From Tetramitus jugosus (Eukaryota > Protista > Heterolobosea): DNA of 64,000 bases. The stretch is from assembly GCA_937625935.1 (NCBI GenBank), contig OW569367.1:310001-374000 (forward strand), read 5' to 3'. Within the stretch, counting starts at the first letter, position 1. Each line of letters starts with the position of its first letter. Position numbers and translations under genes: made by a program. Of this stretch, positions 1 through 64,000 are shown piece by piece. A model generated the notes under the pieces. The model had not been told where the DNA came from. It worked only from the letters and a program-made list of their open reading frames with translations, and made no database searches.

Positions 1-2
1 CA

Positions 3-1820
3 ATGACCATGGAATCGACTATTCATTACAGCAGTGACAGTGACGAAGGAGAAGGCACGGAAACCGATCATCAACAATTTGATGAAGAAGATGAAGAACA
101 ATTCTTTGAATTCGATGATCAAAACCACATGAGTGGAGACGACGAGAGGGCAACAGACAATGACGACGAATCTGAATTCAAACAAGTTCATTATCATTCA
201 AGTTCCGATAATGAAGAAGAAGAAATTGTAAACGTTTACAATGATCAAGAGGAAGTGAGTGAACAGATTCAGGACAATGATGATGATGAGAATGGTAGTA
301 GCGATGATGGTAGTGGTAGTACTGAACACAATGCACATCATTCGTTTATTCGTCAACGATTGCTTCAAGAAGAATCGGAGAATGATTCTGAAGGAGTTTC
401 GGAGAAAATATTTGAAGTGGATTTGGAGATCTCGGATGACCGATTTGCCAATATTTATAATCAGGAGGAGTTTGCGGATTCAGTGTTTTATTTGGTGAGT
501 ACGGGTAAGGTGATTTATGTGTCAAAGGCCATTATTGCTGCTCAGTCACCATTGATGAAGAACTTGTTTCATGTGGACAATTTGATTCGCAGTGGAGATC
601 CATATTCGGAGAACAATTTTGGTGATAAACATGTGGTGGAGATTGATAGTGACGAGGATGCGTTTGAAGCAATGGTTTGCTACATGTACACTGGACGATT
701 GAAGTGCATGTACACTGATTTGTTTCCATTGTTGAAATTGTCGCGTCAATTCAGAGTGGATCGACTCAACTATCATTGCGTTCAATTCTTGTCACGAGAG
801 ATTGATATCGATAATTGCTTGGACGTTTATCTGTTTTGTGAGACGGAGCATTCGAATCACGAGGTGCTGGAGTTGGATGTCAAATTGAAGAAGAAGTGTC
901 TATCGTTTATGACGAGAAATTTTAAGGAGTTTATAGAGACGGAGCGATTTGCTCAGATATGTACAATAGGAGTATTAACAATGCTTCTGAATATGGATAT
1001 TTTAAAGGTACATGATGAATCAGTTGTCTTACAGAGTATTGTAACATGGGTCAATGGTAATTTGGATCATAGATTGCAGTATGTGGCTGAACTCTTGTCA
1101 TTGGTACGATTGGATCACGTATCAACAGAACACTTGTACACATTGCTCGTTGAGAATAGTTGGTTGAATGAACACGATCAGTTTGCAAAGAGAGTGAACT
1201 TTTCACTCTTTCACAAACTTTTTCGGTTAATGAAGACTGAGCCTCCACAATTAGTCGATTCTTTCAGTGTTGATAAAAGCGAAATGCCTTCGATTCTTAC
1301 AACATACCGAAGTGAAACTCCAAGAGCAATAAGTAATGACCCTAAGGATGATATAGAGGTGTTCCGTGGTACTGTTGACTTGAAATCAGGATGGATTCAA
1401 GTGAACAAGAAGAGAGATGCTATCGATGTGACAGTAAGAAACAAGAGTGTGCATTTGATTGGAATAGGAGTGAACAGCGGCATGAAACCTGGACAACACG
1501 TTGCATCCATACAGGTTATGGACGGCAATGATATTCTTTTAGACCAACAATTCGAATGGAATGGTGCAGATAAGGAGAGTCAAACTGGCTATCGAAAGCT
1601 GATGTTCCGAGAGAGTCCCATCTATTTATCAGTTGGAAAAACTGTGAGTATATCCGTTTTGATGAAGGGACCATTCACCACACAAACAAACAATGGACAG
1701 TCGACTGTCGTTGTGAACAATGATACTGATGATATTCTATTCGAGTTCTCAAACTCGTCCAAAGATGCGAATAATACGTCTGTTCAAAAGGGACAAATTC
1801 CATGTTTATATATCCAATAA
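3..1820 (+). CDS. BTB/POZ-BACK-PHR domain protein (BTBD1/2/6-like Cul3 adaptor) with acidic N-terminus
   Basis: BTB (FADSVF..VSKAIIAAQSPLMKNLF..FEAMVCYMYTG), BACK (ESVVLQSIVTWV..LLSLVRL), PHR-type C-terminus (NNTSVQKGQIPCLY). Confidence 0.85.
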   Translation: MTMESTIHYSSDSDEGEGTETDHQQFDEEDEEQFFEFDDQNHMSGDDERATDNDDESEFKQVHYHSSSDNEEEEIVNVYNDQEEVSEQIQDNDDDENGSSDDGSGSTEHNAHHSFIRQRLLQEESENDSEGVSEKIFEVDLEISDDRFANIYNQEEFADSVFYLVSTGKVIYVSKAIIAAQSPLMKNLFHVDNLIRSGDPYSENNFGDKHVVEIDSDEDAFEAMVCYMYTGRLKCMYTDLFPLLKLSRQFRVDRLNYHCVQFLSREIDIDNCLDVYLFCETEHSNHEVLELDVKLKKKCLSFMTRNFKEFIETERFAQICTIGVLTMLLNMDILKVHDESVVLQSIVTWVNGNLDHRLQYVAELLSLVRLDHVSTEHLYTLLVENSWLNEHDQFAKRVNFSLFHKLFRLMKTEPPQLVDSFSVDKSEMPSILTTYRSETPRAISNDPKDDIEVFRGTVDLKSGWIQVNKKRDAIDVTVRNKSVHLIGIGVNSGMKPGQHVASIQVMDGNDILLDQQFEWNGADKESQTGYRKLMFRESPIYLSVGKTVSISVLMKGPFTTQTNNGQSTVVVNNDTDDILFEFSNSSKDANNTSVQKGQIPCLYIQ

Positions 1821-1934
1821 ATCATGGAACTTTCAGAATCACAATACAGAAGTTTACTTATGCAAGTAATCGGCCTCCCCACTGGTAGATTCGGTGAATG
1901 ATAGCTGAAAGTTTACTGCTCAGAAGTCACCTTA

Positions 1935-4279
1935 TTATAGAACAAGACCTGGTGAGTGGCTTCCAATATTTGCTAATTCATCTGATTGAACATTTAGATA
2001 ATTGTCACTGTGTCCCTTGACCCATGAATAAGACACAGATAAATTCTTGTCTTGGCATGTGGATAATACAAATTCCTGAAGTTCTTTGCAATAATGATCT
2101 CCATGATTTTGTTTACACACATTGTCATTGTCACAATAGATGTCCAAGTGTTGGTTCGGAGGAGCCACCAAACAAGCCACAGCCACAGAATACAGTTCAC
2201 AATAGTTCGAACTGGTGGCGTACTGAATGCGAAATGGTAGCCGATAAACCACTCTCTCGTGGTCAACAAAAACAATTCCACCACCTCCGCTTTGTTGTTC
2301 GCTCCTGAAGGCTGCATCGGTATACACTTGATCAAATGCTATATCGTCGAGATCTTCCTGAATACCGAAAATAAGATCAGATGTTGGATCAGGTACAGAG
2401 GGACGACTAATCCTCTTTCTTCTTCGATATGATTCCGGTTGCTTGTTCTTTTGGGACCAATTGAACTTTTTCAAGTGCTTCTCGAGCATTCGAACTGTAC
2501 CACTTGATATTCCTCGAACTTCTTTAAATATTTCCTTGAATGATACTCTGTTGTTGTTCTCAGGACTACTATGTGCTAGTAAAGCTCGGATCACTCTGTG
2601 GTACCAATCATTGTCTGTCTCGATATCATTATTCTGAACATGTTCCACAACTCCTAATACTTGAGACAGATTATTCGAGTGGCCAAGTAAGGTAGAAAAG
2701 AGAAAGATACTAGGAATCATCTCGTATCGTTCTTCTAATTCTGATGTTAGTGCTAAACACGTTTCAATGTGGTTTGCTATCCCCATTTTATGAATCACGG
2801 TGTAGACGAAGTACTCATCAATATGAAGTGTTTCATGACTATTGAGTTTGTCGAACCATTGCAATAATAGATTTACGTCTCCTACCATTGCTAAACACCG
2901 ACCCATTGCGTCGTAATATTGTAAATCATCATCCGATAACTTTCGACGAACCAAATAGTTGAACAGTTTCAAAATATGATCATGATAGCTCTTGGGAGAC
3001 TTTCTACTCATCTCTTGCAACACCTTTGTATACGCTGCACACGAGAGAGGATCTACATTAGAGATTGAGTATTGAACAGCTTTTTCAATCTGCGCTGCTC
3101 CCACGTACGCAAGCACAATCTGCTCCTTCTCATGTAAGGAGTACGAGAGGTGCATTCGATCGGCATCTCTCGATATCCGTTCTGCGAGATCCATATGATT
3201 GTTCTCAATGGCGATTCGAATCAATTCAGACATTAAATTCTCTGTTACCGGTCGACGCTCCTCCTTACTCACATGCTGACTATACAGTAGTTCAGCTCTA
3301 TCTTCCTTATGCTTCTTCAAGTAGTATCCAAACAGAAAACAAAACTGTTTCTCCGTAATGACAGATGAATTCCCTTCCATCTCTCGAATCATTTGTTCTT
3401 CTCGTTCCAAACCTCTCAATATCTCATTTACAATTCCATAGGACTGCTTGGACAACAAGTCGTATCGAGTGGCAAATTGCTTCACACGATTCACATGTTC
3501 TCTTCTCGTTCTCTCATCTATCCTCATTTGCTTCAAAATGTGCTGAATGGTCGTCATGAACAACTGACGATCACTATTGCGATTTCTGTGCTTGTTATTC
3601 TTCATCGTTGGCATTGAACCAAAATTTTGGTCGTCGTCTTCCTCACTCATCATTGTATTCGCATGATTTTGATGATAATACTCATGATAGTAGTACTTTG
3701 GAGAGAATAGACAATCATGCACAGCTTGCAAGCATGATATGCATCGATCAAACTGTCCATTCATTGCTTGCATCACAGCCAAGTCCAACAATAGTTTTGG
3801 CTTCTTGGTAATCAACCGACTCCACCACCACCACCAATGTTGACCTTCAACATGATGATGAGAACTTCCTTTGGTGGCTTCTTCCAGTGGCAAGTAATCG
3901 TTCAAAATGGAGTCAATCTTGTCATAGCTTCTGAGAGCTATATTCTGATTTGTTTCACACAGAACATGTCCTTGCTTGTTTCCTTCATTGCTGTGGTGAG
4001 ATGATGGATCAATGAGTTGCGAAAGTGAATGCACACCATGCATGACACAAATTTGCTTCTTGAGGTTATGAATGAGATCTATCAGTGTTTTTCAATCTGC
4101 TTCTGATTCTTGTGTTGCTGACGGGCGATGGATGCTTCATTTGAATGCGGACCACGTTTCAGAGTGTGGCTGTGAAAAGAGAGTTGTTGGAAAGATGATG
4201 GAAGAAGAAGATACTTTGGTGCTGTTGAGAGAGTGATGAGTGATCGTGGGGAACGCAGTAAGGAATGAATTGGCCACAT
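1935..4279 (-). CDS. PPR-like helical repeat protein fused to C-terminal RNase H1 domain; probable mitochondrial presequence in an upstream frame
   Basis: Main ORF 1935-4043 has ~8 degenerate ~35-aa repeats, then YTDAA..NYCEL..YCDN..WVKGHS..N..SDELA. Upstream ORF from ATG 4279 (MWPIHSLLRSPRSLITLS..) joins it through a 1-nt shift at the T5 run 4088-4092 or a 44-nt intron. Confidence 0.75.
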
Positions 4280-4439
4280 GGCAATAGTGGTGTTGTTTGA
4301 GGTTGTGGTGCGAGTATTGATGATCTTCAACCAGATTTTGTTTTGTTGAAGGTGCAATCGAAAAATACAACGAGATTACAATTTCAACAAAAGTTCATAC
4401 CCCGTCTTCAGTCTTCAGTAGTTGTTGTAGTATCACAAG

Positions 4440-4972
4440 AGAAATCTTGTTTCATTCATTGAGTCCCTTTGGATTTTCTTTTTCCTTTACTATTCTTGCA
4501 TATTCCGTTTGAGCTTTCAACAATCGCTCAATGTCTCCATCGACTGCAGCTGCAAGCAACTCATTCTTGGCCAAAGTTTCTCGACTTTCAACAATATAAA
4601 GATAAACTGGATCCCTCTGACAATGGGTCAAATGTTTAACAAAGATTGAATCTCTCGTCGAACATACCCCTCTGGAACAACGGTAGAGGATTGATTGTTC
4701 ATACTAGCTACGACGATCCTGTTGTATTCTTCTAGAACACTGTATGAAGCATGAAGAGGGAGCCTTAACTCCTGTTCCTTCCTTTCCTTCACCGTTCGAT
4801 GCACTAATCTATCAGCTTCCCATCTCTTTCCAAGCAAATATTTGGAATGTGGCACTACCTGATGAACTCTCCTGATTCAAAGATGATTGTATGAGCCTTA
4901 CCGTACTTGTGGTTGGCCATCAATGAAACTTGAAGTTTCGTAATTGAAAGAATCCCAGTTTGCTTGATCCAT
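4440..4972 (-). pseudogene. Possible degenerate coding remnant, function unknown
   Basis: Protein-like stretches (MDQANWDSF..; RWEADRLVHRTVKE..; LAAAVDGDIERLLKAQ..) broken by stops and frame changes. Confidence 0.3.
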
Positions 4973-5127
4973 TGTTGATCGTGTTTCTCTTGTCCTTGCT
5001 TGTCCTTTTCTGAACCCAAATTCATCCGACCAGGAACTTGGCCCTTGGTACTTGGAACATTCTTACAAAAAAAAGCTCAGAAAACTGCAAAAAAAAAGCA
5101 ACAACAAACATCATCAAGAAAGAGCAG

Positions 5128-6459
5128 ATGGGATCCAAACATAGCAAAAAAGCTGTAAAATATGATATTGAACAATTCAGCGCCAGTCCAAACAACAACA
5201 ACAACAGCAGTCCAGACAATGGTTCCAAAGCAGTTGATGTCATTTCACAAGACCAAACAACAAAACAAGAGGAACCACTGGAACCAGAAGAGTTGTTGAC
5301 ACAGAACATTTTTGAGTTGTTGTCATGTGATTTGCAAATGTACATTTTAACATTCTTGTGCATGCGAGACCTGTATCATATATCATTGAGTTGTCAACAT
5401 GGTGCATACTTGGTGTTGAGTCCAGAAGCTGACGGGTACGTGTGGAAGTTGATGGCCAGTCATCTCGGATTCAACAATGAAGAAACTATTCGAGCACTCA
5501 TGCAAGAATTGGAAGAACGAGAGAATATCAAGGAAGATGATCAACCAAAGAACAAGAGCAAGAAGAAGAATAAGATGTGGAAGCTATTTCATAGGATGAC
5601 GTTGGATGATCACTCATCGACAAGCAAGAGTATAACAAGTAGTGAGAATGGCGGTGATGGTGGTGAGAAGGCTATTGAAGTCACAGAAGCATTAGAGAAG
5701 CAAGACCAGGACAATGGAGAAGAAGGAGTCGTCTCTCCTACATTGTCTGACGACAACGAGAAAAACCACTCAGCAGATGAAAATCTAACTGGCGAAGACT
5801 TGGCGACAAACGAAGGAATTGTGGTTGATTATCCACCAAACATGTGGAGATCGTTGGTGCATTCAAACTTGATGAAATGGGCTCCTGAAACAAGGACATC
5901 TGACACTGACATCAAGATGCACAACAATAACAAGACAATTTCATGTGAGAGACAAAGCAAGTGGGACACGATTCGAACCAACAGAAAACTTGAAATGGGA
6001 ATGGTTCATGGTTGGGAGTACGTTCTGGATGATCATGACAATGGTGGCTACAATTCCTATCGAGTGTTTGTTGGTATTGAGAAAAGTACGTACGCATTTA
6101 CTGAAGTGGGATTCGACAAGATTATTGGCTACAACAGTGAAGGTGTCAGTTATAATGTTGGTGAACACACTGTTCACAGAGACAATTCACATCAGCTCAA
6201 TGACAGATCTGTTCTGCATGAGAAGCATTTTGTATTCAGCACGGGTGACACAATTGGAATCAAACTCGATTTGAAGAATTTGAGCAGTTCAAAGAAAGCT
6301 TCCATGTATCTCTTCAAGAACAACAAGTATTTCATGACGATATCAGACATTGCCACGAAAGGCATCGTGTATTATCCTGCCATATCAGTCATTGGCCACC
6401 AAAAGGTATCCATTCGAATGAAGCATCCATCCATGCTTGACATCAATAACAGTGTTTAG
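5128..6459 (+). CDS. F-box + SPRY/B30.2 protein, copy 1, predicted N-myristoylated
   Basis: First ATG gives MGSKHSKK; F-box (IFELLSCDLQMYILTFLCMRDLYHISLSCQ); SPRY (WEYVLD..VFVGI..FSTGDTIGIKLDL..LFKNN..YYPAIS). Confidence 0.85.
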   Translation: MGSKHSKKAVKYDIEQFSASPNNNNNSSPDNGSKAVDVISQDQTTKQEEPLEPEELLTQNIFELLSCDLQMYILTFLCMRDLYHISLSCQHGAYLVLSPEADGYVWKLMASHLGFNNEETIRALMQELEERENIKEDDQPKNKSKKKNKMWKLFHRMTLDDHSSTSKSITSSENGGDGGEKAIEVTEALEKQDQDNGEEGVVSPTLSDDNEKNHSADENLTGEDLATNEGIVVDYPPNMWRSLVHSNLMKWAPETRTSDTDIKMHNNNKTISCERQSKWDTIRTNRKLEMGMVHGWEYVLDDHDNGGYNSYRVFVGIEKSTYAFTEVGFDKIIGYNSEGVSYNVGEHTVHRDNSHQLNDRSVLHEKHFVFSTGDTIGIKLDLKNLSSSKKASMYLFKNNKYFMTISDIATKGIVYYPAISVIGHQKVSIRMKHPSMLDINNSV

Positions 6460-6489
6460 TTTTGAATAAAAAGGAGAATGTAAATTAGT

Positions 6490-7752
6490 ATGATTGAAGC
6501 GACTGATCGACCAGTTTCTGGAATTCTGAAAATCTCAGATAAAAAAAAGCGGCAAATGATCAAGTCTTCGAACAACAATTCACAGTCACAGAACACTACT
6601 GGTACACTCTCACTGCCCAAGTATCTTTCGATTCGAATCGGTCCTCACACCATTCTACCCGTTTATGTGTACGATTACAGATACTGTCGTTGGCAAGATC
6701 ATATGCGGAGAAATAAAAAGCGCGCCAAACCTCCGACTACAAAGGCAGAGGACAGTCAAGACTCTCAAAGCTCTGCTTCAACAGGAAACACAGCTCCACG
6801 TCCCATCTATCGCCAGTGGTACACAAATGATCACGAACAGGAGCTCTTTCGTGTTCTCAAGCCATTTCTCAAGAGTTGTATCTTTAGTTTGAATTCTCCC
6901 ATTGTAATCAGTAGCAGTGTGAGTACCAACAAGTCTAGCAATAGCTCCAAAAAGGGTGCTGCAGGTAAGAAGAAGAGCCCTGCTGCCTCTTCCAAGCAAA
7001 GAGGAGCAAGTGCGAGTAGTGGTGCTGAGTTGGATGTAAGGGATGCACTGGCTCAGGTCATCTCGACGGATAGAAATATGCAACTGGTCAGAGGTGATAA
7101 CATTCAATTCAGTTATCAATTTTCAAACACGATTTCAAAGTACTGGCTCATGGTACCCAATCCGAGCTATCGTCGCAAGCTTCCATCTTCTGCGCCCATT
7201 GTGATTGACTCGAGTGACGATGGTGGTGATAAGAAGAGCGGAGATGCTAACGAGAAGCCAGAAGAAACACAACAGGAACATAGCTTGAAACTGGATTCTT
7301 CGTCTGATGAAGAAAGTAAGAACAACAAGTGGAATTCTCATCAGTTGGAATCCAAGAGAAGCAAAACAACAAAGAAACAACCGTCCAATTCGCCTCGAGT
7401 ATCAAAAAGACCATCGCGGTCAACAGGAAAGAGAACAAGGCAATCATCTCCAGTATCAGAGTCAAGCGATAGTAGCAGTGGTGATGATTATACAGCAGAG
7501 ACCGAGACTGAGGCAATAACTGAAACAGCAATCGAAGTTACAGCCACAGAAGAGGAAAACGACGATGTTATCGTTACCAAGGTCGTGAACGCTGATGAAT
7601 ATGCCGACAGATTTTTGGGTTATGTTCCTTGGCGGTATTCCCTCATTATCTACTTGGAGCCTCATGGTTCTTCCGATGACGATTCTGACAACATTTTCTC
7701 ACAAGGATATCTACACAACCCAGAGCTCATTAGTTACTATATGAAGAAATAA
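6490..7752 (+). CDS. Uncharacterised protein, largely low-complexity, probably nuclear
   Basis: 420-aa ORF; ordered N-terminal (IRIGPHTILPVYVY) and C-terminal (YSLIIYLEP) blocks around Ser/Lys/Glu-rich disorder; start may be 6556. Confidence 0.65.
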   Translation: MIEATDRPVSGILKISDKKKRQMIKSSNNNSQSQNTTGTLSLPKYLSIRIGPHTILPVYVYDYRYCRWQDHMRRNKKRAKPPTTKAEDSQDSQSSASTGNTAPRPIYRQWYTNDHEQELFRVLKPFLKSCIFSLNSPIVISSSVSTNKSSNSSKKGAAGKKKSPAASSKQRGASASSGAELDVRDALAQVISTDRNMQLVRGDNIQFSYQFSNTISKYWLMVPNPSYRRKLPSSAPIVIDSSDDGGDKKSGDANEKPEETQQEHSLKLDSSSDEESKNNKWNSHQLESKRSKTTKKQPSNSPRVSKRPSRSTGKRTRQSSPVSESSDSSSGDDYTAETETEAITETAIEVTATEEENDDVIVTKVVNADEYADRFLGYVPWRYSLIIYLEPHGSSDDDSDNIFSQGYLHNPELISYYMKK

Positions 7753-7782
7753 CAAATTGATCCATTTATTATTTAATAGGTT

Positions 7783-8334
7783 TTAATTAGTGGCCGTTAG
7801 ATTTTGCTGAATCTTGCTCAACTTAATACCTCGGAAGTAAGTGGAAATACCCTTTTTCGTGATGTGATCAATGGCAAGTTTCATCATTGTTTGGTGCTCG
7901 CTCGATATTCCAATCGAGGATGCAAAATCAATCTCGATATACCTCCTGTCTATTCCACTTATCAGCAATAGACACATTACAATCACTCCGGTTCTATCCT
8001 TTCCTGATGCACAATGGATCAACACAGGATATTGTACACTTTCAGCTTCGAATAACTTGATGACAGATAGTATCCACTTGTATGTCTCCTTTTCTTGAAC
8101 ATCATACGACTCTAGATCTCTTTCTTTTGCCATTTGAAAGAAAGCAGGACGATGTTCCAATGGTTCATTATGGAATTGTGTTTCATTGTCCTGTTGTTTC
8201 CTCAGGTTAAGTATTGTTCGAGGGTACCAAATATCCTTTATAGTGAGATAATCTATACTTCCTCCACGGTAAATTCTTTTGGCTGGAAACTGTGGCACAT
8301 TCACAGAGACATCTCTCAAATTCTTACACTGCAT
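7783..8334 (-). CDS. Protein tyrosine/serine phosphatase, IphP (Y_phosphatase3) family
   Basis: NLRD..IYRGG..TILNLR and CX5R motif PVLIHCASGKDRTG. Confidence 0.85.
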   Translation of the reverse strand: MQCKNLRDVSVNVPQFPAKRIYRGGSIDYLTIKDIWYPRTILNLRKQQDNETQFHNEPLEHRPAFFQMAKERDLESYDVQEKETYKWILSVIKLFEAESVQYPVLIHCASGKDRTGVIVMCLLLISGIDRRYIEIDFASSIGISSEHQTMMKLAIDHITKKGISTYFRGIKLSKIQQNLTATN

Positions 8335-8437
8335 TTGTTTTGTTTTGTCTGTGTCGTTTCTGGTCCAGGTGGCATCGGTGAAATTGTTTCTTCGTTGCTC
8401 ACACGAACATCAATTTTGAAAGTGTATCTTGGTTCAT

Positions 8438-10132
8438 TTATTGACAGAGAATATCAATGTCGGTGAATGACTGGTTTATACTTGCTTTCAGTTTCTCTTT
8501 CATGATAAAGGGACTTTGCCTCTCGTCGCTCAGTACTGTGACACAATCAACTTCCAGGTTCATCCTGATAACACCCTCACATGTCTGTTTGTCCACATTC
8601 CACACACGAATCGTCCGATCTGGCGAAGCACTGTAGATAATAGAGCTGTTTTTCTGGGAGACTGACAAATAGTTGACACCCTTTTTATGTCCATAGAGTT
8701 TCACAAACGGTTGCATCATCCGAACATCCCAACCAACAATCAGTGAATCCTGGCCACACGACCAAACTTCATGATACTTTCGATTAGTGACAAAGTTAAC
8801 TGATCCGTTGTGTCCCTTACGAACCAGGGATGGAAGATTAATCGTATTGCTGGAGTATGAAAGAGTTCGGGTATCATACAAACCGACGTCTCCATGAAAA
8901 CCTGTTACAATCAGTGCTGAATGTGTTCGATTGTAGCACATGGAATTAATAAGAAGATTGAATTTGGCATCATTGTCTCGATCGACATCATCAGAGAGTC
9001 TGTGTAGATCCCACATTCGCACACATGTGTCAAATGATCCACTATATGCAACATCTCGATCGGTATCTGCAACAATAGAAGTTATCCAGGAGGTGTGACC
9101 GGACAACTTGACCAGTGGTTCGAATCGATCGTCGATGATTGATTCTTCATCATCATCAACACTACTGTCAATGATCTCCTCATCTCTTTTCACTCGAAGG
9201 AAACCAACGTGTTCATCATGTGAGGCAGTTGCCAAAATGTTATACTTTGGAAAAGCAGCAATCTGCTGTATAGTGCTCGTGTGAAACTGAGAACATCGAC
9301 CTCGAATCTTACCCATCAAGGGGTCCCATTGAATCACTGTGGAATCGTGTCCTGCAGAGTACAAATAACCATTCATATTCTCAAATGTCTTAATGGACCT
9401 TGTGTGGCCCTTGAATCCGTGATATGATTCATTCTCATACGTCGGATCAACCGAATTGCCCTTCATCTTTACGTTGTGCACTGATTTGACGACAATAGGT
9501 TTCACTCCCTTCATAAAATCATAAGTACCTTCCTCCTTCTTTCTGCCTTTTCCACTACTCGACTTGTTATCATTTCTATTCTTCTTATTCTTGCCTCGAC
9601 TCGCTTTACTCTTCTTTTCGGCTGCTCTCTCAACATGTTGTTTCTGTTTACCACCACCATGCTTCACGTGCTTATTCTTGTGATGATGGTAGCTACTTTT
9701 CTTTTGCTTTGCGTTTTCATCGTAATCTCCCCAGTACTTGTTCCAAACGTCCTCCTCTTCTTCTTTTTCTTCTTCTTCGACAGTATCGGCAGCAATCTCT
9801 TCCGTTTCACTACCACCATCTTCATTTTCTTCTTCTTCACTGTCCCAATCGTTCTTCTTCTTTTTCTTCGTTTGTGCAAAAGCTTCAGGTACAGAATCAC
9901 CTCTAACATCATTCTCATCATTGTCATTTGACAATTTCCATCGTATCAATCGACAAGGACCATCTGTTCTCTTGTAGAGACCGATCACCAAGTTTTCATG
10001 TGAGTCTGTCGTGGGATTGGCTTGTTTTTCTTCCAATGTGTTTCCTGTGAAAAGAGATGGAGTCGTGGCTTGACTGGCTTGAGCAAAGAAACTGGCATCT
10101 AGTGGCCTCTGAGTCAGTGGATATGGTTTCAT
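8438..10132 (-). CDS. WD40-repeat protein with charged N-terminal region
   Basis: Multiple GH..S.S.D..V..WD repeats. Confidence 0.85.
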   Translation of the reverse strand: MKPYPLTQRPLDASFFAQASQATTPSLFTGNTLEEKQANPTTDSHENLVIGLYKRTDGPCRLIRWKLSNDNDENDVRGDSVPEAFAQTKKKKKNDWDSEEEENEDGGSETEEIAADTVEEEEKEEEEDVWNKYWGDYDENAKQKKSSYHHHKNKHVKHGGGKQKQHVERAAEKKSKASRGKNKKNRNDNKSSSGKGRKKEEGTYDFMKGVKPIVVKSVHNVKMKGNSVDPTYENESYHGFKGHTRSIKTFENMNGYLYSAGHDSTVIQWDPLMGKIRGRCSQFHTSTIQQIAAFPKYNILATASHDEHVGFLRVKRDEEIIDSSVDDDEESIIDDRFEPLVKLSGHTSWITSIVADTDRDVAYSGSFDTCVRMWDLHRLSDDVDRDNDAKFNLLINSMCYNRTHSALIVTGFHGDVGLYDTRTLSYSSNTINLPSLVRKGHNGSVNFVTNRKYHEVWSCGQDSLIVGWDVRMMQPFVKLYGHKKGVNYLSVSQKNSSIIYSASPDRTIRVWNVDKQTCEGVIRMNLEVDCVTVLSDERQSPFIMKEKLKASINQSFTDIDILCQ

Positions 10133-10227
10133 TTTTTTTCACAGTTTCGTTGAGATCAGAACGGAGAAAAAGATAGTATGTTCAAAATAAGTTGAATGTA
10201 TTGAAGTAGGTCAGTTCAAACAAGATT

Positions 10228-10672
10228 ACTATCATGCATGGAATCAAATCGTCTTTCAATTTCATCTGTGGGAGTTCTCACTGGTTTGTTGACAGATTGG
10301 CTTTCTGCTAGTCACCAGTTTAATTGTCACAAGAGCTGCGGCAAGAAGAAGTGGGAAGGTACTGGAGAGTACTCGATTCGGAATGGTCACTGATAGAGGG
10401 AAACTGCGACCCCAAATAGAGATTCAACCTGTGAAACTGGAGGCAAGAGATGTGAAAACATTACACTTACACTATCCTTCGTGACTGAATCGTGAGACAA
10501 TATTTGTGTGAAATGAAATGGATTGTTGAGGCCTACCGCAATCGAAGGGGTACGGTTTGATTCACAGGACCAAGGATAAATAATATCTTCTGTTCCATCA
10601 CAAACAATATTGACATCAATGTAAGGTCTATCCCTGCAATAGTAAGACAAGATTGAATAGTTCTTGTGACAT
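10228..10672 (-). pseudogene. Collapsed pseudogene of the EGF/REJ surface-receptor family
   Basis: Collinear fragments match 56490-57170, the GGGTCGCAGTT..CTCTCCAGTA block and the receptor C-terminus (12608-12735), joined by large deletions; contains stops and frameshifts. Confidence 0.85.
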
Positions 10673-10893
10673 AGTTTTTGCTAACCTATGGGATCGATGT
10701 CTGTCACAAAAAGTCGTAGTGGGTTCAACATTGGCTTTTTTGTCTTCCGTTACGGTTGCCGCCAATTTTTGGTGTTCCAGCCTTTGTTTGAAGAAAAATT
10801 TCGCGAGGTCAACCAGAGTTGCAATAGATCTGCTTTTTGGTTTTCTGAAAACCTTGGAAACCAACAACAAACAACAACCAACAACAACCAAAT

Positions 10894-11973
10894 ATGAATT
10901 CATCACCATCAACCCCACAGCAAAGTTCAACGTCCACAGCCACATCAGTAGCCCAACATAAGACCGAGGACGTTTCATCACGACAACATAAGAAGCTTCT
11001 CATGTTGAAACGCACTCTCTCACCAGAGGACTTTTCAAAACTGACCACTCTGATGCATCGAATGAAAGCAGGTCAATGCACAAAACAACAATTCGATGAA
11101 GAGTACAAGGAGCTGATCATACCATATGGGGGAGCCTTTACTCGATACATGCAACAACAAGTTCAAGCAACCCAACAACAGGAAAACGCTGCAGATGGAA
11201 GCCCAATGAATGTCATTGTTGATGAAAGTTCAAGTAGCAGCAGTGCCAGTGCACCATCACCACCACCAGCAGCACTTTTGATGTGCCAACAAGCCCTCTC
11301 TGTACAAGTGAGACAACCACATGTTACCTCTATGAACATGGTTGACCAACAAAGGTTTTATCAACTCCAACAAGCAACTGGTAGAAACGGTGCGGCATCA
11401 TCACATACAACACCACCACCAATATTCATGAACGGACTATCCCCATTCGCTTTTGCCTCCACAAGCTCAATATCACCTTCAGTTGCTCGACCTGTACCAA
11501 GTAGCAAAGTTGCGACACCACGTCGACACCATCCTTATGTTGTTTCCGGAGCGTATTCCTCTCGTATACGCACACGTAATCAAGCATTAAAGATGCTTTC
11601 AACTTTACAGCCATCTTTCAAGTTGGTTCAGACCGAAGGCGGATTTACTATGAAGATTGAAGCTTTTATCGCTCACGAAAAGATTGAGACTTTCCATGCC
11701 CCCGAGTTTAGCGAAGAAGAATATGAAGAGCAAGAGAAATTTTATGCGTCGTTCAAGAGATTGTCACCCGAAGAACAAGCAGTCAAGTACAAGGAGAAAT
11801 CCATTACGCCTAACGAAGTACTTGCGATTTGGGACACGATAAAACCTCGTCAATTGTCAAAGTTATGCAATCAATTCAAGGATATTGATTCAGACACCAT
11901 TGATCACATATTGACGGAACATCAATCCTATGAATTAGCGGTCAAAGCACTCACCGATATCAACCTCAAATGA
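10894..11973 (+). CDS. Protein with N-terminal RST-like helical domain and C-terminal CUE/UBA-like domain
   Basis: LKRTLSPEDFSKLTTLMHRMKAGQCTKQQF (RST-like); LCNQFKDIDSDTIDHILTEHQSYELAVKAL (CUE-like); Gln/Ser/Pro-rich linker. Confidence 0.6.
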   Translation: MNSSPSTPQQSSTSTATSVAQHKTEDVSSRQHKKLLMLKRTLSPEDFSKLTTLMHRMKAGQCTKQQFDEEYKELIIPYGGAFTRYMQQQVQATQQQENAADGSPMNVIVDESSSSSSASAPSPPPAALLMCQQALSVQVRQPHVTSMNMVDQQRFYQLQQATGRNGAASSHTTPPPIFMNGLSPFAFASTSSISPSVARPVPSSKVATPRRHHPYVVSGAYSSRIRTRNQALKMLSTLQPSFKLVQTEGGFTMKIEAFIAHEKIETFHAPEFSEEEYEEQEKFYASFKRLSPEEQAVKYKEKSITPNEVLAIWDTIKPRQLSKLCNQFKDIDSDTIDHILTEHQSYELAVKALTDINLK

Positions 11974-12607
11974 AACAGGCCCGAATACAGATCATCTTAG
12001 CTTAGTCGTCAAGTAAGACGACGAGAAATAAAATAAACAAGTTTGTATCAAGTTGCTTTGAGTTAAATTTTGTGTGGCAATCTGTGGCCAGACAACTCGT
12101 GTTCAACCATAACCATATTGTCCAACACGATCAGTTCGAGGCACCCTAGCATTAGTATTAATTATACTGTAGTGTCATGAAACCATGAGACATCAATAGT
12201 GAGTAAGGCTCACGTTGAAAATTACTTCTTGGCCATTCTGCTGGTACTCCAGATCTAAAGTATCCATAGGATATAGTCATATCACGAAATGGCTCTATTA
12301 ATGAGCATTTCACGTTCTTTATTGAGAGGTAGCTGAATGACAGAAGTTCGAAACGCTTTTCTCAATAATTGAACATGAATGGGTTTGCGTTGCAAGGCAC
12401 TATGAGTCAATCGCTTTCGTTTTCAAATCAATTGTTCTTATTCTTCCAATGTATGTCGACAAAGATGCAAAGAATCTATGTTGAACTAGCAGCTGATCGA
12501 CTTATTTGTATTTCACCTATCATGTGGAGGCATAGTTCAACTCGATCTGAAGAACTCGAGCTGTTTTTATTCGTCTCTAGGGTACTCGTATGTTTCAAAC
12601 CAGGTGT

Positions 12608-15600
12608 TTATTCATACATGGTGTCAAATCGTCTTTCAATTTCATCTGTGGGAGCTCTCACTGGTTTCTTCAGTTCATATCTTGCCTTTCCGCCAGTCAC
12701 CAGTTTAATTGTCACGAGAGCTGCAGCAAGAAGAATTGCGGCGACGAGAGTCAAACAGGCAAGTACAATGAGCGCAACAGCATAAGGTTTCAGACCTTTA
12801 GAACGAGCTCCTCTCTCAGTTAACGAGCATCCACATGGATTGGTACAGGAAGTACCCACCTCTACAGTCTCAGAAGATTGAATATAATCCAATGAAACAG
12901 TGTGACTCACTGACTGAGAGCACATGCATTGAACAACCACATTATCATTTGGCTTGTCATCTTTTGAGAGCGTACCTGTTTGGCAAACTTTAGAATCCTC
13001 GAGCCATTGTTTGTTCTCACTGTTCAAGTACTTGCAAACATACTGATAGTCATCCGTACGATTGCGGAGAGCAGAGATACTGGGAAGTGTGAGCGAGGAT
13101 TGAGTCAATGTTGTTGCAGAATCTACAGACTGAATTTGTTGTTGGTTCGCTGTGAATAACATGGTTGAAACTGTTGGAGAGGTCCCACTGGTGTCACACT
13201 TGTCTGAGTACTGATCTGGAGGGTTTGTTATAACTTGTCCTTGAACAAAAGTAACTCCCGAATCAGATAGAGCATCACGATTCAACACAATTTGAACATA
13301 CTCAGTATTAGAATTCGTTCCACTTGAAGATGGTTGTCGCACAAGTACAGTTGTATTGACATCAATGGAAGATGAATTCAGTCTTGATATCACTGTTTCA
13401 AGATTAGGGAGTGAGATCGCTTCTGTTTGACCATCAGTCATATTCTGACGAACTCTGCCAGTCAATACATTAACCATCGATGAGAAGGACTCTCTCTGGA
13501 CCTTGGAACTGTTTGTTGCAATCATGACATTGGCCAAATTGTGAGCAACAGTGATTGAGTCACTGATCTTTGAGTCATTTCTTTGAAGTGATTTCATCAC
13601 AATGATTGATGTCTGAACTGTTGATGACTCTGAAAGATAATTGTACTGCTGAGAGATAGTCTTGATTGTTGCCAGTTGAACTTCAGTACTCAATTCATCT
13701 TGTTTCGATTGAATAATACTGATCAGATTGTTCAACAACTGAGATGTTTGATTCGAAGTGATTACTTGAATCGAAGTGATTAAAGAGTTGGTGTATGTTG
13801 TCAATTGCGATTCAAACACTGTTCCGTTGGTCTGGGATAGATCATTAGCTTGTTCAGTCAATACATCTGTCACCTTCAATGGTTCACCTTGATACACTCT
13901 GACAACTGTGGTTGATTCGGAATCCATGCCACTGATGAGTGTAGCTTGAGCAAACAAAGTGATATTACCAAGAATTGGAATAGTGATATTAAGAGCTGGA
14001 ACTTTTCTTCTGGTTTCGAGGAACACTCGATTGTTGTGCTCATCGAAGTAACCAAAGCTATACAAAATATCTCCGGAATCACTACTATTCGTAGTCAGCA
14101 GAAAGTGATCATACAACATAGCACCAGAGTTTGGTGCAACGGTTAGAGGCTTCATTTTAGGTTTTCTGACTGCCCACACGGATATCACTTCAGATGAAAT
14201 GAGATTTGTCGTATGATCAAACTGAATTGTTGCATTAGCATCATAATGATGCTTGAGCAAAATACCTGTGACATTTCTTTGAATTGATTGGACAGGTGAT
14301 TGAAGAGTAACAGACGAGTTAAAAATTCGTTGATCACCTGTATCACGATCCACTACAATCAATAGAGCATTAACTTTCTCTGGTAAATGTCCTGCATAAC
14401 TAATTGTTGCATTCAATATCCATGTCTCTTCTAACAGCTGGCCTTCAATTGCATTGGAGCTTAGGGAGATAGTCGCCTCAGACTCTTCGCAGTTGATTCC
14501 CCTGAATCCCAATGAACACAAGCAAGTATTAAACTGTTCACAAACACCTTTTCCATTACAGACCATTGAATTATTTGATGAAACACCATAACAGGTTGTA
14601 TTCTGGCAATAGCTGCCAAAATAACGCGAATCACATAAGCAATCATCCATACCTACACATTTTCCCCTGCCGCTGCAAACACTCGAGTTATAGGAGTCAT
14701 AGGCAAAACAAGTGAAGGAAGAATTATCCAATACTTGGGCAATAAAGTTGAAAGTCGTGTTACTGGAGAGGATTCGATAATCAGGAAGTACAACCGATAG
14801 AGGGGAATAACTGCGACCCAGTACAGAAGTATAACCATCGTTGCCGACTGATATCTTGAAACCAATCGAAGACAAATTATTGTGTACCGCGAGCAAATTA
14901 ATGGTATTGTCTGTTGTGTTCCACTTGGCTACAAATGCTCGTGTAGTACTTATCTCCGGTATGAACACAGAGCCAGTGAAATACAGTGATTCATGAAGAC
15001 CATAATCCATGCTTTTAATATCTTTCTCAAGCTCAAAGCAAACGGTTTCACTCGAGGCCATTGTTAGATCACTTGCATTGAAATCCTGCTTTACAACACA
15101 TTGTAGAGATGAGTTGTCGGGATGAGGGGTAATGACATAGAGCGACCCAAAATTAGTCTCGCTCACAGATATACCAATGGGATCACCTGTGTATAGAACA
15201 GGGACTGCATCTAATAACAAACCATAGATCGGATGGAATCTTACGATATAGATTACCTCGTCGTCATCATCCATTGAGATCACACCTGTTACATAAATAT
15301 CCCCTGAAATAACTTTTAGAGATGTCATGGTAGCGTTTGGTAGACCGGAAGCCCACATGCACGTTCCATCGTGATCGAATTGTGAGATGACACTAGTTAC
15401 ATCATCGCTGTACATTATCGCACCAAAGGATCTCCCACACGGAAATGGAATGGTACGATTCACAGGACCAATGAGATATATGGTATCATCTACATCTTCA
15501 CAAACATTAATGGCATCATTTGTCACTACCCCACCAGTGCTCGGAACAGTGGCGTTGATAATCTTGTCCCAAACAACAACTCCAAACTGATCTAACTTTA

Positions 15601-16039
15601 TCATCAACGTGTAAGAGCTATCATCACCACTCAATCTTGTGTGGAAGGGAAGAATGTCTGTTGTGCAGTTCGGAAACACCACAATAACACTTCTCTCGTC
15701 ACAGCAAGGCAAGAAGATGGGAACCAAGTGATGATGTCCAGTGTCAATATCTCTCATCCAAATGTACTCCTCTGTTGTTGCATCGTACTTGGCAAGGACC
15801 GTTCTCTTGGTAAGACTTCCAGTGGGAATGTCCTTGTTTTGGAAGGATCGATAAATTGTTGATTGATTGTAAACCTTTATCCCTGTGACTTGATAGTGAG
15901 CAACAACATCATCAATGATCTCAATTCGACCAAAAGAAATGCCGTCACATTGGACAAGTGCTGGGAACCAATAAACAGCAAGGAATAGTGCTGCAATGGA
16001 GAGAAAACAAAGTCGTAAAATTCCACTCTGGTTTGTCAT
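12608..16039 (-). CDS. Type I membrane receptor A: signal peptide, beta-rich N-region, 2 EGF-like repeats, REJ/PKD-like, GAIN/GPS-like, single TM, short tail
   Basis: N-terminal hydrophobic signal; CSGRGKCVGMDDCLC..G..C and CNGKGVCEQFNTCLC; LTVAPNSG..F.L..YSFGY; CKYL..W..C..V.C.C; TM YAVALIVLACL.. Confidence 0.85.
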   Translation of the reverse strand: MTNQSGILRLCFLSIAALFLAVYWFPALVQCDGISFGRIEIIDDVVAHYQVTGIKVYNQSTIYRSFQNKDIPTGSLTKRTVLAKYDATTEEYIWMRDIDTGHHHLVPIFLPCCDERSVIVVFPNCTTDILPFHTRLSGDDSSYTLMIKLDQFGVVVWDKIINATVPSTGGVVTNDAINVCEDVDDTIYLIGPVNRTIPFPCGRSFGAIMYSDDVTSVISQFDHDGTCMWASGLPNATMTSLKVISGDIYVTGVISMDDDDEVIYIVRFHPIYGLLLDAVPVLYTGDPIGISVSETNFGSLYVITPHPDNSSLQCVVKQDFNASDLTMASSETVCFELEKDIKSMDYGLHESLYFTGSVFIPEISTTRAFVAKWNTTDNTINLLAVHNNLSSIGFKISVGNDGYTSVLGRSYSPLSVVLPDYRILSSNTTFNFIAQVLDNSSFTCFAYDSYNSSVCSGRGKCVGMDDCLCDSRYFGSYCQNTTCYGVSSNNSMVCNGKGVCEQFNTCLCSLGFRGINCEESEATISLSSNAIEGQLLEETWILNATISYAGHLPEKVNALLIVVDRDTGDQRIFNSSVTLQSPVQSIQRNVTGILLKHHYDANATIQFDHTTNLISSEVISVWAVRKPKMKPLTVAPNSGAMLYDHFLLTTNSSDSGDILYSFGYFDEHNNRVFLETRRKVPALNITIPILGNITLFAQATLISGMDSESTTVVRVYQGEPLKVTDVLTEQANDLSQTNGTVFESQLTTYTNSLITSIQVITSNQTSQLLNNLISIIQSKQDELSTEVQLATIKTISQQYNYLSESSTVQTSIIVMKSLQRNDSKISDSITVAHNLANVMIATNSSKVQRESFSSMVNVLTGRVRQNMTDGQTEAISLPNLETVISRLNSSSIDVNTTVLVRQPSSSGTNSNTEYVQIVLNRDALSDSGVTFVQGQVITNPPDQYSDKCDTSGTSPTVSTMLFTANQQQIQSVDSATTLTQSSLTLPSISALRNRTDDYQYVCKYLNSENKQWLEDSKVCQTGTLSKDDKPNDNVVVQCMCSQSVSHTVSLDYIQSSETVEVGTSCTNPCGCSLTERGARSKGLKPYAVALIVLACLTLVAAILLAAALVTIKLVTGGKARYELKKPVRAPTDEIERRFDTMYE

Positions 16040-16588
16040 GTTTTTTGTTATCGATCAATCTGCCTGCTTGTCAACCAGCAATCTCTTGGATGACGCAGGA
16101 GAATTCTGTTTGACCGGGGTTGTGCCCCAAGTGTTCTGACAGCGACGTATGGGACTCCCTTCGTTCATGACCAATGTTCTCGCTCTAGTCGCGAATTACA
16201 GCACCTTATTAAGTCAACGGCAAGGACCACATGGAATTTATCACATTGTGAGCACAATGTTGTCATCTGTGTTTCTACGTCTTGTGGCAGAACAGTTGGA
16301 ACTGCACTACCAGATTTTGAAAAATGCCATAAGAATGTTAGAAGGGCCAACAGTAATTCTTTTCTGGTGGATGGCTGATCATTGGTTGGAGTGATAGGAC
16401 CACGAACGACTCCAGCAATTCTCATCTCGGCATAGACGCCGAACCATCAAGTCCAATATTCTGTCCTGAGACTCAGAAATTGTGGAGGAAATTTTCACTT
16501 TGTGTGAACGTAGTAGGGAGATGGTATTTTTTTGTTTTTGTGACAGTTCTTTTCGAACAGAAGAAATTTCAACACCCAAAACACCAAC

Positions 16589-17485
16589 ATGATTCCTTCC
16601 GAGAAGATGGAAGTATTGACTCTGAATATCTTTGAGTTGTTGCCGTGCGATGTTCAAATGAATACCCTGACGTTCTTGCGCATTCAAGATCTGTATCAAG
16701 TTGCTTTGAGTTGCCAGCATGGTGCATACTTGGTTTTGAGTCCAGAAGCTGATGAATACGTGTGGAAGTCAATGGCCTGTACTCTCGAATTCAACAATGA
16801 GGAAATGAACCACCAATACCTCGAGCAAGAAGGGAAAGAACATGACAAAGAGAAAGCGAAGGCGACGTGGAAAGAATGGGTTCGCTTTAATCTGATCAAG
16901 TGGGACCCCAATACAAGACCACCAAACAGTGTCATTGAGATGCACAACAATGACAAGACAATAGCTTGTGGGAAGCAGGGATATTGGGAGACGATTCGAA
17001 CCAACAGAAAACTTGAAATGGGAATGATTCATTGTTGGGAGTACGTTCTGGATGATCATGACAATAGCAGTTATAATACCTCTAGAATATTTGTTGGAAT
17101 TGAGAGAAGTACCTACGCGTTTACTGAAGCAGGAGCCAACAAAATTATTGGCTACAACAGTGAAGGTATAGGTTATAATATCGGTAAACATGAAGTTTAC
17201 AGGGGCAAGTCATTTTGGCCAAGTGATACATCTGTTCTGCGTGAGCAGCGGTTTGTATTCAGCACAGGTGACACAATTGGAATCAAACTCGATTTGAAGA
17301 ATTTGAGCAGTTCAAAGAAAGCTTCCATGTATCTCTTCAAGAACAACAAGTATTTCATGACGATATCAGATATTGCCACGAAAGGCATCGTGTATTATCC
17401 TGCCATATCAGTCGCTGGTCACCAGAGAGTATCCATTCGAATGAAGCATCCATCCATGCTCTGTATCGAATCTTCTAACGAATAA
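16589..17485 (+). CDS. F-box + SPRY/B30.2 protein, copy 2, divergently transcribed from receptor A
   Basis: Clear paralog of 5128-6459. Confidence 0.85.
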   Translation: MIPSEKMEVLTLNIFELLPCDVQMNTLTFLRIQDLYQVALSCQHGAYLVLSPEADEYVWKSMACTLEFNNEEMNHQYLEQEGKEHDKEKAKATWKEWVRFNLIKWDPNTRPPNSVIEMHNNDKTIACGKQGYWETIRTNRKLEMGMIHCWEYVLDDHDNSSYNTSRIFVGIERSTYAFTEAGANKIIGYNSEGIGYNIGKHEVYRGKSFWPSDTSVLREQRFVFSTGDTIGIKLDLKNLSSSKKASMYLFKNNKYFMTISDIATKGIVYYPAISVAGHQRVSIRMKHPSMLCIESSNE

Positions 17486-17551
17486 CAAACCCATCCAGCG
17501 TAAGGATAAAAACAGAGGAAATCTTTTGTACAACGGCAGCTCGGATCGAAT

Positions 17552-20500
17552 ATGCCGGGAACGATGACAACGATTCCAAATATTCTCTTCTTTTGTACGC
17601 CCCGATCTAACGGGGAATCATCAAAAATTCTTCAAAAGCCAAATTTCTTTCCTTGTTTTGTCGTTGCGAGGAACATCAAGATCACTCGTTATTATCGAAT
17701 CTTTTGTTCATACATCTACACAGTTCATGTGACCAGTGCACATCCTGCTTCAATAGAGAACATGATTGAAGAAGAACCCCAAACCTCCACCTATCCCTCC
17801 TCACTCTTCTTTAATACTGATGTGACAGCAGGCAAATTCTCAGCCGACGGTTTATCCGCCCTTTCGGCCAGCGACTTCGCACTTTGCGCACATGCGCAAA
17901 AGGCAAAAAAAGAAACAAGACGAACTAAACGAACAAAAGACGCCGTACAAGCTGTTGTTTTGACCTCTACAAGAGCACAGACCTCTCTCGCTCACCATCG
18001 TTATTCCAGATCCATCTCGTGCACAACGATGCAACAAGACAGCTGTTGTGACTCCAACAACAACAAAAACATGAAAAAAGATCAACTGAGCTTCAGTGAA
18101 GAAAACATGAAAAGGAACAAGGGCAGCACGAAGAATAATACCAATTATTATTCTAGTTCAAGCAATGACAATAGCTCAACTACAACAACAAGATCAACAA
18201 CTACAGTGCAAAATGAACGCCGGCGGCAACAAACAATTGGAATGGACCATTGGAACACTTATGAAAAACACTTTCGAAAATACTTTTTGTGCTTATTGGT
18301 TTCATTGATGCTGTTGTCACTGATACCGATTGATATGAATGCCAGGAGTTGGTACGTTTCAAGTGTCTTGTTCAACGTCATGTGCAATATCCTGATGAAT
18401 AAGATGGCTCGAAGCTTGATGCAACAGCAAGAACAACTGCATTTGTCGTCATCTTCTTCGGCAAAGAAGAGAATGAGAGAGGCAATGACGAATAATAATA
18501 ATGATGATAGCAATAGTGATGATATTACGAACGTTGATGAATGTTCGTTGTTGCAACAACCGTCCAGTTCACTGCGACAGTCTATTCTGTTTTTGTTACA
18601 GTTCACATGTTGGCCAAGAGCTGACCAAAAACTATTTTACCTCGAGTTTCTTCGATCAATGATCAACGGGTTAACGTTTCTTTGTGCTCAAGTACTAGTT
18701 GGTGCAGATTGTCCATTGTATATATGGGGCATATTAACACTGTACACGGATGCTCTGAGAGTGCAGTTTTCAGTGCAGAATTTTGCTCTTGTGATAGTTT
18801 CTGTTTTATCGATTGTGATTTCAATACCAATTGGTATGATATTGGGTCATTGTTCGGTCAATGTCATTGTAAATACCTTCTGTCTATTATTTATAACGGG
18901 TCTGAGTTGCCTGGGGATGATATACTTTATTACGCAAATGAACATGTTTGCTGCGGAGAAGAAGGTGAGTGCAACTCGGTTGCAAGCCGAGCAAATGTAT
19001 CGAGAGCTCTATATCCACGCGCCTAATATGTTTATTACGGTCAATTCTTCTTCGTTGAAGGTATTGAGTGTGAACAATGCTGTAATGAAGGCAACTGGAT
19101 TCAGTGAAGAAGAATTGTTGCAATCAGAGAGCGTTTTACATCTGTTTGTGGATAACGGTGTTTCGAGACATATGCTCGAAGAATTATTGTGCTCTTCTGA
19201 TTGCTCTTCTGGAAAAGCTGTTGAAGCCTACATGATCAACAAGTCAGAGACCAATGATACCGATAAGACTGAACACGATTTAATCGTATCTGTTTCTGTG
19301 AGTGCCATACGGTATTATGAGAACAATGTTGGACCAATGGATGGCACTCTGTTGTTGGCATTACATGACATCACAGGTCAGAAAAAGTTAATGCAAGAAT
19401 TAGTGTCTGCCAAAGAGAAAGCTGTCCAGTCTGATGTTGCGAAAAGCGAATTTATTAGTACGATGAATCATGAACTGCGCACGCCATTGAACGGTATTCA
19501 AGGTGCAGTAGAATTATGTTTTGCTTGCGTTCGCTCACTCCCTGAACCAAAAGAAGCAGTTGATCCAAGTAAACTCCGCGAGGTCATAGAGGAATGCATC
19601 GATCATTTGTACATAATACGTAGTTCTAGTAACCTACTTCTAGGTCTAGTGAACAATATTTTGGATTATAGTCGGATATCATACAACAAAGGAAAGAGAA
19701 GCTTGCGTAGTAATAGTATTGATATCGTTGACATTGCAGCGAGCATATCATTGGAACAAAAATCATTTGACATCAGAAAAATGTTGAAAGAAACATCAGA
19801 TTGTGTTCTATTCATTCAAGCCACAGCTAAAGAAATTGAATACTATGTTCAAATCAGTAAGAGTGTTCCACAATGTGTGATTGGAGATCGAAACCGGATT
19901 CAACAAGTGTGTATCAACTTAATGAGTAACGCTGTCAAATTTACGAACGCTGGTGGTTCGATACATGTGATTATCGATAGGAACTCATGTGATTCTGACT
20001 CTGTTGTTAGTTTGACATTCTCAGTCAAGGACTCTGGAATTGGCATCAAACAGGAACAGTTTGACAAACTATTTCATCAGTTTTCCCAGGTCCATGAAAG
20101 GTCAAGTAACTCAGATATTAACTCACAAACAGGCAGTGGTCTAGGATTATACATTAGCCATACAATCGTGTCATTGATGAATGGCTCTTTCAACGTCGAA
20201 TCAAACTACGGTGAGGGAACTTGCTTTGCATTTACTATCCAGCTCCCGATCGATACGAATACGTTGGATGGAGATACAGCTGATCATTCGATATCAGATG
20301 ACACATCAGAATATGAAACAATTTGTACGAATGTATCCAGAAGCAAAACTGAACAGAACAGTCACGAAGAAGGATATGAAATATATGGTCATGATCGGTC
20401 CAATACTCATGACCAGACGTCAAATGGTCCTCTAATTCTCGTTGCTGAAGATAATCCTATCAACCAACGAATAGTTACTAAGATGCTAGCGAACATGGGA

Positions 20501-20809
20501 ATGAGGAGTCAAATAGCCGGTGATGGACTTGTGTGTGTTGAGCTCTATGAAAAAGACCCGAAGAAGTATACAATGATCCTTATGGATCTGTTCATGCCTA
20601 GGAAATCTGGTGTCGATGCTACCAAAGACATTAGAGAGATCGAACTCAAAATGAACAAGAACATTCATATTCCAATCATTGCTATCACTGCAAGTGTGTC
20701 TCAAGAATCGATAGACCAGTGCCTTAGTGTTGGAATGGATGATTTCTTGTCCAAGCCCATCTCCCTTTCCTCCCTACAGGATACTATTGCCAAATATATG
20801 CAGACTTAG
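17552..20809 (+). CDS. Hybrid sensor histidine kinase (TM segments, PAS, HisKA, HATPase_c, REC)
   Basis: H-box MNHELRTPL, N-box NLMSNAVKFT, DSGIG, GSGLGL, receiver AEDNPIN..MDLFMP..KP; true start probably downstream (17762 or 18029). Confidence 0.9.
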   Translation: MPGTMTTIPNILFFCTPRSNGESSKILQKPNFFPCFVVARNIKITRYYRIFCSYIYTVHVTSAHPASIENMIEEEPQTSTYPSSLFFNTDVTAGKFSADGLSALSASDFALCAHAQKAKKETRRTKRTKDAVQAVVLTSTRAQTSLAHHRYSRSISCTTMQQDSCCDSNNNKNMKKDQLSFSEENMKRNKGSTKNNTNYYSSSSNDNSSTTTTRSTTTVQNERRRQQTIGMDHWNTYEKHFRKYFLCLLVSLMLLSLIPIDMNARSWYVSSVLFNVMCNILMNKMARSLMQQQEQLHLSSSSSAKKRMREAMTNNNNDDSNSDDITNVDECSLLQQPSSSLRQSILFLLQFTCWPRADQKLFYLEFLRSMINGLTFLCAQVLVGADCPLYIWGILTLYTDALRVQFSVQNFALVIVSVLSIVISIPIGMILGHCSVNVIVNTFCLLFITGLSCLGMIYFITQMNMFAAEKKVSATRLQAEQMYRELYIHAPNMFITVNSSSLKVLSVNNAVMKATGFSEEELLQSESVLHLFVDNGVSRHMLEELLCSSDCSSGKAVEAYMINKSETNDTDKTEHDLIVSVSVSAIRYYENNVGPMDGTLLLALHDITGQKKLMQELVSAKEKAVQSDVAKSEFISTMNHELRTPLNGIQGAVELCFACVRSLPEPKEAVDPSKLREVIEECIDHLYIIRSSSNLLLGLVNNILDYSRISYNKGKRSLRSNSIDIVDIAASISLEQKSFDIRKMLKETSDCVLFIQATAKEIEYYVQISKSVPQCVIGDRNRIQQVCINLMSNAVKFTNAGGSIHVIIDRNSCDSDSVVSLTFSVKDSGIGIKQEQFDKLFHQFSQVHERSSNSDINSQTGSGLGLYISHTIVSLMNGSFNVESNYGEGTCFAFTIQLPIDTNTLDGDTADHSISDDTSEYETICTNVSRSKTEQNSHEEGYEIYGHDRSNTHDQTSNGPLILVAEDNPINQRIVTKMLANMGMRSQIAGDGLVCVELYEKDPKKYTMILMDLFMPRKSGVDATKDIREIELKMNKNIHIPIIAITASVSQESIDQCLSVGMDDFLSKPISLSSLQDTIAKYMQT

Positions 20810-20853
20810 TTTAATGTAAATATATGACAATCAGTCATAAACTCGGCCGATAT

Positions 20854-22149
20854 TTATTGAACAGGAGTTAACTTCAACATTTGCACGTCGTTTGGTGCGA
20901 TTTTGTATGGTGAAGAATAAATTCCATTGTAAATACCCAAATCTTGATGAGTCCACAAATCCCTGACCCTAAATCGTTTGTTCGCACTCACGTGTAAGTG
21001 AGATACCCAATCAATGACAATCTGTTCATCCTTGTACATCCACTCTGATGAGACAGCAGGACCAACATTGAACAATACAATCGCAAATGATCCATCTGAC
21101 AAAGGTTTTACCCAAACTTCTGTATTCTTGCAATAGGATAGGCTGGAGCAGTAACCGTGAAGAAGACCGGATTGTTCGCTGTGTACCATTGTGCCTTGAA
21201 TACCCAGTGGATCTTGATTCACTTCGATCACCTCTCTATTGGAGATGATCTCAAACACCCACGGCAACATACGTCTCAAATCATTACCCAATATTAATGG
21301 AGCGTTAATAATTGCCCATAGAGAGAAGTGTGACTTGGACTGAACAGGTGTCAAACTCACCTTTGGCATGTCCTTCAGATTGAAAACTGTTCCATTTACA
21401 CCGACCTCCAACATGTCTGGGTCGTTCCAAGCACCTGGTCCTGAAAATGAACCTAATTTCTTCTGACTGTCGAGTATCATGACAACTCTGCTCCACATTG
21501 GGAAAATATCCATCGTTGTCCTCCATGAATTGGCAATCTTGGGTGCCCAATTCCAAGTGTCATGTCTGCCCCAGTTACAAATCGAATAAAAGATTGGTCT
21601 TCCCGTCTGATTCAAGGCCTGGCTCATCCTTGTGTAGTCAACCCAAGGCTCAATCATCTCATCAATGGTCAAATGGCAAGTATCGAGCTTCAAATAGTCA
21701 ATCTTCCATTCTGCGAACGTCTGTGCATCCAACTCATAAAAACCGTGAGATCCTGGACGTTTCTGACACGTTTTCTTGCCCACATCACTGTAGATGCCCA
21801 ATTTCAATCCTCTCTTGTGAGCATACTGGCTCAAGAAACGAATACCTCGAGGAAAGCGCTTCGAATCAGGCACTAACCTCTTGGTTGTCACGTTTCTCTC
21901 CATCTCGGCCCAGCAATCATCAATAACAACATACTGATAGCCAATTTTTGACAATCCAGATTGAACCAATTGATCCATAGTATCTAGAATTAACTGTTCA
22001 GAAATGTCACAATTAAAAGTGTTCCAACTGTTCCAACCCATTTGTGGAGTCAACCCAAGACCATTGTCCAAACAGTCAACCAACGAAAACAACAAACAAC
22101 AACTGCACAAGGAAGTAAATAGCAACCGAATCAAAGACATTGAAGACAT
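20854..22149 (-). CDS. Secreted alpha-galactosidase, GH27
   Basis: Signal peptide then LDNGLGLTPQMGWNSWN, IDDCW, DYLKLD, SWRTT.DI, WNDPDMLEVG. Confidence 0.95.
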   Translation of the reverse strand: MSSMSLIRLLFTSLCSCCLLFSLVDCLDNGLGLTPQMGWNSWNTFNCDISEQLILDTMDQLVQSGLSKIGYQYVVIDDCWAEMERNVTTKRLVPDSKRFPRGIRFLSQYAHKRGLKLGIYSDVGKKTCQKRPGSHGFYELDAQTFAEWKIDYLKLDTCHLTIDEMIEPWVDYTRMSQALNQTGRPIFYSICNWGRHDTWNWAPKIANSWRTTMDIFPMWSRVVMILDSQKKLGSFSGPGAWNDPDMLEVGVNGTVFNLKDMPKVSLTPVQSKSHFSLWAIINAPLILGNDLRRMLPWVFEIISNREVIEVNQDPLGIQGTMVHSEQSGLLHGYCSSLSYCKNTEVWVKPLSDGSFAIVLFNVGPAVSSEWMYKDEQIVIDWVSHLHVSANKRFRVRDLWTHQDLGIYNGIYSSPYKIAPNDVQMLKLTPVQ

Positions 22150-22579
22150 TGTTTGGAGTGAACTGATTTTTGATTTTGTTCTGGTTGGGATTTTTGATTT
22201 ATGACATCTGAGTTGGGTATTAACGAGTGCACGTTCTTCCTTTTGTTCAAAGAGAAACAAATTTCACACCAATGTCTCATGTTAACCCACAACTTAATCT
22301 TCTCAGATAAGATCGAAAAACCATTCAAGTCGTTGACCGGAGAGCAACGGACAAGGATTCCGTTCAGAAAATTGCGCAAATTGGTCTCTCCAAACTCGGA
22401 ACATCGCCCCTTCAACCTGTTTTTGGGAGAGATCGGAGTAACCCACATAATGAACAAACGAAAAGAAAACCACGACCCTACAACAAAGAAGAACACTTGA
22501 AGTCACATTCAAACGGAAAGAGAGCTCTATAGACACATATTTTTTTGGAGAGCTGTGTGAATAATAACAACGACACAAT

Positions 22580-23863
22580 ATGACCATGACCAACAACAAC
22601 TACGATGCTTACTCTACGTTTGACGATTTTTCAATTGGTGGTAGCAGTAGTGGTAGCAATGATCTTGCATCGTTGTTGTTTCCCATGTCGTTTGCTTCTG
22701 TAACGGCCAATAATGGAACTGTGGGGCCTTCAAAGGGGGAGCTTGTTTTGGCGCGCATTTCTAGCCTTGCTGATTATGCTTCGTTTGTGGCGACGGGAAT
22801 TTATTTACTGTATGTTTTGGCGCGAACCTTGTATTCTGTGCCTTGGGCAGCGTGTCCGCCAGTGCGAAAGCTAAAGAATATGATCATGCCGAAAAAATCC
22901 AAAGCGGCAGCAGCTGCGGCACCCCACGCAACATGGTCTGACTTTTATGTGCGATCACAGTCAGAGTGCTACTTGTTGTCGAGACCAGTAGGGCGCATTA
23001 TTCTGTGTCTCATATTCACAGAATTTTTAACTACGATGCCATCCATGATCAACAAGTATTATGTCAACAAGGACATCAAAGCGCCGCAGAGCTTTTGTGG
23101 ATACCAAGGCTTTTCCATTCAGTTCTTTGGTCTTGCAACTCACTTTTGGTGTCTTGTTATTGGTATTTGGATGTTTTGGATTCTTGTGCTGCAAAACAGA
23201 TCGAATCTGAGGAATTTGGAAATGTTGTCACACATTTTTGTGTGGGGTGTTTCTGCTGTATTAGTCACTATACCTATAGGCATGGGTTTGTTTGGTGGTG
23301 CAGGTGGTTACTGTTGGATTCATGGAGGTACAAAGCAGGGAATTGCACTGCGGTTCGGTGTATTCTATATTCCATTGTGGCTTTCTTTGTTTACTGTGAT
23401 CATACTGTATATTATTACCATCATACATATGCTGCGGGTACAAACTAGATCTCTTCGAAACTCTACTCGTCAAAAGAAGATGAAGCACATATCGACGAGT
23501 ATGAAACTGTATATTAAGTTGCTTGGGCTGCCGATGATTTATGTCATTTGTTGGACATTTCCTAGTATCAGAAGAATTGCAGAGATTAAGGTCAAGAACA
23601 TACCTGTTTGGCTCAAATTTATGCACGGCATCTCCAGCAGTCCTCATGGCTTCTACAATACGCTTCTGTTCTTTGCGAGTGAGTTGATTGGTTCCTTCTT
23701 CGATAGAAGGGCAAGAATGCGATCAGAACATCAAATATGTGATGTTCATCTCCAAGAGTCAACCGTCGATTACATTCGGTGGATGGAAGAGGGAAATGAA
23801 ACAGAGGATGAGAACCTGGAAGCTGATGTTCAATCCCAGACTGAGCAACCCCTTGAATTGTAA
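22580..23863 (+). CDS. 7-TM GPCR, cAMP-receptor-like (Dicty_CAR/Git3-type)
   Basis: FCGYQGFSIQFFGLA..W, GGAGGYCWI, FYIPLW, YVICW.F, HGFYN. Confidence 0.85.
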   Translation: MTMTNNNYDAYSTFDDFSIGGSSSGSNDLASLLFPMSFASVTANNGTVGPSKGELVLARISSLADYASFVATGIYLLYVLARTLYSVPWAACPPVRKLKNMIMPKKSKAAAAAAPHATWSDFYVRSQSECYLLSRPVGRIILCLIFTEFLTTMPSMINKYYVNKDIKAPQSFCGYQGFSIQFFGLATHFWCLVIGIWMFWILVLQNRSNLRNLEMLSHIFVWGVSAVLVTIPIGMGLFGGAGGYCWIHGGTKQGIALRFGVFYIPLWLSLFTVIILYIITIIHMLRVQTRSLRNSTRQKKMKHISTSMKLYIKLLGLPMIYVICWTFPSIRRIAEIKVKNIPVWLKFMHGISSSPHGFYNTLLFFASELIGSFFDRRARMRSEHQICDVHLQESTVDYIRWMEEGNETEDENLEADVQSQTEQPLEL

Positions 23864-24063
23864 TACAGTGAGTTGGGTAACATCTTGCCTAGCAAGAATA
23901 GGCTTCTCAAGAAGTTCAAAATTTTGTTTTACAATAAATTAGGTCGTAGGTGATTTGTGAGTACTCCTTGAAAAATATCCATGCAGTAGTGCGGAGAAAG
24001 TTTGACCAAAATGCTCAAAAATTTTTCTTTCGATTGGGGTGATCTTTTTGTGTGAACAAAAAC

Positions 24064-25443
24064 ATGAGTAAGAGAGTTGTAATCACAGGATTAGGCATCG
24101 TTTCTCCACTGGGTCACTCCATTGAATCATTCTGGGGTGCATTGTTGAAAAATCAAACGGCCATCCGTTCCTTCCCGCCTTTTCATCCAGAAATGGCCGA
24201 TCCGAGCGCAACTACAGCTAACGGCGCCAAATTAGCTGCGCAGTGGAACGACTTGAAAATACCTGTCAAGGTCGCCGCCAGTATCGACTCACATGATTTT
24301 CTGAACAATCATCTGCGTCCTTACCTTCAATCTCCACAATGCCACAAGGATATTGTGCAATCAAGAATTACGCCATTCATTCAATATGCTCTGATTGCGA
24401 CCAATCAAGCTTTGAAGGATGCAAACTGGAACCCTAGAGAGCTAACAATGAGAGATCAGTTAAACACTGGTGTTGTACTTGGTTCAGGCATGCCTGATAT
24501 AGATGAAGTTACGACAGTTCATGATCAAGTGCAACAGCACAATTATCGTAGGGTCAATCCACTGTTCATACCCAAAATGTTGATCAATATGCCTGCTGGT
24601 TATGTTTCGATTCAACATCAACTCAAGGGGCCTAATGTCTGTGTCAGTACAGCGTGTGCAACAGGTGCACAAGCTATTGCTGATGCATACCGATATATTC
24701 AGTTTGGTGATGCAAAGGTTATGGTTGCTGGTGGAACGGAAGCTAGTTTGAATGCAGTGTGCTTTGCTGGATTCTCAAGATTGAGGGCACTGTCTCTGAG
24801 TGATAATGAATCTGCTTCGAGTCCATTTGATGCCAATAGAACTGGATTTGTTATGGGAGAGGGATCCGGAGTCGTAGTTCTTGAAGACTATGAGCATGCA
24901 GTGAATCGAGGTGCAAAGATTTATTGTGAAATGACTGGGTATGGTTTGTCTGGTGATGCCTATCACATTACCTCTCCTTCACCTGATGGTGATGCAGCTA
25001 CAGCTGTGATGAAGAGAGCTGTGGCAGGTGATGTCATGGCACCAAATGATCATTCTGCCTTCAAGCAAGTTGACTATATTAATGCTCATGCCACATCAAC
25101 CAAGGTCGGTGATCGAATCGAAATGAATGCCATCATGAAGTTGTTTGGAGAGTCAAATCCAGATCTTCGTGTCAGCAGTATCAAGGGATCCATCGGTCAT
25201 CTGCTGGGCGCATCTGGCTCTGTCGAAGCCATTGCAACCATCCTGTCCCTCTACAACAACCAAATTCCAGTAACTCGAAATCTAACGCAGTTGGATGAAG
25301 ATGTCAACGAGAATGAACAATGGAGGAAGGTGTTCATGGTCGGTGAACAACACGGACAACCACACAATATTCGAACTGCCGTTTCCAACTCATTTGGTTT
25401 CGGAGGAACGAATGCCTCCCTTTGCTTTACCAAACATTCATAA
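24064..25443 (+). CDS. OXSM: 3-oxoacyl-ACP synthase II (FabF/OXSM type)
   Basis: RVVITGLGIVSPLG, STACATG, INAHATST, KGSIGHLLGA, SNSFGFGGTN. Confidence 0.92.
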   Translation: MSKRVVITGLGIVSPLGHSIESFWGALLKNQTAIRSFPPFHPEMADPSATTANGAKLAAQWNDLKIPVKVAASIDSHDFLNNHLRPYLQSPQCHKDIVQSRITPFIQYALIATNQALKDANWNPRELTMRDQLNTGVVLGSGMPDIDEVTTVHDQVQQHNYRRVNPLFIPKMLINMPAGYVSIQHQLKGPNVCVSTACATGAQAIADAYRYIQFGDAKVMVAGGTEASLNAVCFAGFSRLRALSLSDNESASSPFDANRTGFVMGEGSGVVVLEDYEHAVNRGAKIYCEMTGYGLSGDAYHITSPSPDGDAATAVMKRAVAGDVMAPNDHSAFKQVDYINAHATSTKVGDRIEMNAIMKLFGESNPDLRVSSIKGSIGHLLGASGSVEAIATILSLYNNQIPVTRNLTQLDEDVNENEQWRKVFMVGEQHGQPHNIRTAVSNSFGFGGTNASLCFTKHS

Positions 25444-25572
25444 AGCATTTATTTATTGTAGTGTAATTGATCAACATTTTGTATTTGAGAAAAGACTTGC
25501 AGTCATTGTATTTGGTATCTCTCAATATTATAGTACAGGAAAATCTTTGCAGATTGAAATACATTCAATAGA

Positions 25573-27171
25573 TTACAGAGGAGACAAGATTTCATCCATT
25601 GGACAATCATTCTCCTGTATGGACAATGGATCAATGCCGTATTTGACCTTACCGGCTGATCTTCGATCGCTGCCGGACTTTGCTTCCGCGTCCACAGATG
25701 CGTGATAGTTCTCGGTGACCAATCGACGAATATTGTGTTGACTCCAATAAGTCTCCAATCTTCTTGGTGTTTTGGCCTCTCGCTGCTCCATTGGAATCCA
25801 CTTCTTATCCTTGTCACCAATATACTTTTGTCTTGGTCTGAAAATACGAACACCACTCGGGTCCTTCAATGCCTCATTCCAATGTGCCAACCATCCGGCT
25901 ACTCTTGGAATAGTGAACAAAACGGGGAACATGTCTGTTGGGAAACCCATTGCCTGATAAATCAAACCACTGTAAAAATCAATGTTCGGATAGAGCTTAC
26001 GAGACACAAAGTAATCATCAGCCAATGCTTGTCTCTCCAACTCCTCTGCAATCTCCCACAAGTGTGTTCTGGGGCACACCTGGAACACATCCTGTGCAAT
26101 CTGCTTCAGAATGGACGCTCTTGGATCATTGTTCTTGTAGATTCTGTGACCGAATCCCATCAATCTTCGCTTCTTGGACTTGACACCATCGAGGAACGCA
26201 GGAATATTCTCCACGCATGCAATCTCCTTGAGCATGCGCAAAACAGCTTCATTGGCACCGCCATGCAATGGTCCATAGAGAGCACCAGCAGCAGCAGACA
26301 CTGCAGTGTACGGATCGACAAGTGAGCTACTCACATGTCTCATGGTAGCCGTAGAGCAATTCATCTCATGATCCGCATGCAGAATAAACATGACATCAAG
26401 AGCTTTCGCAAGAACAGGATGTGGCTTGTATTCAGGCTCTGACAAGCGATCCATCATGTACAAAAAGTTTTCCGTATAGGACAAGTTGTTCACAGGATTG
26501 TTGTAGGGTCTTCCGATGCGATGCCTGTACGCACAGGCAGCAATCGTGGACACCTTACCCAAAATTCTAAAAATTTGCTTATTTCTCAAATTTTCATCGC
26601 GATAAAGATTGGCGCCCTTGAGCGCAGGATTGGCCTCCTCGTAAAACGTGCTCAATGCAGCCATGGAGCTAATGAGCATGCCCATGGGGTGAGCATCATA
26701 ACGAAACGTTTCCATCTGAGACACCAAATTCTCATGAATAAACGTGTGAGTCATAATTTTTCTCTCCCAATCATCGTATTCCCTCTTGGAGGGCAATGAA
26801 CCGTAAATGAGCAGATAGGAAACTTCTAAAAAATTGGAGTGGCGAGCCAACTCTTCAATCTTGTATCCTCTGTACATCATGACACCATTCTCGCCATCAA
26901 TGTAGCAAATGGAAGAGGCAGCAACAGCAGTGTTCATAAAAGCAGCATCAAACAGAGTAAGACCAGTGGGATCTTTGTCTGACAGTGTCAATTTCTTGAA
27001 TTCAGTGGCGTCGATAAAGCTTTCATCTGTAATGGGTATCTCAATTGTTTTTCCAGTTCGATTGTCAGTTACTGAAATGGTGTTTTTTGTTGTTGTTGTT
27101 GTTGTGGTGGTGGTGGTGGTGGTTTGTGGTGGAGGTGGAGTGGTATCCTCCAGTGAAGCACTACTTGTCAT
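25573..27171 (-). CDS. Citrate synthase, peroxisomal/glyoxysomal (bacterial-like) type
   Basis: LHADHEMNCST, LYGPLHGGANE, GFGHRIYK..DPRA, YPNIDFYSG. Confidence 0.95.
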   Translation of the reverse strand: MTSSASLEDTTPPPPQTTTTTTTTTTTTKNTISVTDNRTGKTIEIPITDESFIDATEFKKLTLSDKDPTGLTLFDAAFMNTAVAASSICYIDGENGVMMYRGYKIEELARHSNFLEVSYLLIYGSLPSKREYDDWERKIMTHTFIHENLVSQMETFRYDAHPMGMLISSMAALSTFYEEANPALKGANLYRDENLRNKQIFRILGKVSTIAACAYRHRIGRPYNNPVNNLSYTENFLYMMDRLSEPEYKPHPVLAKALDVMFILHADHEMNCSTATMRHVSSSLVDPYTAVSAAAGALYGPLHGGANEAVLRMLKEIACVENIPAFLDGVKSKKRRLMGFGHRIYKNNDPRASILKQIAQDVFQVCPRTHLWEIAEELERQALADDYFVSRKLYPNIDFYSGLIYQAMGFPTDMFPVLFTIPRVAGWLAHWNEALKDPSGVRIFRPRQKYIGDKDKKWIPMEQREAKTPRRLETYWSQHNIRRLVTENYHASVDAEAKSGSDRRSAGKVKYGIDPLSIQENDCPMDEILSPL

Positions 27172-27714
27172 TGATTTCTGTTAGTTGTTGCTTGTTGTTA
27201 CTGTTGGTTGTTGTTAAAAGCTTTTTTTTGTATGCTGCTGCTGTTGGATCAGGAAGGCCTTGGGCGTAAATGTGAAACCAAAAGCTTTTTTGTGTTCGCT
27301 GCGCACCCATGGGTTGTTGCTATTTTTAACGTTGTTGACTGCAGATGAAAATGAAACAGCAATCTCTACGTTGGGCAAATAATCCGGACTGAAGTGCCAA
27401 CAGTGCACAACATGACTTGAGTCACTAAGGAACGTTTTGTATGCTGGGGAAGAAGGTATTTCGTTCAATTATTGAAGATGCCTCTTGCATGCTTTCCAAT
27501 TCATAGGTATTGTGTCGCAATTTTGCTTTTGATTTCTTGGTTGTCACAAGGGTTATTCTCTCCCATCATTGTTGTCATTCTGATGATGATTCATGGAGGT
27601 GGTTGAAGAAGATCAGTCAACCGAACAATATTCCGATCAATCGAAAAATTCGAAAAACTAAAAAAACACAAACACAAAGAGTGCCATTATCTCTGTTAAC
27701 AAGAATATATACTA

Positions 27715-28978
27715 ATGTCCTCCGCAAACTCATTCAGTCTACTTGAAGACACCACCAGCTCCGACACCGTCGAGATCGCAAAGAAGAGAGCTCAACAAAA
27801 GCAAGTTGAAGCTGCCAAGATCGCACAACAAAAGAAGGTTGACGCTGCTGCCAAGGTTGCTACCGCTGAAGAAGAAAAGAAGGGAGCAAAGGCCAAGAAG
27901 GGTATGTTTTTTTCAACATCACAATATTTTTTGTCACAAAACGTTCTCTTGTATGATTGATCACTAACGTCTTTTTTGTATTTTTAGTCGTTGAAGCAAA
28001 AGGTTAATATCACTCAAAAAATATTTGTCAATTTATGATTCAAATGCCATTTTATTGATGAACTTGACATTAACATTATTATTGCTATTTTATTGCATTT
28101 CATTATTTTACAGAATCTGCTACTGTTGACAATGCTGGTTTTGAACAAAAGAAGCAAGTCAGAAACACTGGCAAGGGTCCACACAAGAAGCACGTTGCTC
28201 CAAAGACCGGAAGACAATTCGACAGACACTCTGGCACAGGCAGAGGGTAAGTTTGATCTTGTACAACTCTTAGATTATTATTTTTGTTCATTTGTTGACC
28301 ATTTTTTTTCAAAAATATTTTAGTAAGGAAGTCAAGAAGCAAGGCGGTGGTGCTCACAACTGGGGCAAGTTGCCAGGCAAGGACGGTGAAAAGTCCATCT
28401 ACAAGGTCTCCAAGACTGAAGAAGAGCCAACAACTCCAGTCACTCCTGCTACCACTGAAGAAAAGCCAGTTGAAGAGACTGTTGCTCCTGCTACTACTGA
28501 AGTTAAGCCAGAAGAAGAAGTCGACAACACTTTGACTTATGACCAATTGTTGGAACAAAAGAAGAAGGCTAAGGCTGCCATCAAGGTTCAATCCAGAAAG
28601 GCTAACGAAGCTGCTGTTGAACCATCATTGTTGAAGGCCAGCAAGATCGTCAAGGAAGACACTGTTGATGCTGTCATCAAGGTCCAAGGTGTTGATATTA
28701 AGTTGAAGAAGGCCGCTAAGGTCAACAAGAAGCCTCAACAAAAGAAGGGCAAGACCATCACTGAATTCTTCGCTGGAGACAAGGCTGCTCTTGAATCCTT
28801 GGAACAAGCTCATCAATGGAAGGGTGACAACATCCCAAGAGCTCCACGTACTTTTAACGGACCAAAGGGAGCCCCTCGCACTGGAGGAAACCCAAAGGCA
28901 CCAAGAAAGAATGCTCCACGTAGCTCCAAGCCTGCTCCAACTTTCAACAAGGAAGCTGACTTCCCAGAGTTGAAGTAA
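27715..28978 (+). CDS. SERBP1: SERBP1/Stm1/HABP4-family RNA/ribosome-binding protein; join(27715-27901,27988-28002,28114-28246,28324-28978)
   Basis: Three GT-AG introns restore RQFDRHSGTGRG-KEVKKQGGGAHNWG; N-terminal NSFSLL and C-terminal DFPEL. Confidence 0.85.
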
Positions 28979-29092
28979 ATTGTTCTCTGAAACAATTTAT
29001 GCGCTCGTTTTAGATTCTGTGAGTGCACTCAATCATCATCTAAACCTATTATAAAAATAACAAAATACTCTACATTGTTGTGATTGTATTTC

Positions 29093-29774
29093 TTATGTCT
29101 CATTTTTATTATTTTGGATGTTTTGCTGGAACAAGACTTCCAAGTTCCGATATGGCTGATATTCTTCTTCCTCCAAGGCTTCGATCGCAATTAGTTTGTC
29201 ATTGTTCATTGCCTGTTTCAAATGTTCTAACGATTCAAACTTGTCATAACCTCTGATGTAACCAGTAATGACAAGCTTGAGCTCTTCACCATAGAAATCT
29301 CGTCCAAAATCATGCAGCAAATGAGGTTCAATCGTTCGATGTTTCGAATCTCCAAAATGTGGATTATCACCAATACCCAACACTGTTTTGTACACTGGAC
29401 CACCGCTCACATTGGCCCAACCAATAAAAACACCTGTATCAATGTGACACAACTCATCATTGTAGTCATCAGCAGGTAAATTGGCAGTGGGCATACCCAG
29501 TAAGGAACTACCTCTTCCGAATCCCTTGGTCACTTTTCCATGAATAAAAATGGGTTTGATCAATGGCCATGTGCTCTTCACACCTTTGACAACGTCATCA
29601 TCACACGAAGAAAAAATTCAATTGTTTTCAATTTTCAATTTTCAATCAACAACAACAACATCAAAAAAAAAGAATGGATTGTCGTCATTAGAAATGCAAG
29701 GTCAGTCAAAAATGTCACACATCATTGATCACATGACAAAAATGCATACTTTTCGATTTAAGAAACGAGTGCAT
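29093..29774 (-). CDS. RFK: Riboflavin kinase; probable join(29750-29774,29093-29583)
   Basis: GKVTKGFGRGS..LG.PTANL, GDNPHF, EPHLLHDF..DFYGEEL; the ATG is supplied by a small upstream exon through a GTATG..AAG intron. Confidence 0.88.
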
Positions 29775-30055
29775 ATGTTCAATATCGGTGCTGCTATTGT
29801 TATCAAATGATTGTTGTTCGTTACTGGTAGGGGTTGGTGACATTTCTCAATACGCACACGCACAATTTGTTTTTGTTGTTGTTGTTATTGTTGTTTGATG
29901 TTTACTAAATGTATGCGTTCGATGTTCTTGTTGTTGTGCATGGACAACTTCGTTTTGGTGCCCAAAATATGCGCATCTTTTTTTCGCCGACTTTGCTCCG
30001 TTGGGGTGTTTTTTGCGCCTTTTCTCGTTGTCGGTCTTGAAAATCCCAAGTTCCA

Positions 30056-31550
30056 ATGGCCTTTTACGATAAACTGTTGAAGACAACTAAATTCATTAAC
30101 GGAAGACAAGTCTCGTTCGTGTATGAACCGGAGTTCTAGAGTTTGAAGGTTAACAGTTAGTATGAATGCAGCGAGTACCTATGAAAAGTTTTTGCCGAGA
30201 GAGTTCTTGTCTCAACTTGGTGAAGGGAATGAAGAGTCAGTCAATAGTAGCACCACGAAGGAACTCTCACTCTTGTTTGCTGACTTTCAAACTCTTGTGA
30301 GTAGTGTTGATAAGATGGCTGTTTCGGATGCTTTTGAATTCTTAAATTTTATTCTAGGTAGGATCGCTACACCGATTAGTGTAAATAATGGTTTTGTTCA
30401 CCAGTTTTTGGGAGATACTTTGACTGCTTTGTTTTCTGGTAGTTCAGAGGAGGTAGTTAGAGCCTCTGTTCAAATAATAACGTCTATAAGGGAGATTCAA
30501 CATGAAAAGAAACTGTTTGCCAATAGAAAGTACCCAGATATTCGCCTAGGTCTTCACTATGGGCCAATGAAACTGGGTACTGTGAAATTTACGGATTATC
30601 GATATGATACATCGTTTCTATCTCCTGCAGTCCCAATTACGAAACAACTAGTTTTATTCGCAAAAACTCTCAATATCCCTATCATAGCGACGAATGTAGT
30701 GATGGATCGATTAAACAGTCAACGAGACTTGGAAAACCAGGATGTGACTTGTTGTTGCTTGGGAAAATTCTTTTTCAAGGAGTTTGGAGCAACATTCGAA
30801 CTCCATCAACTGTATGACAAGAGGTGGGACGCTTTTCTGTTTTCTGACGAACGAAAGAAGCAATTCTTAAAGGGATTAGAAATGTTTCAACAACGAAAGT
30901 TTGTTGCTGCCATGACTATTTTCTCAAAACTGCACAAGTTAAACGACAACGACCTCGTTTCACAATTCTTTTCCAAGGTGAGCAAAATGTATCAGCAAGT
31001 ACAACCACCTCAGAATTGGGATGGGTGTATATTGATTGATCGAGATTGCAAACCCAATCCAATAGGTTCAAAATCAAATAGTTTCTACTTGCAGACTGGA
31101 ATATCGGCATATCATCACTTTGGAGATGAACAGTTACTAAGTAATGGTAAGGACAAGGAAGAGGAAATTAAATTATTGAACGAATCTTTGAACCAGAAGA
31201 GTGTTACGATACGAGATATGAAGGAAATTTTGTCTGTGAAGGAGCTAGAAATTGCTAGGTTACAGGAGATTACTGATGTCCTGGTCAAAGAAAAGAAGAC
31301 TGATGTTGAAAAGCTGAAACATCAAGTCGAACAACTAAAGTCAAGACTAGGAGAAGGATCTGGACGAAGTTGGTTGCGGAAGAATGACACTTGTGAAAAC
31401 AGCTCACCAAACCTCTTTAGCAAATGCTTTCCATGCATAAGTTCTCCAAAGAAGGACCGTCGAATCGCACCAGAAACAGACAACACCAGAAAGTTTCACA
31501 CGACTCCCAAACAAAAGCGAAGGTCGACAGACATCCACACCAACAGATGA
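30056..31550 (+). CDS. Class III adenylate/guanylate cyclase-like protein (probably inactive) with coiled coil; possible short exon 30056-30120
   Basis: YEKFLPREFL, LLFADF, FLGDT, GLHYGPM.LGTV, PPQNWDG; main ORF 30162-31550. Confidence 0.75.
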
Positions 31551-31727
31551 TCCAGAAGAAGGGTATTGTGATCCACGCCCTCACATGTTTGCCAATAAAA
31601 CTACAGCCTGTATTTGCACCGACATCGTCTCCAACATCCAGAGCTTTCTGGAAGTGAGAGATTTCCCCTCAACTAACAAGAGAAAAAAAATCAAACAAAC
31701 ACACCAACAATAACAAGAAAGCAGAAG

Positions 31728-32300
31728 ATGATGCACAGAGAATTTGATCAAGCAAGAGACAGAGCCATACGGAAGAGAATTATCGGCATATACAATAAAC
31801 GGTTAGACGACTTCACCTCACTCAAAGAATACAATGACTATCTCGAACAAGTGGAAGACATCATTTACAATCTAGTGAACGACATGAACGTGGAAGAAAC
31901 CAATGAAAAAGTGGCAAAATACAAGGAAGAAAATGAGAATAACATTCGCATGAATCGTATCAAACTCAATAGAGAACAAGAAGAAAGAATACGAAAAGTG
32001 AATTTACTCAAACAACAGCAACAGCAACAGCAACAAGAGGTTGATGGTGAGTTGAATGGAGATGGAACGACAATGATGATGGCGGATGACGCGCTAGGAA
32101 CGAATGCAGCAGCAATCGCTCAACAACAACAGGGATTCTTGTTCAATTATAGGCAACCAAGAACGTTGTCAAGTGTAAAATCAGCGGCTTCAATGACTAA
32201 TGATGCTACGTCACGGGCATTGAGAATGAAAGCTAGTGGTTACAATCAGAATTATCCATTGTTGAGAGCACGGATAGAAGCAGATCAAACAGTGTTCTAA
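31728..32300 (+). CDS. MNAT1: CDK-activating kinase assembly factor MAT1 (RING-less form)
   Basis: IRKRI..IYNKRLDDF.SLKEYNDYLEQVEDIIYNLV; C-terminal ASGY..RA..EA. Confidence 0.85.
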   Translation: MMHREFDQARDRAIRKRIIGIYNKRLDDFTSLKEYNDYLEQVEDIIYNLVNDMNVEETNEKVAKYKEENENNIRMNRIKLNREQEERIRKVNLLKQQQQQQQQEVDGELNGDGTTMMMADDALGTNAAAIAQQQQGFLFNYRQPRTLSSVKSAASMTNDATSRALRMKASGYNQNYPLLRARIEADQTVF

Positions 32301-32443
32301 TCAAAATAAAAAATCAAGCGAAAGGAGAAAAAGGAATTGTTCCGAATTTTCTGTGCCAAAGAAAAATCAATCCAAAGAAACAAATCATTGAAGTCCTCTC
32401 GGATCAGATCAGATCATCCGAACCCAAAAAATCAATTCAAAGA

Positions 32444-33931
32444 ATGTTACACTTTTTACCGTTGGCTGTGGTGCTGTTTTTTGCATTGATTGTTCTCTTG
32501 TGGATCGGAATTAGAATTTATTTTGTCGTGTTGCGATTCAATCAACGTTCCATGCTTAAAGACAAGGGCAATGATGTGATTCATGTTGGTATTATGCATC
32601 CCTATAGTACTGGTGGTGGAGGTGGAGAGCGCGTTCTCTGGTTCATGATCCAAGCGCTGCATGAACTCAGTCCAAAAATAAGAGTGACACTGTACACGAC
32701 CGATCCTAGACCGTTGGATGAATTGCGGCGACTCCTTCGTGAAACGTTCAATTTTGAATTGACGCGGGATATTGAGCAAAAGAAGCTTTTTGGCGCCAAA
32801 AAGTGGCTTACACCTGCTTCGTTTTTGACACTGTTTATGCACAGTGTTGGCAGTGCAATGATGGGCTGGGAAGCTCTGAATAACTTTGTTCCTGATGTGT
32901 TCATGGATACACATGGTTGTGCAGAGAGCTTTTGGGTTGCAAAGTGGTTGGCAGGTTGCAAGTCAGTGTGCTATGTGCATTATCCGACGATTAGTACGGA
33001 TATGTTGAATCGTGTGTCAAGCAGAGTATCCTCTTACAATAACGATGATAGAATTGCAAAGAGCAGTGTTCGATCTTCATTGAAGCTATGGTATTATCGC
33101 TTGTATGCTGTTCTGTACGGTTTTGTGGGTATGAGCGCTGATGTCGTCATGGTCAATTCCACGTGGACCAAGAATCACATTGAGCGCATCTGGTGGTGCC
33201 AGAGCGGCCGTGTCCACACCGTTTATCCACCTGTAGCTGTAAATTATTTTAGAGAGACGATTGCATTGGCACCAGAGAAGAGAAATCCATGGATTTTGTC
33301 CATTGGTCAATTCAGACCAGAGAAGGATCACCCTCTCATGTTGCGCTCGTTTAAGAGTTTGCTGACAAGCTGGGAGAATAATAAGGAATGGAGTTCGAAG
33401 GATGTCAGACTTGTGCTGTTGGGTGGTTGTCGCGGTAGTGATGATGAACAGCGCGTTTCTAATCTGAAGCAGATGGCCAAGGATTTGGGAATTGATCATC
33501 GAGTTGATTTTATCACAAACGCTCCGTTTAGCACACTGACTAAAATGCTGCAGCAATGTACCGTTGGACTTCACACGATGTGGAATGAACATTTTGGTAT
33601 TTGTGTCGTGGAGTATATGGCAGCTGGTCTGATTCCGTTGGCTCACAGATCAGCAGGTCCAGAAATGGATATCGTCGTAGATTATCAATCAAAACCAACT
33701 GGATTCTTGGCCACGACTGAGCAGGAGTATGCCAGCGGTATGAAGCGAATTCTCGAGGGTTTCTTTGCTCCAAACGAGGAAGCAAACAAGGAAATGAGAT
33801 CAGTGCAGGCCAACGCTCGACAAAGCACAGATCGATTCAGTGAGGAGCAATTCGTTCAAAGTTCGAAAGGGCGCTTGTCACAGATCATTGTGACGCCATC
33901 TGTTGTAGAATCAAAACAAAAATCCGAGTAA
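32444..33931 (+). CDS. ALG11: GDP-Man alpha-1,2-mannosyltransferase ALG11
   Basis: HPYSTGGGGGERVLW, YVHYPTISTDML, QFRPEKDH, MWNEHFGI.VVEYMAAG. Confidence 0.95.
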   Translation: MLHFLPLAVVLFFALIVLLWIGIRIYFVVLRFNQRSMLKDKGNDVIHVGIMHPYSTGGGGGERVLWFMIQALHELSPKIRVTLYTTDPRPLDELRRLLRETFNFELTRDIEQKKLFGAKKWLTPASFLTLFMHSVGSAMMGWEALNNFVPDVFMDTHGCAESFWVAKWLAGCKSVCYVHYPTISTDMLNRVSSRVSSYNNDDRIAKSSVRSSLKLWYYRLYAVLYGFVGMSADVVMVNSTWTKNHIERIWWCQSGRVHTVYPPVAVNYFRETIALAPEKRNPWILSIGQFRPEKDHPLMLRSFKSLLTSWENNKEWSSKDVRLVLLGGCRGSDDEQRVSNLKQMAKDLGIDHRVDFITNAPFSTLTKMLQQCTVGLHTMWNEHFGICVVEYMAAGLIPLAHRSAGPEMDIVVDYQSKPTGFLATTEQEYASGMKRILEGFFAPNEEANKEMRSVQANARQSTDRFSEEQFVQSSKGRLSQIIVTPSVVESKQKSE

Positions 33932-34001
33932 ATTTATTCATGAAGCTACATAGTCGAATAATCGTGTTTCAAAGCTACAAGAAATTTTGTCAATATATTG
34001 C

Positions 34002-35219
34002 TCAAGGGAATGTCTTTGTTGCGTGACCATAATATCTGTTAATGTAAGAGCTCTTATAGTTGCTCACATCTGGCTTCTGAGGATAAAACTTGTAAAACTT
34101 CATATCGTCCAACGCCTGCTTCTCCTCATCTGGAATGGCGTCCAAAATATCTTGACGCTCCTTCTTACGATCGGCAATAGCCTTCTTTGCTGCCAACACT
34201 TGATTCTTCAACTCGTTCATCAACGGTTCCTTGAACTTTTCATATTCCAACTCATTGTTCTCACAAGTCTCCTTGATCCAATCATTCCTGTCGTCCATAT
34301 CCCAATCAAAATTCAAATTCATGGCTCTCTTTCCATCAGGTGCATAGACAAAATTGACCTCAGTTCCCTCATCAGCATCATTCAAAAACTTGGATGGCCT
34401 AATAAAGTATGGCAACGCATACTCGTACCTCCTCACATCCATCTCCTTCATTCTCTTGAGTGCACTTCTTCGTTGACTGCAGTGCAAAAAGTAAATGTTG
34501 GTTTGGTTCTTGCGAGTCATGACCTTGTTTTGTTGAGAACGAGGGATATAGGGCACCCAACTCATCTTCATTTGCTTCATATCCAAAATCTCTTCTTGTT
34601 CCATTTGAACTGAATTGATGCCAATTCTGCTTGGCGGAGAAATAGTTCCAACGACGACAATGAGAACGGGAATGTGTCTCAAGTGACCATCAAGCATTTG
34701 AGGTTCCGTAGATCCAAACACAAACACGTTTTTTCCCTCCGATTCCATTTCATCTATTTTTTCGCTATCGGACTTTTCTAATTTCTCCTTCTTTTCTCCG
34801 TTTTCTTCCGCTCCACTTTCTCCGTCTTGTTCTTCTTCTTCGTCCAAGTGATCTTCATGAATATTGAGTTGTCGCCTCAAGTGATCAAAATCCCAATTCA
34901 TCTCATACACGGAATCATATGCGTACCACTCTGTTCCCACCAAATAAATTTCCTTCCAATCTTCCCATGTTCTCTCTACGACGACAGGCGTCGGAGTTTC
35001 CTTGCTATTATTAGCGGTTGTAGTAGAACGAGCACGTTTGGCCTTGTTGCCACCACCACTACTTGCTCGAGGAAAAAAAGATTTTTCTTCTTGAACGGGT
35101 GCTGCTACAGCGATACGATTACGTTTCAATGGTCGTCTCGTTGTTGTTGATTGTTCTTGTTGTTGTTTTGATTCATCTTCGTCTTTTGTTGCGGATCGGT
35201 TTCTTTGACGTCTGGCCAT
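34002..35219 (-). CDS. HIT4: HEAT-INTOLERANT 4 (HIT4)-like protein
   Basis: VGTEW..YEMNWDF, VFGSTEPQ, PPSRIGINSVQME.EEI..MK.MKM.WVPYIP, C.QRRSAL, YEYALPYF, FYKFYP, YINRYYG.A; first ATG at 35219. Confidence 0.85.
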   Translation of the reverse strand: MARRQRNRSATKDEDESKQQQEQSTTTRRPLKRNRIAVAAPVQEEKSFFPRASSGGGNKAKRARSTTTANNSKETPTPVVVERTWEDWKEIYLVGTEWYAYDSVYEMNWDFDHLRRQLNIHEDHLDEEEEQDGESGAEENGEKKEKLEKSDSEKIDEMESEGKNVFVFGSTEPQMLDGHLRHIPVLIVVVGTISPPSRIGINSVQMEQEEILDMKQMKMSWVPYIPRSQQNKVMTRKNQTNIYFLHCSQRRSALKRMKEMDVRRYEYALPYFIRPSKFLNDADEGTEVNFVYAPDGKRAMNLNFDWDMDDRNDWIKETCENNELEYEKFKEPLMNELKNQVLAAKKAIADRKKERQDILDAIPDEEKQALDDMKFYKFYPQKPDVSNYKSSYINRYYGHATKTFP

Positions 35220-35448
35220 TTTTTGTATTGATCGATCGATCGATTGATAGTTTGTGATTTTGTTTTTTGGTTTCGGTTGATTTAACGATCGGTAAGTTGT
35301 TGCAATTTGAAATGAAAATCGGACGGAGTTTTGACAACAAAATTGTGTTTCAACAAGTTTGACGAAGTGATGAACGCAACAAAAAACAACAAGAATTTTT
35401 TTAACACAAACATAAAATAACAAACACTGTCCAAAAATATCAGTTGAA

Positions 35449-36105
35449 ATGACACAAAAGAGATCACAGAGCACTCGAGGTGCAACCCAACAAGAACAAC
35501 AATCCAAAAAACAAAAACTCTCAGTCGGAGAAAAATCGGAGAAACCAAAAGAAACTACGGCAGCAACAATTGCTGAAGAAGAAGAAGAATGGGAATTGAA
35601 TCCGTGCTTCAACTACTTGGAACAATGGAAAAAGGATCGTCTCGGCTGGAAATTCAACAAAAATCATCAGATTCGATTGATGCGGAATTGGAAGGACCAC
35701 ACCAAATTCTCCAAGAACCATTTCAAGCTATTTATGGAGTATATTGTTCCGATTCGCGGAAATTCAAGGCTTCACCTGTTTAATGACGCAAAGAAATTAA
35801 TGAGGGAACAAAAGGCAAAAATTAGCAAGGATGCGATTGCGTATGTGAATGAGTTTATGGAGCCAAAAGACAAGAAAAAGTATGAAAATTTGAGCGAGAG
35901 TGAGAGGAATGAGCAATTGTTAAAGACGGTTGTTGCCAAAAAGTTTATGACCAGTGAATTGAGTGATAATACAGTGTATAAGAGAGCTCGTGCCGTTTAT
36001 GATATTTTGGTGTTGACTGATGAGGAGCATGGTAGCTCGTTGGCTGATGAGAGTGGTGAGGATGACAGTGATGCTGAACAGGAGCAAGATCAAGATAAGA
36101 AATAA
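35449..36105 (+). CDS. WKF-domain protein (C7orf50/Rbp95-like)
   Basis: YLEQWK....WKFNK..Q..L..F..YI..G..R..Y.RA. Confidence 0.8.
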   Translation: MTQKRSQSTRGATQQEQQSKKQKLSVGEKSEKPKETTAATIAEEEEEWELNPCFNYLEQWKKDRLGWKFNKNHQIRLMRNWKDHTKFSKNHFKLFMEYIVPIRGNSRLHLFNDAKKLMREQKAKISKDAIAYVNEFMEPKDKKKYENLSESERNEQLLKTVVAKKFMTSELSDNTVYKRARAVYDILVLTDEEHGSSLADESGEDDSDAEQEQDQDKK

Positions 36106-36182
36106 ATTTACATTGCTCTTTATTCTTTGTTGTTGTTGTTGCTTTGTGATATTTACTGTTGTGATGAGTTGTACTAAGTTAG

Positions 36183-37481
36183 TTAAGCTTCAATGCTTTG
36201 ATCGTCCTCTGTGTTGGCTTCTAGTGGTGAAGGATCTTCTTCATCCAAGTCTTTCTGGTTGTTGTCCTGTTCGATTTCTTCATCTAGTTCTTCTTCATCA
36301 TCTTCATCGTCAGAATCTTCTTCATTCTCCATGCGAACTCTCCTACGATCCTTTTGGTAACTCTCTTGGAATTGACGATTTTTCATACTCTGTATCGACA
36401 TGAGATAGTGGTACTCGAGTATGGCTTCCTTTGTTTTCGGATTGGTTAAGACATATGTAAAGGATCGATTGTTTCGACTCAAAGCAAATGCAAGATCAAA
36501 CAAGTCTTCAATGTTCGTTCCATCTGCGGAACTGACAAACACTAGCGCCGTACTGAGAAGTCGAGCCATTGTTCGGGCAATACGAACAAACTTTGTCTGA
36601 GATTCAATCGTCTCACTTGAGAATTGCTCATAGTTTGTCCCAACCAGAATTGGTATGATCGACGGATTCACCGAGAGGAGGTGTTCATGCAAATCTCTCA
36701 AGTATTGACCATTGGTCTCCATACTCAACATTTGATCTGTTCTCATGAGGTCAAACACATAAAAGATACAATCACACTCTGAAACGAGCTGATCTCTCAA
36801 CTTCTCTTCCACTCCATGAGGTCTCTGCCACACTGTGAAGTAGGAAGCCAAGTTATCAAATCGATTGACTACTGACCTATCTACATAGTTACATCTTGAA
36901 TAGTGGAAAGGAACATCTAAGTCTTCTTGTACTTGATGAGATCCATCACCAATAGAATCTAACAATTGAATTCCACTCTCATAATCTGACTGATCCTTCC
37001 CCGCGGGTATAATTACACAGTTTCTATAGATTGGCTTAAGGATTGGACGCTTATCATAGGTAGAGTCCAACACTCTCGGTGGTATCTTCTCCAGTGTCTT
37101 AGGTCCCTTGTATTGTAGAGCCAACTGACTATAGTTCACTTGTAGTTTCGGCGAGTCCAGAACTGGGAACGCTGGTGGAGGTTCCTGTGGTAGGGCAAGA
37201 TCATAAGCTGGTGGAGCTGGTGGAAGCTCAGAATTCTCAACAGGGACGACTCTCTTTTCAAGAGTCAATCCCACATCCACAGGTTTCTCATACTGAGGAG
37301 GAGCATCTTCTTTGTTATCAACCACTTCTTTTGTTGAAGTGGCTCTTCCCTTGTGCTCATCTCGGATCATTCTTGCTTCCTCGTCTTCCTCGTCTTCATT
37401 GTCGCTTGAGAAATCTGCAGAATTGTCAGAGAATGTGGCATCTGCTTCTGTATCATCCTTTGGTTGGTTTTCTTTGGGCAT
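36183..37481 (-). CDS. Tem1/Spg1-like small GTPase-fold protein with degenerate G motifs, acidic termini
   Basis: CIFYVFDL.R, IIPILVGTNYEQF, ARTMAR...ALVFVSS..TNIEDLF; no GxxxxGK[ST]. Confidence 0.6.
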   Translation of the reverse strand: MPKENQPKDDTEADATFSDNSADFSSDNEDEEDEEARMIRDEHKGRATSTKEVVDNKEDAPPQYEKPVDVGLTLEKRVVPVENSELPPAPPAYDLALPQEPPPAFPVLDSPKLQVNYSQLALQYKGPKTLEKIPPRVLDSTYDKRPILKPIYRNCVIIPAGKDQSDYESGIQLLDSIGDGSHQVQEDLDVPFHYSRCNYVDRSVVNRFDNLASYFTVWQRPHGVEEKLRDQLVSECDCIFYVFDLMRTDQMLSMETNGQYLRDLHEHLLSVNPSIIPILVGTNYEQFSSETIESQTKFVRIARTMARLLSTALVFVSSADGTNIEDLFDLAFALSRNNRSFTYVLTNPKTKEAILEYHYLMSIQSMKNRQFQESYQKDRRRVRMENEEDSDDEDDEEELDEEIEQDNNQKDLDEEDPSPLEANTEDDQSIEA

Positions 37482-37576
37482 TTTGATGTTCACTGAAACG
37501 TTTCCGTAGATCTGGAAAAGGCGCCAGAAACCAACCATCAATTTTTGCGCTTGTGCAGGACTTGTAAAGAATAAAT

Positions 37577-40500
37577 TTATTTTGTGGAGGCTGACTTGGG
37601 TGGTATGACACTCATTGTCCTGTACCGAACGAAGAACAGTTTGATTTGTTCCTGTATTTGAGTGTCCACGGCGTCCACAATGAGATCACACCACAGTGGA
37701 TAGATTTCATCAATGTTTTGAGCGAATAAGTCATCCGATAAGCATAGGTAGCACTTGAGTACAAGCAGCATGGTAGATGCAGATACTTCCTTCTTATAGA
37801 TCACGACACGATTAAATATTGAAATCAACAATCGACAAACGGCCGTCCATTCCTTCTCAGACAGTGCAGTCTCACCTCGTGTTTCCAACTTGTTGGCATT
37901 ATTTACAAGTCTTAAAAGACTAGAACAACCAGTGTTTCCTAGCTCATCCTTACTATCCTTGCCAATATTTTGACAGCATCTATCGATCAGAATCAAGACA
38001 TCACTGAAGATGGAGGAACTAATTCTATAGTGATAAGACACTACTATGTCAACCAATGCGTTCAGTGCATTAGCACATGTTGTGCTAATCCATTCATTCG
38101 TAATATTGGGATCTTCTGATCTCTCTTCTTGATATATTTTGACTTCGTCAAAGATGGGCATGAGAACTCCACTGAAGATGACATCCCACAATTTGGATGA
38201 GAACGAAGCACCATGAGCTATCAACACATCAAATAAGGCTGTCAGTGCACTGCGACGAACGGGCACACGGCTATCACCAGTAACGGTGGATTGGAGACCC
38301 AGCAGTAAAGGGAACCAAACTCTAAAGTGCTCACGTGAATCAACGAATAGAACACCATCTGGTTCATCTTTTTGTTGTTCGGCAGGTATTCCCTCAATCT
38401 CTCCCGATACAATCTTTCTCGCACATTGCAGCATTAGTTGAATTGCTTGTACTGATATATTCGGTTGAAGTCTCTGCTTAATAAAAGCAACGAGACAGGT
38501 GATACAGTCTTCAAATGCTTCTGATATCAAATGGAAGTATTCCTTGATGATTATACTCAGATAGTTAAATGAAAGTTTCACCACTTCGATCGACTCCTCC
38601 AATCTTTGGCCCTTAGCAGTAACTTCACTATCACTCAACTTGGCCGCAGTCGCTAGTATCTGCAAAATGATTCTCCATCCTGATTTGATACTCTTCGCTC
38701 TCTTCATAATAATATATCCTATACATTGAACAACCAAGTCTCTGTTGAGAACTCGTTCTGATTGCCTCATAATTTCCATGAAGGGACGCAGGAAATCTCT
38801 TTGGAAATGATAATTTGCCAACTCATCTTGTTCCAAAAACTTGATAGCCATAATCTTCAACGAATCGATTCCTCGCATTGATACGTATTGGTTCGAATGG
38901 CAGCCAACGGCAATAAATAATTCAGACATGTTTTGCCATAATTGAGACCATACAATCTTGATTCGCTTCATATTATAATAGGCAACTTCAATAATTTTGT
39001 GTAAACTAAATTGTCTAGGTTCCTCCAGAGATTGATCAAATAATTCTTCATGTGCTACGTTGCAGAGGCACCTCACAAAGTCTACGATAGCATCATCGTT
39101 CAAGTCGGCACTCTTGGCAAATATTTTGTCAAAACCAAGGTTGTTGCTCTTCGATGATGGACCTCCATCACGTGGTAACATACTAACGTCGATACCGCTC
39201 GCATTGTTTTGATTCTTGTTGTTTTCTTCCGAACTGATAGGAGCAGGACCATTGATATGACTACTGACCACCTGTAGTCTATCGAGTTGTGAAATCGCGT
39301 CCAAGACGGAGCTCCACGATGAGCCAAGATAATTGCCTTCTGTGTCAGCCACCTTGATCAACAAATGAATACTATCGATATTCTTCTGCTTCCATGGAGC
39401 AATAGTAGATACTTGCTTTTGTAGATGAGCTTGTGGTGCTTGAGTATTTTGTTGAGTAAAGGAAAGGCACGACTTTGTCAGTGCTGCGACAAAGGCATTT
39501 CTCTCCACCTCTAGATCAAACCGAGCACTGATATGGATACAACAGTTGAGAGCTTCAAGTGCGAGCTTGGTCATCTCGAAATTATTTTCATGCTTATCCA
39601 ATACATTATTGATTGCAGCGAGGACAGGACCCCATGATATTTCAAACATACTTCGCACATGCTTCATGCCTGTAGCATTGTAGAATTTGGCCTTCATCGT
39701 ATGCATCTGGAAGCCAGATTTCTTATTCGTTTTAAGAATAGATTTCCCTTGTTTGTATATCTTCTTTGACTCTTCACTAAATAAGATTTGCTTCTTGCGC
39801 TTCGTACTCATATTGGATGCTCCTACACGACGATCAATCTGTTGTTGTTTCGAGATTTCATCTTCCTCTTTCAACGTGATCTCTCTTGACTTGATAGCAT
39901 TATAGGTCGCAACTAAATACTCCTCCGGTAGATTACTACCGTCATTAATACCACCATTATTAATGATAAATCCCTGCTCAGACATTCTCTCTCTTTTACC
40001 AATGGATTGACTGTGCAGTTCAGTGTTCAACATGATCACAGAATAGGCAAAAACGTATGCCGCGTCAGCATTCGCGAATACTGACTCTGGATTATCTTGA
40101 TAATACTTCTCAGCAAACTTTTGCAAAATTCGATCAATCAACTGAGCTTCTCCTGCTAGACGGAAACTATTCAAGAATGATCGAATAGCTGTTTCAAAAT
40201 CCTGATTCAAAAAACTGTGAAGATGCACAAACTCGTGCAATACTTGATTATGGAATTGAGCAGAAGATCCTATATATTCTCCAATCATCTTCTTGCTCAA
40301 ATCTTTGGATGACAATAAGAATTCAGCAATCGAGTGTGCATCCTCCGGCAGAATATTGGCTTGAATCAAGAATTTGATTCCATGAGAAGGTTTCTTGTTA
40401 AACAGCTTGACACCCTCGGTCATATCGAGCTTTTTGTGTCGTTGCTCTTCAAAACGTTCCGTTTCTTCATCCTCCTGCTCAACATCCTCTTCTCTCTTTT

Positions 40501-42524
40501 CTTCATCTCTATGTTTCTGCTTCAACAAATGTTTCTTTGTGTTCGTCCACTGCACCAAGCTCTTCATTGCTGAGACCAAGCCTTCCATTCCATGTCTTTT
40601 CAGATTCAGTTCTTGCTCTGCTGTAATCCAATTCGTTTCTGCATGGGTCTCCTGTACAACTCTTGCCAGATCACTGATACAAGTTTCATATACGTTGACT
40701 GACTCCAGAGCACAATCATAATTAACAAACAAGTCCACCAATGTCTGCTCATCTCTGCCAATGGCTTGCAACATCTTGACAACAATTAATCTTTGTTGAT
40801 AGGTGGAATTACTGCTCTGAAGGATTTGGAAAAATGAGTTGGTAAAAAACATTCCAATTTCTGTTTTCAAATGTTGCTTGAAATGAAGAATCAATGATTT
40901 GAAGATACTCAGCGACAGCTTGAACACCACCGGGACAGCGGACACACTATTCTTCAATAAGCTGAGACATAAATAAGACTTGATCTCTCGAATAAATAAT
41001 GGTGATTGGCGAAACACTGGCCCAGCATTCTCGAGTGTTTCCTGCAGTAATTGCAGCGATAAAACTCTGCTTCTCATTTCAAATGATTCAGCGTGCGAAG
41101 ATTTTAGTTTTCTCATCGAAATACGACACAGTGACTTGAAAATATAAAAGGCATCACGCTCATGAATACTCTTGAATCGCTGTTCCCGCTTTGGTGCAAC
41201 TGTTGATCCCTTTCCACTATTGACTTCATCACCATGGTGCGCGATGGACTCGGATACCTTCCTGTCTCCTTCATTCATTTGAACAACAGATTCAACAATT
41301 TGTTCAACGATCGCAGAGATTGTCTTCTGTGCCACTTTTTCATCTTCCAATTGAATTCGCCTATTTTCTTGCTCCTGAATGGTCTGCTTCAATGTTAACA
41401 ATTCTTCATCCTCTTCTGGCTCTTCATCATCCAACAAATAACCCTTGGACATCTTACCGATTCCATCATCTTCTTCCACGGTGCCTCCATCATCAATCGT
41501 TTGATCCGTTCGCTCTTCACTCTGATTCTCGTGTTGTTGAGAAGTAGCCGCCGTGTGCTTTGCACTCTCTTCCATCTTCATAAACACAGAGTTCAACATT
41601 TGAGACAGTGTAGCATTCGCAGTCTTCTGATTGATAATGTTCCGACTCACCAAATGAATATTGAAGCAGGTTCGAACAATGAGACGCAACGTTTTACCAT
41701 GAATGTAGTCACTGCAACTCGTTACAGATGCCAACAAGGCAGAAAGAATGGGTAATTGCAGGGAAGAATCTTCGGTTTGTACATCGAGGCAACCACAAAT
41801 GGTCTTGATCACCACATTGACCAACAAGCCATCTTCTTCTTCTTCCTCTTCTTCTGCCGCTTCTTGCCCAGATGTCAAAGTGGAAGTCGTTGACGATGAT
41901 GTTTCCTTATGTTCAAAGTATTCATCATAATCGTTTGGAGCATACTTTTCACTCGTATTCAAATACCCATAAGCCATCATTTTCTGTGCACATGTGTGAG
42001 TCAATATAATAAACACACGTGACATATAAAAAATTATAAAATTTCCCTCACACACTTACCTGTAAACAATCAATGGCAGTCTTTTGTAAAATGACATCTC
42101 TTGTCTTGCAAGCACACTCCAATGGTTTAAAATACAAGTTTGGATTCTGTTTCATATTCTTCTCCAACAAGTTTCCCATTTCTCCACTTGATGTCTTTTC
42201 TTCTCCTTGTTGATTTTCACTATTGCTATGAAGACTATTATTTGTTGTTGCTGTTGTTGTTGTTGATGATTTTGGTGAAGATGATGATTGTTCATTTTTT
42301 AGCTTCAAAAATTGATCAGTGATTCGAGTACATGCATCCTTTGTAAGAATCAATGATTGTGGAGAGGATGGCAGTCCCTTCTTGCCAATCATTTGATTAC
42401 AGTGATCCAAAATGGAGCGAATTGATTGTTCATAGAAAAAAGTGGCTGCATCAAACTGAAAATCCGATCGTTTAAAGTGAGAGGGTGTCGGAGTGGTTTG
42501 ACTGTTGCCAAACAACCAATTCAT
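37577..42524 (-). CDS. Large ARF-GEF, BIG/Sec7 family; join(42060-42524,37577-41983)
   Basis: Intron 41984-42059 joins AIDCLQ|KMMAYG; HUS (NYDC), Sec7 motif FRLAGEAQLIDRI, IMLNTELH, HDS domains (FQRDFLRPF, IKSGW). Confidence 0.93.
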
Positions 42525-42807
42525 GTTTTTATTATTGTTCTATTCGTTTTTGTGTGAGCGTTTTTTTTTTCTGCTCTTGTTCCTTTTTCCGATATTCGAG
42601 ATCGATTTTAGGACGCATGTCAGAGCAGAACAGGGAGAAGCTTGAGGATCTTGCCATCTTCGAAGCTCAAGAACACAACAAAAAAAAACGCAACCACAAA
42701 AATAAGTCTTGCCAATTGATTTTTTTTTTGAATCATCATCAAGCTCTATTCGAAACGACTTATCCTACGACTACTGTAGATTAAATATAATCATCGTCAT
42801 CATTACC

Positions 42808-43120
42808 ATGGTGAGAGAGTGGTTGTATAGTTGGCTCGTTGTGCTATCGGCCATCGCATTTGTTATTCTCTGTACGTGTTTGCTTTGTTAAGCTTTTTGT
42901 GTGCGTCACTTCATTTGTTGTTCAAACTAACACAAAAAGCTTTTTGTTGTTGTTGTGCTTGTTGTGTTTTTTTGATCATTCATTCTCACTAGGTTGGATC
43001 GCTGTTTACAAGCTCTTCCTGTACAAGATCAAGGGCATTAGAGAACTGGTGGAGGCTCTCTTTGGCGAAAGGAAGAAAAAGATTCAAGTCATCAAGAGGA
43101 AAGCTCCCATCATGTATTGA
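42808..43120 (+). CDS. Small single-pass membrane protein, SMIM13-like; join(42808-42871,42993-43120)
   Basis: Splicing gives MVREWLYSWLVVLSAIAFVILCWIAVYKLFLYKIKGIRELVEALFG.. Confidence 0.65.
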
Positions 43121-43336
43121 TCTATCATTCCATAACTCAAATTTATCCCTGTAAATTGTAAATTATTATTTCATCGCTGCACTTCTTCCAAAGCAAAACA
43201 TCTCTGGTACCATCCACTGCAGAAGGATGAAAGATAGCCCAACCTGACCTGTGCATACACGAACCTGAGCATTTCGTCATCGGAGAAATACAAACATTTC
43301 TCCACAAACAAAAAACATTCAACAACCAAAAAAACA

Positions 43337-43910
43337 ATGGCAATTGAATTCGTGTTACTAGTGAACAAACAAGGTCAAACAAGACTTGCTCAATACACTC
43401 ACTTCAAAACCGTGAATGAAAGAACTGCACTAGAAGGTGAAATTATCCGAAAATGTTTGGCGCGAAACGAAGATCAATGTTCATTTATTGAACACATGAA
43501 TTACAAGTTGATTTACAGGAGATATGCCAGCTTGTTTTTTATTGTTGGTGTAGATAGGCATGAGGTGCGTATTTTGTGTAGAGGAGACTGTGGCGACGAC
43601 GAATTGAAAATTGACGAACAAAACAATTTTTTTTTTGGTAATTTTTGTGTTAAAAACAATGTATTGTTTGTGTATATGTGTGTGTGTGTGTGTGGTGATA
43701 TAGAATGAATTGGCAATTTTGGAGTTTATTCATTGCTTGGTAGAGACATTTGATCGTTATTTTGAAAATGTGTGCGAGTTGGATGTCATGTTCAATTTGG
43801 AGAAGGCTCATTTTATTTTGGAGGAAATGATGGCGAATGGGTGTATCACAGAGACGAATAAGACAAATATTTTGGAGCCAATTCTAACGATGGACAAGAT
43901 TACTTTCTAA
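43337..43910 (+). CDS. AP4S1: AP-4 complex subunit sigma; join(43337-43564,43704-43910)
   Basis: [57 protein letters not shown]. Confidence 0.92.
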
Positions 43911-44020
43911 TTGGGTGGTAGTGCTTGTTGTTGTCGTTGTATCGCATTGTAAAATTAATTCTGAACTTTTGTAATTCATGCTTTGTTCTGCACTTCTTGT
44001 TCAGTTAGTTAGTTGTGTGT

Positions 44021-45991
44021 TTATACGAATTGTTGCTTGGTTGTAAGTAAGTAATTGAGTAACAGTGGGAGGTTGTTGTTCTGGTTCACGTGCTGTGATG
44101 CCTCTTCACTGTAAATCTTGTCTTGTGTCATGTCTGACAGGAACAGGTAGACTTTGACTTGCTTGCTGGAGACAATTTCAATTTCAATACTGCGGATTGT
44201 AGATTGTGTTTCAGTTTCATCTGAAGGAACAATGCGCATAACAATCGTCAAGGGAGGTAGAATCGTTATCTCGACGTGATGTTCCAAAGAGTTCTCAGTA
44301 GTTGTTGCATTGACATCCACTTGATCATCGTCATCAGTCATCATACTATCCGTGTCTTTCTTGTTGGTTGTGCTCTGTTGATGAGGTGATGGAACAAAGC
44401 ATTCAGAGTACAGATAGTTGAATCGTGTTTGGGATCTCAGAGCCTCCAAAATCAATGGAATATGTGATAGTTGCGTAAATGGAATCTTGGACATGATAAT
44501 AGCATTGGAAGTGGATGGTGATGTTTCACCTTGATCCGCATGGAATACATATGACCGCGATGTTCCATCATCATTCTGCAGTGTCATTCTATGAGAAAAT
44601 GATGAAGATAAATGGATATTTTGACAAATTGCAGAATCTTTTGATGGCAATGGAGCACTGCTGGAGCTCATCGTATTCTTAATACTGCCCAACAGTGCAT
44701 CACTCAAAGCCAAACTGCTCGTCATGTGACACACCATCCGTTCTGACACATTACTTGTCGCATATTGACTCAACTGTTGCGCTGTAAACATTGGAATCTC
44801 AATGGGAGGTTGCAGCAAAAGAACAGGACAAGTCGATGTTGCAGTGTACTCATCAATACCCAAAATAGCAGAAAATTCAATCGGTGATTGAGAGGAAGAG
44901 GCAAAATACGTCATCGAAAGCCCTTCACATCTTCGATCAATTCTTCCATGTCCATTAAACACATTCTCGATCGGACTGCTCACTTTTTCTAGTTCCATTA
45001 GCCTTATCCGATTCCACAACTCTTGTTCAAACGTTTCAAACACTTTTAGTGTCATATTTTCACTCGCATCACTGTTCGCTTGTTCACCATCAACAATCGT
45101 AGCGACACAATGTGGAAACAGCTCCAAAACTCGTTTCTGTTGAAAGAACAGCATCACCTTCTTCTCAAACAAGTCATATTTTCCCATAATCAACTGCTCA
45201 TACAAATCCTTCTCAATCGCCTCATAATACTCTTTTTTCGCCGCAACTTGTTTCTCATCACGCATCGAAACAGATTGAAGAATACCATTCATGTCCAAAA
45301 TCACATCCAAAACATAACTAGAATTCGCAATCGTATAATACTGCTTTCCTTGACTCGCATACTCAAAGAATTGAAACAAATTTTGTTCCGGTTGAGTCGG
45401 AGGATTTTCATTCGATTTTCTCGAATGATGATGATGATACAAGTGTGCTACATAATTTGATTGATTCTCCTTTTTTGCAATTCGTTTCAAAATTTGAATG
45501 ATTCGAACAATGCGCTGCCCACCGACATGAACTGTCGTTGATTCTCGATGTGGCGTCACATTTTTCAATCGTTCTCTCTCCAAACAATAATCAGTCAACA
45601 CGTTGGTACACGTCTCCAACGTTTCATTCAAAAAAGCTTTTTGAGTCACCGTTTTTTTGTGATCTTTCCATTGCTTGAAAAAAATTTTGGCGTCATTGCT
45701 ACTGCTTGTTTGTTGATGAGAAGATGGTGTCAATGGAGAAGAATTGACACCACCACTTGAAGTAGCAGCAGTCTTGATCTCATCCGAATATTTTGCAAAA
45801 AATTGGAGAGAGCTTCGAAGGTCACTCAACGCACTGGAAAGTGCTTTTTGTGAGTGAGAAAAATTAGCGTTGCCATAGGGATGAAAACGACCAGTGTCTT
45901 CTTCTTTTGTGAGACCTAGTTGTGTAATCATTTCACTCCATTCATTTTTAAGGAGTTGTAAACTGCCTGGTTGATCTTCACCAATGTTCAT
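44021..45991 (-). CDS. MED1: Mediator subunit MED1-like
   Basis: GHG.I..R.EGL.MTYF, L.L.PPI, SKIPFT..SHIPLIL..LR.Q..FN.L..CF. Confidence 0.65.
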   Translation of the reverse strand: MNIGEDQPGSLQLLKNEWSEMITQLGLTKEEDTGRFHPYGNANFSHSQKALSSALSDLRSSLQFFAKYSDEIKTAATSSGGVNSSPLTPSSHQQTSSSNDAKIFFKQWKDHKKTVTQKAFLNETLETCTNVLTDYCLERERLKNVTPHRESTTVHVGGQRIVRIIQILKRIAKKENQSNYVAHLYHHHHSRKSNENPPTQPEQNLFQFFEYASQGKQYYTIANSSYVLDVILDMNGILQSVSMRDEKQVAAKKEYYEAIEKDLYEQLIMGKYDLFEKKVMLFFQQKRVLELFPHCVATIVDGEQANSDASENMTLKVFETFEQELWNRIRLMELEKVSSPIENVFNGHGRIDRRCEGLSMTYFASSSQSPIEFSAILGIDEYTATSTCPVLLLQPPIEIPMFTAQQLSQYATSNVSERMVCHMTSSLALSDALLGSIKNTMSSSSAPLPSKDSAICQNIHLSSSFSHRMTLQNDDGTSRSYVFHADQGETSPSTSNAIIMSKIPFTQLSHIPLILEALRSQTRFNYLYSECFVPSPHQQSTTNKKDTDSMMTDDDDQVDVNATTTENSLEHHVEITILPPLTIVMRIVPSDETETQSTIRSIEIEIVSSKQVKVYLFLSDMTQDKIYSEEASQHVNQNNNLPLLLNYLLTTKQQFV

Positions 45992-46187
45992 TGTTTTTTT
46001 GTTTTTTGATCAAAAAAAAAATGCTTTTGTTGATGGTCGTTGGTTCTAGAAACAACGGAGTAAAGAAATGCAAGGGCAACTATGCGAACTTTTAGGTGTT
46101 GGGACACTTTGAAGCAAGAAGGGAGTAAAGTAATGGTAAATTCTTACACTACTGAGCCACGTTCATTTATTCTTTCAGAGAATGGAG

Positions 46188-46497
46188 TCCACTCAATGAA
46201 GTGGATAATATGCGTGGATAGATATGAGTTTGGTCATTTGTATTGACTGATGATACGTAACATCAGTCCGTTTATGGAAATTTATTATCCATGTATCCGT
46301 GGAGTAGAATCATGATTCGCATGCACTCTCCAACTTTTAATTTGCCAACCAGTTGCGATTAATCGCTAGTGAAGGAATGTGATCATCACACAATGCTAGA
46401 GTAACTAAGACATCCACTTGCAATTGCAAATTCTGCTCAAGAATGAACAAGAAAACCAAGTTCGACCACAACTCACTGTATGGTACGTCCGTACGGA
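46188..46497. promoter_or_regulatory. Cluster of perfect palindromes and short inverted repeats in a divergent intergenic region
   Basis: GAATCATGATTC, GCGATTAATCGC, TGTGATcATCACA, TTGCAATTGCAA, TCCGTACGGA, TCCACT-N6-AGTGGA. Confidence 0.4.
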
Positions 46498-46711
46498 GTT
46501 AAATTCCTTTTTGAAAGATTGCCAATCGGGGTTCTCGTGTTTATCTTTCAGAAGGTTCGGCATTATCTCTCTCCGGTGTGTCACAAAAGGGCAGTAGCAA
46601 AAGCACAAGTCCAAATAAAAATCAAACAGATGTGACAAATGATGTTTCAAATGCTGGACATAATCTCCCTTAGGTGCTTCCAGATCGAAAAGCTCACATT
46701 GGGAAGAAAGT

Positions 46712-48311
46712 ATGCTCGAGTTCCAAGCACACTCGGAGTACAACCTTCTAGTGTCCAAGAAAATTCCTCGTTTTCCGATTATCCTCATGCCCATGTGTTA
46801 CCTGGTATCGTGTCACCTCATCTCTCTCATCCTCCATTTTGACTATTCAAATAAACAAAACAACCAAGAATACCAAACTTTAACCTTGCAAGTATCGTCT
46901 TACGAAAAGTACAATTTTTCGGGCCAAGAAATGCTCCTCATGAGAAACTCTTCAATAGTCCCAAACACCCTGAGGACTGATGCTCTTAGTCTGTCCATAC
47001 CGGACCACATCGAGCCTCCACCAACACAGCAGCTGAACAAGAAGCGTCTCTCTCCCAACAAGCAACAAAACAACCTGTTCTTTCGCATTAAGAACTTTAG
47101 TCTGAAGTCTCCCAGGTCTCCTCGATCACCCAGAACACCTTCATCTCCCAACTCACCAATATCACGAAAAGAGTTTCGTGGTTTATCACAACTTAGAAAG
47201 TTGTTGTTGGGTGTTGGTTCTCAATGTCCAGCAGATCATGTCTTTCTGGCCCAGTTAGAGAAATTGAAGTCAATGCCTGTGAAGGGTAAGGATATTGACA
47301 CAAAAGAGTACAAAGATATTGTCTTGCGGTTGTCTAAGCTGGCAATAGTCAGAGATCCAAGAACAGAGTTTGATGGATTGACATTTTTAGCAAAGAGTTC
47401 TTCGTAAGTGTTTGTTACCGTGTTTTGTGTTTGTTCAGAGGTGTCACCATACTAATTAATCATTCATCTTCAGAAAATCCTGTAATTTATTCCTGTGCCA
47501 CTCTGTAAATAATATGAAGGACAAATATGTCATGAAAGTCACTCAAATGAAATCTAGAGATATTGTAATTAATGTAGAGTCCGAGGTACGGTTAACCAGG
47601 CAATGCAACCACCCTCATATCTTAAGCTTTCATGGTGCCTATGCCTCAGATGAGAGTATCTTCATGGTTACCAAGTACTGTCAGAACGGTACTCTGACAC
47701 ACTTTATGGAAAGATACAAAATCTTAACAGAAAAACAAATATCTTTTATTTGTCAACAAATATTGTCTGCTCTTCATTACTTGCATAGTGAGAAGCACAC
47801 AATGCATTTGGATGTAAAGAGTGATAATATTTTGGTCGATGAACACCATCGATTTCTGTTGTCAGACTTTGGTTTGTCCTATGCCATGGACAGCCAAGAA
47901 GGAACATTCAATGACTTACGAGGGACTCCACATTGGGTAGCACCAGAGATGCTCACACAGGAGCAATACAACTCCAAGGTGGACATTTGGAGTTTTGGAG
48001 TGGTAGTGTGGCAACTTATGCACGAAGGTTTAGTTCCTCATCATCGAACCAAGTGTGTAGCTCAAATCCTGGAAAAGATTAAGTTTACTTATCCTCGGTT
48101 AGAGATTGGTCATTCTTGGTCTCCAAACATGGTTGATTTTCTGTTCAAGGCACTGGATAAAGATCCTGAACAAAGATGGTCAGCAGGACAGTTGCTGCAG
48201 CATCCATTCATCACAATGTGTGACGAAAGAGCTCTTGATTTGTCACAACTGAACCAACAACAAGCCACTTACTATGTACAACAAGACCTTCTCGTGCCTG
48301 CGGCCATATGA
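46712..48311 (+). CDS. STE20/PAK-like Ser/Thr kinase; intron 47404-47473; start uncertain (46712 or 46931)
   Basis: VMK, HLDVKSDN, DFG, GTPHWVAPE, KVDIWSFG, HPFI; splicing keeps the frame. Confidence 0.85.
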
Positions 48312-48519
48312 CCCGCAATTGCTTGTGCTGAACACGATGGAACATGATCCGATTTGGTGAACCCTCTTTCATTCAAACGACCAAAAAATAGACAGCTGTG
48401 ACAAGCTCTGAGATGGAGATCACAACAACATCACCAACAAAAAGAAAGAAGATATACCAGTGATATCATCAATCCTCCTCGTCATCCACATCGCAAGAGT
48501 AAAGTTCAACAACATTACC

Positions 48520-49167
48520 ATGTCAAACAACAACAGCGTACAAAAACCTCCACTGCCATCTATTCACGTGTCTCCCACTACCTCTCCCACCACTCCGACT
48601 GACAAGGACAACAATAACACGACGACTGCTACGACAACAACAAAAAATGGCTCAACCACTCATATGACTTCACCACGGTTGTCCTATGGTTCTTCAACGA
48701 GTAGTCTCCTGGTGCAACAAGTGGAACAATTATTGATGCAAAAGACTCACCAAGAACAAGAGTCCAACCAAAAACTCGCGGCAAAAATTTCGCGCCAAAA
48801 CGACACGATCATTCAATTACAAAAGGAGAATTTGGAGCTACAGAATCAAAATTTCTTTTTGAACAAAAAGTTGGATGAGAAGCAGAGAGAGCTTGAGAAG
48901 GTCCAAAAGGAATTTCGAGATGATCGCTTGCTCATCTATCATCACCTCTTGTTGTCTTGTAAAATAGAGAGTGATACAGTCAAAAAGACGTCAACAACAG
49001 TGGAGCAGCACAAGAAGAAGAAAAGCAGTGGTGAAGTTTCTTCTGCTGCAGATGCACAAGAACATGCAATAGAGTTAGATTTGACAGAGTTGGCCCAGTT
49101 GGCACTCGAGCAGAACGTACCCTTGAAACAAGTGCGTGAATGGTATCTTGCTAAGACAGGCCAGTGA
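48520..49167 (+). CDS. Coiled-coil hypothetical protein
   Basis: Open 215-aa frame from ATG; Thr/Ser-rich N-terminus, heptad-rich middle. Confidence 0.65.
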   Translation: MSNNNSVQKPPLPSIHVSPTTSPTTPTDKDNNNTTTATTTTKNGSTTHMTSPRLSYGSSTSSLLVQQVEQLLMQKTHQEQESNQKLAAKISRQNDTIIQLQKENLELQNQNFFLNKKLDEKQRELEKVQKEFRDDRLLIYHHLLLSCKIESDTVKKTSTTVEQHKKKKSSGEVSSAADAQEHAIELDLTELAQLALEQNVPLKQVREWYLAKTGQ

Positions 49168-49329
49168 TGATTGGTTTCTATTTTGTGTCGTCTTTCTAAC
49201 ATTTTTACAACAAAGTTGTACAGATAAGGATCACTTCAATGTCAAACAACTAAGATACTGGACTCATTGGACACATGTGACAGTTAGCTGTCCAATTTTA
49301 TCTGTTCTGATCTTTCCTTGCCTTGATGA

Positions 49330-50163
49330 TGAGTCACTCCCTAGTCCAAGGACCCACCTCCCGCGGCAATAGAACTTTTGTTGGTTCTTACATGCCTGCC
49401 TTTCAAATTTTTGACGTCCGTGAAGATAAACCTTTTAAAGAATTGTACTCTGATCGACATGACTGGCACTCCAGTTCGACTTCACCTTTAATGAACTTGA
49501 TGTAATCGAGGGTTGGGTTGTTCATTGGAAGTACTGCTCATCGCGTTAAGGATCGGAGAAGGCACTGCAATAGATCTATGAGTAGATGAGATTGGGATCG
49601 AGACATCAGTAGATATTGGGACTGAAGCACATGTTGTGTGTTAGGAGCAGAGAGAGTAGAGGACGATACTTCTTGAATAAAGCTCCTAGCATCATTACAA
49701 TTGTTGAACTTGTCGACGTCTACACTCTTGTCTATGGGCCAAGACACTATTGATCCGAGCACAACCTGTTCGGATTCACCAGGTACTTCATAACCAGACA
49801 CAAACTGTTCCCTCAGACCTACAACTGAACTCTTTCTTGCACTGGAATCATCTAACTCTTGTCGTAATGCCACAACAAGAGAACAATGGAATTGAGAATC
49901 ATCTAAGTAACTGCACCTGTGACATTGGAGTACATGGTGCGAAACAACGGATCAACAGCAATTCGACCGCCAAACTCTCAGACAACAGGCATGATTTTAT
50001 TAATATGGATATTCGGTAAGTCTACTAACAGTAGCACGGGTGATAGGGCGGTCCGAATTGTGAAAATCGTCAAGTCAGACACCAACGTCATGCTGCACGC
50101 ATAAGAACTAAAGGATGGGTTCTTTGTTGGACTGGAGGTGTGAGAGATCAAGACAACAGTCAT
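49330..50163 (-). pseudogene. Probable decayed gene remnant
   Basis: Fragmentary protein-like frames with stops, e.g. FGGRIAVDPLFRTMYSNV. Confidence 0.3.
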
Positions 50164-50280
50164 GACTTGTGATCATGTTGAGTGTGTAAAAAAGGATCCT
50201 TTTTGTAAAGTTGAAAAAATCAAAGTCTGCAAGAATTGTTGTTATCTCGGAAAATCAAATCTCAAGGAAAAAACAGAGTG

Positions 50281-51117
50281 ATGAGTTCCTGCAACGGTAA
50301 CCAAGAGACAGCCCTCCCACAACTCGAGATTCCAACCGGTATCAGGTTTCATCACAAAGGTTTTGTTGTTGCAGCGGGAAGATTAGAGTATATCGACAAC
50401 GTGTTCTCGATTGTTACATTGACTTCAATTAGTGATGGGTTGAATGATCTCCCAGCTTCATTTGGAGAACTCAAAAAACAACAATATCCAAAGGTGTATG
50501 AGATATTGGAGAAGTTGTACCCAAAGAGGAACAATATTGTAACGACGTGGGCTGCTAGAGTATCGATACAAGTCGATGGGGAATGGAAAATGATTGAGCA
50601 GGGAAACAAAAAGGTTTGGAGGAAGGGTCAGCATGTTGTTGTGGGTCAACGAAAGTTCTCAAGAAACTATCTCGTCGAGAATGTTGTCAACACCAAATCC
50701 ATAGACGAGTTTTCTGACTTGTTCCAAAGTGATTCCCAAACAAACAACCCAAAGGACATTTCCTCGCTTGGTGAAAATCATGTAAATCTCACCACGAAGA
50801 AACGAAACCTCGAAAATGATACGGAACCTAACAATACACCAAAGAAAAGCAGAATCGAACGTGTGGTTCCTTCAAGCTCGGCTGATGAAAGAATAGCAAC
50901 AAGAAACAATCACCAGTCCACCTCATCTTCGGATAACACCATGGATGACAATCACACTAAAATAGCCAGACAAGTTCGTTGTCTCGTGAGTGCAATTGAG
51001 AGTCAATTAACTCAAAAGACTGTGGAAATGGAAAGAACAAGAGCTGAATACAATCGCCTGCATGATCAAATTCAAGAGCTCCAAAAGAAGAAAGAGCTCT
51101 TAGAACAGATAGCCTGA
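50281..51117 (+). CDS. Hypothetical protein with globular N-domain, NLS-like motifs and C-terminal coiled coil
   Basis: 278-aa ATG ORF; TKKR..PKKSR. Confidence 0.6.
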   Translation: MSSCNGNQETALPQLEIPTGIRFHHKGFVVAAGRLEYIDNVFSIVTLTSISDGLNDLPASFGELKKQQYPKVYEILEKLYPKRNNIVTTWAARVSIQVDGEWKMIEQGNKKVWRKGQHVVVGQRKFSRNYLVENVVNTKSIDEFSDLFQSDSQTNNPKDISSLGENHVNLTTKKRNLENDTEPNNTPKKSRIERVVPSSSADERIATRNNHQSTSSSDNTMDDNHTKIARQVRCLVSAIESQLTQKTVEMERTRAEYNRLHDQIQELQKKKELLEQIA

Positions 51118-51176
51118 TCTCGAGATGGGGTGATCGTTGAGGTCAAGCCCTTTAGGTGGTCATTTTATATTCTAAT

Positions 51177-51858
51177 TTATTCGTCAGTCAATCGTTGATG
51201 CAAGTCATTACTGGTGATGCCCTGCTGTCTCTGGGGTGTGATCAATCCTGCTACCAAGTACGTTCCCAAAATAAAAATATCGAGGAATATGATGGCATAG
51301 TTCATGACAATGAATATTCTAGTCTTTGCCAATACTTCTGGTTGTTCTCTCTTGCACTGCAGTGGAGAAAAGTTAGGTGAGATTGAAGGAGAATCATAGA
51401 TACAATACATACATATCCTTTCTTGTGCAACTTGTCAGATGCAAGAATCAACATTATCAACGAACAAACATTGATAACAAAGTGGCTGATAGATAGCCAA
51501 AATCTGGCCATTGTAAACCTGATAGTTGTGTTTTGTCTTAGGGATGCCACTATCTCTGTGATGAGCAACATGAGTATCAGGGTGATCAGTCCTGAATACA
51601 CAAAGTTTAGGATTCCATTCACAAGAATAAAGTGAGATATTTTGGATGTTGGACAGTTGGTAGTACTTGGTATGTCTTTAATCGCATTGTGTGCAACAAT
51701 AGCTAGAATTGCCAGAGAGAAGCTAACAAGAGAGAGTTACGTGAGAAGAAATGAGAATCAAGCTCAGCGAGAAAAGTGACATACCTGCAAGCTAGCTTCA
51801 CAAGGTTATCGATTATACTGAAGATAGATGAGAATGATAGAAATTGAGGTTCACTCAT
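51177..51858 (-). CDS. Small 4-TM membrane protein, paralog 1; join(51785-51858,51413-51722,51177-51356)
   Basis: Two GTATG..AG introns give a continuous frame; YCKREQP aligns with YCKTEAP of the neighbouring gene. Confidence 0.7.
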
Positions 51859-51930
51859 GTTCAAGTTTTGTGTGATCTTGGAATTCGCGGCACTGTTCCA
51901 AAATGGAAACCGTAGTTTCTGTGAACTGTT

Positions 51931-52596
51931 TTATTCTTCGCGTGAGAGGCGATATGCAGAAGGATCTCTGATGCCATCACTATTGGCAACCAACATAAAA
52001 AGTACAAGGGAGAGTGCGCCACAGCACACACAACAAAGCAAACAGATTTCAAGTGCAGCTGTCACCCCAATCAACACAAAATTTCCAATGAGGTATGGCT
52101 TGGCATAAGCATAGAGCAATGGAGCTTCCGTTTTACAATATTGATGCCCAAATGTCTTCACTGACATGACAACCAACAAAATGGTTGTTGTTATGCCAGC
52201 ACAGCCTTGAAAACAAAGTACACATGAACTGATAAATGAAGATTGTCCACCGTCATCTTTTCGAGGCAAAGCAAAGTGTTCCAACAAGACAGCAACACTG
52301 TGCAAGCACTGGAGAACCGCGACTACAAAACAGACCATTCCATGAGTAAACAGAATACCCTTGACGGAATTCACTTGACAATGCTCTGCATTGTTAGGAA
52401 CGGACTTCATTCCATATGAAGCAACCATGGCCCATATTCCCAACGCTAAGCTAAAATGAATTTTCGGGTCAATTTCAATACACGTGAAACAAAAGTGCAC
52501 TAAACCAACACAAAACACAATTGAATGAGATGTGACACTGTAGATGATACGAACGATATGGAAATCTTGATCAAGTTGGTGCACAACGACCAACAT
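51931..52596 (-). CDS. Small 4-TM membrane protein, paralog 2
   Basis: Four hydrophobic segments, conserved Cys positions, Cys-rich last TM. Confidence 0.7.
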   Translation of the reverse strand: MLVVVHQLDQDFHIVRIIYSVTSHSIVFCVGLVHFCFTCIEIDPKIHFSLALGIWAMVASYGMKSVPNNAEHCQVNSVKGILFTHGMVCFVVAVLQCLHSVAVLLEHFALPRKDDGGQSSFISSCVLCFQGCAGITTTILLVVMSVKTFGHQYCKTEAPLLYAYAKPYLIGNFVLIGVTAALEICLLCCVCCGALSLVLFMLVANSDGIRDPSAYRLSREE

Positions 52597-52836
52597 GTTT
52601 GTGCAGATTCATTCCGCAGTTCCAAGTCAGTATCCGACATGTCTTCTTTTCAAATATTGGCGAGTGAGATCGCAGATAATGGATTTGTTCTCTGATCCAG
52701 TTCTTCCTGCTTCTAAGTTTGTCCATCTTTTTACCGATTGCCCGATCTCCATTCACCAACATGATTGAAGAAAAATTTTGTTCACACGAAAAATCTTTTC
52801 CGCGCAACCTTCAAAAAAAAACAAAGAGTGGCAAAC

Positions 52837-55086
52837 ATGATTAAGCAATTCAAATCAGTGAGTCAAACTCGCAAAGCTTCCTCCTGCTATGCTCTCACAA
52901 CTCACAACAACAAAACCATTCCCAACAGACTCCTCATCACTCCAAACTCACCACCCCTTTTCTATCACAATTCTCCCGCTCATTTCTCCGCCTCCGACAA
53001 TGACAACAATCATGAAAATGACAATAGCAACAGTGTACCCATGTCCCCATTCCACGAAGATCCAAAACATAAGGGCATATCCGAAGTGTTCCGAACTTAT
53101 CACTCCCGTTTCAACACGATTCTCTCCAAGAGTAAAACAAAAATTAGTCGAACAACAACAACAACAACAACAACCAGTACTACCACTTTTTCCAACAAGT
53201 CATCATCATCATCTTCATCAGTCAAGCCCAGACAAGAACGAGCAAGCTCAACAACAAGAAATAGAAAATCATCGGGTTTTTCGTCGGGAAATAGAAACAG
53301 CGGAGAATTATCATCATCTACGATGATGACGTCGAGTGTGGTGGTTACGTCACCCAATGTGAACAAGATGGAACAAAAAGTGAAGAGTAGACATGTGAGT
53401 GCATTGGTCAATGAAAAATTTTCAAATGAAAAATTGAGTCGATTGTTTGGTATTCAAAGTGATGCTGCTACAGCAACAAAAAACATGAATCATCAAGAAA
53501 ATAAGCAATTGGTATCTGATGATGATGAAGCTTCATCCACCTTGATTGATGATTCCATGTCAAGCTTTTTTGAAAATGATGACACGAAGAAGCAGGTGAC
53601 GATGAAGAAAAGTGCGAATGCGAAACAAGTGGAAGCAGAACAAGAATTGAATCAATTGGTTGAAAAATTGTTTAGTGTTTCAACAGAGTCGGCTCAACAA
53701 TCGGAACTAGAGTTTCACAATTCGTTTGGTGCGGATTTCTTTGCAGGTTCACCAGTGCATGCATCTAATGATGACAATGCTTCCAGTGCACTGCGTACTA
53801 CAAGTAATAATAATAATAATAATAATGGTGGTGGTGGTCGTAATTTGAAGCATTTGTTGCAATCGAATGAGAAACAATTTGAGTTGGATGATTCGATATT
53901 TAATCAAAGAGAATTGATGAGTAGTGGTGAGTCAAAGGCAAGTCAGAGAGTTTCTCCTTCTCGTGATTTCAGAGTGAATGATGGAGAAGCAGATGGTGAT
54001 GGTGATGGATTGGGATATTTGAACAGTGGTGATAGATCATCATCAAGACGTCGTTTCTCCATCATGAACGAAGAAGAACAAGCAGATGCGAGTGAGGAAA
54101 CGAGAAGAAACGAGTTGATTGATTTATTGAAACGATACATCAATCATTTGAGTCCAGAGTACATGAGGCCACCGACCAAGCACAATCCAAGGGACACTCC
54201 CATGCTCACTTCACTATTGAAAACAGTGAAAAAGAGTGTAGAGTTGAACGAACAACAGTATGCAGCATTGGAAAAGGCATTCATCAGAAAACATTTCATG
54301 AAGAAGATTGTTGTGACGGACAATGTGCCTCAGAAAACAATCGAGTTGGCAAATCCAGAGCAGGAGATTGATCCTGAGATTGCACTTGGTGTACTTGATG
54401 ATTTTTCACAGTACGAAGCACCAAACATTGATTTTAATGCAATGGTGAATCAAGTGAGACAAGAGAATCCAGCTGATTTTTTGAATAGTGGCGACAACGA
54501 TTTTGCAAGAAGCGCCACAGGAAGAGATCCTCCAAAGATTGCATATGATTCATTAGGTTATCAGTATGTTCCTACGACATTTGAAGAAGAAACTCCAGTA
54601 TTTGCCGTAGATACAGACAGAATCATTAGAAGGAAGCCTGCAACAGCAAAATCAGAGATTGATATGTTGTTGGGAGATTTGGAGACTGAGGAGGAGTTGG
54701 AAATGGTTCGGACGCAGCGGTCTCTCTTTGGTGAAACCCACGAGGGAGCTGCAACAATGAGTCTACAAGGCGAAACCTCGTTCAATCCTACCAAGTATGA
54801 GAAATTGGATATCGAAGACTTTAAGAATATGGTCTTCTTTGGTTCAGGTTCTGAGTCTCGATACACCCAAATGCTCGAAGAAGTGGTAGACGAGGAAGAG
54901 ATTCAACACAGGAAACAAGATGAAGAATACTCTAGCATACTGGATGAGGGTTATTTGTCACTACAACAGCTAAAATCAAACCACCAGAGACAATCAGCAT
55001 CAACTGTTTCCGCTTCCCAGATGGTTCCATGTGAGGACGAGGAACAATTCTTCCAAAATTTGATGAAATCTTACGAAGAAAAATAA
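52837..55086 (+). CDS. Large low-complexity protein with possible mitochondrial presequence
   Basis: 749-aa ATG ORF; basic/hydroxylated N-terminus, acidic C-terminal half. Confidence 0.65.
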   Translation: MIKQFKSVSQTRKASSCYALTTHNNKTIPNRLLITPNSPPLFYHNSPAHFSASDNDNNHENDNSNSVPMSPFHEDPKHKGISEVFRTYHSRFNTILSKSKTKISRTTTTTTTTSTTTFSNKSSSSSSSVKPRQERASSTTRNRKSSGFSSGNRNSGELSSSTMMTSSVVVTSPNVNKMEQKVKSRHVSALVNEKFSNEKLSRLFGIQSDAATATKNMNHQENKQLVSDDDEASSTLIDDSMSSFFENDDTKKQVTMKKSANAKQVEAEQELNQLVEKLFSVSTESAQQSELEFHNSFGADFFAGSPVHASNDDNASSALRTTSNNNNNNNGGGGRNLKHLLQSNEKQFELDDSIFNQRELMSSGESKASQRVSPSRDFRVNDGEADGDGDGLGYLNSGDRSSSRRRFSIMNEEEQADASEETRRNELIDLLKRYINHLSPEYMRPPTKHNPRDTPMLTSLLKTVKKSVELNEQQYAALEKAFIRKHFMKKIVVTDNVPQKTIELANPEQEIDPEIALGVLDDFSQYEAPNIDFNAMVNQVRQENPADFLNSGDNDFARSATGRDPPKIAYDSLGYQYVPTTFEEETPVFAVDTDRIIRRKPATAKSEIDMLLGDLETEEELEMVRTQRSLFGETHEGAATMSLQGETSFNPTKYEKLDIEDFKNMVFFGSGSESRYTQMLEEVVDEEEIQHRKQDEEYSSILDEGYLSLQQLKSNHQRQSASTVSASQMVPCEDEEQFFQNLMKSYEEK

Positions 55087-55127
55087 ACATTCAGGTTTAT
55101 GAGCCTCACTTGGACGAATTCGTGATT

Positions 55128-56162
55128 TTATTTGGACCAACGATGTTTGTTGGATTTCTCTTTACAGAGAGATGGATGCTTCATTCGAATGGATACCTTC
55201 TGGCGACCAATGACTGATATGGCAGGATAATAATTAATATTTTTTGTGGCAATGTTCGATACGGTGTGGAAGTATTCATTGTTCTTGAAGAGGTGCATGG
55301 AAGCTGTCTTTGAACGACTCAAATTCTTCAAATCGAGTTTGATTGCAATGGTGTCACCTGTGCTGAACTTAAACTGCTGCTCTTTCAGAATGGAGGTTGT
55401 TTTGGGTGGTTTCTCTCTGTGAACAGTATGTGCACCCAAATTATAACCGATGCCTCGACTCCCGAGCCCAACAATTTTGTTGGATCCCAGGTGAGTAAAT
55501 TGAGTGGCTCTTTCAATTCCAACGAATATTCGATAGATGTTGTATCCACTATTGTCATGATCATCCAGAGTGTACTCCCAGCAATGAATCGTTCCCATTC
55601 CAAGCTTTTTGTTGGTTCGAATCGTGTCCCAAACGGTCCTTCTCTCGCATGATATGGTCCTGTTATTGTTGTGCATTATGATGTCAGAGTCTGGCGTTCT
55701 TGAACCTGGATCCCACTTGATCATGCTTGCTTCACGAACCAAGTCTCTCCACATGTTTGGTGGATCATCAGTAGCTTTTGTCATCTCATCTTCACCATCA
55801 GCTTTCTGTATGTTATCTTCGCCCCCAGTGCAGATTGTCATCTGTTTTTTCTTCCTTTCTTGCATGAATTCTTGAATGGCTTCATGGTTATTGTTAAACA
55901 GGAGTTGTTTGGCCACAGATTGCCACATAAAATAATCAGCCTCTGGACTCACCACCAAGGATGCACCATGTTGACAACTCAAAGAAACTCGATACAGATC
56001 TTGAATGTTCAAGAAGGTCAAAATGAACATTTGAAGATCAGATGGCAACAACTCAAATATATTGAGAGCACCTCGTGTTTCAGCAATCTTTTGCTTAAAT
56101 TCATCTTCCAAAAATTGAAGTTCGAAAAACAACATGAATGGAGAAGATTCAAAGACTTCCAT
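55128..56162 (-). CDS. F-box + SPRY/B30.2 protein, copy 3, divergently transcribed from receptor B
   Basis: Paralog of copies 1 and 2. Confidence 0.85.
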   Translation of the reverse strand: MEVFESSPFMLFFELQFLEDEFKQKIAETRGALNIFELLPSDLQMFILTFLNIQDLYRVSLSCQHGASLVVSPEADYFMWQSVAKQLLFNNNHEAIQEFMQERKKKQMTICTGGEDNIQKADGEDEMTKATDDPPNMWRDLVREASMIKWDPGSRTPDSDIIMHNNNRTISCERRTVWDTIRTNKKLGMGTIHCWEYTLDDHDNSGYNIYRIFVGIERATQFTHLGSNKIVGLGSRGIGYNLGAHTVHREKPPKTTSILKEQQFKFSTGDTIAIKLDLKNLSRSKTASMHLFKNNEYFHTVSNIATKNINYYPAISVIGRQKVSIRMKHPSLCKEKSNKHRWSK

Positions 56163-56489
56163 GAATTCAAAGAAACATGATCCACACCAGGGTGATCCTC
56201 AAAACCAACACCGAGTTACTTCGAGGGAAACCATTCGGTAGTACTGTAGAGTAGGTTGTTGGATTCCTTGCTGCTCTCCTCTGTGACCAGTTTTCTTTCC
56301 ATTAGGCTTCTCTCCGGGACAAATCACGATTGCTTTTTCAAGACAACGAGGAATCCAGTTTCCAACTAAGAAAATATAATAGTAGAATTCCAATCCGAGG
56401 GGCCTCGAAATCTGACAGCGACGGAAAGATGGATCACAAGGAGAAAGTCCACCGCGAGACCTAGGCAGCGAAGTATCGTTAACAAAAAC

Positions 56490-59400
56490 ATGTCACACCG
56501 AGGTGGAACTTTTAGGTTTTTCTTTATCTCAATTGCAGTACTATTTCTTGCAATTCACTGCTTCTCAACACTTGTTCAATGCAATGGTATTTCCTTTGGA
56601 AGAATTGAAATCATTGACGATGTAGTTGATCACTACCAAATCACTGGAATTAAAGTTTACGATCAATCAACCATTTATGGATGCTTCAAGAACAAGGATG
56701 TTCCCACTGGAGATTTCACTAAGAAGACTATCCTTGCCAAATACGATGCAATGAGAGAGGAGTACAAGTGGATGATTGAGATTGACACAGGAAATGTTCA
56801 CTTGGTTCCCATCTTCTTGCCTTGTTGTGATGAGAGAAGTGTTATTGTGGTGTTTCCAAACTGCACCACCAACATTCCTCCTTTCAATACGAGATTGAGA
56901 GGTGATGATAGACCTTACACGTTGATGATAAAGTTGGATCAACTTGGAGTTGTTGTTTGGAGCAAGACGATTAATGCAACTGCGACGAGCACTGGTGGAG
57001 TAGTGACCATTGATGCCAACATTGTTTGTGATGGAACAGAAGATATTATTTATCTCCTTGGTCCTGTGAATCGAACCATCCCCTTCGATTGCGGTAGTTC
57101 TCAACAATCCATTTCTGCCACAAATTTTATCTCACGATTCAGTCACGAAGGATATTGTAAGTGGGCCACTCTAGTAAAAAATTCAGAGAACAGTGTGGCA
57201 TCCCTTGTCTCCAGTTCTACCGATGTTTTTGTTGCTAGCGTGACTTACATGACTGACTATGAACAAATACTTATCACGAGATGGGAGTCAGCCAATGGCT
57301 CTTTTGTAAGTGCGTTCCACTTAGACACCAATGTTAATGGCACCATTCTGGTACATGGAGGAACCATTAACGAAAGGAACCCAGTATCTCTTTCACTTAT
57401 CCTTTCGACCCAACTCTCCGATAATCAATGCATCGTAAAGCTGGATATTGATGTCTCTTCTAGTGGTATGGTTCTCGGATCCAATAACACGCTATGCTTT
57501 CAACCAGAGAGAGATATACGGAGCATGGATTACAGTTTTCAAGAATCTATTTATATTACCGGTTCTGTTGTAACACACGATACCTTGGTGAAAGAAGCTT
57601 TTGTTGCGAAGTGGAACATGACTCGTATGAGTATTGATCTCCTTTCAGTGCGCAATGATGTTTCAGCAATCGGACTTCAGATATCAGTTGGAAAAGATGG
57701 TTACATCTCTGCACTGGGTCGCAGTTATGCCTCTCTTTCACAGATAATCTCTGATAATCGAATCCTCTCCAGTAGCAGCACTTTTAACTATTTTGCAGAA
57801 ATTGTTGATCATGCTCCAATCACTTGTAGAGAGTATAGCTCCTATGATCCTAATGTTTGCAGTGGCAGAGGGCAATGTGTGGCATTAGAAACATGTTTGT
57901 GTTCTACGGGATTCAATGGAAGTAAATGCGATGAGTCTGAGGCAACTGTCGTGCTCGACTCCAATGCAATTGAAGGCGAACTATTTGAAGATACGTGGAT
58001 GTTGGATGCAACGATTAGTCATGTGGGGCATTTGCCTGTGAAGGTTAATGTTTTATTGATCATCGAGGATCTCTGGAGAGAGAGCCAAAGAATTTACAAT
58101 GGGTCTTACACTCTTCAATCATCCCTTCAATCCATCCAGTGGAATGTAACAGGTTTTGTCCTAAATCGTCAATACCTTGCTCAAGTAACAATTCAAATTG
58201 ATCAGACAACAAATTTGATCTCATCTGAGGGAATATATGTATTGGCCGTTGGAAAACCTCAAATGAAATCTCTCACAGTCACTCCAAAGAGTGGTGCGAT
58301 GTTAATTGACCAGTTCCTGTTGAGTACGAATAGTAGTGATTCACGGGATTTGGTGTATAACTTTGGTTACTTCGATGGAAACAATCGAGTGTTTTTGTAC
58401 TTCAACAGACCAGTTCCAAACCTAAACATCACAATTCCTATTCTTGGTAATGTCACTTTGTTCGTTCAAGCTGCACTTCAGAATGGAATTTACTCTGAAT
58501 CAACCACAGTTGTCAGAGTGTATCAAGGTGAACCATCGAAAGTGACAAATGTTTTGACTGAACAAGCTAATGATCTATCTCAGACCAATGGAACAGCATT
58601 TGAGTCGCAATTGACAACATACACCAACTCTTTAGTCACTTCTATTCAAATAATCACTTCGAATCAAACAACTCAGTTGTTGAGCAACTTGATCAATATT
58701 ATTCAATCGAAACAAGATGAATTGAGTACTGAAGTTCAAATTGAGACAATCAAGACAATCTCTCAGCAGTACAATTATCTCTCAGAATCATCAACAGTTC
58801 AGACATCGATCATTGTGATGAAATCACTTCAAAGAAATGACTCAAAGATCAGTGACTCCATCACTGTTGCTCATAATTTGGCCAATGTCATGATTTCAAC
58901 AAACAGTTCAAAGATCCAGAGAGAGGCTTTCTCATCGATGGTTAATGTATTGACTGGCAGAGTTCGTCAAAATATGACCGATGGTCAAACAGAAGAGATT
59001 TCACTCCCAAATCTTGAAACAGTGATATCAAGACTAAATTCATCTTCCATTGATGTCAATACAACCATACTTGTGAGACAACCATCGTCAAGCGGAACGA
59101 ATGAAAATACCAAGTATGTTCAAATTGTGGTAAACACTGAGGCTCTATCTGGTTCTGGAGTCACTTTTGTTCAAGGGCAAGTTGTTACGAACCCTGCAGA
59201 TCAGTACCCAGACAAATGTGATACTAGTGAAGTGTCTTCTACTGTCTCAACTGCATTGTTCACAGCTAATCAACAACAGATTCAGTCTGTCGATTCAGTG
59301 ACAACATTGACTCAATCTTCGCTCGAACTTCCCAGTATCTCTACTCTCCGCAATCGTACGGATGACTATCAGTATGCTTGCAAGTATTTGAACCGTGAGA

Positions 59401-59813
59401 GTACACAATGGCTCGAAGATTCTAAAGTATGTCAAACAGAAACACTCTCAAGAGATAACCAGACAAATAATAATGTGGTTGTTAAATGCGTTTGTTCTCA
59501 GTCAGTGAGTCACACAGTTTCGTTGGATTATGTTCAATCTTCTGAAACAGTTGAAAATGTGGATTCCTGCACAAATCCATGCGGATGTTCATTGATCGAG
59601 AGAGGAGCTCATTCAAAAGGACTGAAACCTTATGCAATTGTTCTTGTCGTGCTTGCTTGTTTGACTTTTGTAATTCTCATCGTCGTTGTAGTTGCGTTGG
59701 GAACAATTGTGACAGTTAAATTGTTGAGCAGGAAGGAAAAATATGAGTTTAAGAAGCCAGTCAGAACTCCCACAGATGACATTGAAAGACGATTTGACAC
59801 CATGTATGAATAA
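56490..59813 (+). CDS. Type I membrane receptor B (1 EGF-like repeat, REJ/PKD-like, GAIN/GPS-like, single TM)
   Basis: Full-length paralog of 12608-16039; same terminal IERRFDTMYE. Confidence 0.85.
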   Translation: MSHRGGTFRFFFISIAVLFLAIHCFSTLVQCNGISFGRIEIIDDVVDHYQITGIKVYDQSTIYGCFKNKDVPTGDFTKKTILAKYDAMREEYKWMIEIDTGNVHLVPIFLPCCDERSVIVVFPNCTTNIPPFNTRLRGDDRPYTLMIKLDQLGVVVWSKTINATATSTGGVVTIDANIVCDGTEDIIYLLGPVNRTIPFDCGSSQQSISATNFISRFSHEGYCKWATLVKNSENSVASLVSSSTDVFVASVTYMTDYEQILITRWESANGSFVSAFHLDTNVNGTILVHGGTINERNPVSLSLILSTQLSDNQCIVKLDIDVSSSGMVLGSNNTLCFQPERDIRSMDYSFQESIYITGSVVTHDTLVKEAFVAKWNMTRMSIDLLSVRNDVSAIGLQISVGKDGYISALGRSYASLSQIISDNRILSSSSTFNYFAEIVDHAPITCREYSSYDPNVCSGRGQCVALETCLCSTGFNGSKCDESEATVVLDSNAIEGELFEDTWMLDATISHVGHLPVKVNVLLIIEDLWRESQRIYNGSYTLQSSLQSIQWNVTGFVLNRQYLAQVTIQIDQTTNLISSEGIYVLAVGKPQMKSLTVTPKSGAMLIDQFLLSTNSSDSRDLVYNFGYFDGNNRVFLYFNRPVPNLNITIPILGNVTLFVQAALQNGIYSESTTVVRVYQGEPSKVTNVLTEQANDLSQTNGTAFESQLTTYTNSLVTSIQIITSNQTTQLLSNLINIIQSKQDELSTEVQIETIKTISQQYNYLSESSTVQTSIIVMKSLQRNDSKISDSITVAHNLANVMISTNSSKIQREAFSSMVNVLTGRVRQNMTDGQTEEISLPNLETVISRLNSSSIDVNTTILVRQPSSSGTNENTKYVQIVVNTEALSGSGVTFVQGQVVTNPADQYPDKCDTSEVSSTVSTALFTANQQQIQSVDSVTTLTQSSLELPSISTLRNRTDDYQYACKYLNRESTQWLEDSKVCQTETLSRDNQTNNNVVVKCVCSQSVSHTVSLDYVQSSETVENVDSCTNPCGCSLIERGAHSKGLKPYAIVLVVLACLTFVILIVVVVALGTIVTVKLLSRKEKYEFKKPVRTPTDDIERRFDTMYE

Positions 59814-60107
59814 ACACCTGCGAGACGAATAAAAGTGGACTAATGACAAGATCATACATCTGATCAATCAAATACTGTTCCCAATTTATTTAATGATTCG
59901 CGTTCTAGGCCTGTTCATGATTCACATGATCAGTTCATTGAAGACGTACTGACCAAACAAAACAAGTGGGAGCTAAAATCGCAATTGGAAGAATTTAGAT
60001 CGAACAATGCACAGCTCATTGCACAAACGCCGCCAGAAGTTGATTTTTACGTTCCGTACTCATCTAAAGACCGCCAATAAAATTGTGGTCAAAAACTTTG
60101 CGAAAAA

Positions 60108-61133
60108 ATGCATTTTGACGAGTCGGATTTCCTAACGACCACACTGAAGCAAGTACCACCTCAATGGCAAGAACACAAGCTAAATCAAGGCTCTCTAACA
60201 GTCAAATGGCTCGATATTGGTGTCCTAGTTTTTGAATCTCCAGATCGAATCCCCAGAAATATCGTGCTGTCAGCCGGTATTCATGGCAACGAGACTGCTC
60301 CGATCGAGATTTTGAACCAATTAGTGACTGATATTCTCGCAAATCAGTTACTCTTATCCCCAGACGTCAGATTAATGATCATATTTGGTAATCCAGAGGC
60401 AATGCAAAAGGCAGTGAGATATGTCAATGATGATATGAACAGATTGTTCGGGAAATGTATAAATGTCAATTCTTTGGAATTTGACAGATGTCAATTGATT
60501 CAGAAATTATTGAATCAGTTTTTTGAGAAAAGTGGACCATTGAGATTCCATTATGACATGCATACGGCAATCCGAGGATCAATGTATGAAAAGTTTGCGG
60601 TATATCCTTATTTAGGGCCTGATCGTGACTGGAACATGCAACAGATGACATGGCTGTCACAAAAGTGCGCAATTCAGACTTTCCTCTTGTCGAATGAGCC
60701 ATCGGGCACCTTTAGTTACTATACTAGTAATGAGTTTAACTGTCATTCGTTCACATTAGAGCTTGGCAAGGTGATGCCTTTTGGTCAAAACGATTTGAGC
60801 AAATTTTCAGAGATTGAAACTTCGATTCGAAATCTTGTGACAAGTGGAACATTTGAGGAATGTGACGTTGACTTGTTGAGACAGGTACCAGTCTTTCGTG
60901 TGAAATATGAATTGGTGAAGCAGAGTGAAGCCTTTACATTGAATCTTCCTGATCATGTGCTCAACTTTAGTGTCATTACTGATCAATCAATTATCGCACA
61001 AGACAAGGTATCAGACATGACTGTGCAGCATATTGGTCAAGGAGGCACAGAACGTATTCTCTTCCCTAACCCAAAGGTCAAGGTTGGTCTCAGGGCTGGT
61101 ATCATTGTTGAACCAACATGTCTCTTCCAATAG
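60108..61133 (+). CDS. astE: Succinylglutamate desuccinylase, bacterial AstE type
   Basis: SAGIHGNETAPIE, GNP.AM..RY..DMNRLF, DMHTAIRGS, FTLELGK..PFGQNDL, ERILFPNPKV..GLRAG. Confidence 0.9.
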   Translation: MHFDESDFLTTTLKQVPPQWQEHKLNQGSLTVKWLDIGVLVFESPDRIPRNIVLSAGIHGNETAPIEILNQLVTDILANQLLLSPDVRLMIIFGNPEAMQKAVRYVNDDMNRLFGKCINVNSLEFDRCQLIQKLLNQFFEKSGPLRFHYDMHTAIRGSMYEKFAVYPYLGPDRDWNMQQMTWLSQKCAIQTFLLSNEPSGTFSYYTSNEFNCHSFTLELGKVMPFGQNDLSKFSEIETSIRNLVTSGTFEECDVDLLRQVPVFRVKYELVKQSEAFTLNLPDHVLNFSVITDQSIIAQDKVSDMTVQHIGQGGTERILFPNPKVKVGLRAGIIVEPTCLFQ

Positions 61134-61417
61134 ACTTGCTATACTTGCTGTCGTTTGTTAGTTGTTGGTTTGTCGTACGACAAAAAGTTTCCAAATGAAA
61201 GCGTTAGTTGTGCTTCTTCTTATTATTACACTTGTTTCCTTGTCTCAGCAACGACATCTCACATAGAATGATGATACGATTGACAAGTTGTTTCATACTT
61301 GTGCCAGAGTACTGCAAGACCCTTCAATCTATGTTAGCTCTGTGGAGCAGCTTGAAAAGGTCAAGACATTGTTACAGAACCCTTGTAAGGTGAGAGGAGG
61401 GAAGAAGCAGGGAAAGA

Positions 61418-61680
61418 AGAACAAATGAAGAAATCGCTCTTATTCAGGCATATACTTCAAATGGACATCATCTCTAAACTGCTTCTTACGCTACAAGGAA
61501 CAACTTTCTAACATACCTGAATGGGTATTAGAGTACACTGAGAAGCTAGAGAAGGCTTTAGACAAGATTCCAAAGTTTGAAGAGGAGACTTATCGTGCTC
61601 ACCTTAGAGGAAATCTGCGTGTAGGTCAGGTCGTTAGGAATAAGAGCTTTCTCAGTATGGGAACAGACTTTGACTTTTTG
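61418..61680 (+). pseudogene. Truncated, frameshifted ADP-ribosyltransferase (ARTC/VIP2-exotoxin-like) fragment
   Basis: EEIALIQAYTSNGH / LNCFLRY..KLEKALDKIPKFEEETYRAH..VGQVVRNKSFLS. Confidence 0.6.
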
Positions 61681-61701
61681 ACCCTTTACCCTTTACCCTT
61701 T
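61681..61701. repeat. (ACCCTTT)x3 tandem repeat
   Basis: Read directly from the sequence. Confidence 0.8.
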
Positions 61702-62572
61702 GAATTGAATTTCAGATTTATCATCCCTGACAGCTGTCGGACCATCTTTATCATCCACATAAGTAAATTTGGAGATATTGCTGGCTTGCTTGTTGAAAAT
61801 TCCAGCAAAATATTCTTGCACTAAGGAAGTAGCAGAAGTATTGCACATATGTCCATCTGGTTCCGAAAACTGAATCAGTTTCGCTTTTCCGTGGACCATC
61901 ACAAATCAATGTCCATGTGAAATACATATTTGTGTTACAAACATGTTTTCGGATGATATCAGCTCTTCTTCATCTTCGATTGACTTGTCTTCAAGAGTTG
62001 GACATTTTCTTCATACAAGGCAACACAAAGATCTCCGAGAACTGTCTCCTTGATCATCACCGGTAACAATGATGGACCAATAACTCTCCAATATGAATTT
62101 ACTTGGACTAAGACCTAGTGCGGCGACCCACAAGCTAACTTTTCCAGTTATCCTACCTGTTAGTTTGATTTCGCTCGTTGGATTACAAAGTTCTTGAATG
62201 ATTGGATAGTGTGTATCTGGGCACCACTTTGCGCATTTTCTCAGATAGTAGGTTCACAATCATATCACATGACAAATGCCTCGTTTCATCTTCAGCTGCT
62301 AGTACGACAGTACATAGATGTTCTCCGAAACACTTGGTAAATGCCGCTCCAAGCACTTTTGTCACAGGCAAGTTGCAAATCTCCCAGATCACTCAGACCA
62401 TGTATATAATACACACCAAGTGCACCCAGTTGGTTGAAGTTCAACTGCAATCAAACGAAAAATGCAATCCAATCTCATCTATGATTTCAGTGAACCGCCG
62501 TATGACTCTCTTGAGTAATTCGGTCCGTTTATTGTGGCACTGATACTTTCCGCGATCGTGAGTTGGTTGGCT

Positions 62573-63793
62573 ATGTACCTCTACTCCCTCATAGTAAACG
62601 TTGGTACTTCTGTGGTGACTGGCGTGGTTATCTGCTCTGTTGGCTATTTTCTGCATCCCTCCATCCTCAGCTATATCACACGAGCAAGAAGATGGAAGCC
62701 CCCGAGAGAAGACAAGGAGACAGAGCTCGTGCAGCTCTTCAGTCTATTCGGTAGCTTCGCACAAGTAACGAGCAAGTTGCACGATGTCATACAGTTATCA
62801 AACATTCTATATGCGGCGGCCACTCTTCACTTGGATGGATCGGTGTACATCTGGACGTGGACCAAGAACACGTTCGGGGTCGACCGACACCTGGTGCCCT
62901 TGCGTGCGTTCATGGCACACGACGAGCGAGTGACGAAGCTGATATGTGGCCAGTATCTGGTTGTTCTCACGTCTAAGAAACGCATTCTCTATGTACACAT
63001 CAGATTCTACTATGAGGGAGATGGTAAGGATAAATGCGTTTTCCACTCCCTTTCCTGTGTCAAGGAGCTCATGGAGGCGTCAGGCCGAGCTGAGGACATA
63101 CTGATGCCAGTAAAATCAGGCCTCGAAATTCTGTGGCGCACCAACAAACAAATCTTCTTCGTGCGGTACCCGGACAGTAGACAACAATTGTTGTGGTGTT
63201 TTCCCAGTGAGTCTCGTGGCGCTCTGATCGTCTGCACAGCAATCGTACAAAAATGTGTGCTAGTGGTAATGAGCGATGAACCAAGCCATATACTGAGGAT
63301 CTATCCCTTTGTCCTCGAGGCGTACCCATGGATAGCAACAGTACCAGTCATTAATATCACAAGTGACGGCATCAATTCACTTGTCGTCAATCTGGCAGAC
63401 AACACTGTGCTCGTGCTAGAGGTGACCGACCGATATCGTTTCAAGAAGCGATATGTGTTTAACGACAACGGTGGAATGCAGGTTCGTGTCACGAACAACG
63501 CTTGTGTCATCATTGACGACAAGGCTGGGACCATTGAAATGTGGAAAAAGCCCTGGCAACCGTGGTGGTACTACAGTTGGCACCCAGAGACAGTGGAACT
63601 GGCAAACAATATGTACGACGAATACAAGGAGCGCACCATTTCGAAATTAGATTCTGCCGGTAAATGGCTCGTGTACCTCCCTGAGAGTTCAATATGGGTG
63701 CCCATGGGACGTATCGCTCTGTATCGGGGCATTTTTCTTCACGACACACTCCTACGGGGTGTTCTTCACGACACTGACATTGTTTTTCAATGA
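62573..63793 (+). CDS. Orphan protein with N-terminal TM and WD40-like beta-rich region; elevated GC
   Basis: Open ~406-aa frame from the first ATG; LDGSVYIW..AFMAHDERVTKL. Confidence 0.6.
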   Translation: MYLYSLIVNVGTSVVTGVVICSVGYFLHPSILSYITRARRWKPPREDKETELVQLFSLFGSFAQVTSKLHDVIQLSNILYAAATLHLDGSVYIWTWTKNTFGVDRHLVPLRAFMAHDERVTKLICGQYLVVLTSKKRILYVHIRFYYEGDGKDKCVFHSLSCVKELMEASGRAEDILMPVKSGLEILWRTNKQIFFVRYPDSRQQLLWCFPSESRGALIVCTAIVQKCVLVVMSDEPSHILRIYPFVLEAYPWIATVPVINITSDGINSLVVNLADNTVLVLEVTDRYRFKKRYVFNDNGGMQVRVTNNACVIIDDKAGTIEMWKKPWQPWWYYSWHPETVELANNMYDEYKERTISKLDSAGKWLVYLPESSIWVPMGRIALYRGIFLHDTLLRGVLHDTDIVFQ

Positions 63794-63867
63794 AACTGTT
63801 GCTTGTATGTGTCATCAGTACTTGGCACTGGCTTCGCTGCTACTGAAAGAGTAACAGCGCAAATATA

Positions 63868-64000
63868 TCACAATTCTCTACATAACAGAGACCGATGCTT
63901 CATTCGAATGGACACAATCTGCTGACCAATGACAGATATGGCAGGATAATACTCTATATCTTGTGTGGGAATATCTGATATAGTGTGAAAGTATTCATTG
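63868..64000 (-). CDS. 3' end of a fourth SPRY paralog of the F-box-SPRY family (truncated by window edge)
   Basis: NEYFHTISDIPTQDIEYYPAISVIGQQIVSIRMKHRSLLCREL*. Confidence 0.8.
   Translation of the reverse strand, partial: NEYFHTISDIPTQDIEYYPAISVIGQQIVSIRMKHRSLLCREL

Follow-up and report, generated by a model that had tools for sequence, protein, structure and literature searches.

The heterolobosean Tetramitus jugosus carries, in a 64,000-nucleotide stretch of contig OW569367.1 (the window), a gene in which a PPR array is followed on the same chain by an RNase HI domain of non-LTR retrotransposon type. Very probably the gene descends from a duplicated protist P-class PPR gene in which the C-terminal cap gave way to the RNase H domain of a non-LTR retrotransposon of EN-RT-RH type. 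Proteins that combine a PPR array with a catalytic domain are of a known kind, and a member with a selected retrotransposon-type RNase H appears to be undescribed.

The gene lies on the minus strand at positions 1935-4279 of the window, flanked by a BTB-BACK-PHR gene that converges on it and by a SPRY-like gene, and is present in a single copy at the DNA level in the T. jugosus genome (26,350,207 bases in 56 contigs searched). The genome of T. jugosus CCAP 1588/3C was reported as 26.3 Mb, in 55 scaffolds plus the mitochondrion, from two HiFi runs (PMC11106597). The surroundings of the gene look ordinary, with the BTB-BACK-PHR gene at 3-1820, a weak SPRY match at 5038-6459, a tyrosine-phosphatase-like gene at 7783-8334 and a WD40 gene at 8438-10132. 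Elsewhere in the assembly, contigs C54 and C56 (G000) give cox1 matches at identical coordinates, and the assembly seems to contain two copies of the mitochondrial genome. The main open reading frame (ORF) of the fusion gene, 1935..4043 (-), encodes 702 amino acids; residue numbers (aa 1-702) are counted from the ATG at 4043. All peptides quoted in a first-pass annotation of this DNA occur in that ORF, and the two folds in its outline of about eight tandem PPR-like repeats, a basic linker and an RNase HI domain were confirmed by AlphaFold and by fold searches. The parts of the gene are as follows.

4139..4279, minus strand: presequence-like leader, first 47 codons; rich in S, L and R, no D or E, amphipathic at residues 4-14; assigned on composition only
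4088..4092, minus strand: homopolymer run, one base shorter in the window haplotype than in X3, X4 and X10; the frameshift that parts leader from body
3354..4087, minus strand: N-terminal region; low-complexity stretches of His, Trp and Asp followed by a helical part; includes the downstream ATG 4043
2520..3353, minus strand: PPR array of 7.5-8 degenerate P-type repeats, aa 231-508
3353, 3242, 3137, 3041, 2924, 2816, 2708 and 2612, minus strand: starts of the PPR repeats
2334..2519, minus strand: linker, with a basic RRRKR patch from 2426; disordered in the model
1956..2333, minus strand: RNase HI domain of non-LTR retrotransposon type, without a basic protrusion
2318 (D576), 2198 (E616), 2132 (D638), 2012 (H678) and 1982 (D688), minus strand: starts of the catalytic codons
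1935..1955, minus strand: tail of six residues, then the stop codon; lacks the C-terminal region of the retroelement

No Pfam PPR family matches the fusion protein directly. A profile built from PPR-family relatives alone, nine in number (P0004, P0008, P0009 and the own-genome paralogues L015-L019 and L021), gives the fusion protein 122 bits over aa 129-493, while none of 500 shuffles exceeds 10.8 bits, and seven of the nine relatives exceed a Pfam PPR cut-off. The family match is still present in the N-terminal helical part, from about aa 129. AlphaFold, given the relatives as its alignment, models 7.5-8 helix pairs at a spacing of 32-39 aa, with a pLDDT of about 90 across the first seven pairs; in the linker (aa 527-555) the pLDDT falls under 50. 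In structural searches the array came closest to designed PPR-RNA complexes and to maize PPR10 (Z 15.8, rmsd 8.3, 291 aligned); mitoribosomal PPR proteins are numerous among its matches. The PPR/alpha-solenoid fold read earlier from the sequence is thus borne out by the helix pairs and by the structural neighbours.

The code pairs at positions 5/35 are, in repeat order, CT, SS, ES, TD, DD, YS, SD and H?, with T, S or D always at position 35. Under the plant PPR code, two of the seven complete pairs are clearly canonical, namely TD and SD, both for G; SS is near-canonical. Since only TD and SD are clearly canonical, base-specific reading by the array, as judged from these pairs, is doubtful.

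The genome holds at least six stand-alone PPR paralogues with a common C-terminal helical cap (L015-L019, L021), and members of this family also occur in other protist contigs (P0004, P0008, P0009). The latter three proteins were returned by the full HMMER search as matches to aa 216-510. They were rejected as orthologues: their best matches in the T. jugosus genome are other paralogues, and the PPR family tree leaves these relations unsettled. The fused copy sits on a long branch (1.71), and its linker and RNase H occupy the place of the relatives' further helices and conserved cap. At about 3820-3850 of the window, a His-rich stretch is followed by five Trp codons in a row, a run that has no counterpart in the paralogues.

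The catalytic domain matches Pfam RNase_H (PF00075) at aa 573-694 with an E-value of 5e-10, above the cut-off. Its model has a pLDDT of 92.5 and matches E. coli RNase HI with an E-value of 1e-9 and a TM score of 0.69; short RNases HI of archaeal type (4e19, 3u3g, 3aly) are among its nearest structural neighbours. D576, E616, D638, H678 and D688 occupy invariant or nearly invariant alignment columns, and W674 and N684 are kept as well. The claim of an intact D-E-D-D set with its His loop therefore holds for all five D-E-D-H-D residues, which have survived a branch of 0.88 changes per site. A hydroxyl residue, S611, stands at the position of E. coli T43, and C652 at that of E. coli N100. Two residues and this Asn, retained in five of six retroelement-type relatives, have been lost. 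In RNases HI the T43 and N100 positions and the segment of the lost residues contact the DNA strand. Neither Pfam nor the fold search found an NYN, SMR, DYW or methyltransferase C-terminal domain, and RT, EN and the Cauli_VI hybrid-binding domain are all absent from the fusion protein by Pfam.

The sequences nearest to the domain are RNase H domains of retroelements, at 30-41% identity. In HMMER searches these gave E-values of 1.9e-20 to 1.7e-11, and bacterial-type matches 1e-6 or weaker. A577, S612 and N639 are common to all six retroelement-type rows of the alignment, where nearly all other rows have G, N and S. In the tree, which includes no animal or fungal RNase H1, the domain branches as the sister group of the retroelement clade with a support of 94/82, which is below the tool's threshold for strong support. 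A host RNase H1 was rejected as donor, as a clade of the domain with both host genes (L005, L006) has a p-AU of 0.0004. Positions nested inside the retroelement clade were not rejected (p-AU 0.43 and 0.10), and the tree tests neither show nor reject the resident element as the direct donor. The phylogeny that had been proposed to separate a cellular from a retroelement origin thus falls on the retroelement side. The first-pass annotation had set the repeats against the hybrid-binding domain usual in RNase H1; the enzyme is not a cellular RNase H1 in which that domain was exchanged but groups with the RNase H of non-LTR retrotransposons, and two ordinary RNase H1 genes remain in the genome. Host RNase H1 L005 has a Cauli_VI domain. 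L006 (L006:1450-2940, on G000:C30) has none, and shows a long low-complexity N-terminus and Asn/Thr-rich inserts in its catalytic domain; from its sequence it is a candidate mitochondrial RNase H1 and could serve that organelle.

Among the retroelement relatives, P0005 and P0007 are complete EN-RT-RH proteins, and P0002, P0003 and P0006 run on into the same downstream sequence. The gene upstream of P0002 (L033:2-895) resembles that of a short-chain dehydrogenase, making P0002 a truncated element next to a host gene. The T. jugosus genome has its own EN-RT-RH family, with one full-length open copy on C1 (L035, G000:C1:200855-204826) and several 5'-truncated copies that share its 3' end. The loci of the family are L035, L036-L039 and L050, and their RNase H resembles short bacterial-type enzymes with a His loop. 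Altogether 74 RVT_1 matches were found in the genome, many in long open frames, of which only the EN-RT-RH family of L035 has an RNase_H match; among the matches listed, none lies on mitochondrial contigs. The direction of transfer, from element to host, was inferred from the diversity of the element clade and the confinement of the fusion to one species. The fused domain is about 65% diverged from that of the resident retroelement, yet it is free of stops and its active site is intact.

The fusion was also recovered from an independent metagenome contig (L010), which encodes aa 171-702 in one ORF with PPR and RNase H together. This comparison is one of alleles or strains at about 97% identity and not of species; over all compared codons it gave 25 synonymous and 19 non-synonymous changes (pN/pS 0.20, p 2e-7). 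The PPR array accounts for 10 changes of each kind (pN/pS 0.26, p 0.003), and the RNase H core for eight synonymous and no non-synonymous changes (p 3e-6). Judged from these codon counts, the fusion is kept by purifying selection.

Upstream of the main ORF, an ATG at 4279 opens a frame of 65 codons, whose first 47 residues include no D or E and have an amphipathic start. Its Ser/Leu/Arg-rich, acid-free composition agrees, by composition only, with the presequence-like leader described earlier. In the window the leader frame differs from the body frame. The T5 run at 4088-4092 is T6 in three sequencing runs: X3 (another sample of the same organism), X4 (from groundwater, taken for DNA) and X10 (a soil metatranscriptome). 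The extra T places leader and body in a single frame of 781 codons. The earlier proposal of a leader joined to the body thus stands for these three runs and fails for the assembled haplotype, which is frameshifted. An intron joining the two parts was considered, as GT/GC-AG candidates exist, but no splice joint between leader and body was seen in any of the runs compared, and three of them differ by the 1-nt indel. RNA editing is an unlikely origin of the extra base, since X4, taken for DNA, has it too.

In X1, probably the source HiFi run, the short T run is supported at a depth of 27.5. Second alleles occur in this run at window positions 2823-2876, 4161-4298 and 4421, at about one quarter of the depth (8.6-9.7 of 33-35), pointing to a polyploid organism or a mixed culture. 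With second alleles at that depth, and with contigs that drop rare variants, an intact allele within the sequenced culture is possible. The major haplotype of this culture has a frameshifted leader, so the imported form may be dispensable. X3 has zero cover in the intergenic bin 4319-4415 and the X10 contigs cover most of the gene, a pattern that fits transcription of the gene. Database searches and folding were done on the pieces separately rather than on the joined leader-body protein. Judged from its leader, the fusion protein is probably mitochondrial.

We tentatively favour a mitochondrial RNase H that its PPR array tethers to particular transcripts and that cuts the RNA of nearby R-loops or primers, although we would put its chances at slightly short of even; its location, activity, substrate and choice of site are all inferred. 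The intact allele would yield a protein of 781 aa that is imported into mitochondria, where the array would bind the single-stranded part of particular transcripts. The flexible linker would then place the RNase H, a two-metal enzyme, on a neighbouring RNA:DNA hybrid (R-loop or primer), whose RNA strand would be cut. This reading is favoured because the order of parts is that of RNase H1 (PMC9181182), and because RNases HI without a basic protrusion are weak unless another domain aids binding (PMC1950709); the array may stand in for both the missing hybrid-binding domain and the missing protrusion. Against it count the mostly non-canonical code pairs, the loss of two residues and of the Asn at the N100 position, the presence of L006 as a possible mitochondrial RNase H1 and the frameshifted leader of the major haplotype. 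It is somewhat unlikely that a stronger version holds, in which the fusion is a naturally evolved RNase H guided by sequence, with a PPR array that reads a specific mitochondrial RNA and so directs the domesticated retrotransposon nuclease to its cut site.

It is rather unlikely, too, that the protein is a mitochondrial RNA-processing endonuclease comparable to PRORP or PPR-SMR, in which the PPR array binds a transcript and an RNase H that checks the DNA strand less strictly cleaves RNA that is structured or double-stranded. The loss of the conserved Asn and of two residues in the DNA-strand-contacting segment would suit such an enzyme, as would the missing basic protrusion and the resemblance to 4e19, 3u3g and 3aly. 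PPR proteins normally act on transcripts, and two host RNase H1 genes already handle hybrids. The RNase HI of Sulfolobus tokodaii does cut dsRNA, but it is the sole reported case (PMC9719913), and the fusion still has the His loop of enzymes that cut hybrids and, in S611, the hydroxyl at the T43 position. Catalysis would be irrelevant if the domain were a duplex-binding or scaffold module, for instance in mitoribosome assembly. The many mitoribosomal proteins among the array matches and the degenerate PPR code are in keeping with this, but the retention of five catalytic residues with W674 and N684 at only 30-41% identity to relatives, and an RNase H core without amino-acid change between alleles, make it improbable.

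A nuclear or cytosolic role has a similarly small probability. A protein initiated at ATG 4043 or further downstream, with RRRKR as its nuclear signal, would destroy RNA:cDNA intermediates of retroelements; the domain itself most likely comes from a LINE, dozens of RT-bearing loci are nuclear with none listed on mitochondrial contigs, and RNase H1 is known to be dually targeted through the use of two start codons (PMC9181182). The frameshifted haplotype also keeps an intact 702-aa ORF with an unchanged RNase H core, but a recent frameshift accounts equally for a clean downstream ORF, and the intact alleles have an in-frame presequence-like leader, as do several paralogues of the family. That chance, or misassembly, put a retroelement fragment in frame downstream of a PPR gene could be argued from the single species and the frameshifted reference haplotype, but this is very improbable and largely refuted by the L010 ORF and the strong synonymous excess, with the same fusion present in independent metagenome and metatranscriptome assemblies and no stop or active-site damage after some 65% divergence from the resident retroelement.

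Outside the species, the full HMMER search found the relatives of each domain only apart, never PPR and RNase H in one protein. Word-based homologue searches gave nothing useful, the metagenome scan gave the same-species contig only, and the clusters retrieved by atlas searches were all generic ones for PPR or for RNase H. The architecture search proposed at the outset thus found the fusion in no other species among the protein collections searched. The absence of an orthologue outside T. jugosus is provisional, as word-based searches are weak and the direct scan covered collections other than eukaryote genomes. Full-text literature searches found no description of a PPR-RNase H fusion, and three recent PPR reviews leave RNase H unmentioned. 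Automatic plant annotations include PPR-plus-RNase-H-like models beside LINEs. A 2026 review lists SMR, PRORP and TGM as the P-class subgroups with C-terminal domains (PMC12787238), and according to a 2023 review a good PPR-endonuclease combination is still wanted (PMC11094755).

The natural PPR-nuclease fusions named in reviews are PRORP and PPR-SMR. If active, the T. jugosus protein would add a third nuclease fold, whose usual substrates are RNA:DNA hybrids. It also shows clearly how a host gene, apparently in the service of an organelle, has domesticated the RNase H of a LINE of which a relative persists in the genome. Should sequence guidance prove true, the protein would found a new natural class of PPR endonucleases and could be developed into programmable enzymes that cut hybrids or RNA. 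The weight of the case is limited by the one-species range so far, the degenerate code and the frameshifted allele in the reference culture.

Among known systems, the stand-alone protist PPR family (L015-L019, L021; P0004, P0008, P0009) has repeats collinear with the fusion over aa 230-505, with a profile match from aa 129, but continues into further helices and a conserved cap and is without RNase H. PRORP, like the fusion, places a metal-dependent nuclease domain behind an organellar-type PPR array in one chain. Its nuclease is of the NYN/PIN fold and is joined by a zinc-binding connector (PMC9181182), where the fusion has RNase HI and a linker that is disordered; PRORP has an ancient origin and a wide distribution, whereas the fusion was found in one species. 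PPR-SMR proteins such as SOT1 and PPR53 share the P-class array and a C-terminal domain linked to endonuclease activity (PMC11094755). Their catalytic fold is different, and SMR cuts RNA, whereas RNase HI normally requires an RNA:DNA hybrid.

Eukaryotic RNase H1 has the same order of leader, nucleic-acid-binding module, flexible linker and RNase HI with D-E-D-H-D, the disordered linker of the fusion corresponding to the connection domain (PMC9181182). Unlike RNase H1, the fusion has a PPR array in place of Cauli_VI and no basic protrusion, and its catalytic domain stands apart from those of L005 and L006. The EN-RT-RH elements P0005 and P0007/L035 resemble Proto1 (PMC4640811) in layout. The fusion differs from these elements in having no EN, RT or C-terminal cysteine region, in its single copy, in the host PPR array fused to it and in the loss of two residues and the Asn; with their RNase H it shares 30-41% identity, the diagnostic residues and a sister or nested position in the tree.
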